The notes beneath the pieces were generated by a model, which saw nothing but the letters and a program-made list of their open reading frames with translations, had not been told where the DNA came from and ran no database searches. A stretch of DNA of 64,000 nt. Origin: Polyangiales bacterium. Its GTDB lineage: Bacteria; Myxococcota_A; Polyangia; Polyangiales; Ga0077539. The stretch covers positions 192,001-256,000 of the forward strand of contig JBGARZ010000012.1 in NCBI GenBank assembly GCA_044229975.1, given 5' to 3'. Shown piece after piece: positions 1-64,000 of the stretch (its first letter is position 1; the number at the start of each line of letters is the position of its first letter). The position numbers and the translations under genes are program-made.

Positions 1-19
1 CGTCGATCGTCGCAGGGCT

Positions 20-1480
20 TCAGCGGACCTGTCGAAACACCCCAAAGGGGCTTCGCGGATCGCCGCCTCGGCGCTCGCGTCGACGCCGCCGACGGTCGCG
101 GTCGTCGTCCGACGGCGGCGCCAGGGAAGGCAGCACGAAGACCGGGGCCGCGCGCTCGCTCGCCCGGCGGGAGCGCGACGGCGCCTCGGCGGCGACGGGC
201 GGTGCGGCGACGGGCGGTGCGGCGACGGGCGGTGCGGCGACCGGGCGAGCGACGGGCGCGGGTGGCGGCGCCGCGGCGATCGGACGCGCAACAACGGGTG
301 CGACCGCGGGCGGCGCTGCGACAGCGGCAGGGTGACGGTCGGCGTTGAAGTGGCGGAAGACCGAGACGCCGGCGACGGCGAAGGCGACGGTGAGCAGCGC
401 CGCGAGGCACACCACCGCGACGCTCGCGCGACGTGACCGCACTGGCACGGCGGGAGGAGCGACGGGCGCAGGAGGTGCAGCGAGCGCGGGCCCGGTGAGC
501 GTCATCGCGGGCATCGCCACCGTCGGAGGGACGTGAGCGTCGGGGCGCGTCGGCGGGGCAGCGGAGCGTTGCAGCAGCGCGACCAGCGGCGGGACGGCGG
601 CGCTCGCGTCGGCGAAGCGCGCGGAGGCGTCCCGGGAGAGGCAGCGGGCGAACCACTCGTCGAAGCCTGGTGGGATGCTGCCGTCGGCACCGAGCGCGGC
701 GGCCCGCGCGGAGGCGCTCGGGAGCGGGAGCACGAGCAGCTCACCCATCAGCGCGGCGACGTTGGCGTTGGCGTAGGTCGGCGTCATCCAGAAGACGCGC
801 CCGGTGAGCAGGAAGAACGCCAGCAGACCGAGCGACCACACATCCGTCGCGGGTGAAGCGGGGGTCTCGGGGTTGGTCTGTTCGGGCGCCATCCAGAGGG
901 GCGAGCCGATGGAGCTGGTGGTCGCGTTGGCGGTGGCGAGGTTGAGAAACTTCGCGATGCCGAAGTCGAGCACCTTCACCGTGAAGGCATCGCCCTGCCG
1001 ACGAGACACCGCGACGAAGACGTTGGCGGGCTTCAGGTCGCGGTGGACGATGCCCGCGCGGTGGGCCGCGCCGAGGCAGTGCCCGAGCTGCGCCATCACC
1101 GTCGCCGTTTCGGCGGCGGACATCGCGCCGCGGCGCTTGACGAGGTGGGCGAGGTCTTCGCCGTCGAGGAGTTCCATGGCCATCCACGGGATGTGGAGCG
1201 CGTCGTCGACGCCCGCGCCGAACACCTCGACGGCGTGGTCGCTCGCGACCTGCGCGCTGACCCTCGCCTCGCGCGCGAAGCGGGCGCGCATCGTCGGGTC
1301 GGTAACATACCGCGCGTGCATCGTCTTGAGCGCGCGGAGCTGGTCAGACCCGCGGTGGCGCGCGACGTAGAGAGCGCCCATCCCCCCGCGGGCGAGCTCG
1401 CGGACGACCTCGTACTCGCCGCCGATGATGGTCCCCGGCGTGAGCGCGCCCTCGTCATCCAGCATGGGGCGATCTCCCAC
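20..1480 (-). CDS. Ser/Thr protein kinase with TM helix and Pro/Ala-rich tail
   Basis: GGMGALY, HRDLKPAN, DFG and WMAPE motifs; TM segment; VAAPP repeats. Confidence 0.92.
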   Translation of the reverse strand: MGDRPMLDDEGALTPGTIIGGEYEVVRELARGGMGALYVARHRGSDQLRALKTMHARYVTDPTMRARFAREARVSAQVASDHAVEVFGAGVDDALHIPWMAMELLDGEDLAHLVKRRGAMSAAETATVMAQLGHCLGAAHRAGIVHRDLKPANVFVAVSRRQGDAFTVKVLDFGIAKFLNLATANATTSSIGSPLWMAPEQTNPETPASPATDVWSLGLLAFFLLTGRVFWMTPTYANANVAALMGELLVLPLPSASARAAALGADGSIPPGFDEWFARCLSRDASARFADASAAVPPLVALLQRSAAPPTRPDAHVPPTVAMPAMTLTGPALAAPPAPVAPPAVPVRSRRASVAVVCLAALLTVAFAVAGVSVFRHFNADRHPAAVAAPPAVAPVVARPIAAAPPPAPVARPVAAPPVAAPPVAAPPVAAEAPSRSRRASERAAPVFVLPSLAPPSDDDRDRRRRRRERRGGDPRSPFGVFRQVR

Positions 1481-1743
1481 GCGTCGCTGCGGTCACTCGG
1501 GGACGTCTCGGGGTGGCGTTGGCGGTCGGCAACGGAGCGGCCGGAGCATCGTCGACAATCGACGGACGGGCCAGCGTGTGCGGCGCGGCGCGGATGCGTC
1601 GGGTGTGGCGCGGTCGTCACGATGCGCGACGAGTGACGCTGAAGGTCAGAAGTTGACGCGGGTGGTGAGGCTCGCGCCCGCGGGCGAGCGGTCGATGACC
1701 GACGACGGCCCGAACAGGTTGACGTAGCCGCTCGCGAAGAGGG

Positions 1744-2073
1744 TCACGCGGCCGAGGTCGACGCCGACGGAGGCCCACGGGGTCGCGACGACGCGCGTGC
1801 GCGTCTCGACGAGGGGCGGAACGGCTCGTCCCCTGCGGTGTTTCGGTGCGCGAGCCAGCGCGCCGGGGGGACCAGCGCCAACAGAAACGCGACCGATGTG
1901 CCGACGTAGAGGAGCGAGGGGTTCCAGCCATCGGAGAGGTCGACGGACATCAGCAGGGAGCCAACGACGACGGCCCCGGTCAGCGCCGACAGCAGACGCC
2001 AGGGCATCTCGACCTGGAGCGATGCCGAGGAGTCCGCGGTCTCGTCCTCACCCGGCGCGGGCATGGGTGCCAT
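1744..2073 (-). CDS. Small membrane protein; 3' end possibly frameshifted
   Basis: ATG at 2073; two hydrophobic segments; plausible continuation in another frame to stop at 1646. Confidence 0.4.
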   Translation of the reverse strand: MAPMPAPGEDETADSSASLQVEMPWRLLSALTGAVVVGSLLMSVDLSDGWNPSLLYVGTSVAFLLALVPPARWLAHRNTAGDEPFRPSSRRARASSRPRGPPSASTSAA

Positions 2074-2132
2074 CGTCGCCACGCTACGCCGTTCGAGCGC
2101 CGTCCGCGACGCGGCAGTGGTGCCGCCGCCTC

Positions 2133-2690
2133 TTACCGAACGAAGCGCTCGGCGTTGGCGTCCGACGCGACCCAACCCCACAGGTCGAAGCCCAGCAGAA
2201 ACGCTCCCTGCGCCAGTGATGCGATGCCCGCGCCGCGCATCCCGCGGTCGCCGTCCGCCAGCGCCCACGCGGTCGCCCCGGCGGCGACGTAGAGCACGTC
2301 GAGCCCGACGTTGAGCGCGAACACCGCGGCCGTCCTCCGCGCGGCGCGCGACCGTCGCAGCCTCACGGCGAGCTCGGTGTTGCCCGCGGCGTCGCGCTCC
2401 TCGCCCGGCACCCGCAGCAGCCACGGGATCGCCAGCCCGAGGTTCACCGCCCCGAAGGCCGCGGTCATCACGCCCGACCAGCGCACCGCGGGGTCGTCCG
2501 TCGCGACCATCATCGGGATGCCCGCCGCCAACGAGACGGCGCCTTCGCTCAGGAGCGTGCAGGCCCGCAGGCGCTCGTCGCGAGCCATCGCGTGCCGCGC
2601 CTCGTCCAACGGAACCGCGAAGGTCTGCGCTCGCGCCACCGTCGTGGCGAGCGTCAACGAGAGCGTCAGCGCAACGCGGTGCGGTCGCAT
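2133..2690 (-). CDS. Membrane protein with signal peptide and about 4 TM helices
   Basis: Signal ending ARA-Q; several hydrophobic stretches; GC3-rich codons. Confidence 0.7.
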   Translation of the reverse strand: MRPHRVALTLSLTLATTVARAQTFAVPLDEARHAMARDERLRACTLLSEGAVSLAAGIPMMVATDDPAVRWSGVMTAAFGAVNLGLAIPWLLRVPGEERDAAGNTELAVRLRRSRAARRTAAVFALNVGLDVLYVAAGATAWALADGDRGMRGAGIASLAQGAFLLGFDLWGWVASDANAERFVR

Positions 2691-2737
2691 GGTGGCAGAA
2701 CGTTAGTGCACGACCGCCGCGCGAATACCATCGCGCC

Positions 2738-3697
2738 ATGACACCTGCGCCGCCCTCGATCGCCGACTCCTTCGCCGGCCTCGGCCCGAAGCAGCTCAAG
2801 TCCCTCGCGACGAAGCTGAAGAAGGCCAAGGCCAACTACAAGATCAGCGAGATCGTCCGCGAGGCCGTCGGCGATGAGGCCACGCCGCTCGACGTGGTGC
2901 GCCACCTCGTCGCGGCGGGTCACCTCGACCCGATGCCCAACGGCGCGCTGCTCTCGTACCTCGCCCACGGCGGGATGGACGCGCACGTGGCCGTCGCGAT
3001 CGCCGAGGCCCTCGCGCGGCGCGACGAGGCGGGCGCCGGCCTCACCGTCCGCAGCTCGAGTCTCGACTGGATGACCGGCTGGCCCGACGAGCTCGACGGG
3101 CCCCTGTACCGCGCGTACGCCGTCTCGCCCGCGGCCTTCGCGGAGCGCTCGGCGCGGTACAACGAGAACACCCGGCGCGGGCTCGCCTTCGTCGCGCGAC
3201 GACGCAACGAGGCGGTCGACGCGGCGCTCGTGGAGGAGGTTCTCGCCGAGCTCGCGCGGGGTCAGGCGACCAGCTACGGCATCTCGGGCAACGGCCAGTG
3301 TCCGTTCGTCGGCGACGACGGCGTCGAGGTCGCCCACCGCGTCGAGGGCCTCCCCGGGCTGCGCGTGATCGCCCTGCGCGTGGGCACCGCCGAGCAGTGG
3401 GATCGCGCGCTCGTCGAGGCCACGCGGCGCAACGAGTGGGGCCTCATCGAGAACGTCGCCGACGCGCTGGTGTCGCTCCCGCTCGACGAGCTCACGCGAC
3501 ACTTCGCGACCCGCACCCGCCGCGTCTTCGGCGACAGCTCCGCCGCCGAGGAGCACATCGCCGCGATCATGGACCGCCGCGACGACCCGCCCGAGGCGCT
3601 GCTCGCTCCCCTCGCCCACACGCCCGAGAGCGAGTGGGACGCGAAGCAACTCCGCGCGGCGTACACCGCCGCGGCCGAGCGCAAGCGCGCACGATGA
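2738..3697 (+). CDS. Hypothetical protein
   Basis: 319 aa ORF with strong GC3 bias and normal composition. Confidence 0.7.
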   Translation: MTPAPPSIADSFAGLGPKQLKSLATKLKKAKANYKISEIVREAVGDEATPLDVVRHLVAAGHLDPMPNGALLSYLAHGGMDAHVAVAIAEALARRDEAGAGLTVRSSSLDWMTGWPDELDGPLYRAYAVSPAAFAERSARYNENTRRGLAFVARRRNEAVDAALVEEVLAELARGQATSYGISGNGQCPFVGDDGVEVAHRVEGLPGLRVIALRVGTAEQWDRALVEATRRNEWGLIENVADALVSLPLDELTRHFATRTRRVFGDSSAAEEHIAAIMDRRDDPPEALLAPLAHTPESEWDAKQLRAAYTAAAERKRAR

Positions 3698-3778
3698 CGG
3701 GCTGAGCCGCCGCTCCACCGACGCACCGGGCGTCTGCGGTTGCCACGCGGGACGTTCGGTGGCGAAGCGAGAGCCATC

Positions 3779-4816
3779 TCAGCCCTCCGCGAGCAGCTCG
3801 CGCACCCGCGGCATCACCCTCGTCGCGTACATCTCGATGCTCTTCATCATCCGCTCGTGCGAGAGCGCGCCCGCGCTGTACTTCATGTCGAAGCGCGCGA
3901 GGCCCAGCGTCTTCACGGTGCGCGCGATCTTGCGCGCGACGGTCTCCGGCGAGCCCACGTAGAGCGATCCCTCCTCGATCTCGCGCGCGAACTCCCCCTT
4001 CGCCATCGGCGGCCAGCCGCGCTCTCCGCCGATGCGATCGCGCATCGCCTTGTAGCTCGGGAACAGCTCCTCCGCGGCCTGCGCGTCGGTCTCCGCCACG
4101 TAGCCATGCGAGTGGACGCCGACCGGTAGCTCCCCCTTCCCGAGCTGCTCCAGCGCGCGATGGAAGAGGTCGACGTACGGAACGAAGCGCCCCGGGTCAC
4201 CGCCGATGATCGCCAGCATCAACGGCAGCCCGTACTTCGCCGCGCGCACCACCGACTGCGGCGAACCGCCGACGCCGATCCACGCCGCGAGCGTGCCCGA
4301 GGCCGTGCCGGGAAAGACCCGCTGGTTGGTGAGCGCCGGCCGCAGCTTGCCTTGCCACGTGAAGGCTCTCTCCTCGCGCACCTTCGCGAAGAGGTCGAGC
4401 TTCTCCTCGAAGAGCGCCTCGTACTGTTCGAGCTTGAAGCCGAAGAGCGGAAACGACTCCGTGAACGACCCGCGCCCCAGGATCACCTCCGCCCTCCCCT
4501 CCGACACCGCATCGAGCGTCGCGAAGCGCTGAAACACCCTGATCGGATCATCCGAGCTCAGCACCGTCACCGCCGACCCGAGGCGGATGCGCTTCGTGCG
4601 CGCCGCGATGGCGGCCAGCACCACGTCCGGCGCGGAGAGGGCGAAGTCCGCGCGGTGGTGCTCGCCGAGGCCGATGAAGTCGACGCCGAGCGAGTCGGCC
4701 AGCACGGCCTCCTCGACGACGTCGCGAATGACCCGGTGGTGCGGGAGCGCGGCGCCATCCGCGCCGTGGGTGACATCACCAAAGGTGTCGAGGCCGAGTT
4801 CGATGAGGGCGGTCAT
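3779..4816 (-). CDS. LLM-class (luciferase-like) flavin-dependent oxidoreductase
   Basis: GEHHR, RLGSAVTVLSSDDPIRVFQRFATLD, GRGSFTESFPLFG. Confidence 0.93.
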   Translation of the reverse strand: MTALIELGLDTFGDVTHGADGAALPHHRVIRDVVEEAVLADSLGVDFIGLGEHHRADFALSAPDVVLAAIAARTKRIRLGSAVTVLSSDDPIRVFQRFATLDAVSEGRAEVILGRGSFTESFPLFGFKLEQYEALFEEKLDLFAKVREERAFTWQGKLRPALTNQRVFPGTASGTLAAWIGVGGSPQSVVRAAKYGLPLMLAIIGGDPGRFVPYVDLFHRALEQLGKGELPVGVHSHGYVAETDAQAAEELFPSYKAMRDRIGGERGWPPMAKGEFAREIEEGSLYVGSPETVARKIARTVKTLGLARFDMKYSAGALSHERMMKSIEMYATRVMPRVRELLAEG

Positions 4817-4819
4817 GGC

Positions 4820-5047
4820 TCAGGGTGATACGGCAAGGCGGAAGCCCACGGCGCGATGATCGCCGTCCGACTGCTCGGCCGGAAGCGGGGTCATCCGAAC
4901 GGCGTCCCGCCACACGCCGACGAGGAAGGTCGCCGTCGGGTCGTCCCAGTCGCGGGAAAGTTCGAGGGTCTGCTCGTCCCGGATGAACTCGCCCGCCCGC
5001 CAGCTCGAAGGCGGGTGGTCCCGTCGAACCTCGCCGATGCGATCCAT
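4820..5047 (-). CDS. Short hypothetical protein or C-terminal gene remnant
   Basis: GC3-biased frame (PPSSWRAGEFIRDEQ) between the TOPRIM-like gene and the LLM gene. Confidence 0.35.
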   Translation of the reverse strand: MDRIGEVRRDHPPSSWRAGEFIRDEQTLELSRDWDDPTATFLVGVWRDAVRMTPLPAEQSDGDHRAVGFRLAVSP

Positions 5048-5076
5048 GTTCAAGCGAGAGCAGCGGGAGGGTCAAG

Positions 5077-5613
5077 CTACGACAAGCGCGCGAACTCTTC
5101 GTCGGATGCGATCATGGATGGCGGACAACACGCCGGCTTCGGCGTGCGGTGGTCGGCGAGCAGTCGCCCGGCCCGTGGGCAATCGCGCTCACTACGGTCA
5201 GACCGCCAGCCCGTCTTCTCGTCCTCGGAGACGGGAACCCCTTCCAGCAAGTGCTTCGTCCACGTTTCGATCTCCCACTTCGAGATCGCGAGCACGATCT
5301 CCTCGTCCTGGCCTCGAGGATCGAGAGACGCGTCCGAGAGCGCCTTCGCGAGCTGGGCGTGACGCTCTTGCGTGCGAAGTTCGTCGGCGTCCGTGGCGAC
5401 CAGCAGAGCCTTGTAGACGTGGTTGCGCTTCGAACGGTAGGTGCTCACCTCGCCGGGGTATTCCGACGTCACCCACTGCTTGCCCGAACCGCTCTGGCTG
5501 ATCCGGGTCCGGATCGCGCGCACGTCGACCCCGCGCTTCGCCAGGTAGGCTTCGACGAATCGCGCGCCCGCCAGATCCTCGGCGATGACGACGTAGGTCG
5601 CCGTCCTGCCCAT
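5077..5613 (-). CDS. TOPRIM-like protein (DUF4276/RloB-like) coupled to the ATPase
   Basis: N-terminal strand with Glu (YVVIAED) and DxD (LLVATDAD); ATG overlaps the ATPase TGA (TGATG). Confidence 0.65.
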   Translation of the reverse strand: MGRTATYVVIAEDLAGARFVEAYLAKRGVDVRAIRTRISQSGSGKQWVTSEYPGEVSTYRSKRNHVYKALLVATDADELRTQERHAQLAKALSDASLDPRGQDEEIVLAISKWEIETWTKHLLEGVPVSEDEKTGWRSDRSERDCPRAGRLLADHRTPKPACCPPSMIASDEEFARLS

Positions 5614-6725
5614 CAGGCCCATCCCCGCGCGATCATCTCTGCGGGCGTGAGTCCGTCGGTGTCGTTCATCGTTCGAACCCGTACGGGGCCCGCGTCGAGC
5701 CGCTCGAACCACGCGCCGTGTGACTTCCAGAGCCGGTTGATGGCCTCCGGGTGGTGGGAGATCAGGAAGACCTGCCCATCACCCTCATCGAGCTTCTGCT
5801 CCAGCGCCTTGAGCCAGGGCTCGACCTCGCTCAGGGCGAGGTAATTGTCAGGCTCGTCGAGGCACAACAGCCCCGAGTCGACAGGGCCGAAGTGCAGCAG
5901 CGCGTACAACGCGATCAGCGCCCTCTGACCGTCCGAGAGTTCGTCGAAGTCCATGGAGTAACGCGACTCGCGATCGGCGCGCCCGTCGGGGGACTGTTTG
6001 GCGAGGCTCACGGAGAGCACCCAACGGTCGCGCCCCACCTTGTCCAGCTTCAGTCCTTCGAAGCGATCGAACACCGGGCGGAGGGCGGCGTGAAAGGACT
6101 GGAGCCTTACGCCGTCGCGGCTGACCTCGTCGTACCAGGAGACGAAGTTCTGCATGAGGGTGTCAGGCGACTCGACGCCGCCGGACGACTCGGCCTCCAT
6201 CAACTGCGGCACGATCGACAGGCTCCACGATTCGCGCAGGTGATCCCGCAAGGCCGTCAACAGCGAAGAAGCCCCGCGCTCCGGGACCGCGCAGAGCAAC
6301 AGGCGCGTGGTGGAGCTGCCATAGGAAGGACCTTCCGTGCCGTCGTCACCGTAGACCTGGGCGAGGCCATCCTTGAAGGTGAAGAGGGGTTGCGCGCCAG
6401 CGAAGAGGCGCTCCTCCACGACGCGGACCTGCCCCTTCTTTCCGCCTCGATCGAGCGTGAGCGTGTACCGGTACTCGCGCCCCGCGTGACGGACGTCGAG
6501 CTCTACGCGCTGCTCGCTCCGCTTCTCCCAACGAGTGAGGGAGGCATCCGGGAACTCGTCACCGAGCTCCGTAGTGCCGTCGATGAGTCGGCCGAAGGCG
6601 GTCACGAGTCCGATGAGCCCCGACTTGCCGCTGCCGTTGAGCCCGCCGATCAGGACCAGCTTGCCCGGTCGCCACTCGAAGTTCGTGAAACACCTGTAAT
6701 TGTCGACGTAAACTCGCGTCAGCAT
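5613..6725 (-). CDS. Soluble ABC-type (AAA_21/RecF-SMC-like) ATPase
   Basis: NYRCF, Walker A GLNGSGKS, signature LSDGQ, Walker B LLCLDEPD, H-loop ISHHP. Confidence 0.9.
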   Translation of the reverse strand: MLTRVYVDNYRCFTNFEWRPGKLVLIGGLNGSGKSGLIGLVTAFGRLIDGTTELGDEFPDASLTRWEKRSEQRVELDVRHAGREYRYTLTLDRGGKKGQVRVVEERLFAGAQPLFTFKDGLAQVYGDDGTEGPSYGSSTTRLLLCAVPERGASSLLTALRDHLRESWSLSIVPQLMEAESSGGVESPDTLMQNFVSWYDEVSRDGVRLQSFHAALRPVFDRFEGLKLDKVGRDRWVLSVSLAKQSPDGRADRESRYSMDFDELSDGQRALIALYALLHFGPVDSGLLCLDEPDNYLALSEVEPWLKALEQKLDEGDGQVFLISHHPEAINRLWKSHGAWFERLDAGPVRVRTMNDTDGLTPAEMIARGWA

Positions 6726-6778
6726 CGGTCACCTGAGACCCTCTACGAGGCACTCTACCGCACGTTCGTCGACCGCCC

Positions 6779-8122
6779 TCACTCCGTCGCGGTGAGCCCG
6801 TGGCGACGCAGCAACGCGCGCAGGTGCTTGCGATCTACGCCCGACTGCCGCGACGCGGCCGACAGGTTTCCCTGACATGCGTCCATCAGCGAGCGCAGGT
6901 ACCGCCGCTCGAAGGCATGCAGCACCAGCGACTTGCTCTCGTCCCACGGAACGTCCGCCGTCACCGCGGGCCACGGGTCGTCCACCGCGGCGAGTCCATC
7001 GATGGCGATGCGCAGCTCACCGAAGGACCTCGCGCGCGGTGAAAGCGCGACGGCGCGGTCGATGACGTTGCGGAGCTCGCGCACGTTGCCGGGCCAGTCG
7101 TGGCCCATGAGCGCGTCGAGCCCGGCGCCCTCCACCACGCCAGGCTCCAGGCCGCGGCGGCGCAGAAGCTCGGCGACGAGCAGCGGGAGATCCTCGCGGC
7201 GCTGGCGCAGCGGGGAGAGCGTCACGCGCACCACGGACAGGCGGTAGTAGAGGTCGGAGCGGAAGGTCCCATCGGCCACCTGCGCGAGCAGGTCGTGGCG
7301 CGAGGCGGCGAGCAGACGAACGTCGGCGGGGCGGTCGTCGTCGGCCCCCACCGGGCGCACACGACGGGTCTCCACGGCGCGGAGCAAGCGCGCCTGAACC
7401 GCGGGTGAGACGCCGCCGAGCTCGTCGAGGAAGAGGGTTCCGCCGTGGGCGCGGGCGAAGGCGCCGGCGCGCTGGGCGCTCGCTCCGGTGAAGGCGCCCT
7501 TCACGTGGCCGAAGAGCTCACTCTCCAACAACGACTCAGGGAGGGCGCCGCAGTCGATGGCGACGAAGGGCTTGTGGCGTCGCGGCGAGAGGTCGTGCAC
7601 GGCGCGGGCGGCGAGCTCCTTGCCCGTCCCCGTCTCGCCTTCGAGGAGCACGGTGACGTCGGAGTCGGCCGCGAGTTCGAGCACCGCGAACGCCTCGCGC
7701 AACGAGAGGCTCTCGCCCACGAGCTCACCGCACCGACGCGAGCGCGACGGCGCCACCTCCAGCGCACGCGCGACGGGCACCACGCGCACGAAGCTCCGAC
7801 CGAGCTTGAGCGTCGCGCCCAACGGAACCGTCGACTGATGGACCAGCGCGCCTTCGTAGAGGGTTCCGTTGGTGGAGTCGTGGTCGGTGACTGCGAAGCG
7901 CCCGGCCGCGGCCTGGAGCGTGACGTGGCGGCGCGACACGCGCTCGTCGGTGAGCACGAGCTCGCACGCGGGGTCGGTGCCGAGCGTGACCGCACCGTCG
8001 GGCAACGGGAGCGCGACGGCGCGACCGGCGTCGGGGCCTTCGATGACGACGACCTGGCAGCGGGGTGTTCCGGTGAGGCCGGGCAGCGACGCGGTGTGGA
8101 CGGTGGCCGTGGGGTCGCTCAT
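6779..8122 (-). CDS. FHA-domain sigma54-dependent enhancer-binding protein (Fis HTH)
   Basis: FHA (VSRRH, STNGT), GETGTGKE, ESELFGHVKGAFTGA, WPGNVREL, C-terminal HTH; start set to ATG 8122. Confidence 0.93.
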   Translation of the reverse strand: MSDPTATVHTASLPGLTGTPRCQVVVIEGPDAGRAVALPLPDGAVTLGTDPACELVLTDERVSRRHVTLQAAAGRFAVTDHDSTNGTLYEGALVHQSTVPLGATLKLGRSFVRVVPVARALEVAPSRSRRCGELVGESLSLREAFAVLELAADSDVTVLLEGETGTGKELAARAVHDLSPRRHKPFVAIDCGALPESLLESELFGHVKGAFTGASAQRAGAFARAHGGTLFLDELGGVSPAVQARLLRAVETRRVRPVGADDDRPADVRLLAASRHDLLAQVADGTFRSDLYYRLSVVRVTLSPLRQRREDLPLLVAELLRRRGLEPGVVEGAGLDALMGHDWPGNVRELRNVIDRAVALSPRARSFGELRIAIDGLAAVDDPWPAVTADVPWDESKSLVLHAFERRYLRSLMDACQGNLSAASRQSGVDRKHLRALLRRHGLTATE

Positions 8123-8762
8123 CGGGTTGCGCGTACGATACGCGAGACGCCCCTCACTCCAGCGCCGCGCACACCACACGATCGGCGTCGACGCGGCACA
8201 CGTCCCCGCGCGCGGCGCCGCAGCCCGACGCCCGACGCGTCGCGAGGCAGCCGAACCCGCAGTGCCGCGCGTCGCTCGCCGCGAGGCAGGCGCGCTCGCC
8301 CGCCGGGTCGTAGACGACCGCTGGCGTGTCGAGCGGCGAGCGTCACCCACAGCGCCGCGAACCCCGACCAGCAAGCCCGTCGCGAAGCCATCATCGCCGA
8401 CCTCCTCCGCCGCCCCTACGCCCACCAGAGACGCCGACGCTCAACGACCACGGGCCGCGACCTATTCTCGCTCAGCGACGGATCACCAGCTTGGGGACGT
8501 TGTCGATCCACGCCCGCGCGGCGGCGTCCCAGGGCACCACGGTGGTCGCCACGGCGGCGAGGTCGAGCCGAGCTTCTGCGCGACGGCGAGCATGCCCGCG
8601 CGAGAGCGCGACGCGGGGCACCGCATGGCAGGTCGTTTCCGCGGTCCGTCCGGGCCTGGAGGCGGAGGCGGGTGTTTCTGCTGGCGGAGGTCACGCGGCG
8701 GTAGGGCCCTGAATCCCATTGATGATCATTGCGCCCCACCAGACTCTCGTCGGGCCCAGCGA

Positions 8763-10202
8763 TCAGACGTAGTTGGTGAACACCCGCGGGATGCTGACCG
8801 CCTCCGAGAGCGCGTCGCAGAGGCGCATCGCCTGCGAGAGCGGGCGCTCCTCCCCCATGGCGACGACCGCGATGGCGCCGAGGTAGTCCTTCGCGCGAAC
8901 GTAGCTGAGCGAGAGCACCTTCGACACCTCGGTGCGCGCGTACTTCGAGGTCAGCTTTCGCAGCGCCAGCAACCCCGCCTCGGCGAGGTCGTGTTGGCTC
9001 GCGGCGAGCCCGATGGACTTCAACGCCGACGCCTTGGCGCCGCCTGTAAGCGCGACAGCTTGCGCGAGGGCATCGTTCAGGAGCGCTGTCCCGCGGGTGT
9101 TTTCGCCCACCTGGGCGAGCGCGATGCCGAGCGCGGCGAGGTTCTCGCTCGGGGTCGACCCACCGTCGCTGAGCGCGTTGCGGAGGGTGAGCTCGTGAGC
9201 GTTGGCGAGCGCGAGAGTGGCCACCGGGTCGACCGCCCAGCGGACCCGGAAGGGATTGACGAACACGCCAAGGCCGTCGTGGAGCGTGACGTCGGTCGCG
9301 CCCGCATCGAGGTACCGCGCGCTCAGGGCGAGCAGCGGGGCCTCGCCGGGCGCGTGCTTCCGGGCCGTCGCCACCACCGTACGAGCGAGGTCGACGTGGC
9401 CCGCGGCGCCGAGCCTCAGCGCCACGGTCGCGCAGGCGTCGTCGCCGTACGACGGGCTGGCGGCGAACGCGGCGACCATCTCGACGAGGGCATCGGGGTG
9501 GGACGTTGCCGCGACGAGGGCGCTCTCCTTGAGCGCGGTCGAGACGTGGATGCCGTTGTTCTGCGCGAAGGTCTGGTGCCAGCTCGCGAAGCCCGCCACG
9601 TCGCCGCGCTCCACCGCGCGCCGCACGATGAGCTCCGCGGCCCGCGCGTCGTCGAACGACAGCCACGAGCCGCCGCCGTGCTCGCGGAGGTGCTCCTTCA
9701 ACAGCGCATCGCGACCGAGCAGCGCGTATGCGATGGAGAGGTGCGGCCACGGTTGGGTGGGGTTGCTCTTCTCGTTCTTCGCGCAACGCAGGGCCTCGGC
9801 GAGCGCGCGGTCGACGCCGGTCTCGTCGCCGAGCGCCCCGTAGGCGTAGGCCGTTGCGCGCCACGCGAGGGTGCCCTCTTCGCCCTGCACGTCGGGGTGC
9901 TGGAGGCGTTCGTGCGCCTCGGTCAGCGCATTGCGGGCGGCCTCGGTCTGACCCGCGAGCGCGAGGCCCTCGGCGACGTGGGCCATGCCCCGCGCCATCC
10001 ATGAGGGATGGGTGACCCGCGCGAGCACGGACCGCGCCCGCTCGTCACCGAGGCCCTTCGCGAGCGCCACCAGCGACCCGAGCAGCACCTGACCCTGCCA
10101 GTACCCGTCGCCCACCGCGACGACCTTGAGGTCGAGCGCGTCGGCGAGGGTGCGGAGGTCGCTCGGACCGTTCTTGCCTGGAGCCTTTGGTGCTTTGGCC
10201 AT
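8763..10202 (-). CDS. Helical-repeat (TPR-like) hypothetical protein
   Basis: Ala/Leu-rich amphipathic helices; GC3 bias; ATG at 10202. Confidence 0.7.
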   Translation of the reverse strand: MAKAPKAPGKNGPSDLRTLADALDLKVVAVGDGYWQGQVLLGSLVALAKGLGDERARSVLARVTHPSWMARGMAHVAEGLALAGQTEAARNALTEAHERLQHPDVQGEEGTLAWRATAYAYGALGDETGVDRALAEALRCAKNEKSNPTQPWPHLSIAYALLGRDALLKEHLREHGGGSWLSFDDARAAELIVRRAVERGDVAGFASWHQTFAQNNGIHVSTALKESALVAATSHPDALVEMVAAFAASPSYGDDACATVALRLGAAGHVDLARTVVATARKHAPGEAPLLALSARYLDAGATDVTLHDGLGVFVNPFRVRWAVDPVATLALANAHELTLRNALSDGGSTPSENLAALGIALAQVGENTRGTALLNDALAQAVALTGGAKASALKSIGLAASQHDLAEAGLLALRKLTSKYARTEVSKVLSLSYVRAKDYLGAIAVVAMGEERPLSQAMRLCDALSEAVSIPRVFTNYV

Positions 10203-10272
10203 GGTGGTTGGCGGCGAGACTGCGCGCGTCGATGGGGTCGGCGCAACGGCCTGTCGTGTTGTCGATGCGACG

Positions 10273-11718
10273 CTACTTGCCGAGGGCGTCGAGCTTGCGG
10301 CGAGCCTGTTCGGTGAGCGCGTCGGCGGGGTGGTGCGTGACCAGCGCCTGCAACGCCACGCGCGCTTGATCGAGTCTGCCCGCCTGTTCGTAGAGCTCGG
10401 CGCCGATCCAGTAGGCGCGCGGGGCTTCGGGCGCCCGGGCGTGGTGACGGTGCATCTCTGCGACGGCGTCGAGCGCGACGGCGGCATGGGCCTCGCGGCG
10501 CGCGGCGGTGATCACCCGCTGGAGGGTCTCGGGGTCGTGCACGACCTCGGGGACGTTGCGGCGCGCGAGCGTCCAGCGCTCGACGACGCCACGATGGTCG
10601 GCCGCCTGGGATGCGTGGGCGATCACCGACCGGGTGAGCCGCGCGGCCGCCGTCACGTCACTCGACCGCGCCGCGCGCAGCCCGAGCTCGAACGCCTCGG
10701 TGTGTGCGGGGTCGCGAGCGAGGAGTTCGTCCGCCTTCGCGAGGGCCTCGGCGGGGCGACCGGCTTCGAGGTGGAGCGTCGCCTCGACGAAGGCGGGGTC
10801 GGCCTCGAAGACCACGGACTCGGCAGCGGAGGCGGCCTCCATCCGACGATCGACGCCGGTGGCGACGAGGACCCCGGCGGTGGCGAGGCCCATGACGAAG
10901 CCGCCCACGTGCGCCGAGTAGGCCACGCCGACGCTGGCCACGGCCTCGATGCGCGCCATGAGGAGCTGCTCCGCGAACCAGAAGAGCAGCGCGACCCAGG
11001 CGGGCGAGGAGAAGGTTCCGTAGCGGGGACGGAGGCCGAAGAAGAAGAACAGGTACGCGAAGCGGATGCGGGTCTTCGCGAAGACGACGGTGAACGCACC
11101 CATGGCCGCCGCGATGGCTCCGGACGCGCCGATGAGCGCCGGGCCGTGCGGGTGCAGCAGCCGAAACGCGAGGGCCGCGACCAGCGCGCCCGCGAGGTAG
11201 AACGCGAGGAATCGGAGCCGACCCCAGCGGTCTTCGAGGTTGAGGCCCACCAACCAGAGCATGAGCATGTTGCCCAGCAGGTGCATCCAGCCGCCGTGCG
11301 CGAAGGCGTAGGTGACCATGCGGAGGGGTCCGCTGACGCCGGGGTGATACGCGAGGGCGTAGCTCGGGGGCAGCGCTTCGAGCTGGCGCAGGAGCGCGCC
11401 GGTCGTCTCGATGCGATCGCGCACGGCGTCTGCCTCGGGGCTCACGCCGCCCTCGCGCACGGCGTTGACGAAGTCCTGACCGCGGATGGACGGTTGACCG
11501 CGAGCGGCCCGCGTCTCGTTCTCCTGCACCCACATCTGGCGGAGTTCGTCTTGCGCCGCGCGCAGCGTGGCGGCCGCCTCATCGCGCTGTCGGCCGGTGT
11601 CGGCCGCACCGGGGACGAAGCCGAGCTGCGCGATGAGGCACAGGAGCGCGATGACGATGGAGACCCACGGCAGCTTCCGCACCGTCATCTCCTCGTGGCC
11701 GATGGGAACGATGATCAC
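10273..11718 (-). CDS. Rhomboid intramembrane serine protease with C-terminal TPR region
   Basis: FAHGGWMHLLGNM, GASG, AHVGG. Confidence 0.92.
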   Translation of the reverse strand: MIIVPIGHEEMTVRKLPWVSIVIALLCLIAQLGFVPGAADTGRQRDEAAATLRAAQDELRQMWVQENETRAARGQPSIRGQDFVNAVREGGVSPEADAVRDRIETTGALLRQLEALPPSYALAYHPGVSGPLRMVTYAFAHGGWMHLLGNMLMLWLVGLNLEDRWGRLRFLAFYLAGALVAALAFRLLHPHGPALIGASGAIAAAMGAFTVVFAKTRIRFAYLFFFFGLRPRYGTFSSPAWVALLFWFAEQLLMARIEAVASVGVAYSAHVGGFVMGLATAGVLVATGVDRRMEAASAAESVVFEADPAFVEATLHLEAGRPAEALAKADELLARDPAHTEAFELGLRAARSSDVTAAARLTRSVIAHASQAADHRGVVERWTLARRNVPEVVHDPETLQRVITAARREAHAAVALDAVAEMHRHHARAPEAPRAYWIGAELYEQAGRLDQARVALQALVTHHPADALTEQARRKLDALGK

Positions 11719-11786
11719 GCGCAGCCCTCCATCCGCTTCTCTATCACGCCCCTGGCGTGACCGGGCAGCGCGGCGATGGGCGTACG

Positions 11787-12695
11787 ATGCGCGGCGTGAG
11801 CGAGCTGCCGCGACAGGTCGGGCCGTTTCGGGTGCTGCGTCGGTTGGGGGTCGGCGGCGCGGGCGAGGTGCTGCTGGCGGTGGCGCACGGCGCGGGCGGC
11901 TTCGAGAAGCGCGTGGCGCTCAAGGTGCTGCGCGAAGAGCTGCGCGGCGACCCGGACTACGAGCGGCTGCTGCTGGACGAAGCGCGGCGGGCGGCGAGGT
12001 TCGATCACCCGAACCTGGTGGGTGTTCATGACGTCGGGGTGTCCAACGGCGTGTACTGGGTGCGCATGGATTGGGTCGACGGCGCCGACCTCGCGACGCT
12101 GATGGCCAACGGCGGGGCAGTGGTGGAAGAGGGCGTGGCGCTGGCCGTGGCGCACGCGGTGGTGGAGGCGCTGGCGTACCTGCACGGGCTGCGCGACGAG
12201 GCGGGCCGAGAGCTCGGGCTGGTGCACCGCGACGTGTCACCGGGCAACGTGCTCATCGGGAAGAACGGCGCGGTGAAGCTGGGCGACTTCGGGCTGGCGA
12301 AGGCGACCGCGCACCGGGAGGACACGCGGGCGGGCGTGCGCAAGGGGAAGTACGCGTACATGAGCCCGGAGCAGGTGCGCGGCGAGGTGCTGGGCGCGGC
12401 GAGCGATCGCTTCGCCGTGGGCGTGATGCTCGCGGAGATGCTGACGGGGCGGCGTCCGTTTGGTGGGGACGGCGTGCTGGAGACGATGGAGCGCATCCGA
12501 GAAGCGACGCTGAGCGACGACGCGCTGACGGGCATGGCAGCGGACGTGGCGGCGGTGGTGCGGCGGTGCCTGAAGCGGGACGCGGGCGAGCGGTACGCGA
12601 CGACAGAGGCGCTGAGCGCGGCGCTGGGTGAGCTGCGGGCGGTGCGCGAGGGGCGATCGGTGGGGCCGTGGGTGGTGGAGCGGTTGGCGTCGTAG
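11787..12695 (+). CDS. Ser/Thr protein kinase
   Basis: GVGGAGEV, VALK, HRDVSPGN, DFG, GKYAYMSPEQ. Confidence 0.92.
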   Translation: MRGVSELPRQVGPFRVLRRLGVGGAGEVLLAVAHGAGGFEKRVALKVLREELRGDPDYERLLLDEARRAARFDHPNLVGVHDVGVSNGVYWVRMDWVDGADLATLMANGGAVVEEGVALAVAHAVVEALAYLHGLRDEAGRELGLVHRDVSPGNVLIGKNGAVKLGDFGLAKATAHREDTRAGVRKGKYAYMSPEQVRGEVLGAASDRFAVGVMLAEMLTGRRPFGGDGVLETMERIREATLSDDALTGMAADVAAVVRRCLKRDAGERYATTEALSAALGELRAVREGRSVGPWVVERLAS

Positions 12696-12706
12696 CGGGG
12701 CGCCCG

Positions 12707-14074
12707 TCACCCCCCGCGCGAGTCGATTTCCGTGGCGCGCGGGTCCAACAGGTAGCCCCGCTCGTCCCTCGTCAGCGCGTCGCCCAGTCCGAGTCGGCGC
12801 AGCGTGCTCATGGCGACGTGCACCCGGTGAGGCCCCGAGTCGCCCACCGGCCGCTGACCCGCCCACGCCAGCCGGACGATCTCCTCCACCTCGACGCCCT
12901 GCCCTGGCCGCTCGACCCGCGCATCCACGAGCGCACGCAGCACCCGCGCCAGCGCATGACGCCCCTCCAGCGAGACGGCCTCCTCGCCCGGCACATGCAG
13001 CCAGCGGGCGTCGCGCGCCACCACCACCACCGCGGTCACCTTCGACGGCGCGACCCCGACGCTCGCCGTCGTCGACCCCGCGAGCGCGTGGTCCATCGAC
13101 GCCGTGCGGGGCAGCGGGCTGTCGTCGGCCGCGGGCGCGAGGTGCTCGCGGACGAAGCGATCGAGGCCGAGCAGGTCGTCGTCCCAGCGCGCGCGCAACA
13201 TCGCGACCAGCAGCGCGTGCTGCAACCGCGGCGCCCGCCCATGGGCCCGCACGCACGACTCCCGAACGAGGTGCGGCAGGTCCTCCCCGCGCGCCGCCAG
13301 CGGTGGGAGCGCGATGACCCGCGCACCGAGCGATCGCACCAGGGCGTCGCGCGCGACACCCGGGTCGTCGGGGCGGTCGGGCCACCAGAGCATCGTGAGG
13401 CGGGAACGGAGAGCGGCGAGCAGCTCGTCCTGCCAGACCGCGTCGGCGAAGGGCAGCGGACCCACCAGCGCCGCGCGATCGACCGCGCGCGCGACGAGCG
13501 CCGCGAGGTCACCCGATGGACTTGTCGGCAGCGCGAGAAGAGAGGCAGGCGGATCGAGCCGCGACGCGAGGGCGGCCGCGACCGCATCGACGCCGACGAA
13601 AGGCTTTCCGCGCAGCAACACCACCGACGACCCGACGTCCTGCAGCGCGCTCGCCACCCACGCCATCGCCTCGCTGAACGCCGGAAACCCCGCCCCCGTC
13701 ACCACCGGCGGGAGCCGCGCCACGCTGCGCGCCACGAAGGTCACGCTGCCCACACGCAGCACCTCGCCGCTGCGAAGCGACGCCTCGGTGACGCGCGTGG
13801 CGTCGTGCCAGGTTCCGTTGCTGCTGCCGAGGTCGGTGACGGTGAGCGTGTCGGCGCCCGCCTCGACGCGCGCGTGACGCCGCGACACGCCGGGGTCGTC
13901 GAGCACCTCCGACGCCAGCGCCGCGTCGCGTCCCAGCGTGAGCGAGTCGCCGCGCGGCACGCAGATGCGTCGCCCGAGGAGCGCCGCGTCGCGGTGATCG
14001 ACGACGGTGAGCACCCAGTGCGGTTGCTCCGCGGGCGCGGCGTCGTCGAGGGTGACGGTGCGGGCCGAGCTCAT
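12707..14074 (-). CDS. FHA protein with degenerate sigma54 AAA+ domain and C-terminal winged helix
   Basis: FHA (GR, VSRRH, SSNGT); LPPLAARGEDL remnant; no GAFTGA; OmpR-like tail. Confidence 0.75.
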   Translation of the reverse strand: MSSARTVTLDDAAPAEQPHWVLTVVDHRDAALLGRRICVPRGDSLTLGRDAALASEVLDDPGVSRRHARVEAGADTLTVTDLGSSNGTWHDATRVTEASLRSGEVLRVGSVTFVARSVARLPPVVTGAGFPAFSEAMAWVASALQDVGSSVVLLRGKPFVGVDAVAAALASRLDPPASLLALPTSPSGDLAALVARAVDRAALVGPLPFADAVWQDELLAALRSRLTMLWWPDRPDDPGVARDALVRSLGARVIALPPLAARGEDLPHLVRESCVRAHGRAPRLQHALLVAMLRARWDDDLLGLDRFVREHLAPAADDSPLPRTASMDHALAGSTTASVGVAPSKVTAVVVVARDARWLHVPGEEAVSLEGRHALARVLRALVDARVERPGQGVEVEEIVRLAWAGQRPVGDSGPHRVHVAMSTLRRLGLGDALTRDERGYLLDPRATEIDSRGG

Positions 14075-15081
14075 CAGAAGCTCCACGCGAGGCCGAGGCC
14101 ACCGCGCGCGGCGCCGACGGTCACGGGGCGATGCGACGGAGGGACGAGTCGCCACACGAGGCCCGCCACGACGGCCGCGCTGCCGACGGAGAGAGCAACA
14201 ATGGAGAGGTCACGGTAGAGCCCGGCGCTGTCGTGGAGGTCACGGGCGTTGGCGTCGGGCGCGCACTCGATGGCCTCGGTCGCGGGGTCGTCGGCGGCAC
14301 CGCAGCGGGCTCGCAGCGACGACACGGCGTCACCGCGCAGCACCGAGAAGACCACGGCGCCCGTGAGCACCGCCGCGCCGGCGCCGACGAGCACCCAGGG
14401 CGCGACCGACCGATGAGGCTCGATCGCGACGGGCGGTGGTGCAACAGGCCGAACGACAACGGGTGCAGAGACAACAGGTGCGACGACGACGGGGGTCGGT
14501 GCGACGGGTTCGGGGCGTGGGGTCTCGGCGACGAGGGAGACCTCCTCGCGCAGCGTGGCGCGTGCGGCGACGATGACCGGGCGCTCCAGCGGGTGGTGGC
14601 CGGGGGCGGTGATGCGGAGCACGACGGTTCCGACCGGGACGCGCAGCGGGGCGGGCAGCGGGAGTGTTCCGGCGGGGCGGTCGTCGACGAGCACGGTCGC
14701 GCCGACGGGGCGGCCTTCGAGGGTGAGGGAGCCGAGGTGTTCGCGCACGGCGACGAGGGCGGCGCGGAGCGTGGGGGTGTTGCGGGCGATCCAGGGGTCG
14801 GCGGCGGCGAGGGCTTCGAGCAGGTGGCGCTCGGCATCGACCCAGCGACCGAGGGCCTGCTCGGCGAGGGCGATCTGGGCGAGCGTCGAGGCCGCGCGAT
14901 CGAGCGCCCAGGCGGCCTCGAAGGAGCGCAGCGCGTCGGCGTCCCGCTGCGCCCGCCGGGCGGCGAAGCCCTCGCGGAGGAGGACCTGCACGTCGGAAGT
15001 CTGGGCGTGCACGGGCGTCGCTCCAGCGAGCAGGAGCGCGCAGAGCAGAGCACCCGCCGCGTGTCGTCGCCTCGTCTGCAC
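14074..15081 (-). CDS. TPR + PEGA domain membrane protein
   Basis: Signal peptide, TPR helices, PEGA (GATVLVDD...G), C-terminal TM; start GTG 15081 inferred. Confidence 0.8.
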   Translation of the reverse strand: MQTRRRHAAGALLCALLLAGATPVHAQTSDVQVLLREGFAARRAQRDADALRSFEAAWALDRAASTLAQIALAEQALGRWVDAERHLLEALAAADPWIARNTPTLRAALVAVREHLGSLTLEGRPVGATVLVDDRPAGTLPLPAPLRVPVGTVVLRITAPGHHPLERPVIVAARATLREEVSLVAETPRPEPVAPTPVVVAPVVSAPVVVRPVAPPPVAIEPHRSVAPWVLVGAGAAVLTGAVVFSVLRGDAVSSLRARCGAADDPATEAIECAPDANARDLHDSAGLYRDLSIVALSVGSAAVVAGLVWRLVPPSHRPVTVGAARGGLGLAWSF

Positions 15082-15184
15082 CGTTCTGTCTATGTCTACA
15101 CGAAGCCCACGGCCCCGGTCTCGCACTGCGGAGGCGAGCGCTTCGGCTTCAGCCCGGCCGTTGAAGGGCATAGCCTCGTGCCCG

Positions 15185-16276
15185 GTGAACTCCGTCTCCG
15201 TCGTGCTGGGTCTCGCGTTGTTCACCGCGGGGGCGAGCGCGCAACAGGTCACCGTGGTGGCGGGCGGCGACGTGCTCGTGCATCGCAGCGTGGCGCTCAC
15301 CGCGGCCTCGCACGCGGCGGAGGGCGGCTTCGACTGGGTGCTTGCGCCGTTGCGCTCGGAGCTGCCCGACGACGCGGTGGCCTTCGCCAACCTGGAGAGC
15401 CCGCTGTCCGAGCGGCACCGGCGGCCGGGCGACTTCCGGATGCCCATCCTCGGCGCCGACCCCGACCTGGCGAGGGCGTTGGGTGCCGTGGGCTTCGACG
15501 TCGTGTCGGTCGCCAACAACCATGCCTTCGACCAGACGGGCGACGGGCTCTTCGAGACGACCGAGGCCCTGCGCGCGGCCCACGTCGGCTTCGCGGGCGC
15601 GGGGCGCACCTACGTCGAAGCCGGCGCCGTGAGCGTGGTCGAACGCAACCGGCTGCGCGTCGGCGTGGTGGCCTTCACCGATCACCTCAACGCGAGCACG
15701 GGGCCCAACCGGCATCGTCTCCTCCTGGGCGTGGCCGTGGGTGGAGACCGCGTGGTCGCCGCGCTGCGGGCCGCACGGAGGAGGGCCGACGTGGTGGTGC
15801 TGTCGATCCACTGGGGGCGCGACTTCACGTACGCCCCGAGTGCCGCGCAGCGCGCGCTCGCCCGCCGCTGGGTCGACGCGGGCGCCGACCTCATCGTCGG
15901 GACGGGTCCCCACGTGCTCCAGCGCGTCGAGCGCATGGGATCACCGCGCGGCGACGCCGTGGTCGCGTGGTCGATGGGAAACCTCGTGTCCAACCAGGGC
16001 TTCGGCTACCGCGAGGGCACGGCGACGCCTTCTCGCAACGATCCGGCGACGGCGCCGTATGCGCGCGACGGAGCGCTGCTGCGAGTGAGCTTCGAGCGTG
16101 GGGCCCGCCGCTCGGTGCACGTCCGTGGGTTGGAGGCGGTGCCGCTGTGGACCGAGCACAACGAAGGCGGGTGCGTGCGCGCGTCGCCGCTGCGGGAGGC
16201 TCCGCCGACGATGCGCGCCGAGCGGCGGGTGGCGATCGCGCGGGCGCTCGGGAGCGCTGTCACGCTGCGTGAGTGA
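15185..16276 (+). CDS. CapA/PgsA-family metallophosphoesterase
   Basis: GGDV, NLESP, ANNHAFD, HWG, GPHVLQ, SMGN. Confidence 0.9.
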   Translation: MNSVSVVLGLALFTAGASAQQVTVVAGGDVLVHRSVALTAASHAAEGGFDWVLAPLRSELPDDAVAFANLESPLSERHRRPGDFRMPILGADPDLARALGAVGFDVVSVANNHAFDQTGDGLFETTEALRAAHVGFAGAGRTYVEAGAVSVVERNRLRVGVVAFTDHLNASTGPNRHRLLLGVAVGGDRVVAALRAARRRADVVVLSIHWGRDFTYAPSAAQRALARRWVDAGADLIVGTGPHVLQRVERMGSPRGDAVVAWSMGNLVSNQGFGYREGTATPSRNDPATAPYARDGALLRVSFERGARRSVHVRGLEAVPLWTEHNEGGCVRASPLREAPPTMRAERRVAIARALGSAVTLRE

Positions 16277-16448
16277 CCGTCACGCGGGCGGTGGGTCGAC
16301 GAGCTGCACGTCGCGCGCGATGACGCGGATGAAGGATCTCCATGGGTTGACCACTCCCCTTGGAGATCCACGGACCGCCACCCCCGCCGCCACCCTGCCG
16401 CCACCCGCCGCCACCCCGCCGACGACGGCGTTTCTCGATGATTCTCGT

Positions 16449-16463
16449 TGGCACGCTCCGCGC
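16449..16463 (+). promoter_or_regulatory. Possible sigma54 -24/-12 promoter
   Basis: TGGCACGCTCCGCGC: GG and GC correctly spaced, TT missing; 15 nt before ATG 16479. Confidence 0.3.
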
Positions 16464-16478
16464 TCTGCGAGCGCTGCG

Positions 16479-17354
16479 ATGGCGACGCCCTTCGACAGCC
16501 TGGCGAAAGAGATCCTCGACGTGCTGCTGCACGACCTCGGTCGACTGGAGACCGAGGTGGACGTGCCCGCCCTCTCGTCGCAACGCGCCGACCTGTTCTT
16601 CGTCCCCGAGCCGTTGCGAGACGACGAGCGTCGCGCTCTCGGTCTGCTCGGTCGCATTACGGCGGTGGCCGTGCTGCTGGAGCCCTTCCACGGAGCACCA
16701 AGCCTAGACGATGTGTTCGCGTGCTTGCGCAAGGTGCTCAACCACCGCCACGCGATGCGGTTGGCAAAGCGTCCCGTTGCGGAGCGCGCCTGGTTGTTGT
16801 GCGGCCGTCGCCCCGACGCAGCCTTCCGCGCACTCGGTGCGGTCCCCGCTCCGGGTTGGCCGCGGGGCGTCTATCACCTGAGCGCGGGGATGCCGGTGTC
16901 CTTCGTCGTGCTCTCGGAGCTGGAGGAGACCGACGACACGCTGTCGCTCAGGCTCATGGGATCCGGCGCGACGCTCGCAGCGGCGCTGCGAACACTGCGC
17001 GAGCGCTACAGCGTGTTGCCGCGCGGGCGTGCGTTGTTCGCCGAGGTGGTACAGATGTTCCTGGCAGCGCGGAAACGCGGCGAACGACTCACGGAGGAGT
17101 TCATGGTCGATCTCACTGAGGCCTACGAGTACATGGATCGCCAGCACGAGGAGGGGCTCCAAAAGGGTCGCGAGGAGGGAGCTCGCTCCATGCTGACGCG
17201 CCTCACGGAGCTGAAGCTCGCGCGACCGCTGACCGACGCCGAGCGCGCCGTGATGCTCCAACGCATCGAACTCGACGGCGTCGAGGCAGTGGGCGAGGCG
17301 CTGGTGTCTCTCGACCGCGATGCTCTCGGGGTCTGGCTCTCCTCCTTGCGATGA
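16479..17354 (+). CDS. Rpn/DUF4351-like PD-(D/E)XK-related protein
   Basis: FDSLAKEIL, RADLFFVP, LLEPF; C-terminal EEGLQKGREEG repeat and DUF4351-like tail. Confidence 0.7.
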   Translation: MATPFDSLAKEILDVLLHDLGRLETEVDVPALSSQRADLFFVPEPLRDDERRALGLLGRITAVAVLLEPFHGAPSLDDVFACLRKVLNHRHAMRLAKRPVAERAWLLCGRRPDAAFRALGAVPAPGWPRGVYHLSAGMPVSFVVLSELEETDDTLSLRLMGSGATLAAALRTLRERYSVLPRGRALFAEVVQMFLAARKRGERLTEEFMVDLTEAYEYMDRQHEEGLQKGREEGARSMLTRLTELKLARPLTDAERAVMLQRIELDGVEAVGEALVSLDRDALGVWLSSLR

Positions 17355-17458
17355 CCGCACGCCGCCCGTGACCGGCGGCTACCTCGGTCACCCCATGACA
17401 CCCCAGCGCATCGTTCAGCCAGTGGCATTCCGAGGCCGATCGGGCGAACCATGCGCGC

Positions 17459-18658
17459 ATGGAGCTCGAACTCTGGTCCCCCCGCGTCGACCCCGCCTTC
17501 GCCGCGACCGTCGCGCGAACCGTCGCTGAGGTCGTCGCGCCCGCAGCGGAAACCATCGACCGCGACGACTGCTACCCGAAGGACGTCGTCCGCTCGCTCG
17601 CGCGGGCGGGCTTCACCGCCGCGACCTTCCCGACCGAGCTCGGCGGCGGCGGCAGACCCTTCGCCGACCTCGTCGCCATCTTCGAGGAGGTCGCCGCGGC
17701 AAGCGCCGCGACGGCCACATCGCTCATCACCATCTTCCAGGCGGGCGAGACGATCCACCTCTTCGGCAGCGAGGCGTTGCAGCGCCGGTACCTGCCCGCC
17801 ATCGCCAACGGGCTGCTGTGCTCCTTCGCGATGACCGAGGCGCGCGGCGGCAGCGACGTGAAGAAGCTCGACACGCGGGCCCGCCGGGAAGGCGACCACT
17901 GGGTGCTCGACGGCAGAAAGTCCTTCGTGACGAGCGCGTCGGCGGCGGAGCTGTTCGTCATCCTCGCCGAGACGGACGCGGGCGTGAGCGCGTTTGCGGT
18001 GCCCAGCGATACGCCGGGCGCGACGCTGCACGCGCCACCGTCGGCGCGCACCTTCGGCCTGCGCAACGGGCCGCACGTCGACCTCGTGCTCGAAGGCGCG
18101 CGGCTGCCGCTCGACCACCTGCTCGGCGAGGAGGGCAAAGGCATCCGCGCCGCGGCGACGACGCTCGACCACTCGCGCGTGCTGGCGGCGGCGATCGGGT
18201 GCGGCATCGCTCGCGCGGCGTTTTCGGGGGCGCTGACCTTCGCGGACAAGCGGAGCGTCTCGGGGCACTACGTCATCGAGATGCAGGGCATCCAGTGGTA
18301 CCTGGCCGACCTGCTCGCGGAGATCGACTCGGCGCGGCTGCTCACCTACGAGGCCGCGCGTCACCTCGACGCGGCAGCACCCACGCACAGGCTCCCGCGC
18401 GAGTCGGAGGCGAGGCGACGCGCCCTGCTCGACATCCAGCGATGGTCGTCGTCGGCGAAGCTCGTCGCGACGCGCACGGCGGTCAACGCGGCGCTCCAGG
18501 CGATCCAGATCTGCGGGGTGCGCGGCTGCGTCGAGACGGCACCGTTCGGGCGCTACCTGCGCGACGCCAAGACCTACGAGATCGCGGGCGGCTCGTCGGA
18601 GATCCTGAAGAACACCCTCGGCGAGTACCTCATGGAAGCCGTCGACGGGCCGGGCTAG
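17459..18658 (+). CDS. Acyl-CoA dehydrogenase family flavoprotein
   Basis: FAMTEARGGSD, LDGRKSFVT, QGIQWYLAD, YLRDAK. Confidence 0.9.
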   Translation: MELELWSPRVDPAFAATVARTVAEVVAPAAETIDRDDCYPKDVVRSLARAGFTAATFPTELGGGGRPFADLVAIFEEVAAASAATATSLITIFQAGETIHLFGSEALQRRYLPAIANGLLCSFAMTEARGGSDVKKLDTRARREGDHWVLDGRKSFVTSASAAELFVILAETDAGVSAFAVPSDTPGATLHAPPSARTFGLRNGPHVDLVLEGARLPLDHLLGEEGKGIRAAATTLDHSRVLAAAIGCGIARAAFSGALTFADKRSVSGHYVIEMQGIQWYLADLLAEIDSARLLTYEAARHLDAAAPTHRLPRESEARRRALLDIQRWSSSAKLVATRTAVNAALQAIQICGVRGCVETAPFGRYLRDAKTYEIAGGSSEILKNTLGEYLMEAVDGPG

Positions 18659-18931
18659 CACCGTTCCATCGGGGCCTGAAGCGTTCAGGAGCACCCATTC
18701 CCGTCAGCCCAACGCCCCTCACCGTCGCGGAGCGACGGGGCGACCGCTCACCTCTCCGTCCAGGGCGACGTCGCCAAGATCGCTTGGTTCTCCGTGCCGC
18801 GGGATGAATCCCTCTCACTTCGACACATCGGCGCCCGGGCACAGCGACCTTGAGAGGGATGAGGCTCAGTGCTCCTCGGTCGTCATCTCGCTGGTTGCGC
18901 AAATCGTGGATGCTGCCGACGACCTCCCCCG

Positions 18932-19573
18932 CTACCAGACGCCGACGAGCGCCGCGCCGTTGAGCGACGGGGCGAGGCTCCACGCGATGGCGCTGTTGCG
19001 GTGGCGGGCCGCGCGCGTGGGGATGAGCAGGAGGTTGGCTTCGCCCACGATGACGTCCTGCGCGAAGGTGATGGCGGCCGACACGGGCCGGTCGTAGCCG
19101 ACCCAGAGGATGAGCCCCGAGGCGACCGAGACGACCCCGACGAGCACGTGGTTGTACCAGGCACGCGCGGAGTTTTCGGCGTCGGCGGCGGCGACCATGG
19201 CGGCGTCGATGTTGCCGGTGCGACGCGCGTCCGCCGCGGCACGCCACACGCGCGGGACGGGCGTGATCACCATGCCGGCGACCGCGAGCGCAGCGCACCC
19301 CGCGCCGACGGCGGCGTCGATGCGCAGGCCGGGGTCTTCGAGGGCGAGCGCCAGGGTGGTCTCGGCGACGGCCGCGATGGCGTACGCCGAGGTGAAGCCC
19401 CAGAACCAGATGCGCGCGTGGGTGGCGTCGCGGTCGAGGAGGTCGAGCCGCGGATCAATCACAGGCGCAGGCGCAGGTGCGACGACGACCGGGGCCGCGG
19501 TCGCGGGCGGGTCGGCGAGCGCGGTGACGGGCGCGACGGCGAGCGCGAGGCAGAGGGTGGGTGCGGCGCGCAT
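18932..19573 (-). CDS. Membrane protein with signal peptide
   Basis: MRAAPTLCLALAVAPVTALA signal; 3-4 TM helices. Confidence 0.7.
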   Translation of the reverse strand: MRAAPTLCLALAVAPVTALADPPATAAPVVVAPAPAPVIDPRLDLLDRDATHARIWFWGFTSAYAIAAVAETTLALALEDPGLRIDAAVGAGCAALAVAGMVITPVPRVWRAAADARRTGNIDAAMVAAADAENSARAWYNHVLVGVVSVASGLILWVGYDRPVSAAITFAQDVIVGEANLLLIPTRAARHRNSAIAWSLAPSLNGAALVGVW

Positions 19574-19619
19574 GGAGGACGAATAACACGGGCCGGGCCG
19601 GTGATACCCTGCGGCGCGC

Positions 19620-20333
19620 ATGAGCCCCTTCGCAGACCCTTGGCCGCACGGTGGCATCGACGAGATCTTCCCCGACGTCTTCCTCGTGCGCGGGACCTTC
19701 CGCAACGGGCCCGGCCTCTCCGTCGGTCGCAACATGACGGTGCTCCGCGATGGCGACGCCCTCACCATCGTCAACGCCGTGCGCCTCGACCCCGCCGGCG
19801 AGCGCGCGCTCGACCAACTCGGAACCGTCCGCCACCTCGTGCGCCTCGGGTTCTTCCACACCCGCGATGACCCGTACTACCGCGACCGCTACGCGCCGAC
19901 GTGCTGGACGTCGCTGCCGCCCGATGCGTCCACCGAGCGCCTCGTCGACGGTGGTGCGAGCCCATCGGCGCGCGCGCAGGTCTTCTCCTTCACCCACGCG
20001 AGCGGCGGCGAAGCGGCCCTCCTCGTGAAGCAACCCGCGGGCAACCTCCTCGTCACCTGCGACAGCGTGCAGCACTGGCCCGACACGTCGGACTGCTCGT
20101 TCCTCGGCGGGCTCGCGTGCCGGGCGCTGGGCTTCCTCCGCAACCGGGCGACCATCGGCCCCATCTGGATGAAGGAGATGACCAACGGCCGACCACACGC
20201 GCTGCGCCCCGACTTCGAACGACTGCTCGCGCAAGACTTCACGCACCTCATCTCCGCCCACGGCAACGTGCTGCGCGACACGGCGCGCGCCGACCTCCGA
20301 CGGTCGTGCGCGACGGCCCTCGGGATGACGTGA
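19620..20333 (+). CDS. Metallo-beta-lactamase-fold protein (DUF4336-like)
   Basis: RNMTVLR, FHTRDD, LVTCDS, ISAHG. Confidence 0.7.
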   Translation: MSPFADPWPHGGIDEIFPDVFLVRGTFRNGPGLSVGRNMTVLRDGDALTIVNAVRLDPAGERALDQLGTVRHLVRLGFFHTRDDPYYRDRYAPTCWTSLPPDASTERLVDGGASPSARAQVFSFTHASGGEAALLVKQPAGNLLVTCDSVQHWPDTSDCSFLGGLACRALGFLRNRATIGPIWMKEMTNGRPHALRPDFERLLAQDFTHLISAHGNVLRDTARADLRRSCATALGMT

Positions 20334-23300
20334 CGCTCCTCGCCGACCGCTTCGAGCTCGGCGCGCCGCTCGGAACGGGCGGCATGGGCGACGTCTTCCG
20401 CGCGACCGACCGTCGCACCGGGCGCGCCGTCGCCGTGAAGGTGCTGCGCTCGCAGGACACCGAGGCACCCAGCGCCGCGCGCTTTGCGGCCGAGATCGAC
20501 GTGCTCGCCGAGCTCGCCCACCCGGGCATCGTCGCGTACGTCGGGCACGGGGTCACCGACGACGGACGACCGTTCCTCGCGATGGAGTGCCTCGAAGGCG
20601 AGGTGCTCACCGCGCGGCTCTCCCGCGGACCGCTCTCGGTGGCCGACACCCTGGCGCTGGTCGGTCGCACGGCCGACGCCCTCCACGCCGCGCACCGCCG
20701 CGGCCTCGTGCACCGCGACGTGAAGCCGTCCAACCTCTTCCTGCGCGACGGTGACGCCGCGCGGGTGACGGTGCTCGACTTCGGCATCGTCCGCGCCGTC
20801 GGCGGCGAGCGCGCCCTCACGCAGAGCGGCGTCATCGTCGGAACGCCCGAGTACATGGCGCCCGAGCAGGCCCAGGGCCTCCGCACCATCGGCCCGGCCG
20901 CGGATGTGTTCGCGCTCGGGTGCGTGTTCTATCAGTGCCTCACGGGGCGCTCGCCCTTCGCGGCGAGTCACCTCGTGGCGACGCTCGGGAAGGTGCTCTT
21001 CGGCGAGCCCGCGCCCATCGAGGCCACGCGACCCGACGTCCCTGCGCCGGTGCGATCGCTCATCGCGCACATGTTGAAGAAGCAACCGCTCGACCGCCCG
21101 AAGGACGGCGGCGCCGTGGTCGCGGCCCTCGCCAACCTCGCCCCACTCCCGCCAACGGTGAGCGTGACCGCGCCCGCACCGATCGGGCTCGGCGCGCGCG
21201 AGCTCGAATTGGTGAGCGTCATCGTGGTGGCCCGACCGGGTGGCCCCGACGACGCCACGCTCGTCAGCGACGAAGCGTCGTCCCCGATCGCCTCCGCGGC
21301 GCGGCGCGCCATCGCGGCCCATGGGGTTCGCACCGAGCGCCTCGCCGACGGCTCCATCGTCGCGACGCTCGGACAGGGCGGCTCCGCGATCGACCTCGCC
21401 GTGCAGGCGGTGAACCTCGCGCGACTCGCCCGGGACGCGTGGCCCGGTGCGCTCGTGGCGGTCGCGACGGCGCGCGGCGTGGCGGGCGAGCGGCTGCCCC
21501 TCGGCGAGGCGCTCGAACGCGCGGCTTCGCTGATCGCAGCGGACCACTCGTCGGCCCGGGTGCGTCTGGACACCGTGACGGCGGCGCTGCTCGACGGGCG
21601 CATCAGCACGGTGCCGACCGGCGACGGGTGGCGCACGCTCGACGACAGCCCCGTGTCCGTCGACGCCTCGCGCCCGCTCCTCGGTCGCGCCACCCCCTGC
21701 GTCGGCCGCGAGCAGGAACTCTCCCTCCTCGAAATGACCATGTCCGCGAGCTTCGACGAGGGGTCCGCGCGGGCCGTCCTCGTGGTCGCGGGCGCGGGCC
21801 TCGGGAAGTCGCGGCTGCGTCACGAGCTCCTGCGGCGGGTGGCCCAACGCGACCCATCACTCCCGGTGCTGCGCCTGGAGGCGAAGGGAGAGCTGCTGCG
21901 CGCGGCGACGCCCCTCGGGCTCGTGGCCCAGTGCCTCCGTCGACACTTCGAGGTCGCCGACGACGAGGCCCCCGAGGCGGCTCGATCGAAGCTCCTGCGC
22001 GGCGTCGCGGCGATGCTGTCCCCCGCGACGGCGACCGGCGTGGCCGAGCTCCTCGGCGAGCTCTGCGACCTGCCCTTCCCCGACGAGCACAGCGTCCGGT
22101 TGCGCGCGGCCCGGCAAGACCCGCGCGTGATGCAGGCGCGGATGAGCGAGGCGTTTCTGGAGTACCTCCGCGGGGCGACCGAGCGTCACGGGGTGTGGTT
22201 CGTGCTCGAAGATCTCCACTGGGGTGACCGCGCCTCGATGAGCCTCGTCGAGCTGGCGCTGCGGGAGTTCGCCGAGCGCCCGCTCTTCGTGGTGGCCTTC
22301 GCGCGGCCGGAGATCCACGAGCTCGCACCGGAGCTGTGGAAGGGCCGCGTGACACTCCTCCCGCTGCGTCCGCTGGGGCGTCGGGCGTGCGAGCGGCTCG
22401 CGACCGCCGTGGCCGGTGATCGCCTCGACGCGACGGCCATCACCCGCATCGCGGAGCAGTCCGACGGCAACGCCCTCTACCTCGAAGAGCTCGTTCGATC
22501 GGCCTGCCACGGCGAGGGCGACGCCCCTCCGGCGACGGTGCTCGCGATGTTGCAGGCGCGCATCGGCTGGCTCGACACCGGCGTGCGGCGGGTGCTTCGC
22601 GCGGCGAGCGTGTTTGGTGAGTGCTTCGCGCTCGAAGGGGTGCGCGCGGTGCTCGGCGTACACCACGAAGACGACGGCGACCGGTCGATGTCCGAGCTGG
22701 TGCGCGAGGAGATCGTCGAGGCCCAGCGCGACGCGCCGGGGTCGTACCGCATCCGCCACGCGCTGATGCGCGACGCCGCGTACGGGTTGCTCACGGACGA
22801 CGATCGCCGGCTCGGTCATCGCCTCGCGGCCGGGTGGCTCGCCGCGCGCGAAGGCGACCCGGCGCCCATCGCGGAGCACCACCTCCTCGGGGGAAGCGCC
22901 GACGACGCGGCGCCGTGGTTCGTGCGAGCGGCGCAGCGCGCCTTCGACCGCGGGGAGTTTCGCGCGTGCGAGGCCCTCGCCCAGAGGGCACGCGCGGCAG
23001 GCGTGGGAGGCGAAGCGCTCGGCGCGCTCGGCGCTTTGGAAGCGTTCGGCGCGATCACCCGGTGGGACTGGACGACCGCGGCCGCGGTGGTGACCGAGTC
23101 GGCGGCGCTGCTCTCCGCGGGGACCACCTACTGGTGCTACGCCCAGCGCACCGTCGCGCAGCTCGCGGCCTATCGCAACGATCGCGCGGCGCTCCAGGCG
23201 TGCATCGAGGGCTTCCTCGCCGCCGATCCGTCGGACGAGGCGACCCTGGTCTACGGCGACACGGCGGTTCACCTGGCGAGCGCGGTGATCCAGGTGGGTC

Positions 23301-24169
23301 TACCTCCGCTCGGGCTCGCGCTGCTGGCGCGGGCAGAGGCGACGTGCGGCGAGCTGCTGCCGCGGTACCCGCTCTTGCTGGCGTGGCTCAACACGGTGCG
23401 CTGCACCTACGAGCGCCACACCGGCGACGCGCTGGCCCCGCAGCTCGCGCTGCTCCGCGAGGCGATCGAGCGGTACACCGAGGGCGGCGGGTCTGAGCTC
23501 ATGGTGGTGTTCGTGGGCGACAACCTGGGCGAGATCGAGTGCCGCGCGGGCGACCTCGCGGCGGGCGAGGCGCGGCTGCGTGCATCGCTCACCGACGCGC
23601 TGGCGCTGGGCATCGGGATGGGCGTCTCCCACGCGCGGCTGGCCCTGGCCAACGGGCTCCTCGCGCAGGGCCGACGCGACGCCGTCGAGGAGGCCGCGCG
23701 GCTCGCGGGCGAGATCCTGGCGACGCCGGGCATCTCGGACGGCTACCAGGCGATGGCGCGCGACGTCCTGGCCGAGACGCTGCTCTCGAACAACGCCTTC
23801 GAGGACGCCGAGCGCGAGGCGCGGACGGCGGTGGCGCTGTCGCCGCACACGCCGGTGCGACGGTGGCTGATGCAGGCGCGATGGAGCCGCGCGCTCATTG
23901 GCCTGGGCCGCGTCGAAGAGGGTTGTCGACGCGCCATGGAGGCCGTCGAGGAGATGGACGCCGCGGGTTCGGGCGGTGGGTACGCCGAGCTGCCGCTGCT
24001 GCTGGCGGCGACGGAGGCGGCCCGACGCGCGCACCGGCCGGACGACGCCGAGCGCCTGGAGCGACGCGCCGACGCGTGGGTCGATCGGCAGTCGGCGGCC
24101 TTCGAGGACGAGACGGCGCGCAAGGCGTACCGCGATCGGGTCGCCCGCGAGCGCCACTCCGAGCGCTGA
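20330..24169 (+). CDS. Ser/Thr kinase + STAND/AAA ATPase + TPR protein
   Basis: GTGGMGDV, HRDVKPSN, GTPEYMAPE; CVGREQEL, GAGLGKS, LEDLHWGD, GNALYLEE; GTG overlaps upstream stop. Confidence 0.9.
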   Translation: MTLLADRFELGAPLGTGGMGDVFRATDRRTGRAVAVKVLRSQDTEAPSAARFAAEIDVLAELAHPGIVAYVGHGVTDDGRPFLAMECLEGEVLTARLSRGPLSVADTLALVGRTADALHAAHRRGLVHRDVKPSNLFLRDGDAARVTVLDFGIVRAVGGERALTQSGVIVGTPEYMAPEQAQGLRTIGPAADVFALGCVFYQCLTGRSPFAASHLVATLGKVLFGEPAPIEATRPDVPAPVRSLIAHMLKKQPLDRPKDGGAVVAALANLAPLPPTVSVTAPAPIGLGARELELVSVIVVARPGGPDDATLVSDEASSPIASAARRAIAAHGVRTERLADGSIVATLGQGGSAIDLAVQAVNLARLARDAWPGALVAVATARGVAGERLPLGEALERAASLIAADHSSARVRLDTVTAALLDGRISTVPTGDGWRTLDDSPVSVDASRPLLGRATPCVGREQELSLLEMTMSASFDEGSARAVLVVAGAGLGKSRLRHELLRRVAQRDPSLPVLRLEAKGELLRAATPLGLVAQCLRRHFEVADDEAPEAARSKLLRGVAAMLSPATATGVAELLGELCDLPFPDEHSVRLRAARQDPRVMQARMSEAFLEYLRGATERHGVWFVLEDLHWGDRASMSLVELALREFAERPLFVVAFARPEIHELAPELWKGRVTLLPLRPLGRRACERLATAVAGDRLDATAITRIAEQSDGNALYLEELVRSACHGEGDAPPATVLAMLQARIGWLDTGVRRVLRAASVFGECFALEGVRAVLGVHHEDDGDRSMSELVREEIVEAQRDAPGSYRIRHALMRDAAYGLLTDDDRRLGHRLAAGWLAAREGDPAPIAEHHLLGGSADDAAPWFVRAAQRAFDRGEFRACEALAQRARAAGVGGEALGALGALEAFGAITRWDWTTAAAVVTESAALLSAGTTYWCYAQRTVAQLAAYRNDRAALQACIEGFLAADPSDEATLVYGDTAVHLASAVIQVGLPPLGLALLARAEATCGELLPRYPLLLAWLNTVRCTYERHTGDALAPQLALLREAIERYTEGGGSELMVVFVGDNLGEIECRAGDLAAGEARLRASLTDALALGIGMGVSHARLALANGLLAQGRRDAVEEAARLAGEILATPGISDGYQAMARDVLAETLLSNNAFEDAEREARTAVALSPHTPVRRWLMQARWSRALIGLGRVEEGCRRAMEAVEEMDAAGSGGGYAELPLLLAATEAARRAHRPDDAERLERRADAWVDRQSAAFEDETARKAYRDRVARERHSER

Positions 24170-24235
24170 CGCCCACCCGTTTCTCCCTCTGGGATTCGGA
24201 GCGCTTGTATTGCCGACCTGCGATCGGTACCGTCG

Positions 24236-25129
24236 ATGTCCGTGTCCACCGACGTGCACGCGACGAACGCCCCCGCTCGATTCGCCCACGGCTCACCCGA
24301 CGCGGAGCTGTTCTGCGAACCCTCCGACGAGGCCCATCGCCTGCTGCGCTGGCTCGGCCCGCTCACGACGCCCACCGACGGTCGCGGCACCCTCCCGTGG
24401 CGCGCGCTGCGGAGCTTCATCATCTCGCCGTTCACGCAGCTCACCTTCGTGAGCTTCGACCTCCAGATGTTTCTCTTCGACGTGTTTCACACGACGCGCA
24501 CCGCCCGCGCGGGCCACTTCATCGGCATGGTCGGCGTCAACCTCTTCGTCCTCGCCCTCGCCGTCCACGCGGGCGGAACTCCCCTCGGCGGCGCGCCCGT
24601 CGCGCTGACGCTCCTCGCCTGGTACGCCGCGGTCGCCTGGACCACCCGCCTCGCGCTCTGGTGGGTCGCCATGGTCGCCGTGGTCGCCGCGCTCTGGGCC
24701 GCCGCGTGCGCGCTCGGCGCTGCGCTCACCGCCTCCGCGCTCGCTCTCGGCGTCGGCATCTCCGGCGCCGTGGTCGCCTTCTCCCACCTCCCCGAACCGC
24801 TCTATCCGCCGCGCGCCGGTGACCCCCTCCGATGGACGACGGTCGGTGGGTTCATCCGCGGCCCCGACGGCGCGCGCAACCCCGCGACCACCATCGTGCT
24901 GCGCGCGGTGCGCGTCTCGTCCTATGTGTTCGTCGGCTGGGTCAGCGAGATCTGGGCGTCGCCGCGGCTGCTCCCCTACAACGTGCTGCGGCTGATGTTT
25001 CGCGCGGGCTACGCGCGCGAGCTCGCCACCGTGCTCGACGAGCGGGCGCGGCGGGCGTGGGCGTCGGGCAACCCTGCGCTCGACTACGTGGGCATCGGCG
25101 GCGGAACCTTCCTCGCTCCTCCGCGCTGA
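24236..25129 (+). CDS. Polytopic membrane protein (possibly Mpo1/DUF962-like)
   Basis: Several TM helices; His residues in FHTT, GHFIG and SH. Confidence 0.65.
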   Translation: MSVSTDVHATNAPARFAHGSPDAELFCEPSDEAHRLLRWLGPLTTPTDGRGTLPWRALRSFIISPFTQLTFVSFDLQMFLFDVFHTTRTARAGHFIGMVGVNLFVLALAVHAGGTPLGGAPVALTLLAWYAAVAWTTRLALWWVAMVAVVAALWAAACALGAALTASALALGVGISGAVVAFSHLPEPLYPPRAGDPLRWTTVGGFIRGPDGARNPATTIVLRAVRVSSYVFVGWVSEIWASPRLLPYNVLRLMFRAGYARELATVLDERARRAWASGNPALDYVGIGGGTFLAPPR

Positions 25130-25293
25130 CGAAGCGCACGGCGCCCTTCAGCCTCGCGAAAGGCGGAGCAGGGAATGGCAGCGCTGGGAGGCGCACGGTC
25201 TTCCAGTCCATCCCCTTCACGCGCATGACCCTCGCCGTCGCTCCTCCCCTGCGACCCTGCGCGTCTCTACGACCACCAACCTCCCCCCCGCCG

Positions 25294-27651
25294 CTACCGT
25301 CCGCTCTCCGCCGCCCGTCGGCTCCAATCCCACGCGCACAGCGCCGCGAGCGCATACACCGCCGCCGCCGCCCCGAGCGTCCGCGGAATCCCATACAGCA
25401 GCGACACCACCAGCGCCGCCACGCTCCCGAGCACGCTCGTCGCGCCGTTGATCGCCAGCGCCAGCGGAACGCCCCTCGCCCGCGCCACGAAGCGCAGCCC
25501 CGACGGAAACAGCATCCCCAGCACGAGCCCCACGACCATCGCGGTCGCCGACGTCCACACCACGCGCAGCGCCAGCGACGACCCCGCCGTCGCCCGCGCG
25601 AGCGGCCCGATCACCGCCCCCGGCAGCAGCGCCAGCACCACCGCGGCCACCATCGCCACTGCCACCACACCGCGCAGCGAGCGCACCACCCGCGCCGACA
25701 GGAAGCTCCCCGCGCCGCTCGCCACCAGCAGCGCCGCGAGCACGCCCACGAGCGCGTACGTCGGGTGCCCCAGCACCACGTGCATGCGCTGCACGAGCGC
25801 CACTTCGACCAGCATGAAGCCCGCCCCCAGCGCGGCGAAGTACATCCCCGCCGACGCGCACGGCAGCGACGCCTCGCGCGACCGCGCCGCCCGCGCGAGC
25901 GTCGGACCGAGCAGCGCCGCCCCCAACAGCGCGACGACGCCGAAGGTCAGCAGCAGCGCCCGCATGGCCCGCAGCGCCCCGCGCGGAACCGACGGGCGCC
26001 CCGGTCGATCGCGCCCCGCGTCGATGGGATGCCACCACGCGCTCGCGGGCAGCACATGGAAGAAGAACGGCCGGTCGTCCGTCGGCGGCGTCGTGTCGAA
26101 GCCGAGCGATGCACCCACCGCCCTCAGCGCGTCATCGTCGCGCGCACGCACCACGCGACTCGGAACGCTCTCATCCGCCGGCCGGTCGGGCGCGAGCAGC
26201 ACGTCGTATCCGAGGCTGGCGTTGAGGTGATGCACCACCGCGAGGTCGCGCGGGGTGAAGGGCGACGGGCTCACCAGGATGGTCGCGATGTTGAGCGAGC
26301 GCACCAGCACGATGTGGCGCCACGGCTCGCGCACGCCGCGGTCGCGCAGGGCCGACGACGCGAGCGCCACGAGGCGGCCGACCTCCGCCGACGCACCCAC
26401 GACATGCCAGCGCGAGAAGGTCAGCACGCCGTCGGGCTCGACGCGATCGAGGAAGAGCCTCCACGCTTCGCGGGTGTAGAGCGTCGCCTCGGAGTGCGCG
26501 AAGGCACCCGCCGCCGTTGCCGCCCAGGTGTCGACCAGCGACGCCTGGAGCACGCCGCAGCGCTCCCCGAGGCGCCCGATCTCCGCGCGGCCGTCGCCGA
26601 TGATGAGCCGGAAGCGCGGGTCGCGGATGAGCGGCGAGTCGGGCGCGACGTGTTCGAGCATCTCGCCGATGCCGGGGTTGATCTCGATGCCGACGGCGCG
26701 CGGGTGACCCGCGGACAGCGCCGTGAGCACGTCGCGACCGCCGCCGACGCCGATGACGCAGGAGAGCCCGCCCGGCCGCAGCCAGTGCGCCGCCGCGGTC
26801 ACGTCGTAGCGGAGAAAGGCCAGGTCGTTGAGGGTGCGCCACGCGACCACGGGGGTTCCGGCGTCGCCGTCGATGCGCGCGGTGCGCTGCCGAACCGTCA
26901 CCCGCGGCGCGGCCCGCGAAGCGCCCCAATAGAACGCCGGCTCCGGCCGCAGCGGGGCGAGGACGACCTGGGAGAGGGCGTTCCAGACCTCGAAGGTGCC
27001 CGCGGGGAGCGACACGGCGCGGCCCTTCGGATGACGGATGGTGAGCCCATACGGCGTGAGCTGCGTGAGCAGCAGCACCACCAGCGTTGCGCCGGTGAGC
27101 GCGACCCGCGGCGGTGAGGTGGCCAGCGCGACAGCGGTGAGCGCGGCGAGCAGCGCGACGGCCACCATCGCCGCCGGGCCCGAGAGCGGCCCCAACAGAA
27201 CCAGCGGCAGCAGCGCGCCCATCGCCGCGGCGCCGAGGTCGGCGGCGTAGAGCGATCCGAGTTCGAGCTCGGTCTCTCCCATGAGGCGCGCGACGATCGA
27301 TCCGCCGGTCACCATGGGCCACGCCGCCGCGAGCGCCGCGAGCGCGATGGCGGCGACCGACGCGGGGTCCGCCTCCAACCGCAGCGGAACCAGGCACACC
27401 ACCGCCGTCAGCGAGAGCAGACCCGCGGCGAAGCGGGCGAAGCGCGACGCGAGCCACGGCCGGAGCGGCGTGCCAACGGCAGCGAGCGCTTCGAGCGACC
27501 CGCGCGTGAGCCCGAGCATCGCGATGGACAGCACGACAAACGCGAGGCTGTACCAGGACGCCACCGACAGCAGCCGCGTGAGCAGCACCTCCACCAGCAC
27601 GATGGACGCGGACGCTTGTGCCAGCAGCAGGAGCAGCGCCCTTCGCGTCAT
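25294..27651 (-). CDS. Membrane-bound spermidine-synthase-like SAM-dependent enzyme
   Basis: N- and C-terminal TM bundles; VIGVGGGRD, IEIN, GDGR, LYTRE. Confidence 0.85.
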   Translation of the reverse strand: MTRRALLLLLAQASASIVLVEVLLTRLLSVASWYSLAFVVLSIAMLGLTRGSLEALAAVGTPLRPWLASRFARFAAGLLSLTAVVCLVPLRLEADPASVAAIALAALAAAWPMVTGGSIVARLMGETELELGSLYAADLGAAAMGALLPLVLLGPLSGPAAMVAVALLAALTAVALATSPPRVALTGATLVVLLLTQLTPYGLTIRHPKGRAVSLPAGTFEVWNALSQVVLAPLRPEPAFYWGASRAAPRVTVRQRTARIDGDAGTPVVAWRTLNDLAFLRYDVTAAAHWLRPGGLSCVIGVGGGRDVLTALSAGHPRAVGIEINPGIGEMLEHVAPDSPLIRDPRFRLIIGDGRAEIGRLGERCGVLQASLVDTWAATAAGAFAHSEATLYTREAWRLFLDRVEPDGVLTFSRWHVVGASAEVGRLVALASSALRDRGVREPWRHIVLVRSLNIATILVSPSPFTPRDLAVVHHLNASLGYDVLLAPDRPADESVPSRVVRARDDDALRAVGASLGFDTTPPTDDRPFFFHVLPASAWWHPIDAGRDRPGRPSVPRGALRAMRALLLTFGVVALLGAALLGPTLARAARSREASLPCASAGMYFAALGAGFMLVEVALVQRMHVVLGHPTYALVGVLAALLVASGAGSFLSARVVRSLRGVVAVAMVAAVVLALLPGAVIGPLARATAGSSLALRVVWTSATAMVVGLVLGMLFPSGLRFVARARGVPLALAINGATSVLGSVAALVVSLLYGIPRTLGAAAAVYALAALCAWDWSRRAAESGR

Positions 27652-27785
27652 GGGGCACGCTAGGTGAAACCCCCGGGAGATGTCGGCAATTCGCCCCCGC
27701 TCTCGGAAGATCTATCGCAAGACACGCCGATCGCACCGCAACCGCCGCCCTGCCTCCCGCCTGCTCGCCGCGCTACACGAAGCTC

Positions 27786-28691
27786 ATGCAACCCTTCGAC
27801 GTCATCATCGTCGGCGCCGGCCCCGCCGGGCTCTCCGCCGCCCTCGCCCTCGGCCGCGCGCGCCGCCGCGTCCTCCTCTGCGACGCCGGTGCGCCCCGCA
27901 ACGCCCGCGCCCACGAGATCCACAACTTCGTCACCCGCGACGGAACGCCCCCCGCCGACTTCCGCCGCATCGCCCGCGAGCAGCTCGCACCGTACGCCTC
28001 CGTCGAGGTCCGCGACGCGCGCGTCGAGCGCATCGCCGGCGAGCGCGACCGCTTCCACGTCGAGCTCTCCACCGGCCCCGTCACGGGCCGCCGCGTGCTG
28101 CTGGGCGTCGGCATGATCGACGAGCTGCCCGAGCTCCCCGGCTACCGCGAGCTCTGGGGCCACGCGGTCTTCCAGTGCCCCTACTGCCACGGGTGGGAGG
28201 TGCGCGACGGCGCCTTCGGCTACCTCTGCTCCGCCGCGGCGTTTCTGGAGTGGCCGCTGCTGCTCCTCAACTGGACGCGCGACGTGATGGTCTTCACCGG
28301 CGGGGCCTACGAGGTCCCGTCGGAGGTGCGCGCCCGGCTCACCGCGGCGGGCATCACCATCGACGAGCGCCCCATCGCCTCGCTCGCTCTTCGCGACGAC
28401 CGCCCCGATGCGCTCGCGGCCGTGGTGTTCGCTGACGGAGCCCGCGTCGCCCGCGACGTGCTCTTCGCGCGCCCGCCGCAGCGCCAGACCGACCTCGTCA
28501 CGTCACTGGGTCTCACCCTCGACGACCACGGCTTCGTCCGCATCAACGACCACCGCGAGACCTCTCGCGCTGGCGTCTACGCCGCGGGCGACCTCGCCAC
28601 GATGATGCAGGGCGCCATCATCGCCGCCGCAGCCGGAACCATGGCCGCCGCGATGATCAACCACGAGCTCTCGATGACACCGCCAGCGTAG
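27786..28691 (+). CDS. NAD(P)/FAD-dependent oxidoreductase (thioredoxin-reductase-like)
   Basis: GAGPAG, CPYCHGWE, TSRAGVYAAGD. Confidence 0.92.
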   Translation: MQPFDVIIVGAGPAGLSAALALGRARRRVLLCDAGAPRNARAHEIHNFVTRDGTPPADFRRIAREQLAPYASVEVRDARVERIAGERDRFHVELSTGPVTGRRVLLGVGMIDELPELPGYRELWGHAVFQCPYCHGWEVRDGAFGYLCSAAAFLEWPLLLLNWTRDVMVFTGGAYEVPSEVRARLTAAGITIDERPIASLALRDDRPDALAAVVFADGARVARDVLFARPPQRQTDLVTSLGLTLDDHGFVRINDHRETSRAGVYAAGDLATMMQGAIIAAAAGTMAAAMINHELSMTPPA

Positions 28692-29544
28692 TCCGTCGCT
28701 CGGCCCGCCACGCCGCGGGTGTGACGCCGTGCGCGCGTCGGAAGAGGCGGGTGAAGTGCGTCGCGTCGGCGTAGCCCACGCGCTCGGCGATGACCTCGAC
28801 CATCTCGTCGGAGTGCAGCAGCCGACGGCGGGCCTCCGCGAGTCGACCGGCGATGATCCACTCCACGGCGCTGCGCCCGGTCGCGCGCCGCAGCTCGGTG
28901 GTCACGTGCGACGGCGATCGACGCACCGCGGCCGCCACCTCCTGCAACGTGAGCGGCCCGAGGCACCGCTGCTCGATGACCCGCAGCGCCTGCGCCGCGA
29001 GCCCTTCGCCCGGCAGCGCTTCTTCCCGCGACGGCGACGCCCGCTGCACCTCGCGCAGGATCAGCACCGTCAGACTCCGCTGCGCCGCGACGCTCGCTTC
29101 GTCGACGCCCGCCACCTCGCGCCCCAGCTCGACGAAGAGCAACGTGAGAAACTCTCTCCGCTCTTCGGAGATGCTCACCACCGCCGTCCCCCCGCTCCGA
29201 ACGCGCGCGAACGGTTCGAGCAGCGCCGTCGCCCCATCGGCCGCGAGGCACGGCGCGCAGAAGCCCGCGCCCCACGCTTCGACCCCATCGCCCGCCACCA
29301 TGCGATGCGCCTCGCCCGCGGGGACCACCACGACGTCGCCTGCGCTCACCGTCCACCGACCACGCTGCTCGATCTCCGCGCGCCCCGTCGTGTAGAAGGC
29401 CAGCGCCGCAAACTCGTGCGTCACCAGCCGCGGCGACGGGCACCGCCCCGCCATCACGTGATGCTGGACGAACACCGGCCGCTCACGTCCGAGGGTGTCT
29501 TCGCGATTCACGACGGCGAGCCCCTGGTCCGCGGGTAGTGTCAT
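28657..29544 (-). CDS. AraC-family regulator with cupin domain
   Basis: GDVVVVPAGEAH; IAERVGYADATHFTRLFRRAHGVTP; start uncertain (29544 or 29511). Confidence 0.9.
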   Translation of the reverse strand: MTLPADQGLAVVNREDTLGRERPVFVQHHVMAGRCPSPRLVTHEFAALAFYTTGRAEIEQRGRWTVSAGDVVVVPAGEAHRMVAGDGVEAWGAGFCAPCLAADGATALLEPFARVRSGGTAVVSISEERREFLTLLFVELGREVAGVDEASVAAQRSLTVLILREVQRASPSREEALPGEGLAAQALRVIEQRCLGPLTLQEVAAAVRRSPSHVTTELRRATGRSAVEWIIAGRLAEARRRLLHSDEMVEVIAERVGYADATHFTRLFRRAHGVTPAAWRAERRTTLAVSSRARG

Positions 29545-29551
29545 AACCACG

Positions 29552-30715
29552 ATGGTGTCACGCCCGGAGACCGTCGCCATCCCTCCCCTCTCGCGACTCA
29601 CCCGCGTCACCATCACGGCCGCTTGTGTCGTCGCCCTCGCCGCGGTGTTGCCCCGCTCGCTCCTGGGTCGCGAGGCCGACGCGCTCTTCGACGGTGACCT
29701 CGCCGCGCAGGACGCGCTCGCCCGCGCCGTCGCAGCCGATGTTGTGCGCGACACCGGCGCCGGGTCGTTTCACACGGGCTCGGCGCGCTTCGACGGAGAG
29801 TGGTCGCTCGTCACGTCGCAGATGGCGGCGCTCGGCCTGTCGCAGGTGATCCTCGCGCACCCCGAGCAGCGCGCCCGCTACCTCCCCTCGCTGCGCCTCG
29901 CGGTCGACCACGTCCTGCGCCCGCCGACCTTCGCCTTCGCCACGCAGGCGTGGGGCGTCTCCCCGCTCGACCACCTCGACGACGACCACGGCCACGCCTA
30001 CCTCGGCTACGTCGCGCTCGCCGTCGGCGCCCTCCGCACCGTCGACCCCGCGACCCCGCACGCCGCCCTCCACGACCGCCTCGTCGACGCGCTCGCCCGC
30101 CGCCTGGAGCACTCTGCGTCCGGCGCCATCGAGACCTACCCGGGGGAGTCCTACCCCTGCGACCTCGCGACCGTCGTCGGCGCCATCGGCCAGCACGCGC
30201 GCCTCACCCACACCGACCGCCGCGCCCTGCTCGCCCGCATGGCCACCACCTACCGCTCGCGCTGGATCAACCCCGCCTCGGGCTACCTCGCGCAGTCGGT
30301 GGTCCCCTCGACCGGCGAGCCCGCCTCGCCCGGCCGCGGCTCCGGAACAGCCCTCTCCTCCTACTTCCTCTCCTTCGCCGACCCGTCGCTCTCCCGCGCG
30401 CTGGGCGTGGCCGTCGCTCGCACCGGCCACCGCACCCTCGCGGGCTTCGGCGGCGTCCTCGAGTACGCCCCCGGCAGCGCGGGCCAGGGCGACATCGACT
30501 CCGGCCCGGTGGTGCTCGGCGTGTCGGTCTCGGCGACGGGCTTCGCGCTGTCCTCCGCGCGACAGCTCGGCGACCGCGACCGCTTCGTCGCGCTCTACCG
30601 CACGGCGGCGCTCTTCGGCGTGCCCGTCGCGCGTGGTGACGGTCGCGCCTTCGTGGCGGGCGGTCCGCTCGGCAACGCCATCATGCTGGCGATGCTCACC
30701 GCGAGGTCGCCGTGA
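29552..30715 (+). CDS. Exported linalool dehydratase/isomerase-like (alpha/alpha)6 protein
   Basis: N-terminal TM; ETYPGESYPCD, EY...GDIDSGP, SATGF motifs recalled from this family. Confidence 0.6.
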   Translation: MVSRPETVAIPPLSRLTRVTITAACVVALAAVLPRSLLGREADALFDGDLAAQDALARAVAADVVRDTGAGSFHTGSARFDGEWSLVTSQMAALGLSQVILAHPEQRARYLPSLRLAVDHVLRPPTFAFATQAWGVSPLDHLDDDHGHAYLGYVALAVGALRTVDPATPHAALHDRLVDALARRLEHSASGAIETYPGESYPCDLATVVGAIGQHARLTHTDRRALLARMATTYRSRWINPASGYLAQSVVPSTGEPASPGRGSGTALSSYFLSFADPSLSRALGVAVARTGHRTLAGFGGVLEYAPGSAGQGDIDSGPVVLGVSVSATGFALSSARQLGDRDRFVALYRTAALFGVPVARGDGRAFVAGGPLGNAIMLAMLTARSP

Positions 30716-30963
30716 GACCGTGGGCGAAGCGCGCGCTGACGATCATCGCAGCGATCGTGTTGCACGAGGCGTTGGCGCGCGGCCTCGACCGGGCGGGCCT
30801 CATCGAGCGGCTGCTGTCGCCCTCGGGCGCCGGGGCGGCGGTGGCGCTGGTGGCCGCGGTGGTGATGTACGCGCTGCGGCTGGGGCTGCTGTTCGTGGTG
30901 CCGGGCGTGGTCGTCGCGCGAGCGGTGATCGGGGCGATCGATGCCGCCCGGGCCCGACGATAG
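30712..30963 (+). CDS. Small membrane protein coupled to the upstream gene
   Basis: GTGA overlap; hydrophobic 83 aa. Confidence 0.65.
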   Translation: MRPWAKRALTIIAAIVLHEALARGLDRAGLIERLLSPSGAGAAVALVAAVVMYALRLGLLFVVPGVVVARAVIGAIDAARARR

Positions 30964-30969
30964 CGCCCG

Positions 30970-33003
30970 TCACGGCCCCGTCGGCAGCCCCACCAGGATG
31001 CGCCACGACAGCCACTCCAGGTCGTTGCAACGAAACCGCGCCCGCTCCGGGCCCCGCGCCCGCAGCTCCGCGATCGCCTGCAATTGCACCCGCTCCATCG
31101 ACCACCCGTGCGCCCGCGCGCACACCGCCCGGTAGAGCGCCTCCGTCCCATCGATCGCCTCTTCGTCGTCGACGGGCGCTGAGTACAGCCGTCGGGGCGG
31201 CGTCGCGCAGCCCCCTCGGCGCAGGTACGCCCGCGCCACCGCGTCGCCCTGCGTAAACGTCCCATCGGCACGCGCGTGCCACAACGTGAGCGGCCCTGGC
31301 GACTCATTGATCCCGACCGCCGCCGGGTCGCACGACACGCGCCCCCAGCGCTCCCCGTCGATGAAGTCCAGCCGCCCATCCCGATCGAAGTCCACGAAGC
31401 GCTCCACCACCCCGACCGCCGCAAACGGCGCATACGGCGCCACCCGATCGCCGCGCGCCGTGAGCACCGTCACCGCGATGGGATTGTCGCCGTCCCCATC
31501 ACCGCACCAGTAGTGCGTCCCGCCCACGGCCAGCTCCCCCCGCCCGTCGCCGTCGAAGTCGGAGCTCGCGAAGGCATCGAGCTCGTCGTGGTCGCAGCCC
31601 TCGTCCAGCAGCACTCCGCGCTCGCCCCCCTCGATGCGCACGCCCGCCGTCGTCACGAAGTCCGCCGCCCACCGCGCGCGAAACCGCCCGCGATCGTCCC
31701 CTTCGCCCGCGTCGCGCTCCAGCGATCGCAGCGCCAGCACCCACGCGCCTCCCACCGCCGCCACGCAGCGCCCCAGCGACCGCCTCACGATCCCCATCCG
31801 CCGCGCCACCGGCCGCCCGTCGACGTTGTCCGTCCCGGCGTCGGTCAGGCTCTCTCCCGCCCGCGTGATCTCCGCCTCGGTCAGCCGTCGCACCCGCGCC
31901 TCTGCCGCCTCGCACGCCCTCGCCACGGCCCGCGGCAACGCCGGCGCCCCTGCGTCCGCGCCCGCCCCCGCATCGACCGACGTCACCACCGCGGGCGGCT
32001 CGGCGAGCGACGCCTCCGTCACCGCGGGCAGCGCCATCGGGCGCAGGTGCTGCGGCGGCCGCAACGCCACGAGCGCGCGCAGCGACGCATCACCCCCGTC
32101 CCCTGCGATCTGCGCGGTGAGCTCCGCGACCGGAACGTTCCACACCCGCGAGCACGTCACCCGCCGCGCGACCGCTTCTTGAGCGTTGGGGTCCTGGTCC
32201 TCCTGCAACTCGGGCCGCACCGGCACCCGCAGCGCGGTCGGCCGCTCGGGACACTGCCCACGCAGCACCACGCGGGTGAGCTCGTCGTCCATGGAGAAGC
32301 CGCCCCCCCGCAGCGCGTGCGCCACGAAGATCACGCCTCCTGTGCGCTCTCGATCGGTGAGCACGTCGAGCAGCCCGTCGCGGTCGAGGTCACCGAGCCG
32401 AACGCCCACTCCGCCAAAAGGCAGCGGCGCCACCGCGAGCCCCCCGTCAGCCGTGACCGAGATCACCGACCCCCGGCCGTTGTCGCAGGTCACCACCGCC
32501 GACGGTCCACCCCCGACGCCCGGCTGTACGCCGAGCGCGGTGCCCTGGAAGCCCGGTGTGCTCGGGTCGTTCGCGCAGCCCGGCGGCGTCGCGCGCACGC
32601 TCGTCCCATCGGGGCGCACAAACACCACCGCGACGCTGCGCGCCTCCAACGCCAGCGCCCACGCCCCCTCGGGCCCCCGAACGCACTCCCACCGCCGCCG
32701 CACCTCCGCGCGCCGCGACGCCCCGTAGATCACCGGCACCGACTCGGTCCCGTGCGCCCTCACCACGGCGTCCCACTGCGCGAGCGACGCAGTGGTGAGC
32801 GCCTCGCACGTCGCCTGGAGTGCGCTGCCCGGCGCAGGCGTCACCACGTCGTGCGCGTCCGCCGCGACGTCCGCCAGAACATCCCTCCTCGGGAGTCCGG
32901 CGTCCGTCGCGGCGACGACGACATCAGCGGTGGGAGCGGCGGGTGGTTGGCGGCACGCCGTGAGCGCGACGAGGCCGATCGATGCGAGGTGGGTACGGGT
33001 CAC
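30970..33003 (-). CDS. Lipoprotein with internally duplicated FG-GAP-like domain
   Basis: Lipobox LTAC; DLDRDGLLD, DFDGDGRGE and DFDRDGRLD motifs. Confidence 0.75.
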   Translation of the reverse strand: MTRTHLASIGLVALTACRQPPAAPTADVVVAATDAGLPRRDVLADVAADAHDVVTPAPGSALQATCEALTTASLAQWDAVVRAHGTESVPVIYGASRRAEVRRRWECVRGPEGAWALALEARSVAVVFVRPDGTSVRATPPGCANDPSTPGFQGTALGVQPGVGGGPSAVVTCDNGRGSVISVTADGGLAVAPLPFGGVGVRLGDLDRDGLLDVLTDRERTGGVIFVAHALRGGGFSMDDELTRVVLRGQCPERPTALRVPVRPELQEDQDPNAQEAVARRVTCSRVWNVPVAELTAQIAGDGGDASLRALVALRPPQHLRPMALPAVTEASLAEPPAVVTSVDAGAGADAGAPALPRAVARACEAAEARVRRLTEAEITRAGESLTDAGTDNVDGRPVARRMGIVRRSLGRCVAAVGGAWVLALRSLERDAGEGDDRGRFRARWAADFVTTAGVRIEGGERGVLLDEGCDHDELDAFASSDFDGDGRGELAVGGTHYWCGDGDGDNPIAVTVLTARGDRVAPYAPFAAVGVVERFVDFDRDGRLDFIDGERWGRVSCDPAAVGINESPGPLTLWHARADGTFTQGDAVARAYLRRGGCATPPRRLYSAPVDDEEAIDGTEALYRAVCARAHGWSMERVQLQAIAELRARGPERARFRCNDLEWLSWRILVGLPTGP

Positions 33004-33042
33004 GTCAGGTCATCTCCCAGCGAATGCCGGGACAGGACCTTC

Positions 33043-35448
33043 TCACGCCGCGGGGCGCAGCGCGTCGTCGTTGGCCTTCGCGGGCGAGCCCGGCGTGACC
33101 AGCACCTCGCCCGAGGAGCCCACGGGTTCGAGCGCCGCCGCGAGCACCTCGCGCATGTCGTCGGCGAAGATGAACTCCATCGCCTCGCGCACCGCCGTCG
33201 GCACGTCCTCCAGGTCGCGCTCGTTGCGCGCCGGGAGGATCACCCTCGCGATGCCCGCGCGGTGCGCCGCGAGCACCTTCGCCTTGATGCCGCCGACGGG
33301 CATCACCTTGCCGCGCAGCGTGCACTCGCCGGTCATCGCCGTGTCGGGCCGCACCCGCCGCCCGGTGAGCAGCGACGTCAGCGCCGTGAACATCGTCACG
33401 CCCGCGCTCGGCCCGTCCTTCGGAACCGCGCCCGCCGGCACATGGATGTGCACGTCGTGGCCGTCCATCACGTTGCCCGACAGCCCGAGCTCGTCCGCGT
33501 GGGAGCGCACATACGTGAGCGCCGCGCGGGCCGACTCCTTCATCACGTCACCGAGCTGCCCGGTGATCTCCAGACCGCCCTTGCCCGGCATGCGCGAGGT
33601 CTCGATGAAGAGGATGTCCCCGCCCACCGGCGTCCACGCGAGGCCCGTCGCCACGCCCGGCGCCGCCGTGCGCTCGGCCACGTCGCTGAAGAACTTCGCG
33701 CGCCCCAGGTACTTCGCCACGTCCGCCGCATCGACCACCACCTTGGTCGGCGCGTGGTCGGTGGCGCGGGCGACCTCCAGGGCGACGGCGCGCGTCACCT
33801 TGGTGATCTCCCGCGTGAGCTGCCTCACGCCCGCCTCGCGGGTGTAGTCGCGGGCGATGGTTCGGAGGCCCTCGTCGGTGATGGTGAGCACCTCGTCGGG
33901 GATCGCGTGCTCCTTGCGCTGCTTGGGCACCAGGTGCTGCCGCGCGATCTGCACCTTCTCCTCGGTCGTGTAGCCCTGGAGCTCGATGATCTCCAGGCGG
34001 TCACGCAGCGGCGCAGAGATGGCCCCGAGGTCGTTGGCCGTGCACAGGAAGAGCACCTCCGACAGGTCGAAGGGGATCTCCAGGTAGTGGTCGGTGAACG
34101 ACTTGTTCTGCTCCGGGTCGAGCACCTCCAGCAGGGCAGCCTCGGGCGACCCGCCCCACCCGCTGGTGAGCTTGTCGATCTCGTCGAGCAGCACCACGGC
34201 GTTGCGCGCCTTGGCCTTCTTGAGCGCGTTCAGCAGCCGACCGGGCATCGCGCCGACGTAGGTGCGGCGGTGACCGCGAATCTCCGCCTCGTCGCGCACG
34301 CCGCCCAGCGAGATGCGCACGAAGGGTCGCCCCGTCGCGTCGGCGATGGACTGCCCGAGCGAGGTCTTGCCCACGCCCGGCGGACCCGCGAGGCACAGGA
34401 TCGTCCCCCGCGCGTTGCCCGTGAGCTTGAGCACGGCCATGTGTTCGAGGATGCGCTTCTTCACGTCGTCGAGGCCGGCGTGGTCGGCGTCGAGCTGCTT
34501 CGCGACGGCGTCGACGTCGTCCTTCGCGACGGAGCGCTTCGACCACGGCAGGTCGGCGATGAGCTCCAGGTAGTTGCGGATGACGTGCGCCTCCGCCTGC
34601 TGGCCGTTCATGGACTCCAGGCGGCGCAGCTCGCGGTCGGCGACGATGCGCGCGTCCTCCGAGAGCCCGGCGTCGTCGAGCTTCTTCTTGAGCGCTTCGA
34701 GGGAGGCATCGCCGTCCTGGTCGTCGCCGATCTCCTTCTTCAGCGCGCGAATCTGCTCGCGCACGATGGCGTCGCGCTGGTTGCGGTTGACCTCGCGGCG
34801 CACGTCCTGATCGATCTTCGACTTGATGTCGTTGAGCGCGCGGGCCTCGGAGACCAGGCTCGCGACGAGGCGCAGCCGGGCGCCCACCTCGGTCTCGCGC
34901 AGCACGCTGAGCTCCTTGTCGGAGGCTAGGCCCATGAGCGCCGCGACCTGGTCGGCCACGAGCCCGGGGTTGTCCTCGTCGGCCTGGACGGCGCCGAGCG
35001 TCCCGCCGTTGCGGGCGGCGAGCTCGGTGACGTGCTGCTTGAGCGACTGCGCCAGGAGCCGCGCCTCGGCGGGGTCGCTGACGGTCTCTTCGAGGGCCTC
35101 ACCCTCGGCCTGCCAGTACGGCTCGCTGCGCGCGAGGCCCGTCAGGCGAAAGCGGCTCAGGCCCTCCAGCACCACGCGGTAGCCCCGCTCGCGGGTGCGC
35201 TCGATCTGAACGATCCGAGCAACGGTCCCGACTTCATGGAGGTCGCCGAGGGAGGGGTCGGCCACGCCGGCCACCCGCTGGCTCACGACGCCGAGGATGG
35301 CGCGGGGGCCGAGGTCATCGAGCATGGCCACGGAGCGGCTGCGGCCCACCGGAAGCGTGAGGGTCGTGCCGGGAAACAGGGTTCCGCTGCGAAGGGGCAG
35401 CAGGGCAAAGGGGGCGCGAGGCATCACGGTGTCGTTTCGCTGGCTCAT
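33043..35448 (-). CDS. lon: ATP-dependent Lon protease
   Basis: GPPGVGKTS, GHRRTYVGAMPG, DEIDK, PKDGPSAG (catalytic Ser), GGIKAK (Lys). Confidence 0.97.
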   Translation of the reverse strand: MSQRNDTVMPRAPFALLPLRSGTLFPGTTLTLPVGRSRSVAMLDDLGPRAILGVVSQRVAGVADPSLGDLHEVGTVARIVQIERTRERGYRVVLEGLSRFRLTGLARSEPYWQAEGEALEETVSDPAEARLLAQSLKQHVTELAARNGGTLGAVQADEDNPGLVADQVAALMGLASDKELSVLRETEVGARLRLVASLVSEARALNDIKSKIDQDVRREVNRNQRDAIVREQIRALKKEIGDDQDGDASLEALKKKLDDAGLSEDARIVADRELRRLESMNGQQAEAHVIRNYLELIADLPWSKRSVAKDDVDAVAKQLDADHAGLDDVKKRILEHMAVLKLTGNARGTILCLAGPPGVGKTSLGQSIADATGRPFVRISLGGVRDEAEIRGHRRTYVGAMPGRLLNALKKAKARNAVVLLDEIDKLTSGWGGSPEAALLEVLDPEQNKSFTDHYLEIPFDLSEVLFLCTANDLGAISAPLRDRLEIIELQGYTTEEKVQIARQHLVPKQRKEHAIPDEVLTITDEGLRTIARDYTREAGVRQLTREITKVTRAVALEVARATDHAPTKVVVDAADVAKYLGRAKFFSDVAERTAAPGVATGLAWTPVGGDILFIETSRMPGKGGLEITGQLGDVMKESARAALTYVRSHADELGLSGNVMDGHDVHIHVPAGAVPKDGPSAGVTMFTALTSLLTGRRVRPDTAMTGECTLRGKVMPVGGIKAKVLAAHRAGIARVILPARNERDLEDVPTAVREAMEFIFADDMREVLAAALEPVGSSGEVLVTPGSPAKANDDALRPAA

Positions 35449-35618
35449 GTGTGGGGACTCCTTCGCGATCATTTGGACGCAGGCGCACGTTCGCGATCGG
35501 AGTCACACTCACCCGCTGTGAGTTGCACCCCTACCGCTCACGCCGTCGCTCCCGCCGCTCATCCCCTGGTGTGCATCGACGACATCCATCGGGTCGTCGC
35601 AGGGCTGTTTGTTCGAGA

Positions 35619-35720
35619 GTGAACGGAAACTAAATTCGTTCACGGCTTCGTCAAGACTCAGAGTCGTCGACGGCTCGATCGTTTCAATTGTGAAATACAT
35701 TTCATCCACATTTGAAATGT
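35619..35720. promoter_or_regulatory. AT-rich palindrome cluster, probable enhancer-binding-protein sites
   Basis: GTGAACG-N11-CGTTCAC (35619-35643); TTTCA-N4-TGAAA (35682-35695); ACATTTCA-N8-TGAAATGT (35697-35720). Confidence 0.6.
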
Positions 35721-35770
35721 CCGGGAGTCGGACACTTGTCCATGCTCTTGAAAGCAGGGACTTCGACCCT

Positions 35771-35785
35771 TGGCACGGACCCTGC
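35771..35785 (+). promoter_or_regulatory. sigma54 -24/-12 promoter
   Basis: TGGCACGGACCCTGC against consensus TGGCACGnnnnTTGC, one mismatch. Confidence 0.7.
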
Positions 35786-35796
35786 GATGTGTGTAC

Positions 35797-35880
35797 TCGG
35801 CGGCGGCGCCGGCGTCCTCCCCCCCCAACGCCATTGGTGCCGTCGCTTTATTAATTCTGCTTCCTCGCCAGAAGCAGTGT
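35797..35880 (+). ncRNA. Candidate sigma54-dependent small RNA with C-rich loop
   Basis: Stems 35800-35810/35836-35846 and 35811-35815/35828-35832, loop CCUCCCCCCCCA, A/U tract, second hairpin 35857-35877; no + strand CDS follows. Confidence 0.55.
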
Positions 35881-35891
35881 CCGCCCGAGAC

Positions 35892-38144
35892 TCAGGGGGC
35901 GCGGACACCCAGGCGATCTTCGACGAAGGTGAACATGCGCGTCAGGCGCCGGAGTTCATCGGAACGCTGGGTTCCGGCTCCGTGCCCGACGTTGCGCTGC
36001 ATGTAGAAGAGCACCGGGGCGTCGCTGGTGGTCTCGTCCTGGAGGCGAGCGGCGAACTTCGTCGAGTGTCCCCAGTGGACGCGGGTGTCGTGGTCGGCCG
36101 TCTCGATCCAGGCGGCGGGGTATCGCACGGCCGGGCTGACCCGATGATAGGGCGAGTACGCGTGGAGCCAACGGAACGCGTCGGGCTGGGCAGGGTCGCC
36201 GTACTCGCTGGTCCAGATCTCGGCCGGGGGAAAGTGCGCGAAGCGAACCATGTCGTAGAGGCCGACGCCCGCGAAGGTGGCCGCGAAGGTGTCGGGCGCG
36301 CGGGTGAGCATCGCGCCCATGAGCAGCCCGCCATTGGAGGCGCCGTTGATGGCGATGCGCTCGGGTGAGCTCCAGCGGCTGGTGGAGAGCCAGCGCAGCA
36401 CGGCCTCGAAGTCTTCGAAGACGCGCTCCTTGTTGCCCATGGCGCCGGCGCGGTGCCAGTCCTCGCCGAACTCCGATCCGCCGCGCAGGTTGGCCACGAC
36501 GTAGATGCCGCCGCGTTCGAGCCAGTAGATGGGGTCGCGACGGAAGGTCGGGAGCAACGGGACGTTGAAGCCACCGTACCCATACAGGAGCACGGGGTTG
36601 TGGCCGTCCTGGGTGGCGGCGCGCGGGCGGAGGATGAAGGCGTTGATGGGGGTTCCGTCGCGAGAGGGGACGGAGGCGCGCTCCATGACGAAGCGGGAGT
36701 AGTCGACGTCGCTGGTGGCGTGGTCGAGGGTGGCGGGACGGAGCCCCGTGGGCCGCGCATCGACCGCGAGCACCGCCGACGGCTCGAAGAACGACTGAAA
36801 CCCGAAGGTCACGAAGGGACTGTCCCCATTGGAGACCACGGTGGGCGCGCTGCCCTCGGCGGGGAGCGGGATGTCGCGGGGATCGGTTCCGTCGAGGGTG
36901 TACGAGCGGAGGTGGGAGGCGATGTTTTCGAGGTGCGAGGTGACGAGCCGGTCGCCCGCGAGGGTGAAGTCTTCGAGCGGGTGCTGACCCTGGGCGATGA
37001 CCGTGCGCCACGCACCACCCGACGCGGGCACCGATGGCGTCGCCGCGGGCAGCATGAGCTGCGCGGCAGGCGCGGCGTAGAGGGCGTAGCGGGGCGCCTG
37101 GTCGTTGCTGAGGACGAAGACCGTGCCGCGGTGGATGGTCGCGTGCGAGATGCTCTCGCGCCCGGTGATGACGGGCACCGCGCGAGGGAGCGCACCGCGG
37201 GCGACGGGGGCGCGACGATCGATGAGGTGGACCTCCGTGCGGCTCCAGCCCTTGAAGAGGTTGACCACCACGTAGCGACCGTCGCTGGAGACGTCGGGTG
37301 ATGGCGCGTCGGTGCGCTCGGTGGCCTCGTAGACGCGGACATCCGCGGTCCCGTCGGGGGCAGTTCGCAGACGGTGGAAGAACATCGCCCGCCAGTAGGA
37401 GTCCTCGTGGGCGGGGTCGTGGTGGGCTTCGCCCGCGCGGGGGTAGCGGGTGAAGTAGAAGCCGGACTCGTCGGGCAGCCACGAGAGGCGGCACCACTTG
37501 GCGTGAGCGATGGCCTCGGGGAGCATCTGCCCGGTGGTGACGTCGAGGACGTGCAGCACGGAGCGCTCGTCGCCGTTTTGCGAGAGGCCGAGGGCGAGGT
37601 AGCGGCCGCGCGGGGACGGGGTCATCCAGTCGACGGCGGTGCGATCACCGAGGGTGTGCGGGTCGAAGAGCTGCCGCGGGGCGGACCACGCTCCGGCCGC
37701 GTTGCGCTCGCTGACCATGACGACGGCCTGTTCGCGCTCGCCGTCGCGCTTTGTGTAGAAGATGCGCGAGCCGCCCATGGTGGCACCGCGGAGGTTGCCG
37801 ATGGCGAGGAGCTGGCCGAGGCGGCGCTCGATGTCGGGGCGCGGGTGGGCGGCGAGGTAGGCTTCGGAGCGGGCGTTCTGGGCGTCGACCCAGGCGGTGG
37901 TGACGGGGGATTCGGTCTCGAGGGCGCGGTAGGGGTCGGCGACCTCGGTGCCGTGGAGGGTCTCGGTGACGGCGCCGACGCGGGCGGGCGTGTTGATGGC
38001 GTCCGTCTCGCGCGCGGCGCGGGCGGGAGGCGCGGGGTTGGCGAGCGCGGGGGGCGCGGGCTCGGGGCCGGCCAGGACCGGCGGCGCGGCGTGGGCGCAC
38101 GAGAGGGCGACGAGGGGGAGAACGAGCCAGAGGGAACGACGCAT
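35892..38144 (-). CDS. Prolyl oligopeptidase (S9A) lipoprotein
   Basis: DPYRALE, YGYGGFN, RGGSEFG, GASNGG, DHDTRV, VGHG; lipobox LSC. Confidence 0.95.
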   Translation of the reverse strand: MRRSLWLVLPLVALSCAHAAPPVLAGPEPAPPALANPAPPARAARETDAINTPARVGAVTETLHGTEVADPYRALETESPVTTAWVDAQNARSEAYLAAHPRPDIERRLGQLLAIGNLRGATMGGSRIFYTKRDGEREQAVVMVSERNAAGAWSAPRQLFDPHTLGDRTAVDWMTPSPRGRYLALGLSQNGDERSVLHVLDVTTGQMLPEAIAHAKWCRLSWLPDESGFYFTRYPRAGEAHHDPAHEDSYWRAMFFHRLRTAPDGTADVRVYEATERTDAPSPDVSSDGRYVVVNLFKGWSRTEVHLIDRRAPVARGALPRAVPVITGRESISHATIHRGTVFVLSNDQAPRYALYAAPAAQLMLPAATPSVPASGGAWRTVIAQGQHPLEDFTLAGDRLVTSHLENIASHLRSYTLDGTDPRDIPLPAEGSAPTVVSNGDSPFVTFGFQSFFEPSAVLAVDARPTGLRPATLDHATSDVDYSRFVMERASVPSRDGTPINAFILRPRAATQDGHNPVLLYGYGGFNVPLLPTFRRDPIYWLERGGIYVVANLRGGSEFGEDWHRAGAMGNKERVFEDFEAVLRWLSTSRWSSPERIAINGASNGGLLMGAMLTRAPDTFAATFAGVGLYDMVRFAHFPPAEIWTSEYGDPAQPDAFRWLHAYSPYHRVSPAVRYPAAWIETADHDTRVHWGHSTKFAARLQDETTSDAPVLFYMQRNVGHGAGTQRSDELRRLTRMFTFVEDRLGVRAP

Positions 38145-38169
38145 AGGGCGCGGAGAATCGCACATAACC

Positions 38170-38325
38170 CAGGGTGATCGGTGGGGAGGGGGCAGGGTTG
38201 AGGGTGGGGGGTAGGCAGGGTTGAGGGTGGGAGGGGGGAGGGTTGTCGCTGGGGGAGGAGCAGGGTGATCGCTGGGAGGGGGAGAGGGACATCGGTGGAG
38301 GGGATGGAGGGTCATCCCTGGGGTT
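38170..38325 (+). repeat. G-run-rich tract with two short direct repeats
   Basis: Many G3+ runs; ggcagggttgagggtggg at 38191 and 38214; cagggtgatcgstggg at 38170 and 38261. Confidence 0.7.
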
Positions 38326-38479
38326 GAGAGAAAAACGACATCGGACACGAAACTCATCGCAACGGGGCCGACGACAAGAGCGCGTGACACGTCGGGAGCG
38401 TCCGCCGGTGAGCCGCCACAATGGTTGTGGCGCCGCCGACGGAGGGCCCGAGCGGGGTCATTCAAGAACGGAGTTCACC

Positions 38480-39052
38480 ATGAACACTTCCCGTACTCGC
38501 TCGTCGTCCATCACCACCATCACCACCACCACCACGCCGGACTTCGATGACACCATCGACCGGACGCGGAAGGCGCCCGCCATCGACGCGAGCGTCTTGC
38601 CGAAGTGCTCGGTGGGGTGGAGGCCCACCTCGCCCGAGGAGCGCAGCCGTCGACTGCGACACCTCTCCGAAGACAACCGCGCTGAAGCCATCGAGGCCGG
38701 TGAGGAGATCGTCGCCCTCGCCGAACACTACGAGAGCGACTTCGGCACGCTGGGCCCCGACCCCTCGAAGATCGCCTGGGTCATGGGCGAGCTCCAGCGC
38801 ACCCTCGACGCGGCCCACCGCATCGAGCAGCTCCGCGCGTTTCATGCCGAGCGCGCGGAGATCCTCACGCACGACCTCTTCGTCGCGCTCACGGAGGTGA
38901 ACCGTGAGTACGTCCACCGCGTCGACCGCGTCCCTGCGCTGGCCGAGCGGTACCGCAAGCTGCCCGCGCTCTTCGCCGCCATCAGCCGGGACATCACGGA
39001 GGGCATCGCCGCCGCCAACGCGAAGCGCGAGTCCGCCGCCCCGAAGGAGTGA
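38480..39052 (+). CDS. Hypothetical helical protein
   Basis: GGAG RBS before ATG 38480; GC3-biased frame. Confidence 0.7.
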   Translation: MNTSRTRSSSITTITTTTTPDFDDTIDRTRKAPAIDASVLPKCSVGWRPTSPEERSRRLRHLSEDNRAEAIEAGEEIVALAEHYESDFGTLGPDPSKIAWVMGELQRTLDAAHRIEQLRAFHAERAEILTHDLFVALTEVNREYVHRVDRVPALAERYRKLPALFAAISRDITEGIAAANAKRESAAPKE

Positions 39053-39159
39053 CGGCGCCGCAGCGCTGTCGTCGCTCTCCTCCGCCTTCCCTTCCCTCTC
39101 TCCCCTCGACCATCCGCGGACGACGATCGGCGCCACGCGCTGATAGAGTCCGCCGCGCC

Positions 39160-39831
39160 ATGACGAAGCTCTCACTCGCGTCGGTGACGCTCGACGACCT
39201 CTCCGCGCTCGCGCGCCTGGAGAGCCGCGACCTGGACACCAGCCAGTGGGAAGCGTCCGTCGAGCCCCTCGACGACTCCACGCAGGAGCAGCTCCGTTAC
39301 CTCGCGACGAAGCTCGCGGCGACCCGATCGACCACCCTCAACGAGGCGACCATCTGGTCGCGCGCGATCTACCCGCTGCTCGAACTGGCCGAGACCGACC
39401 AGGTGCGCGCCTGGGCCGAGGTTCCGCTCGCCGCCCGGGACCCGTACTCCGAGACGGAGCTCGCGGGCATCGTCGATGGGGTGCTCGCCGTCGAGGGTGT
39501 GCTCGCCGGGGCGCCGGGGGTGCCGTTTCTGTTGGTGGTCGAGGCGAAGCGCGGGATGGACGGGGTCGACCCGCGGCCGCAACTCATCGGCGCGCTGCTC
39601 GCGGTGCTCTGGTCGGAGCTCGTTCGCGGGGGCGGCGACGCCGCGGAGTCCTACGGGTGCTTCACCGTCGGCGACATCTGGACCTTCGTTCGCGCCGAGG
39701 CCCGCGTCGGGTCGGCGGGAGGGGCCGGACCGCGGCTCGGGGTCACGCTCTCGTGGTCGCGCGAGTACGCCGAACGCACCGAGGCATTGGTGATACTCCG
39801 CGCGCTCCGGCACATCGCACGTCGCAGGTAG
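39160..39831 (+). CDS. PD-(D/E)XK restriction-endonuclease-fold protein (HsdR N-terminal-like)
   Basis: GIVDG...LVVEAKRG...QL; YGCFTVGDIWTF. Confidence 0.7.
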   Translation: MTKLSLASVTLDDLSALARLESRDLDTSQWEASVEPLDDSTQEQLRYLATKLAATRSTTLNEATIWSRAIYPLLELAETDQVRAWAEVPLAARDPYSETELAGIVDGVLAVEGVLAGAPGVPFLLVVEAKRGMDGVDPRPQLIGALLAVLWSELVRGGGDAAESYGCFTVGDIWTFVRAEARVGSAGGAGPRLGVTLSWSREYAERTEALVILRALRHIARRR

Positions 39832-39842
39832 CGTCGCCGCGA

Positions 39843-39871
39843 TTGACGCCCACCACGGCGCCCGGCATACC
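39843..39871 (+). promoter_or_regulatory. Possible sigma70 promoter of pheST
   Basis: TTGACG-N17-CATACC, 13 nt upstream of the pheS ATG. Confidence 0.4.
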
Positions 39872-39884
39872 CCTCCCCCCGGTC

Positions 39885-40931
<1,047 letters not shown>

Positions 40932-40941
40932 GAACCCCGTC

Positions 40942-43404
40942 ATGCGCGTACCGCTCTCCTGGCTGCGTTCGTTTGTCCCCGTCACCCTCGACACCCCCGC
41001 GCTCATCGAGCTGCTCACTCGCGCGGGTCTCGAAGTCGACGCCGTCCACACCGTCGGCGCCCTCGACCCGCAGGTGCGCGTCGGCCGCGTGGTCGCTCGC
41101 AAGAGCGTCAACAACACGCCCCACCTCACCGTCGACGCGGGCCCCGATCACCCTGCGGTCAGCGTCATCACCAAGGCGCCCAACGCCGAGCGCTTCGACG
41201 TCGGCGCTGCCGTCGCCATCGCCCTCCCCGGCGCAACCATCATCGACGGACACGGCGACGACTTCGCCCTCGTCACCGTCGCGACGGCCAAGGTCTACGG
41301 GGTGATGTCCGAGGGCGTTCTGTGCTCTGAGCGCGAGCTCGGCCTCGGCGACGACCACTCCGGGCTCATGGCCCTCCACACCGACGCCCCCAGCGGAACG
41401 CCCCTCTCCACCGTCGTCTCCGTCCCCAAGGACGGCGAGGCCGATGAGGTGCTGGAGGTTGCCATCCTGCCCAACTTCGCGCGCTGCCTGTCCATGGTCG
41501 GCATGGCCCGCGAGGTCGCAGCGCTCACCCACGCCACCGGGAACTACGACGTCGCGCTCGACGACCTCGACGTCGTCCCTGGCGCAGTCGACGCGCTCGT
41601 CACGGCCACCGACTCGTGCCGACGCTTCAGCACGGCGCGCGTCGAAGGCGTGCGGGTGGTCGCGTCGCCGCGGTGGATGCAGCGGCACCTCGTTCTGGCG
41701 GGCGTGACGGTCATCGACCACCTCGTCGACGTCACCAACTACTGCATGATCGAGCTCGGGCAGCCGATGCACGCCTACGACATCGCGCGCCTCGGGGCAC
41801 CGACGGTGGGCCTGCGCCGGTCGCGCGCGGGCGAGTCCATGCGGCTGCTCCACCAGAAGGCCGACGAGGCGCCCGCGGTGCTGCCGGACAACACGCTGGT
41901 CATCACGGCGGCCGACAAGCCCGTCGGCGTGGCCGGAGTGATGGGCGGGGCGGACACTGCCATCGGCAAGGACACCACGGCGGTGCTGCTGGAGAGCGCG
42001 TGCTTCGACTGGCCGGCGGTGCGGCGCAGCAGCGCGGCGCTGAAGATACACACCGACGCCTCGACGCGGTTCGCGAGGGGTGTGGACCCGACGCTGAGCG
42101 GGCGGGCGATTCGTCGCGCGGTGAAGCTGTGGCGCGAGTGGTCGTCGCCCGACTTGAAGGTGACCGCGACGGGCGACTGGCAGCGGGCGCCCATCACCGA
42201 AGGGGTGGTCGGGTTTACCCTGTCGGGTATCGCCGGGTTGCTCGGACTCGAAGTGAAGCGCGACGAGCTGACGGCTGCGCTCGCCCAGGTGGGCATCGCG
42301 GTGCGCGACGCGGGCGGGGCGTTGGAGGCGGTGGTTCCGCCGGGGCGCGAGGACGTGACGCGGCCGTGCGACATCGCCGAGGAGTTCGCGCGGGTGACGG
42401 GCTTCGATCGCATCCCGGAGACGATGCCGTCGGAGGCGCTGCCCTTTCACACGCCGTCGCGGCGGTACGCGCTGCGCGAGGGGCTGCGCGATGCCCTCGT
42501 GCGCGGCGGGATGCAGGAGCTGCTGACCTACTCGCTCATCGCGCCGGAGTCGGAGTCGCTGCTGGGCGCAGAGCCCGCCGAGACGCCGCGGCTGCGGGTG
42601 ATGAACCCCATCAACGTCAACCGCACCACGCTGCGGCGCACGCTGCTCGCGGGGCTCATGGAGACGCTGCGCGAGAACCACCGGCACACGCCCGACGCGC
42701 AGGTGTTCGAGATCGGCGCGGTGTTTCTCCCGGAGGAGCCGTCGCCGTATGGGCGCGGGTTGCCTGCGGAGAAGCTGCGGGTGTCGTTTGCGCTGCTGGG
42801 CCGCGTCGACCGCACCTCGCTGCACGGCGGAACCAACCGCGACGCCGACTACTTCGACGGCGCCGCGGTGGTGGAGCACCTGCTGCGCGCGCTGCGGTTG
42901 GGTGACGTGGCGGTGGAGGCCGACGAGGGCGCGCCGTGGCAGCCGGGGCTCTGCGCGACGCTGCGACGCGGCGGGAAGAGCTACGGGCGTTTCGGGGTGG
43001 TGCACCCGGACGTGTGCGCGCGCTTCGACCTGGAGGGCAAGCGCGTGGTGGCGGGTGAGCTCGACCTCGATGCGTTGCTGGATGTGGCGGGGACGACGTT
43101 CAAGACGGCGGCGCCGCCGAGGTATCCGTCGCTGCCCATCGACGTGTCGATGTTCGTGGAGAAGGGCGTGAGCGCGGGCCAGGTGGTGCGCGCGGCGCTG
43201 GGCGTCGGCGACGCGCTGCTGAAGGGCGTCACGGTGATCGATGAGTTCAGCGGGGCGCAGGTGCCGGAGGGGATGCGGTCGCTGACGGTGCGGCTGGACA
43301 TCAACGCGCCCGACCGGAACCTCACGGTGGCGGATGCGACCGCGGTGCGCGCGGCGGTGACGGCGGCGCTGACGAAGGACCTGCGCGCGCAGGTTCGGGA
43401 GTAG
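40942..43404 (+). CDS. pheT: Phenylalanine-tRNA ligase beta subunit
   Basis: MRVPLSWL, SEGVLCSEREL, VDVTNYCMIELGQPMHAYD, STRFARGVD, DIAEE, FDX-ACB tail. Confidence 0.96.
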   Translation: MRVPLSWLRSFVPVTLDTPALIELLTRAGLEVDAVHTVGALDPQVRVGRVVARKSVNNTPHLTVDAGPDHPAVSVITKAPNAERFDVGAAVAIALPGATIIDGHGDDFALVTVATAKVYGVMSEGVLCSERELGLGDDHSGLMALHTDAPSGTPLSTVVSVPKDGEADEVLEVAILPNFARCLSMVGMAREVAALTHATGNYDVALDDLDVVPGAVDALVTATDSCRRFSTARVEGVRVVASPRWMQRHLVLAGVTVIDHLVDVTNYCMIELGQPMHAYDIARLGAPTVGLRRSRAGESMRLLHQKADEAPAVLPDNTLVITAADKPVGVAGVMGGADTAIGKDTTAVLLESACFDWPAVRRSSAALKIHTDASTRFARGVDPTLSGRAIRRAVKLWREWSSPDLKVTATGDWQRAPITEGVVGFTLSGIAGLLGLEVKRDELTAALAQVGIAVRDAGGALEAVVPPGREDVTRPCDIAEEFARVTGFDRIPETMPSEALPFHTPSRRYALREGLRDALVRGGMQELLTYSLIAPESESLLGAEPAETPRLRVMNPINVNRTTLRRTLLAGLMETLRENHRHTPDAQVFEIGAVFLPEEPSPYGRGLPAEKLRVSFALLGRVDRTSLHGGTNRDADYFDGAAVVEHLLRALRLGDVAVEADEGAPWQPGLCATLRRGGKSYGRFGVVHPDVCARFDLEGKRVVAGELDLDALLDVAGTTFKTAAPPRYPSLPIDVSMFVEKGVSAGQVVRAALGVGDALLKGVTVIDEFSGAQVPEGMRSLTVRLDINAPDRNLTVADATAVRAAVTAALTKDLRAQVRE

Positions 43405-43451
43405 GCCCCCACTTCCGATCGCGGGGGGGCCGGTGGTAAGGGGTCGGGACG

Positions 43452-44372
43452 ATGTCCCGAACGACCTTGCTTGCGAACCGATGGATGTTGATGGCCGCGC
43501 TGCTCGTGGGGGGCGCCGCGTGCGCGACCGGCAACGGCTCGGACAACGGGATCGACCCGGTGGCCGACGGCGGCTTCGACAAGGAGGACACGGGGACGGA
43601 GAAGGATGCCGGGTTCGTCGAGGACCGGTACTTCCCGAAGGACACGGGCGCAGCGACCGAGGACGTCGGTGAGGCCGATGCGGGCGCGATGGACAGCGGG
43701 GTGGTTGATCCGCCGGACGTCGGGGTCGACAGCGGAGCGCGCGACGTCCAGGTGGCGGACACCGGGACGCGGGACACGGGTGTGTTGGACGCAGGGCCGC
43801 GAGACGTCGGGACGCCGGACACCGGGGTGATCGACAGCGGGCCGCGAGACGTGGGGACACCGGACACGGGACCGCGGGACACGGGCGTGATCGATACGGG
43901 ACCCGTGGACACCGGGCCGAGGGACACGGGGACACCCGACGTTGGGACGCCGGACGTGCCGCCGGCGTGCGTTCCGATCACGGAGGTCTTCAACGGGCGT
44001 GATGACGACTGCGACGGGGTCGTCGATGAGGGGTTCACGACCAACGGTATCGAGATCACGTGCACGGCCAACCTGCCGACGCTGCCGGACTCGGACATCG
44101 ACGACGGCGGTGGGACGGGCAGTCGCGACGGGCTGGAGGGCTTCTGCGTGCGCGGGATCCTGCGCTTCTGCCTGACAGGCGAGGCGTGCCCGTGGCGCGG
44201 CGGAGCGACGACGACGGACGACCTCCAGACGTGCTCACCGGCTGGGCTGGTCGGGCCGTCTTACTTCATGGCGTATTACCGCACCGGGTGGTTCTACTCG
44301 GGCGCTGGGCGCTACGACGAGTGGTACTGCCCGCCCAACGGGCGCCTGCGGATGGCGCTGCGACCGTTCTGA
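43452..44372 (+). CDS. Lipoprotein with D(T/V/S)G pentapeptide repeats and MopE-like Cys motif
   Basis: Lipobox AAC; DTGPR/DVGTP repeats; EVFNGRDDDCDGVVDEG. Confidence 0.75.
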   Translation: MSRTTLLANRWMLMAALLVGGAACATGNGSDNGIDPVADGGFDKEDTGTEKDAGFVEDRYFPKDTGAATEDVGEADAGAMDSGVVDPPDVGVDSGARDVQVADTGTRDTGVLDAGPRDVGTPDTGVIDSGPRDVGTPDTGPRDTGVIDTGPVDTGPRDTGTPDVGTPDVPPACVPITEVFNGRDDDCDGVVDEGFTTNGIEITCTANLPTLPDSDIDDGGGTGSRDGLEGFCVRGILRFCLTGEACPWRGGATTTDDLQTCSPAGLVGPSYFMAYYRTGWFYSGAGRYDEWYCPPNGRLRMALRPF

Positions 44373-44438
44373 CCAAAGCGCTTCTCACCTTCCACTGCCT
44401 CGACATCACCGCCGCGCGCGCGGACCATCCCTCTCGCG

Positions 44439-46190
44439 ATGACCTCCCCCGCGCTCGACCTCGCCATCAACGACGGCCTCTTCTTCGACGGCACCGGCGC
44501 CCCGGCTCGCTCGGTGAGCGTCGGCATCCGCGACGGCCTCGTCGCCGAGCTGCGCGACACTCCCTTCACCGCCGCCGAAGCGCGCGAGCTCATCGACGCT
44601 CGCGGCCGCTGGGTGATGCCCGGCTTCGTCGACCTGCACACCCACTACGACGCCGAGCTCGAAGCCGCGCCCGCGCTGTCCGAGTCGCTGCGCCACGGGG
44701 TCACTACGCTGCTCGTCGGGAGCTGCTCGCTCGGCACGGTGCTCTCTTCGCCGCTCGACATCGCCGACATGTTCACGCGCGTCGAGGCCATCCCCCGCGA
44801 GCACGTTCTCCCCATCTTCGAGTCCAGGAAGACCTGGAACACCCCGCGCGAATACCGCGACCACCTCGACTCGCTCCCGCTCGGTCCCAACGTCGCGGCC
44901 TTCCTCGGTCACTCCGACCTGCGGTGCTCCGTCATGGGCCTGGAGCGCTCCGTCGCCGACGACGCCCGCCCCACCGCCGACGAACAGCGCGCCATGGAGC
45001 GCACCCTCTCCGACGCCCTCGACGCGGGCTTCGTGGGCCTCTCGGTCAACACCAACTTCTGGGACAAGCTCGGCGGAACCCGCCTGCGCTCCCGCCCCCT
45101 CCCCGGCGCCTACGCGAGCTGGCGCGAGATCGACCGCCTCGCCGCCGTCGTGCGCGACCGCGACCGCGTGCTCCAGGGCATTCCCAACATCTCCAGCAAG
45201 TACGACGCGCTGCTTCTCTTCTGGGAGAGCCTCGGGGTGTTTCGGAAGAAGCTGCGGACGACCATCGTCTCGATGGCGGACGTTCGCTCCAACCGGCTGA
45301 TCTATCGGGTGCTCGGTTGGATGACCCGCGTCGCCAATACCCTCTTCGGTGGTGACGTTCGCTTCCAGGCGCTGCCGGTTCCGTTTCAGATGTACGTCGA
45401 CGGGCTCGACGCGCCCATCTTCGAGGAGATCGGCGCGGGCACCGCGGCGCTGCACATCGAAGAGATGGCCGAGCGCACGGAGCTGCTGCGCGACCCGAAG
45501 TACCGCGCGTGGTTTCGCCGACAGTGGACCAGCTTCCTGATGCCGCGCGTGTACCACCGGGATTTCCGCGACTCGAAGGTGGTCGAGTGCCCTGATGCGT
45601 CGCTCGTGGGGCGCTCGTTTGCCGACATCGCGAAGGAGCGCGGGACCGACGCGGTGGAGGTGTTTCTCGACCTGTGCGCCGAGCACGGGGCGAAGCTGCG
45701 GTGGTTTACGACCATCGCCAACGACCGACCCGATCACCTGCGCAACATCGTCGCGCACCCCGACGTGCTGGTGGGCTTCTCCGATGCGGGGGCGCACCTG
45801 CGCAACATGGCCTTCTACAACTTCGCGCTCTTCGCACTTCGCATGGCGCGGGACGCGAAGCGCGATGGGGTGGAGTTCATGAGCATCGAGCGCGCGGTGC
45901 ACCGGTGCACGGGGGAGATCGGTGCGTGGCTGGGGCTCGACGCGGGGCGGCTGGCGGTGGGGTCGCGGGCCGACGTGGTGGTGGTCGACCCGGCGAAGCT
46001 CGACGAGATCGACAACATGGTCGAAGCGCCCATGGCGGAGTTTGGCGGGCACGTTCGGATGGTGCGGCGCAACGACGGCGCGGTGCCTGCGGTGGTGGTG
46101 CGCGGACGGGTCGCGCTGCGCGATGGGGTGCTGGCGGAGGCCTTGGGGCGAGAGAAGGGCTTTGGCGGGTTTCTCGCAGCGGGGCTCTGA
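44439..46190 (+). CDS. N-acyl-D-amino-acid deacylase / amidohydrolase
   Basis: FDGTG, PGFVDLHTHYD, GSCSL, FSDAGAH, GSRADVVV. Confidence 0.9.
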   Translation: MTSPALDLAINDGLFFDGTGAPARSVSVGIRDGLVAELRDTPFTAAEARELIDARGRWVMPGFVDLHTHYDAELEAAPALSESLRHGVTTLLVGSCSLGTVLSSPLDIADMFTRVEAIPREHVLPIFESRKTWNTPREYRDHLDSLPLGPNVAAFLGHSDLRCSVMGLERSVADDARPTADEQRAMERTLSDALDAGFVGLSVNTNFWDKLGGTRLRSRPLPGAYASWREIDRLAAVVRDRDRVLQGIPNISSKYDALLLFWESLGVFRKKLRTTIVSMADVRSNRLIYRVLGWMTRVANTLFGGDVRFQALPVPFQMYVDGLDAPIFEEIGAGTAALHIEEMAERTELLRDPKYRAWFRRQWTSFLMPRVYHRDFRDSKVVECPDASLVGRSFADIAKERGTDAVEVFLDLCAEHGAKLRWFTTIANDRPDHLRNIVAHPDVLVGFSDAGAHLRNMAFYNFALFALRMARDAKRDGVEFMSIERAVHRCTGEIGAWLGLDAGRLAVGSRADVVVVDPAKLDEIDNMVEAPMAEFGGHVRMVRRNDGAVPAVVVRGRVALRDGVLAEALGREKGFGGFLAAGL

Positions 46191-46413
46191 CACCAGGCGG
46201 GCTGTCAGGCGCCCTTGTTCCTGGCGTCCCAGACCTTCGGCTCCCAGAGCTCAACCTTGTTGTCGTCGGGGTCCATGATCCACGCGAACTTGCCGTTTTC
46301 GTGCGACTCGGGGCCCGAGATGACCTTCACACCTGCCGCCCGCAGTTGCGCCGTAAGCGCTGCACGAGCCCGCGTTCTTCCGTTGTCGATTCGTCGGAGG
46401 CAGGGTTCGCGGT

Positions 46414-46755
46414 ATGGCGATTGTCTCTTCCAGAAAGATGTCCGGTTCGGTTCCTTCCACGGTGCAGCGATGGCGAGAGCGGGTGGACGCATGGCGGACG
46501 AGCGGCCTGACGGCGGACGCGTTCGCCGCGGGCCAGACGTTCTCCGCAAGCACGTTGCGCTGGTGGTCGAGCCGTCTTGGGCGCGCACCGTCGGTCGCGT
46601 TCCTGGAGTTGCTGCCACGCCCCTCGACGGCGTCGCCTCCGCCTTCCTGTGACCTGGTGATCGAGGTGGGCCCCGCACGCGTCCGCGTCACGCCGGGCTT
46701 CGACCCGACCCTCCTGACCGCCGTGGTGCGCGCTCTCGCCGAGGGGGCGCGATGA
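46414..46755 (+). CDS. tnpA: IS66 TnpA accessory protein
   Basis: WRTSGLT..FA, STLRWW, RVRVTPGFD. Confidence 0.85.
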   Translation: MAIVSSRKMSGSVPSTVQRWRERVDAWRTSGLTADAFAAGQTFSASTLRWWSSRLGRAPSVAFLELLPRPSTASPPPSCDLVIEVGPARVRVTPGFDPTLLTAVVRALAEGAR

Positions 46756-47105
46756 TCCCCGTCGGGGTTCAGGTCTTCGTCGCGCTCGAGCCCGTCGATC
46801 TGCGCTCGGGCTTCGAGCGCCTCGCGGGCCTCGCCCTGCAACACACCGGCTACGACGCGCGCAGCGGGGCGCTCTTCGTCTTCGTCGGCCGGCGAGGCAC
46901 GGCCGCGAAAGTACTGTTCTTCGACGGCACCGGGCTGTGCCTGTTCCACAAGCGCCTCGATCACGGCGTCTTCCGCGTGCCGGTGGCGGCGCCCGGCGCG
47001 ACCCATCTGGAGATCGACGAGGCGACCTTCGAGACGCTGCTCGATGGACTCGCCATCGCGCCAGAGACCGCCCCCGCACGACCGCCGCGGCGCCGTCTGC
47101 AATGA
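46752..47105 (+). CDS. tnpB: IS66 TnpB accessory protein
   Basis: PVDLRSGFERL, LFVF, KVLFFDGTG, KRL. Confidence 0.92.
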   Translation: MIPVGVQVFVALEPVDLRSGFERLAGLALQHTGYDARSGALFVFVGRRGTAAKVLFFDGTGLCLFHKRLDHGVFRVPVAAPGATHLEIDEATFETLLDGLAIAPETAPARPPRRRLQ

Positions 47106-47155
47106 ATCTTACCTGATGATGTAAGATTCACTCGACAACGGATCACGCGCTGCCT

Positions 47156-48937
47156 ATGGGTCGCGCGATGTCTCCGCGCACTCCCTCGACGACTCCGCCC
47201 ACCGACGCGGCGCGCCTCACGGAGCTCGAGCGGGAGAAGGCCGCGCTGACCGAGCGCCTCCACGACACGGAGGTCTCACTGGAGCGCGTGCGACGGGCGT
47301 ACACGCACGCGCTCGAGCAACTCCAGCTGATGCGTCGTCGGCTCTACGTGGCCTCCGCCGAGCGCGCCGAGGTGGACGCCACGCAGCTCGCCTTCGACGC
47401 GATGTTCGACCAGGTCCAGTCGCTCTCCAAGGCGCTCGACGCGGCCGCGCTGGCCGAGGGCGACGAGGGCGGGGAGGACGACGAGGCGGGCGCCAAGACC
47501 AAGCGCAAGCGCAAGACGCCGCCGACGGGCCGCCGCGACCTCGCCGAGACGGACCTGCCCGTCGTTCGCGTCGAGCTGATCGACCCGGAGATGGAGGGGA
47601 CGGCCGAGCGCATCGGCTTCGAGGAGAGCTCGCGGCTCGGCTATGAGCGCGGCGGCGCGCGGCGCATCGTCGTCGCCCGCGCCGTCTACAAGGTCGCCGA
47701 GACGGCGGTTGAGCCTGCGGCGGATGCTTCAGCGGAGTCGTCGCCGACGTCCGAGACGCCGCCCTGCTTCGTCACCACGCCGCTGCCGCGGGAGCTGTTC
47801 CGGCGGGCCTTGCTGGCGCCCTCGATGATCGCCCACGTGCTGGTGAGCAAGTACCTGTTGGGCGTGCCCTTCTACCGCCTGGAGCAGAGCTTCGCGCTCC
47901 AGGGCTTCACGCTCGATCGCGGCACCATGAGCCGCTACGCCGAGGACGTCGGCGCGACCCTCGGCGCGATCGTCGAGGCCGCCCGCGACGAGGCGATGCG
48001 CACCGCCTTCTGTCTCTCCACCGACGCCACCGGCGTGCGCATCCAGCCCGGTCCGCTGCAAGAGCGCCAACGTGGCCCCTGTCGCAAAGGGCACTTCTTC
48101 GTGGTGCTCGCCGACCGCGACCACGTCTTCTTCGAGTATCAGGAGCGGCACACCTCGGCGGCGGTCTGCTCGATGTTCAAGGGATACTCGGGCTACCTCC
48201 AAGCCGACGCCCACGCCGTCTACGACGCCCTCTTTGCGGGTCGGCCGCCCGTCGGAAAGCCGCCCGATCCCGAGCAGGGCCCGCCCCCCAAGGAGGTCGG
48301 CTGCTGGAGCCACTGCCGCCGCGGGTTCTGGGAGGCCGCCGTCTGCAAGCAGGCGATCGGCGTTGAAGGTCTGCGCCGCATCGACGCGATCTTCGCCGCC
48401 GACCGCGCCCTGGCCGACCTGCCGCCGGCGCTTCGCAAGCGGCGTCGGGAGGAGCGCGTGCGCCCGTTCGTGGACGCCTTCTTCGCGTGGGTCGAAGCCG
48501 AGGCCGTCGTGCCTCGTCCGCGGGGCTACGCCACGTCCGCCCTCGGTTACGCGAGGAACCAGGTCGGCCCCTTGCGGCGCTTCCTGGAAGACGGTCGATT
48601 GCGACTGGAGAACAACGGGTCGGAGCGGGCGCTGCGGCCCATCGCTTCGGCGCGCAAGTCGTGGCTCTTCTTCGGCAGTGACGACCACGCCTCGGCCGCC
48701 GCCAACCTCTTCTCGCTGGTGGCCTCCTGCAAGCTCCACCGGCTCGATCCCGAGAGCTACCTCGCCGACGTCCTGCGCGTCATGGCGTACTGGCCTCGCG
48801 CTCGGTACCTCGAGCTCGCACCCCGGTACTGGGCCGAGACCCGCGGACGACTCGACGCCACCGAGCTCGCGCGGCCCCTCGGGCACGTGACCGTCCCCCC
48901 GCCGCGCGCGGCGGAAGAAGAGACGACGACCGACTGA
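47156..48937 (+). CDS. tnpC: IS66 DDE transposase
   Basis: KYLLGVPFYR, TDATG, LQADAHAVY, CWSHCRR, ENNGSERALR, RKSWLFFGS. Confidence 0.95.
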   Translation: MGRAMSPRTPSTTPPTDAARLTELEREKAALTERLHDTEVSLERVRRAYTHALEQLQLMRRRLYVASAERAEVDATQLAFDAMFDQVQSLSKALDAAALAEGDEGGEDDEAGAKTKRKRKTPPTGRRDLAETDLPVVRVELIDPEMEGTAERIGFEESSRLGYERGGARRIVVARAVYKVAETAVEPAADASAESSPTSETPPCFVTTPLPRELFRRALLAPSMIAHVLVSKYLLGVPFYRLEQSFALQGFTLDRGTMSRYAEDVGATLGAIVEAARDEAMRTAFCLSTDATGVRIQPGPLQERQRGPCRKGHFFVVLADRDHVFFEYQERHTSAAVCSMFKGYSGYLQADAHAVYDALFAGRPPVGKPPDPEQGPPPKEVGCWSHCRRGFWEAAVCKQAIGVEGLRRIDAIFAADRALADLPPALRKRRREERVRPFVDAFFAWVEAEAVVPRPRGYATSALGYARNQVGPLRRFLEDGRLRLENNGSERALRPIASARKSWLFFGSDDHASAAANLFSLVASCKLHRLDPESYLADVLRVMAYWPRARYLELAPRYWAETRGRLDATELARPLGHVTVPPPRAAEEETTTD

Positions 48938-49334
48938 CGACGGGGAGTCCATGCGTCCGTGCATCGTGGCGATTGAGACTCGCCACGTCGAGAACGCGGG
49001 CTCGTGCAGCGGTTACGTTGCGCCAGCAGCCCATCGAGGTCGTCGACCCGGTAGTTGATCATGAAGGAAGACGAGCTCGGGCTGAACCACTGGCTGTCCT
49101 TATTCGCGACATGCCACACGGTAAGTCCCTGATCATCGGCCTTGTCGTCTGGCCACTTCAGAACGGCGCCGCCAAAGTCTTCCAGCGCCATGCCCAGATG
49201 CTCCCGATACCACGCGGCAAGGGCAGTGTGGTCGCCCTTGCTCTTGAAGAAGACGCCGCCGATTCCGGTAACCTTCGCCATCGTAAAGCCTTCCTGATTC
49301 CTCGTAGCCGCCGATGTCTCGCAGCGAGCGACGT

Positions 49335-49997
49335 TCAGCCATCAGTCGGCCGAAGTGATCGCAGCCACCGAGGGTAGTCCTGTGCGTAGTAGCCGACCAG
49401 AGTGCCGGGGAGCTTCGCCCGCGCCGCATCGACGCCTTCCGCCTTGTAGCAACGCCGGATACGCTCCCGCTCCTCGTCCAGCGTGGTGCGCTCCTCCAGC
49501 GTGGGCATTCGTCGGAGGCGGCCCATTGGGCGAGGAATCGGGGCGAGCAGGCGCCGAACTCGCTCGGCCTGGATCATGAACTCCTCGTCGCCCGGCGCGG
49601 CAGCGCGACCCTCGATCGCGCAGACGGCGCAGTCCACGATCCACTGCTTGTGCCCGGACACCTTGTTACGGACCGAGAGCAACGGCGCCAGAAACTCCTC
49701 CCGTGGTTCGAGCATCGCCAGCCATGCTCCCCAGACAACACCCCGCCACGTCAGCTCGAATAGAAGCATTTCGAAGAAGCCGCGGTTCAGAACGCCGAGG
49801 TTGCGAAGGCAGGTGTAGAAGAACTCCAGGGGCTCGATCTGGAGCGCGGGATAGTCGCCGAGGGCCGCGGCGCACTCTTCACCAGCCTCAAGCTGCCACT
49901 TCAGGTGCCTGAGCGCCGAGGCGGGCTTCGCCATGACCAGATACCGACTCGCGCGGAGGAAGTGTGCAACGTCCTCGCGGTAAGGTCGTTCGGTCAT
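49335..49997 (-). CDS. Cassette-like hypothetical protein (possibly DUF6000-like)
   Basis: ATG 49997 just after an attC-like remnant; LLFELTWRGVVWGAW. Confidence 0.6.
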   Translation of the reverse strand: MTERPYREDVAHFLRASRYLVMAKPASALRHLKWQLEAGEECAAALGDYPALQIEPLEFFYTCLRNLGVLNRGFFEMLLFELTWRGVVWGAWLAMLEPREEFLAPLLSVRNKVSGHKQWIVDCAVCAIEGRAAAPGDEEFMIQAERVRRLLAPIPRPMGRLRRMPTLEERTTLDEERERIRRCYKAEGVDAARAKLPGTLVGYYAQDYPRWLRSLRPTDG

Positions 49998-50005
49998 CTG
50001 CGTCT

Positions 50006-50050
50006 GCCCAAGGTAATGAGATTCAGCCGCCGCCACTAGAGCGCGACCAC
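50006..50050 (-). repeat. Degenerate attC remnant
   Basis: gcccaa...gccgccgc...gcgcgac colinear with the R'/L' half of the 91-bp attC. Confidence 0.4.
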
Positions 50051-50068
50051 CCGGTGTCTTCGCCGTCG

Positions 50069-50494
50069 TCACTGCGGGGGCGCCTTCCATCCATGGCTCA
50101 CCAACCACGCGATCAACTCGCCGGGGTGGACGAGTCGTGCATCGCTGCTCCAGCCGCGCCAGCGGATGAAGTCAGGATGGATGTAGCTCACGGTGGCGAG
50201 CAACTCGCGGCCGACAACGAAGTTCAAATCGAGAACCCCAGGTGTCATCAGAACCGACCCTTCTGCGAAGGATCGGTCATCCACCTCGATGCAACGCCGC
50301 AGGTGCTCCAGCGCTGCAGAATCTGTTGCAACGAACAACGGCTTCGTGCGGCCGCGATGGCGCGGGTCGAGCTCTCCGACGTGGGTAACTCGCACGGACG
50401 TCGCGTTCGTGATCGCGGTGGTGAGGGCTGCGGAGTTCACGATTGGTGACCTCCCGGACCTTGAAGGGCTGGTGTCATCACGGCGCTCGGCCAT
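50069..50494 (-). CDS. Cassette hypothetical protein
   Basis: ORF between attC-like sites; FIRWRGWSSDARL. Confidence 0.6.
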   Translation of the reverse strand: MAERRDDTSPSRSGRSPIVNSAALTTAITNATSVRVTHVGELDPRHRGRTKPLFVATDSAALEHLRRCIEVDDRSFAEGSVLMTPGVLDLNFVVGRELLATVSYIHPDFIRWRGWSSDARLVHPGELIAWLVSHGWKAPPQ

Positions 50495-50533
50495 GAAAAC
50501 GAGGGGACGCCGGATCGATTGGTGGCGCAAGGC

Positions 50534-50608
50534 GCCTCACGGCATCGCAGCACCTCAGGCAGATTGGTGGGCACATTGGAAGCGGTCGGCACCATCGGCT
50601 TGTTCGGC
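50534..50608 (-). repeat. Half-degenerate attC (R''/L'' intact, R' GTGAGGC)
   Basis: gcggtcggcaccatcggcttgtt block (50582-50604) shared with the intact attCs; other half diverged. Confidence 0.7.
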
Positions 50609-50631
50609 AGGTCTTGCATCGAGACCACGTC

Positions 50632-51225
50632 CTACCTTCTCGCGAGCCTCATTGACATACCGGGCATGTTCGGGACCCACGCCAAATCGCCGCACCGCTG
50701 CCTCTCGGCTGGGTTTGCCTGGCGCTCTTCGTAAAGCTTCTGCCAGCGTTCGAGTTCCGCCTCGTAGCCATCTACCATCTTGAACACCCACGTAGCGAAT
50801 GACAGCGGCGGTCGAGCGACCTGATCAGCCTCGTCATCACCACCGAAACCGCTCCACACCAACGGATCGTCCGCTCCGAACTGGGCCGCCATGAGCATAC
50901 CGCTGTGACAGTGGAAAGAAAACACCAGACTCTCGACCCCTTTTCGAGTCTCGATTGGAGGCTCTGAATCTTCAGACATATTTCGTAGAAATACCTCCCC
51001 GTCCATCGTTGCCTCGAGAAAGCAAGCCAGCGGCAAGCACGAGTAGAACTCCCGCAAAGCGCGCGGCACGTGGTGCCCGCAACTGGACTCGAACTCCGCC
51101 AGACCGACCTCTGTCCCGAGCCTCAAGAACCAGTCAGGCACTTGATCTCGGAGCGCGATGACCTCGGGGTAGCGGAAGTAGCCACGCGCTTCCGCAAGCT
51201 CAAACGCGCGCTTCAGGTGGTACAT
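50632..51225 (-). CDS. SMI1/KNR4 (SUKH)-like protein, cassette
   Basis: LAEFESSCGHHVPRALREFY, DDPLVW, SFATWV. Confidence 0.6.
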   Translation of the reverse strand: MYHLKRAFELAEARGYFRYPEVIALRDQVPDWFLRLGTEVGLAEFESSCGHHVPRALREFYSCLPLACFLEATMDGEVFLRNMSEDSEPPIETRKGVESLVFSFHCHSGMLMAAQFGADDPLVWSGFGGDDEADQVARPPLSFATWVFKMVDGYEAELERWQKLYEERQANPAERQRCGDLAWVPNMPGMSMRLARR

Positions 51226-51245
51226 AGGGTCTCCACTCCGCCCGC

Positions 51246-51336
51246 GCCGAACGCCTGGCCGATGTGGCGCCGCAGTGGGTGCAGCAGGTTGCTAGCGGGT
51301 GAAGCGGGAGCGGTCGGCACCATCGGCTGGTTGGGC
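51246..51336 (-). repeat. attC site, 91 bp
   Basis: R'' GCCCAAC to R' GTTCGGC; L''/L' pairing. Confidence 0.9.
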
Positions 51337-51358
51337 CGAACTTCTTCCCCGTTACTTG

Positions 51359-52198
51359 TCAACGATAGCCCCAGTTCCACCAATTCGAAAAGGCACGCAT
51401 GCCTTGCCGAAACGAGCGCTCGTTGTTCGCGATGTGCCAGAAACCATGCTTTTTAGGCTTCCAGCACCACAGATCCAGATTCCATTCTCCCCCGTCCACC
51501 TGCCGAGACCAGCCTAGACCCACCAGCCATCCTTCAGACCACTTACGCTCGTAGCCCTGCCATTTCCAGCCGGTTTCAGCATGATTCGTCCAGATCAAGT
51601 CCTTCTGCTTTTCGCCCCAAATGGCACTCATCTCGCTCAGATAAGCGCGTGCCGTTACCTTGGCGTCCTCATTCTCCGGTCCCCGAAGCAGCGTCTGCAC
51701 ACGAGCGGAGTCGGCGGCAGGCGGAGGGAAGCGCGCGCTAGCGCCAGTTGCCTCTTTCTCAACAAGCGACGGTAGACGGCCGTGCCTGACTGCGTATGAC
51801 AGAAGTGCGTTGCCCTCAACAGCCGAGGGGAATGCATCTCCTCTTGCGTCATGCTCCCATATCGTCGGAACCGGACACAGAGCCACACGAAACTGCTGAT
51901 GAGTAGGACAGGGGTCCAGTTCAGTCCAACGAAGTCCTCCAGAATGTCCGGCCCTTGTTCCTCCGAATCCAGCGCTTCGCCCGAACTCCAGTAACCGCTG
52001 CCTGAGAGTTCGCCTATGAGTTTCCCCGATATAGACGACCTCCCGCTCCGTGGGGTCGACAATCTTCGGAGGATCAACTGCAATAGAATAGGCACCTGGC
52101 CTTTTCAATGCCTCCGATAGCAGGGGATCGGAAGTAGCTACAATGTCATTCCAGGAATGCCATCCCGTCCACACTGGATCACTCAGCTCTGAATTCAT
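51359..52198 (-). CDS. GIY-YIG-like nuclease domain protein, cassette
   Basis: PGAY...VVYIGET...LRQRL...E; lower-GC codons. Confidence 0.65.
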   Translation of the reverse strand: MNSELSDPVWTGWHSWNDIVATSDPLLSEALKRPGAYSIAVDPPKIVDPTEREVVYIGETHRRTLRQRLLEFGRSAGFGGTRAGHSGGLRWTELDPCPTHQQFRVALCPVPTIWEHDARGDAFPSAVEGNALLSYAVRHGRLPSLVEKEATGASARFPPPAADSARVQTLLRGPENEDAKVTARAYLSEMSAIWGEKQKDLIWTNHAETGWKWQGYERKWSEGWLVGLGWSRQVDGGEWNLDLWCWKPKKHGFWHIANNERSFRQGMRAFSNWWNWGYR

Positions 52199-52342
52199 CG
52201 ATCATTCTCCACGGGCGGTTGACGAATGTTGGGCTTCGGAGTCGCACAGATCGCCGCTTGTTCTCGGCCGAAGACTTCCGGTGACATTGGCGTCGCGAGT
52301 TGTCGCCCCAGCAACCCACGCAGACGGGGTTCTTTCACTGTA

Positions 52343-52433
52343 GCCCAACGGGTGGCCGATGTGCCGCCGCAGTGGGTGCGATGGGTTGCTGGTGGGTGAG
52401 GAGTAGGCGGTCGGCACCATCGGCTTGTTGGGC
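52343..52433 (-). repeat. attC site, 91 bp
   Basis: R'' GCCCAAC to R' GTTGGGC. Confidence 0.92.
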
Positions 52434-52437
52434 CCCT

Positions 52438-52911
52438 TCAGCGCTTGATGCGCAGAGACTCTACCCAGATGTTTGGTCGTCCCTCGAAGTGGTCGCGTAA
52501 CCTGTCTTCGACATGGCTCGCGTCCCAAACAGCGAGTCGCTCGTACGACTCACACTCTTCCGGCCGCACCAGTCTTCCAGTAACACCGTCTTCGGTCAGG
52601 AGAATCTTCGCCGGATTCACGGGGTCCTGGTTGAAATACAGTGCGGGAAGCTCCAAGGGAGCCTGAAGTGCAGCATCTCCGATCTTTTCCCAACGACCGG
52701 AGCCGTGTGCGTGCCGCATAACCGCCAACCGAAAGATGACGGTTCGTCCTGCCACCTGCGCAGCTTCGGACCGGCCCGCATCAAGACCATCGAAGAATGC
52801 ATACTCGGGTTGATTGAGCATCTGGCCGTAGGCGAACTGCCCGTTGCCGAGCGGAATGCGTACTACCGCTCCGCGCTTCCAGCGCTGCTGCTTCGGTCTC
52901 GTCGAGGTCAT
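52438..52911 (-). CDS. Imm26-like immunity protein, cassette
   Basis: GAVVRIPL..G.FAYG, IFRLAV, RWEKIG, ERLAVWDASHVEDRLRDHF.GRPN.W. Confidence 0.75.
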   Translation of the reverse strand: MTSTRPKQQRWKRGAVVRIPLGNGQFAYGQMLNQPEYAFFDGLDAGRSEAAQVAGRTVIFRLAVMRHAHGSGRWEKIGDAALQAPLELPALYFNQDPVNPAKILLTEDGVTGRLVRPEECESYERLAVWDASHVEDRLRDHFEGRPNIWVESLRIKR

Positions 52912-52919
52912 GTCACGCT

Positions 52920-52981
52920 GCCCAACCCCTGGCCGATGGGTCGCCGCAGCGTGTGAAGTAACTCAACCTCACTTGTTGAGC
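52920..52981 (-). repeat. Short atypical attC, 62 bp
   Basis: R'' GCTCAAC to R' GTTGGGC; L' half conserved, L'' replaced. Confidence 0.65.
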
Positions 52982-53129
52982 GTGGTTCGTCGAGCGTGGT
53001 TCGTCGAGCGCAGCCCACAGAACGCAGCTCGATGCTTGTTGTTCGTGGTCCGTTGCTCGTTGGCCCCAACTGGTGGTCCATGGCCCGCTGCTTGCTCTTC
53101 CGTAGCCTGTCGCTCGTCGCTCTGTGGCT

Positions 53130-53220
53130 GCCCAACGGCTGGCCGATGTGCCGCCGCAGTGGGTGCGACGGGTTGGCGGCGGGCGAAGCGGGAGCGGTCG
53201 GCACCATCGGCTTGTTGGGC
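53130..53220 (-). repeat. attC site, 91 bp
   Basis: R'' GCCCAAC to R' GTTGGGC. Confidence 0.92.
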
Positions 53221-53318
53221 ACGTCGCCCACTGTTTGGCGTTGGATCGCCGCGTGAAGTTCGTTGTTGATCGTGCGTCGCTCGTAGCACCATCTGCGTGA
53301 CACATCGCCCAATTTCAG

Positions 53319-53822
53319 TTAAAGTGGTCGTACGATGAAAACTCGCCGATAGCGGTCGTCCAACCCGCGTGTCGGCGGAAGTTCGCCAAGTTCTATCCAT
53401 CCGCTTTCCGCCGCGATTTTTCGAATAGTTGAATTGCCGATCGCAACGTATGCGAAAAGGTAATGAAGCGGGCTCTTCTTCGCTTCAGAGCTCGCATATT
53501 GAAGTAGACATCGACCGGCACCTCTGGCTCTTCCATGCCGAACTACATACGTACTGCTCTCGGCCCATAGCCCTGATTTGATAGGATTTGATGTCGCACG
53601 TCGGAGTGATTGCCAACCGAGCACTTGGCCGTCGTCAGCGACATACACCCAGAAGTTGAATATCCCATTGCGACTCTCGAAGTTCTTCGCGAACTGGCTC
53701 TCGATCTCCGGAATGTTTGGGTCTTCGATATCGGGGAATGTACTGATCCCATCCAACCAAATTGCAAGGATCGCCGCGTAGTCGTCGTCTCGGGCAAGGC
53801 GAATGATCGGTTCGGTGTTCAC
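53319..53822 (-). CDS. GNAT N-acetyltransferase (YncA/PAT-like), cassette
   Basis: IRLARDDD..AILAIW, ESSTYV, RARGAGRCLL. Confidence 0.85.
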   Translation of the reverse strand: MNTEPIIRLARDDDYAAILAIWLDGISTFPDIEDPNIPEIESQFAKNFESRNGIFNFWVYVADDGQVLGWQSLRRATSNPIKSGLWAESSTYVVRHGRARGAGRCLLQYASSEAKKSPLHYLFAYVAIGNSTIRKIAAESGWIELGELPPTRGLDDRYRRVFIVRPL

Positions 53823-54763
53823 GCTCGGTCGGCCTCACTAGTTGCGGCGGAGGGGATGGGCGCTATCGGATTGGCGGCATCATCGCTAGGAGGGGTCGAT
53901 CGCCGACCCGCTACGTTGAGCAGGATCGCACCAACTGCTGCCAGCCCGTATCCGAACCAATCCTCCAGCAGCGGCCGATCGCCGTGTATTGCGCCAATGG
54001 CGACGGCCCAAATAAACGAAGTTGGGGCGAGCCCGCTTGCAACGGAGGCCGGCAATCGTGCGAACGACTGGGTGAGGAGGAAGTGACCCCCAGCGGCACA
54101 CAACCCGACGGCAACAATGAGTGCAGCGCCGCTGGGGGAAGGCATTCGCCAGTGTCCGCTAGGCATCAGTGGTGCAATCAAGCAGAGCATCGCAAACAAC
54201 GGGACGAGGGAGAGGGGGCCAGGACGCACGACGACGGCGCGCCGAAGAGCCACATATCCCGATGCGGCGAACAACGCACCGACAACGCCGCGCACGAGGA
54301 CTCGATTCGAAGGATGAGATAACGGCGAACGTTGCAATACTGTGACACCGGCCACAACCAGTCCGACTCCCACAATCTGCGCCGAGGTGATGCGCTCCTT
54401 GAGAACGACAGCGGCAAGCAACGAAACGAACAGGGGGGTCAGATTGAATAGAGCGTACGAAGTACCAACGCTGGCCTCCTGGAGGTTGCCAAAGAAGCAG
54501 AGGATGGACAAGGCACCGCCAAGGCCAAATGCCCACATTGACCCCGCCTGCGGTTGAGTCAGACAACGCCAGTCGGATCGAACAACGGGCGCGATAACAA
54601 TCAGGCCGATAATGCCGCGAGCGAAAGCTACTTGGGCGGCCGGATGCCCCCCAGAGGCATGGACCAGCGCGCTAGAAGTCCCCATCAGGGCGCTGGAAGC
54701 TAGGCCGTACACGACGCCCGCCTGCGCTGTGCCCTCTCCCCCGCCGATGCGTTCTGTGCTCAT
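53819..54763 (-). CDS. EamA/DMT family transporter, cassette
   Basis: About 10 TM helices, QVAFARG, PLFVSLLAAVVLKERI; ATG 54763 after attC. Confidence 0.85.
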   Translation of the reverse strand: MSTERIGGGEGTAQAGVVYGLASSALMGTSSALVHASGGHPAAQVAFARGIIGLIVIAPVVRSDWRCLTQPQAGSMWAFGLGGALSILCFFGNLQEASVGTSYALFNLTPLFVSLLAAVVLKERITSAQIVGVGLVVAGVTVLQRSPLSHPSNRVLVRGVVGALFAASGYVALRRAVVVRPGPLSLVPLFAMLCLIAPLMPSGHWRMPSPSGAALIVAVGLCAAGGHFLLTQSFARLPASVASGLAPTSFIWAVAIGAIHGDRPLLEDWFGYGLAAVGAILLNVAGRRSTPPSDDAANPIAPIPSAATSEADRA

Positions 54764-54789
54764 CGTGAAGTTGGCCTTTGCTCGAAACT

Positions 54790-54880
54790 GCCCAACGGCT
54801 GGCCGATGTGCCGCCGCAGCGGGCGCGACGGGTTGCAAGCGGGTGAAGCGTGGGCGGTCGGCACCATCGGCTTGTTAGGT
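54790..54880 (-). repeat. attC site, 91 bp
   Basis: R'' ACCTAAC, L'' GATG(G)TGCCG(A)CCGC pairing with L' GCGGCGGCACATC, R' GTTGGGC. Confidence 0.92.
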
Positions 54881-55072
54881 ACGCCCAGCGTGGGCCACGA
54901 CGCAAACACTGCGGTTCCGGGCGTTGACGCCGGTACGATGCACTCGCCGCTCGATGCCCCTGTCGTTGTCCGGTCCGTCGCGACGTCACCCATCATCTCA
55001 TGTTCGCCGTTCGTCGGCTTTGCGCCAACCAGAGTTTCCAGGGTCGACTCGCGGTCAACCTCTTTGGGTTTT

Positions 55073-55498
55073 CTAGTCACATGCCCACATGGTAGGTGCA
55101 CACACGGCGCGCCCACCACGGTGACATATCTGTCTGCCGGGTGGGCACTGGATCTCCGCCTGTTGCGATGGTTCATTGCGAGGTTGTGTTGGCTGGTTTG
55201 ACTCACTGGTCGATCCCGGAGATGGCGTATCGTAATCCGGGTTGTGATCTACCGCGCCGCATCCTCCCACCATGTAGCGGTCGCAAGCGCGATGGAAGTC
55301 GCGGGACACACGACTCCTGCACTCTGTATCGGCGCATTCAAGATATCGCGCCCTGTACTCACTCTGGAGGGAACGAACCCTCGTAACTTCTTCTTCGATT
55401 TCTTGAGTTCGGCGTTCGTCGCGCTCTGTTTGGCTTTCCCAAGCCGTGCCGGAACAACCCAAAACGACAACGCAGATGAACATTGTTGATGCCTTCAT
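55073..55498 (-). CDS. Small Cys-containing putative lipoprotein, first cassette
   Basis: MKASTMFICVVVLGC lipobox with GAGGCG upstream; alternative start 55588. Confidence 0.55.
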   Translation of the reverse strand: MKASTMFICVVVLGCSGTAWESQTERDERRTQEIEEEVTRVRSLQSEYRARYLECADTECRSRVSRDFHRACDRYMVGGCGAVDHNPDYDTPSPGSTSESNQPTQPRNEPSQQAEIQCPPGRQICHRGGRAVCAPTMWACD

Positions 55499-55873
55499 AT
55501 CCCGCCTCGGTTCCGTTATGCTGTTTTTCCAGGACTTTCGTTCATGCCGGTCGTAGTCTTTACGCTCGCTGGAGCAGAGAGTGGTCATGGAGCAATGTTG
55601 GCCGCCTCAGTCAAGCCATAAGTGTAAGCCCAGTACTGTCTGCTTGATGGACACGCACAACGTTGGCAGGAGCGTGGCCGTGGCAATGGCGAACGCATGG
55701 CGTTTGTGTGTCGCCGTCGTCCCTGTCATCGCTACGTCTCCTTGCTCGCTGTCACGTTGGGTCGGTGCTCGCTGGTCGACGTTCATCAGCCACTGTTGGC
55801 TGATGGCGTCTGCCGGGATTTGTGGCCCAGTTCGTGCTTTTCGCGGCCCACCGTGCACGCCGCTTTCCCGGCT

Positions 55874-55892
55874 ACCTAACATCTCAGTAGGC
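55874..55892 (-). other. attI simple site
   Basis: Minus strand GCCTACT-GAGAT-GTTAGGT (L box, 5 nt, R box); core matches R'' of the first cassette's attC. Confidence 0.8.
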
Positions 55893-55925
55893 AGCGCTCC
55901 GCTGTCTATCCACACCATACGCGTT

Positions 55926-55976
55926 TTAGACGGCCGCCGTCTAATCACTCCGCACATTAGACAGCTGCTGTCTAAT
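55926..55976. promoter_or_regulatory. Two perfect palindromes TTAGAC-N7-GTCTAA
   Basis: ttagacggc-c-gccgtctaa (55926-55944) and attagacagc-t-gctgtctaat (55956-55976). Confidence 0.65.
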
Positions 55977-56119
55977 CCCCGAGCGCCCCCTCGCTCCCCT
56001 TCCCGTCCGCCCGTTCCCCGTCTTTCCCCTCCGACTCTTCCCGCCCGACGCAACCTCTCGCCGCTGCGCCCGATAACCCCGCGCGCCGCACGTCGCCGCG
56101 CCCCTTCGGGAGACCCGTC

Positions 56120-57070
56120 ATGACCCTGTTCGAAGCCGTCTCGGCGACCACCCGTCGCCTGCACTACTCGCCGCGCACCGAGGAGGCCTACCTCGGCTGG
56201 GTGCGCGAGTTCGTCCGCTTCCACAACCGGCGTCACCCGCGCGAAATGGGCGGCGCGGAGATCACCGCCTTCCTCAACGACCTCGCCGTGCGTCGCCATG
56301 TCTCGGCCTCCACCCAGAACCAGGCCCTCAGCGCCCTGGTCTTCCTCTACCGCAAGGTGCTTGAGCTCGAGATGCCCATGCTCGATGACCTCCAGCGCGC
56401 GAAGCGACCCACGCACCTCCCCAACGTCCTCTCGCGCCGCGACGTCCTCTCGCTGCTCGATCAGCTCGTCCCCCCGTTCCGTCTCCTCGGTGAACTCCTC
56501 TACGGCGCCGGACTCCGCCTTCAAGAGGCGCTCTCCCTGCGCATCAAGGACGTCGACCTCCAACGCCACCAGATCACCATCCGTCGCGGAAAAGGGGCGC
56601 ACGACCGCGCGGCTCTCCTCCCCACCCGCGCTCGCGAGGGACTCATCGCGCAGATCGAGGCCGTCCGCCGACTCCACCAGTCGGAGCTCACCGCGGGACG
56701 CGGCGAGGTCGACCTCCCCCACGCGCTTCGCGCGAAGATGCCCGGCGCCGCGGCGAGCCTCGCGTGGCAGTACCTCTTCCCAGCGTCGCGCCCCTGCACC
56801 GACCCCGCGACCGGACGCATCGTGCTCCATCACCTTCACGAGACCGCGCTCCAGAGGGCCATGCGCGACGCCGTCGCGGCCGCTGGCGTCGATCAGCGCG
56901 CGACCTGCCACACGCTCCGCCACAGCTTCGCCACGCACCTCCTCGAAGCCGGAACGGACATCCGCACCATCCAGACACTGCTCGGGCACAAGGACGTTCG
57001 GACGACGATGATCTACACGCACGTCGTCGACCGAGGCCCGCTGGGCGTAGTGAGCCCCCTCGACCGCTGA
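56120..57070 (+). CDS. intI: Integron integrase
   Basis: YSPRTEEAY, STQNQALSAL, LYGAGLR, integron-specific insert LPHAL..K.P....WQYLFP, HTLRHSFATHLL, LGH, TTMIYTH. Confidence 0.97.
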   Translation: MTLFEAVSATTRRLHYSPRTEEAYLGWVREFVRFHNRRHPREMGGAEITAFLNDLAVRRHVSASTQNQALSALVFLYRKVLELEMPMLDDLQRAKRPTHLPNVLSRRDVLSLLDQLVPPFRLLGELLYGAGLRLQEALSLRIKDVDLQRHQITIRRGKGAHDRAALLPTRAREGLIAQIEAVRRLHQSELTAGRGEVDLPHALRAKMPGAAASLAWQYLFPASRPCTDPATGRIVLHHLHETALQRAMRDAVAAAGVDQRATCHTLRHSFATHLLEAGTDIRTIQTLLGHKDVRTTMIYTHVVDRGPLGVVSPLDR

Positions 57071-57280
57071 TGCCCCCAACATGGAGTCGCCCTTCGCCCT
57101 CTCGCCCACCGCGGATCGGCCTCCCATCGCACACCCCTCGTAACACGAATCCCCTCGACCGAACCCCGCCTCACCCCTCCGCCGTCGTCACCCCCTCGGA
57201 GTTCACCGTTTCCACCCGGTGCGGATTGCTAGACACTCCTGAGGTTCGAGGCGCGCAGGGCGCCCCGCGGGAGAACCTCC

Positions 57281-60200
57281 ATGACACCTTCGTGGCACAG
57301 GGCCATCGCGCTGCTCGCACTACTCGGCGTCGCATCCTCTGTCGGCTGTACCGACGCCCTCTCCGTCGTCGGCGGACCCACCAGCGACGCCTCGACCACC
57401 ATCGACGTCGCCAGCGACATCACCAGCACCTTCGACGCCCCCGACACCTTCGACGCGCCCGACGTCCCGCGCGAGACCCGCTGCGGCCCCGCCGAGCAGA
57501 ACTGCAACAACGTCTGCGTCGACCTCGCCAGCAACGCCACCAACTGCGGCGCCTGCGGCCTCGCCTGCGGCACCCGCCAGGTCTGCCTCGCCGGTAGCTG
57601 CCAGGATAGCTGTCCGCCCGGTCAGCTCACCTGCGCGGGGCACTGCGTCGAGCCCACCACCGACCGCGAGAGCTGCGGCTCCTGCGGCAACCGCTGCGTC
57701 GGCGACACCGTCTGCGCGGGCGGTCGCTGCGTCGACTCGTGCGCCGTCCCCGCCCCCGACGCGGGCGACGCCGCAGCACCCGCGACGCTCACCGAGTGCC
57801 GTCCCGTCGAGGGCGTCCGGCTCTGCGCCAACCTCGACAACGACCGCACCAACTGCGGCGCCTGCAACGTTCGCTGCCCCCTCGGGCAGACCTGCTACGC
57901 CGGGCGGTGCTCGGTGCTGTGCCCGGCAGGACAGACCTTCTGCACCGACCGCTGCGTCGACGTTCGAAGCGACAGCCGCAACTGCGGAACCTGCGGCAAC
58001 GCCTGCCCCGCCGGCAACGTGTGCTCCGAAGGCCGCTGCCAGGTCTCGTGCCCGGCCTCGCTCACCAACTGCGACGGCGCCTGCCGCGACGCGCAGAACG
58101 ACTCCTCCAACTGCGGCAGTTGCGGTACCACCTGCTCGGCGGGTCAGCTCTGCGTCGCCGGAACGTGCCGCCTCTCCTGCCCCAGCGGGCAGACCGCGTG
58201 CGGCGGCGCGTGCGTCAACACCACCACCGACCGCTCCCACTGCGGCGCCTGCGACAACGCCTGCCCCGCCGGCAACGTGTGCTCCATGGGCGCCTGCGCG
58301 CTCGTGTGCGCGGCACCGCTCGCGCTGTGTTCGGGCGCGTGCGCCGACCCGCGCATCGACCCTACCAACTGCGGCTCATGCGGCAACGCCTGCGCCACCG
58401 GGCAGGTCTGTCGTGATGGTGCGTGCGTCGTGTCGTGCCCCGTCGGACAGACCAACTGCTCGGGCGTCTGCCGCGACACCGACGGCGACCCCGCCCACTG
58501 CGGCGCGTGCGGCAACGCGTGCCCCGCCGGGCAGGTGTGCTCCATGGGCGGGTGCCGCTTCTTGTGCCCCGTCGGGCAGACGGTGTGCGCCGGGACCTGC
58601 GTCTCCACCGCCACCGACCGCGACCACTGCGGCATGTGCGGTCGCGTCTGCCCGACCAGTAACGTGTGCTCGGCAGGGACGTGTTCGCTCACCTGCGCCG
58701 CGCCGCTCACGCGCTGCGGGTCGGGCGACACCGCCGGGTGCGTCGACCCGCGCGTCGACTCCGGCAACTGCGGCGCGTGCGGCAACGTCTGCCCCGCCGG
58801 TCAGGTCTGCCAGAGCGGGACGTGCACCGTGACCTGCCCGCCGGGACAGTCCATCTGCTCGGGCGCGTGCCGCGACCTCTCCAGCGACATCGCCAACTGC
58901 GGCGCCTGCGGTAGCGCCTGCGCCGCGGGGCAGATCTGCGTGGGGCGATCGTGCGTGCTCTCGTGCCCGACGGGGCAGACCGACTGCTCGGGGCGCTGCG
59001 TGTCGTTGCAGACCGATCGTGATCACTGCGGCGCGTGCACCACCGTGTGCCCCACGGGCAACGTCTGCTCGGGCGGCGCCTGCTCGCTCGTGTGCGCGGC
59101 GCCCCTCACGCTCTGCGCCGCGGGCTGCGCCGACACGCGCATCGACCCGGTCAACTGCGGCTCGTGCGGAACCCTCTGCGCCGCAGGTCAGGCCTGCCGC
59201 GAGGGGAGCTGCACCATCACCTGCCCGCCCGGTCAGACCAACTGCTCGGGCGTCTGCCGCGACCTCAACACCGACCTCGCCCACTGCGGCGGCTGCGGCA
59301 TCGCGTGCCCCGCGGGTCAGCTCTGCGCCGTCGGGACGTGCCGCGTGTCGTGCCCGCCCGGTCAGACCAACTGCTCGGGCACCTGCCGCGACACGGCGAG
59401 CGACCCCGCCAACTGCGGCGCCTGCGGGACGGCCTGCCCCGCGGGTCAGGTGTGCGGGTCAGGGACGTGCCGGCTGTCGTGTCCCGCGGGTCAGGCCGCG
59501 TGCGGCAGCGCCTGCGTGTCGACGACCACGGACCGCGACAACTGCGGCGGCTGCGGAACACGCTGCCCCACCGGCAACGTCTGCGTGGCTAGCGCGTGCG
59601 TGCTGGACTGCGCCTCGCCGCTCACCCGCTGCGGCTCCGGGCTGACGGCGGCCTGCGTCGACACGCGCCTCGACCCGGCCAACTGCGGGACGTGCGGGAC
59701 GGTCTGCGCCGCGGGGCGCACCTGCCAGTCGAGCGCGTGCGTGGTGACGTGCCCGCCGGGGCAGACCAACTGCTCGGGAACCTGCCGCGACACCGCGGTG
59801 GACGGCAGCAACTGCGGCGCCTGCGGGACGGTGTGCGGCGCGGGCCGGGTCTGCGCGGCGGGCTCGTGCACGTCGAGCTGCATGAGCGGACAGACCACCT
59901 GCGGCGGGTCGTGCGTCAACGCGCAGACCGACGACGCCAACTGCGGAACCTGCGGCACCGTGTGCTCTGGCGCGACGAGCTGCGTGGCGGGAGCGTGCGT
60001 CCCCTACGTGAGCTGCAACGCGCTGCACGTGGGGCGACCGGCGCTGCCTTCGGGCGAGTACGACATCGCGCCGGTGTCGAGCGGATCGTCGGTGCGGGTC
60101 TACTGCGAGATGACCCTCAACGACGGCGGCTGGACGCTCATCGGCTCGGTGGTCAACGGCGGGACGCGCGCGTGGTCGACGCTGGAGACCTTCCGTGATG

Positions 60201-60754
60201 CGGGGAGCTTCGGCACCGTCGCGACGCGCACGACGGTCAACTACAAGTCCGCGGCGTGGACGGCGGTGCGCGGCGCCGACCTGATGGTGCAGACCGAGGA
60301 CTACTCCTTCGGGTTTCGCACGCTGCTCGGCAACCAGAGCTTCGGCGCGTACATCGGCGCGACCTGGCCCTCGACCTGCGGAACCTCCTGGACCCGCTCG
60401 GGCGCCGACTTCGCCACGGGCCTCACGGCGACGCAGCAGCGGGCGTTCAACTTCGGGCTGCGCGCGCTCGACAGCAACTGCTCGTGCTTCCCGGGCTGCA
60501 ACGAGAATGTCGCGGTGGGCTTCCTCGCGGCGGAGTGCTGCTGGGTCAACGGCCTGGGCAATACGCCCGGCGGCCAGGCGTCGTGGCTCACCCACGACCT
60601 CTCGCTGCTGCGTGCCTCGCGCATCACCGCGGTGGCCTGCACCGCGGGCACCTACCCGTGCAACGCCAACGGACTCACCATCAGCGCGTCGGGCGAATGC
60701 TACGAGTACGACAACACCTGCAAGTCCCGCTACGCGCTCGTCTACGTGCGCTGA
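57281..60754 (+). CDS. Cys-rich repeat (Stig1/MXAN_6577-like) lipoprotein with C-terminal fibrinogen/intelectin-like domain
   Basis: Lipobox VGC; 19 CGxC...C repeats counted; SC...SGEY...VYCEMTLNDGGWTL. Confidence 0.88.
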   Translation: MTPSWHRAIALLALLGVASSVGCTDALSVVGGPTSDASTTIDVASDITSTFDAPDTFDAPDVPRETRCGPAEQNCNNVCVDLASNATNCGACGLACGTRQVCLAGSCQDSCPPGQLTCAGHCVEPTTDRESCGSCGNRCVGDTVCAGGRCVDSCAVPAPDAGDAAAPATLTECRPVEGVRLCANLDNDRTNCGACNVRCPLGQTCYAGRCSVLCPAGQTFCTDRCVDVRSDSRNCGTCGNACPAGNVCSEGRCQVSCPASLTNCDGACRDAQNDSSNCGSCGTTCSAGQLCVAGTCRLSCPSGQTACGGACVNTTTDRSHCGACDNACPAGNVCSMGACALVCAAPLALCSGACADPRIDPTNCGSCGNACATGQVCRDGACVVSCPVGQTNCSGVCRDTDGDPAHCGACGNACPAGQVCSMGGCRFLCPVGQTVCAGTCVSTATDRDHCGMCGRVCPTSNVCSAGTCSLTCAAPLTRCGSGDTAGCVDPRVDSGNCGACGNVCPAGQVCQSGTCTVTCPPGQSICSGACRDLSSDIANCGACGSACAAGQICVGRSCVLSCPTGQTDCSGRCVSLQTDRDHCGACTTVCPTGNVCSGGACSLVCAAPLTLCAAGCADTRIDPVNCGSCGTLCAAGQACREGSCTITCPPGQTNCSGVCRDLNTDLAHCGGCGIACPAGQLCAVGTCRVSCPPGQTNCSGTCRDTASDPANCGACGTACPAGQVCGSGTCRLSCPAGQAACGSACVSTTTDRDNCGGCGTRCPTGNVCVASACVLDCASPLTRCGSGLTAACVDTRLDPANCGTCGTVCAAGRTCQSSACVVTCPPGQTNCSGTCRDTAVDGSNCGACGTVCGAGRVCAAGSCTSSCMSGQTTCGGSCVNAQTDDANCGTCGTVCSGATSCVAGACVPYVSCNALHVGRPALPSGEYDIAPVSSGSSVRVYCEMTLNDGGWTLIGSVVNGGTRAWSTLETFRDAGSFGTVATRTTVNYKSAAWTAVRGADLMVQTEDYSFGFRTLLGNQSFGAYIGATWPSTCGTSWTRSGADFATGLTATQQRAFNFGLRALDSNCSCFPGCNENVAVGFLAAECCWVNGLGNTPGGQASWLTHDLSLLRASRITAVACTAGTYPCNANGLTISASGECYEYDNTCKSRYALVYVR

Positions 60755-60770
60755 CTCTCTCCTCTCATCA

Positions 60771-62750
60771 TCAGTGACCGCAGCCGTCGCGCGGCGGGGT
60801 GATCACCCGGCGCGGCGGCGGCAGCAGCCCTGACGTTCGCGGTGTGAGCGTCACGTCGCGGGTCTCGTCGACGCTCAGCGTGGCGCGCGAGAAGTCGGCG
60901 CGCGTGCTGTGCAGCTCGGCCTCGACGCGGAGACGCACGCGGTTGTCGCGCACGATGGCGTCGAAGACGTCCATGGGGATGTCGCGCGGGGCGACGAGGT
61001 ATCCGCTCCAGGTGCCGTCGTTGCCGCCGCCGAGAGCGTCCCAGCGGTCGAGGGGGATGCGGGCGGTGGTTCCGGGCACCGAGAGGGTGGCGACCTGCGG
61101 GAGGTTGCGGAGCGATCGACCGCCTTGACCGACGTCGAAGGACAGCGCGTAGCTCAGTGTGTGCACGGCGGGGAAGGCCGTGACGCGGAGTGTTTCGATG
61201 GCGAGCGAGTCGGGCGCGAGGGCGGCCTGGTGCACGTCGATGACGCCATCGGAGTCGGCGTCGCCGAGACCGACCTCGGCCCAGAAGACGTCGTCGCGGA
61301 CGTCGTCGTTGAGGGTGCTCGCGTTGGCCATGAGGGTGCCGGCCCACTGCATGGTTCCGCCCGCGTCGGTGTAGCGATCGGTGGCGCCGAAGGTGTGACC
61401 GAGCTCGTGGGCGAGCAGCGACGGCATGAGGGAGTTTTGCGCGATGCGCTGCGTGCGGAAGACCATGCCGCCATAGGGGCCGAGGTCGACGGTGGGCGAG
61501 TAGACGAGGGTGCGGTCGTGGTCCTGATCGAAGCCGCGGAGGCAGCCGCGCGCCTGGAGCCACGCCTCGGTCTGGCGGTGCAGCACCTCCGGGGCGACGC
61601 TACCGGATGGTAGGCCGATGGTGGCGCTGCGGAGCCCGGCGAGAACGGTCCAGCGCCACGACACGGCGGGGCGGCCGATGCGGGCGGTGGAGACGCGGCT
61701 GTACCAGTGCTCGATCTCGTCGAGGCCGAGCTCGGCGCGGAGCTCGGCGGAGCGGTCAGTGCAGGGGTCGGCGGCGGGGGCATGGGTGTCGTCGACGAGC
61801 ACGAGCAGCACACGCTGCGGACCCGCGAGGGGCGTCGCAGAGAAGGCCACGGAGGTGAGGCCGCGGAGACAACGGCCGTCGCTGCACACGCCGCCGCCGG
61901 CGCAGTCCGACGACACGCAGCACTGCGCGGCCGGGTAGAACACCCCGCCGCAACACCTCGCCTCGCCGTAGTTGCCGCTGGGCCCGGCGATGAACTCCGG
62001 AAACCACCGCTCGCCGCAGTGCAGACCCTGGTTGTCGGGATAGCGCACCGGGATGAAGAGGGGCCATCCGCCGCGGGTGTCGACGCCGTCGATGCCGACG
62101 GTGGCCGCGACCTGTCGCCCCGGGTCGAGCGCGTTGCCGATGGTGGCGCGCATGTGCACGGTGACCTGCACCGAAGCGCCCGCGGCGACCGTGTGGGTCG
62201 ATGCGGAGGCGGGCTCTTCGGACTCGATGACCCACCCGTTGAGGGGGCTGACGTGCCATGTGAGCGAGCGCTCGGATGGAGAGGTGTTGCGGATGGAGAA
62301 CACCACGGTCTGCGAGGCGCCGATGGGGGCGTCGGTGGGGAGGGTGATGGCGGAGCGTTCCCAGCCGTCGCGGTCGTAGGTGCCCGTGACGATGGGAGGC
62401 GCGGCGAAGCAGACACCCGCGCGCACCTCGCCGTGGCAACGGAGGGCGTACTCGGCGGCGACGCATGGCGCGTGGCAGAGGCCCGCGGGGTCGAGGAGGC
62501 CGTCACAGGCGGTTCCGGCGGCGCAGCGGGTGGCGGGGACATCGGTGACGGGAGGGACGTCGGTGACGGGAGGGACATCGGTGACGGGAGGGACGTCGGT
62601 AGAGGGTGGGTGGTCGACTGGCACATCGACCGGCACGGGGACGTCTGTGTCACCGCCCGCGTCGGGTTGAGCCGTGGGCGGCGGGGACGTGGAGTCGCCG
62701 CATCCGTGGATGATCGTCGCGAGAACCAGGGTCGTCAGCGCTGTCTTCAT
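60771..62750 (-). CDS. Lipoprotein with zinc-metallopeptidase motif
   Basis: MKTALTTLVLATIIHGC; TDVPPV repeats; LAHELGHTFGATD and downstream TLM Met-turn. Confidence 0.8.
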   Translation of the reverse strand: MKTALTTLVLATIIHGCGDSTSPPPTAQPDAGGDTDVPVPVDVPVDHPPSTDVPPVTDVPPVTDVPPVTDVPATRCAAGTACDGLLDPAGLCHAPCVAAEYALRCHGEVRAGVCFAAPPIVTGTYDRDGWERSAITLPTDAPIGASQTVVFSIRNTSPSERSLTWHVSPLNGWVIESEEPASASTHTVAAGASVQVTVHMRATIGNALDPGRQVAATVGIDGVDTRGGWPLFIPVRYPDNQGLHCGERWFPEFIAGPSGNYGEARCCGGVFYPAAQCCVSSDCAGGGVCSDGRCLRGLTSVAFSATPLAGPQRVLLVLVDDTHAPAADPCTDRSAELRAELGLDEIEHWYSRVSTARIGRPAVSWRWTVLAGLRSATIGLPSGSVAPEVLHRQTEAWLQARGCLRGFDQDHDRTLVYSPTVDLGPYGGMVFRTQRIAQNSLMPSLLAHELGHTFGATDRYTDAGGTMQWAGTLMANASTLNDDVRDDVFWAEVGLGDADSDGVIDVHQAALAPDSLAIETLRVTAFPAVHTLSYALSFDVGQGGRSLRNLPQVATLSVPGTTARIPLDRWDALGGGNDGTWSGYLVAPRDIPMDVFDAIVRDNRVRLRVEAELHSTRADFSRATLSVDETRDVTLTPRTSGLLPPPRRVITPPRDGCGH

Positions 62751-62954
62751 GAGGACACCTCCGTGTCGATGTGGAGGTGCGAAGCAACGCGAAGGCCAAC
62801 GCGGAGGAGAGCGACGGAGGCGGGAGTCGGGACGACGTGCCGCAGGGCGATGAGGGTAGGGCGGTGTGCCAGGTTGGGGCGGCCCTATCGAGGTAGTCGC
62901 GCCGTGGCTACCGACTTGCACCTCTTCTCTACCAGATGGTAAGGACGCGCCGCG

Positions 62955-63614
62955 ATGGCGACGAGCGAGAGGAGCGAGGTGCGGGCGGCGGTCGTTCGTG
63001 AGGCCACGCGGCTCTTCGCCGAGCGCGGCTTCGACGGGACGGCGTTGCAGGACATCGCGGCCGCCGTCGGCGTCTCCAAGCCCGCCGTGCTGCACTACTT
63101 CCCCTCCAAGGAGCACGTTCGCGACGCGGTGCTCGATGGGTTTCTCGCCCACTGGAAGGAGGCGCTCCCGCGGCTGCTCTTCGCCGCGCCGACGGGCGTC
63201 GGGCGCTTCGAGGCCATCTTCGGGGCGGTGCGGCAGTTCTTCGCCGATGACCCCGATCGCTCGCGGCTGATGCTGCGCGAGATGCTCGATCGACCCGACG
63301 CGCTCCGCGCCCTCTTGCGCGAGGCGGTGCGGCCCTGGCTCGCCGCCATCGCGGGCTTCATCCGCGCGGGGCAAGCGGGCGGGACGCACCACCCCGACCT
63401 CGACCCCGAAGCCTATCTCCTCCAGATGCTCCAGATCACCATCGCGGCGGGGGTCTCCAACACCGTGCTGCCGGTGGCGCTCGACGACGACCTCGCCAAG
63501 GGCCGCGCCCGCAGCGACCGCGAGCTCGACCGCATCGCCCGCACCGCCCTCTTCGTCACCATCGACCCGAAGCCCACCACCGCACCCAAGAAGCGCCGCC
63601 CTTCCAAGCGGTAA
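62955..63614 (+). CDS. TetR-family regulator
   Basis: LFAERGFDGTALQDIAAAVGVSKPAVLHYFPSKE. Confidence 0.93.
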   Translation: MATSERSEVRAAVVREATRLFAERGFDGTALQDIAAAVGVSKPAVLHYFPSKEHVRDAVLDGFLAHWKEALPRLLFAAPTGVGRFEAIFGAVRQFFADDPDRSRLMLREMLDRPDALRALLREAVRPWLAAIAGFIRAGQAGGTHHPDLDPEAYLLQMLQITIAAGVSNTVLPVALDDDLAKGRARSDRELDRIARTALFVTIDPKPTTAPKKRRPSKR

Positions 63615-63628
63615 GGACAACACCCCCA

Positions 63629-64000
63629 ATGGCCAGCTTCCTCACGGACAACGACGACCTACGGTTCTATCTGGAGCGCGGACTCGACTGGGACTCGCTG
63701 GTCGAAGTCACCGAGTACGGGTACCGCACGCCCGACGGGTACAAAGACCCGGCCGAGGCGCGGAAGTCCTACGCCGAGATCGCGACCATGATGGGCGAGC
63801 TCGTCGCCAAGGAGCTCGGTCCGCGCGCCGCGCGCATCGACCGCGAGGACAACACCCTCGAAGACGGCGAGGTGCGGGAGGGCGCTTCGATGGCTGCTTT
63901 CTTCGCGGCGCTCAAGGACGCTGAGGTGCACCGGCTGTGCATTCCGCGCGAGCTCGGCGGGCTCAACGCGCCGCTCACGCTGTACTTCCTCATCGCCGAG
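63629..64000 (+). CDS. Acyl-CoA dehydrogenase, 5' part (runs off window)
   Basis: MASFLTDNDDLRFYL...IPRELGGLNAP; AAGGA RBS; frame open to window end. Confidence 0.75.
   Translation, partial: MASFLTDNDDLRFYLERGLDWDSLVEVTEYGYRTPDGYKDPAEARKSYAEIATMMGELVAKELGPRAARIDREDNTLEDGEVREGASMAAFFAALKDAEVHRLCIPRELGGLNAPLTLYFLIAE

Follow-up and report, generated by a model that had tools for sequence, protein, structure and literature searches.

A dispersed cassette of a sigma54 promoter and a C-loop hairpin in Polyangiales: a predicted small RNA family with likeness to Pxr

The stretch of DNA analyzed here (the window) comprises 64 kb of a Polyangiales genome of ~10 Mb, designated G000, whose assembly is 93% complete (C numbers denote its contigs, and L numbers denote loci). 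A first-pass annotation had described a near-consensus sigma54 −24/−12 element in the window, on which the next gene converges. Indeed, a sigma54 promoter (TTGGCACGGACCCTGCG; positions 35770 to 35786, plus strand) is present, with TGGCAC-N5-CTGC at 35771 to 35785 as the single occurrence of this motif across the 64 kb. Since the GG of the −24 box is located at 35772 and 35773 and the GC of the −12 box at 35784 and 35785, the transcription start is predicted at ~35797, and rpoN was found in G000. The converging gene is prolyl-oligopeptidase-like (35892 to 38465, minus strand; match to the oligopeptidase B model below the cutoff). On the other side lies lon, coding for endopeptidase La (33043 to 35472, minus strand; TIGR00763 above the cutoff), which is divergent from the RNA promoter. 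A scan of the site for sigma70 promoters and terminators gave nothing; its permitted loops of 3 to 8 nt exclude the hairpin described below. Two contig-level sequencing runs (a small share, at 80% identity) represented related organisms and covered neither the promoter nor the full hairpin.

The predicted start is followed by the core of a putative small RNA of ~58 nt (35797 to 35856, plus strand), delineated by folding, a covariance model, and pair counts. The interrupted 16-bp stem, the C-rich loop, the U-rich tract, and the second hairpin of 7 bp were all found as they had been described. Hairpin 1 (35799 to 35847) is made up of 17 bp, or 16 if the terminal G-U pair is not counted, with a 3-nt bulge, its C-run loop CCUCCCCCCCCA (35816 to 35827, plus strand) is the predicted seed, and the U-rich tail UUUAUUAAUU (35847 to 35856) follows directly. 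Folding of 35797 to 35880 as the plus strand yielded −38.6 kcal/mol with a z score of −4.5, and 0 of 200 shuffles were as good, whereas the minus strand gave a z score of −2.6. Hairpin 2 (35857 to 35877, 7 bp) had been counted as part of the RNA unit, but its sequence is not conserved across the family, and it may mark the end of either the RNA or the mRNA that converges from the peptidase gene. According to the folds, the RNA from the window copy could stop at ~35856, behind hairpin 1 and the U-rich tail, or may reach ~35880. The other three copies in G000 carry a long second hairpin with UUUGU at the end, as seen on inspection of their folds.

These three copies also show that promoter and RNA are not an orphan, as had been assumed. 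The cassette, made up of an enhancer palindrome, a sigma54 promoter, and a 17-bp hairpin with a C-run loop, is found four times in G000: in the window, at C14:158079-158140 (minus strand), at C33:12416-12475 (plus strand), and at C39:322084-322143 (plus strand). A covariance model restricted to the RNA, without the promoter, was built from 19 copies and had matches in 19 of 24 genomes of the same uncultured family (1 to 7 copies each) and in 0 of 126 genomes from other families of the order. In total, 77 copies were gathered from the 24 genomes of this family, which apparently belongs to Polyangiales. In the 77-copy alignment, 12 of 17 pairs vary on both sides and 97% of the cells pair, a value reached in 0 of 500 shuffles; this alignment was fitted to the model and includes one false antisense row (L019), which was excluded from the other counts. 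When 19 copies were aligned with MAFFT, both sides had changed in 4 pairs, and RNAalifold gave the same structure. The sense strand was the better fold in only 51 of the 77 copies. A sigma54 box precedes the model start by 24 to 27 nt in 67 copies, and a box with the same spacing was present in 26 of the 30 copies first detected by the promoter-free model. The anti-Shine-Dalgarno word CCUCC, initially put forward as the key feature, is found in only 22 of 77 loops; the invariant is a C run of 5 to 11 residues, present in 77 of 77 loops with variable flanks. A GTDB-wide pattern scan listed mostly chance matches, and among 100 of the 117 loci listed there were at least 22 strong copies (≥37 bits) in 21 loci, in records labeled Deltaproteobacteria, Proteobacteria, Myxococcota, Myxococcales, Myxococcaceae, or Polyangiales. 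We consider it very likely that the cassettes are a real family of small RNA genes, as predicted from these alignments.

With 1 to 7 dispersed or tandem copies per genome among unrelated neighbors, the cassette could also be looked upon as a small DNA repeat or mobile element without RNA function. This is highly improbable in view of the compensatory changes, among which there are many G-U pairs, and of the divergence of the spacers while promoter, enhancer phase, and loop stay constant. Moreover, in eight copies (seven from a single genus) the promoter has been exchanged at matching distance. These copies (L013, L014, L016, L048, L050, L054, L055, and L039) have neither the sigma54 box nor the enhancer palindrome in the range of 70 to 140 nt and carry a sigma70-like promoter of the type TTGC..CATA instead.

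The genes next to the cassette differ from copy to copy: lon was found at 13 and the peptidase gene at 11 of the 77 copies, and ROK proteins, kinases, transporters, and others were found elsewhere. As judged with a crude open reading frame caller, 47 copies have a converging next gene, 24 have one in the same direction, and 6 have none. If the hairpins did no more than terminate the converging peptidase gene or serve lon in cis, a stop codon close by would be fitting, and in the 11 linked loci the peptidase stop is indeed 3 to 97 nt from hairpin 1 (just 3 to 4 nt beyond it in 6 of the 11, with L006 ambiguous because of two readings); hairpin 2 could serve the peptidase mRNA. However, so few copies have either gene as a neighbor, and promoter and enhancer travel with the hairpin. 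For hairpin 1, the dispersed copies largely rule out a role as peptidase terminator only, and this explanation, too, has very little probability. The proximity to lon stands as far as the position goes, for lon does adjoin the cassette, but the gene is divergent and the link is incidental: the association is restricted to the 13 copies, and the Sorangium lon orthologue (L397) is located at neither cassette of its genome.

G000 has four Lon genes (window, C11, C32, and C38). The gene near clpP is the one on C38, and the closer Corallococcus Lon has its best match on C32; the Lon protein of the window is distinct from both and, judged by its sequence, is a third type, common to Sorangium (68%). 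An inverted repeat, GTGAACG-N11-CGTTCAC (35619 to 35655, minus strand), spans the −10/start region of a CTTGACG sigma70-type lon promoter. It is kept in 11 of the 13 lon-linked loci and before L397, and this is its only full match before a gene in G000. The repeat is likely the operator for a repressor of this Lon paralogue.

Upstream of the RNA promoter, the window contains the palindrome TTTCA-ATTG-TGAAA (35682 to 35695), 89 bp before the −24 box, which is predicted to be an enhancer site for an activator of the PxrR type, and a second, degenerate site (35704 to 35717) 67 bp before the −24 box that reached 13.1 bits when scored with a family-derived matrix. The commonest enhancer position in the family is 65 to 68 bp, and the consensus is TT[G/T]CA-N4-TG[C/A]AA. 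Of six occurrences of the 14-bp palindrome in G000, four are upstream of the four RNA copies. When 212 sigma54-like sites of G000 were compared, a strong palindrome was present at just 4, which are the four copies (21 to 23 bits; next, 7.2), a comparison that is partly circular because the matrix was derived from the family. The core T[G/T]CA-N4-TG[C/A]A was found 70 to 140 nt upstream in 63 of 77 copies (shuffled mean, 0.17; maximum, 3), with positions across the family in steps of roughly 11 bp. A site resembling that of IHF between enhancer and promoter was a weak signal (18 of 77 copies versus a shuffled mean of 6.5 and a maximum of 15). Two palindromes in G000, C11:178433 and C31:3132, are without an RNA copy, and the former lies ~1 kb ahead of a gene for a type IV pilin-like protein; both are possible direct targets of PxrR, or chance occurrences.

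In Myxococcus, fruiting-body development is gated by Pxr, an RNA that blocks development and is processed to an L and an S form. The first-pass annotation had proposed a Pxr-like small RNA and tentatively ascribed a C-rich loop to Pxr. Pxr does have such a loop: UUCCCCCCCA is present in the Corallococcus pxr locus as well as in a primer printed in PMC5568312, which confirms the C run for Pxr of M. xanthus as far as the primer sequence goes. In Corallococcus, this loop (C7) tops a long imperfect first stem downstream of a sigma54 box, and the upstream region contains TTTCA-TCCC-TGAAA and TTTCA-GGCC-TGCAA, which is the same palindrome as in the cassette, in similar helical phases. Another palindrome is located just downstream of Corallococcus pxr (L222:3428). 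Thus, Pxr (RF01812; activated by PxrK/PxrR, the latter identical to Nla19; M. xanthus and other Cystobacterineae) and the cassette share the sigma54 promoter, the upstream palindrome, a long imperfect first hairpin with a C loop (C6 to C8 in Pxr, C5 to C11 in the cassette), a PxrR orthologue, tandem paralogues in some genomes, and an Hfq that was not found. In contrast, Pxr has three stem-loops with a conserved SL3, whereas the cassette has one conserved hairpin, other stems, no SL2 or SL3 sequence, and a hairpin 2 unlike SL3. Furthermore, pxr is a single gene directly behind pxrK-pxrR, whereas the siblings in G000 are dispersed away from pxrR.

A search with Rfam including Pxr did not identify the RNA: RF01812 had no match in the window or in G000, whereas the Corallococcus locus, as the positive control, scored 109.9 bits. 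A Rfam Pxr search over 151 genomes of the phylum gave nothing, with an equally silent positive control, and the cassette covariance model applied to Corallococcus did not detect pxr. Because the cassette fails the Rfam model, lacks SL2 and SL3, and is not positioned behind pxrK-pxrR, it was not filed with Pxr; promoter, palindrome, and C loop largely support the proposed likeness, and the cassette is Pxr-like in its predicted working, not a member of Pxr. Since the stems cannot be aligned, homology of the RNA to Pxr would rest on promoter, loop, and synteny.

Among 33 enhancer-binding proteins found in G000, one (C38:14987-16489) is the best match to PxrR (51%; 459 versus 348 bits), has the same recognition helix, TTLWRKMKRL, and groups in a FastTree phylogeny with PxrR and the proteins encoded upstream of pxr (clade of 20 rows, support of 99; three intended rows were absent from the tree, and row L320 was a different protein). 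A PxrK candidate is encoded on C32 (45.6%; 238 versus 142 bits), and both candidates are on contigs other than those of the RNA copies. Two genomes of the order have the cassette 200 and 292 nt behind the helix of the pxrR orthologue (L343, which is cut by a contig end, and L362). No cassette was found within 1.5 kb at 30 loci with a pxrR helix (L313 to L342), and one was found within this distance in 2 of 20 further regions, 14 of which had been chosen for pxrR-like helices. The marker pattern used, TLWRKM[KR], is imperfect, as it also matches another activator clade and missed most of family f17 (7/64); a protein search in that family revealed PxrR orthologues in 4 of 4 genomes tried. According to the part of the literature consulted, PxrR is essential to the synthesis of Pxr (PMC10217877). 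It is quite probable, as these sequence data suggest, that PxrR drives the cassette family, and if the cassettes are relatives of Pxr, the PxrR binding site becomes a testable 14-bp palindrome; the swap to a sigma70-like promoter would then free one sibling from PxrR control. In one genus (g7), two copies (L031 and L081) are located beside a different enhancer-binding protein, an orthologue of the one encoded at C15:150300-151814 in G000. It was set aside as the activator because it is outside the PxrR clade. Feedback on pxrR was also considered, but pxrR leaders have no consistently conserved G run.

How might the RNA act? Phosphorylated PxrR would bind both palindromes, 67 and 89 bp ahead of the −24 box, and open the sigma54 polymerase at ~35797, giving an RNA of 55 to 85 nt (~105 nt at the other three copies). 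The single-stranded C run would then seed G-C pairing with mRNA leaders without a chaperone, like 6C RNA, and pairing at G-rich ribosome-binding sites would block translation, the four siblings acting redundantly or additively like the Qrr RNAs of Vibrio. Taken by itself, action by loop pairing with G-rich leaders is probable, and we also favor, with reasonable confidence, the reading as a whole, i.e., that the cassette likely encodes a small RNA of the Pxr class that is likely activated by PxrR and is predicted to block translation in this way. Several published observations are in line with this, as far as the accessible parts of the reports go. Pxr with a mutated first loop lost its function while accumulation was kept (PMC5684412), TRIC-seq placed Pxr near the Shine-Dalgarno sequence of several mRNAs in M. 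xanthus, which is without Hfq (preprint 10.1101/2025.09.11.675593), and the C loops of 6C RNA pair without chaperones (PMC6486639). On the other hand, TargetRNA3 predicted pairing of Pxr with pxrA mainly via the third stem-loop (PMC11928866), which counts against a view restricted to the first loop. Hfq was not found in G000 (93% complete), although the positive controls were detected.

CsrB and RsmZ are known to titrate CsrA, and in the same way the C-run loops of a PxrR-driven RNA could sequester a protein that binds poly(C) (Rho, or one of the KH or S1 type). A decoy of this kind would be in accordance with a C run of 5 to 11 residues in variable flanks, with relatives in other families that have two or three C loops per RNA, and with PMC5684412, which, in the portion available, allows target pairing or chaperone binding for Pxr. 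In a duplex scan at 7,517 crude gene calls, strong loop pairing was not in excess at the Shine-Dalgarno region over the upstream control (for example, 73 versus 67 at −18 kcal/mol). Because there was no such excess, no target is named and the decoy is kept as a candidate. We nevertheless regard it as unlikely, since TRIC-seq puts Pxr near Shine-Dalgarno sequences and since 6C RNA, with the same build of several C loops, pairs directly.

Comparable systems are known from other bacteria. 6C RNA of the Actinobacteria has C-run loops on GC-rich stems, like the cassette, pairs with G-rich mRNA independently of chaperones (reported in the accessible part of PMC6486639), and has two C loops, as do some relatives within this order; it differs by a pair of adjacent loops with at least six C residues each, whereas the window copy has one C loop, by the phylum, and by the absence of a Rfam match. 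CcsR/cuckoo RNAs of the Alphaproteobacteria likewise expose a CCUCC-containing loop, and a weak Rfam match to CcsR1 (14.9 bits versus a gathering threshold of 65.3; E value, 6.8) was seen at the RNA site. However, their motif CCUCCUCCC is absent here, and few cassette loops contain CCUCC. No Rfam family matched the 64-kb window at gathering level. The Qrr RNAs of Vibrio need Hfq, which was not found in G000. As proposed for the cassette family, several sibling RNAs account for almost all that a single sigma54 activator controls, LuxO in the case of Qrr1 to Qrr5. The half-sites of the LuxO site, TTGCA-W3-TGCAA, as given in the accessible text of PMC10162802, are similar to those of the cassette palindrome, but the spacer is 3 bp rather than 4 bp, the RNA is unrelated, and there was no Rfam Qrr match. 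By analogy, the likeness to LuxO-Qrr is one of architecture.

To determine the distribution beyond the family, a composite pattern was used that joins the palindrome, a sigma54 box, and six C residues. It was found within the order in 226 of 401 genomes (16 for the reversed control) and in 78 of 121 genomes of the class of Corallococcus (control, 5), where true pxr genes and tandem arrays were recovered, but outside the order in only 10 of 252 genomes of class and phylum (control, 4), and five of these that were inspected were not hairpin cassettes; the tallies include four unpublished genomes (G128, G443, G526, and G737), which enter into none of the other results. In the folded examples from other families, an imperfect first hairpin with a loop of C6 to C10 directly after the start was seen in nearly all cases, followed by a U-rich tract or by more hairpins, often with their own C loops. 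RNAs with two or three C-loop hairpins, a build like that of 6C RNA, were seen at L262 to L275 (family f9), L227 to L236 (family f7), and L371 to L392 (family f17). L248, L288, L356, and L255 to L259 lack the C-loop hairpin build and look like chance matches. A Rfam scan of 13 loci that are not Pxr-like gave no family at an E value of 1 or better, and two divergent loci of the class of Corallococcus matched Pxr below the cutoff. Two cassettes and a PxrR orthologue of 69% identity are present in Sorangium cellulosum So ce26, and both cassette and orthologue are present even in a 1.8-Mb genome within this order (G082).

Does this distribution reflect descent from a common RNA? C-loop hairpins could have arisen repeatedly behind copied PxrR promoters, which would make the RNA Pxr-like without being Pxr descended; such an origin would bear on descent alone and would leave the proposed mechanism untouched. 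The stems indeed have no similarity to those of Pxr, the cassette model detected nothing in the 126 genomes of other families, and the Rfam Pxr model detected none of the Polyangiales-type copies tested. Against repeated origin, the first hairpin has the same position and build throughout, and the synteny of pxrR and cassette is kept in both classes: in addition to L343 and L362, divergent single-hairpin forms are located behind pxrR at L286, L287, L289, and L290 in the class of Corallococcus. Repeated origin is therefore rather unlikely in our view, and descent from the same locus as pxr is probable. A broader proposal has a somewhat better than even chance of being correct: Pxr would be one branch of an ancient class of myxobacterial C-loop small RNAs that forms almost the whole PxrR regulon behind a single conserved enhancer palindrome, predates the split of Myxococcia and Polyangia, and has expanded into dispersed siblings like those of the Qrr system.

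Pxr is a textbook case of a recently born small RNA in control of multicellular development, and it has been difficult to pin down its targets. If the cassettes are relatives of Pxr, the claim of a recent origin falls, and if the class is ancient, fruiting-body formation would be gated by an older switch for nutrients or growth that acquired this use secondarily. Under control of the Pxr type, the system would be older and more widespread than published; the published range of pxr, as far as given in the consulted parts of PMC5568312, PMC5684412, and PMC8538405, is Cystobacterineae, and the cassette is outside it. In the literature searched, there was no report of wider pxr homologues or of a PxrR site (Yu et al. 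2016, J Bacteriol, and Chen et al. 2014 may bear on this), and the available text of PMC5684412 and PMC5568312 mentions the enhancer region without giving a motif. With hundreds of divergent copies at hand, the C-run loop is the sole invariant feature of the RNA, which narrows the search for targets to G-rich leaders. The 58-nt RNA is directly testable in the existing complementation assay of M. xanthus, and a cultured Sorangium strain has two copies (L374 and L394). Seven cassettes were found within 3.6 kb of one genome (G528:C1:9574148-9577729), six of them ~385 nt apart, in an arrangement resembling tandem pxr arrays.
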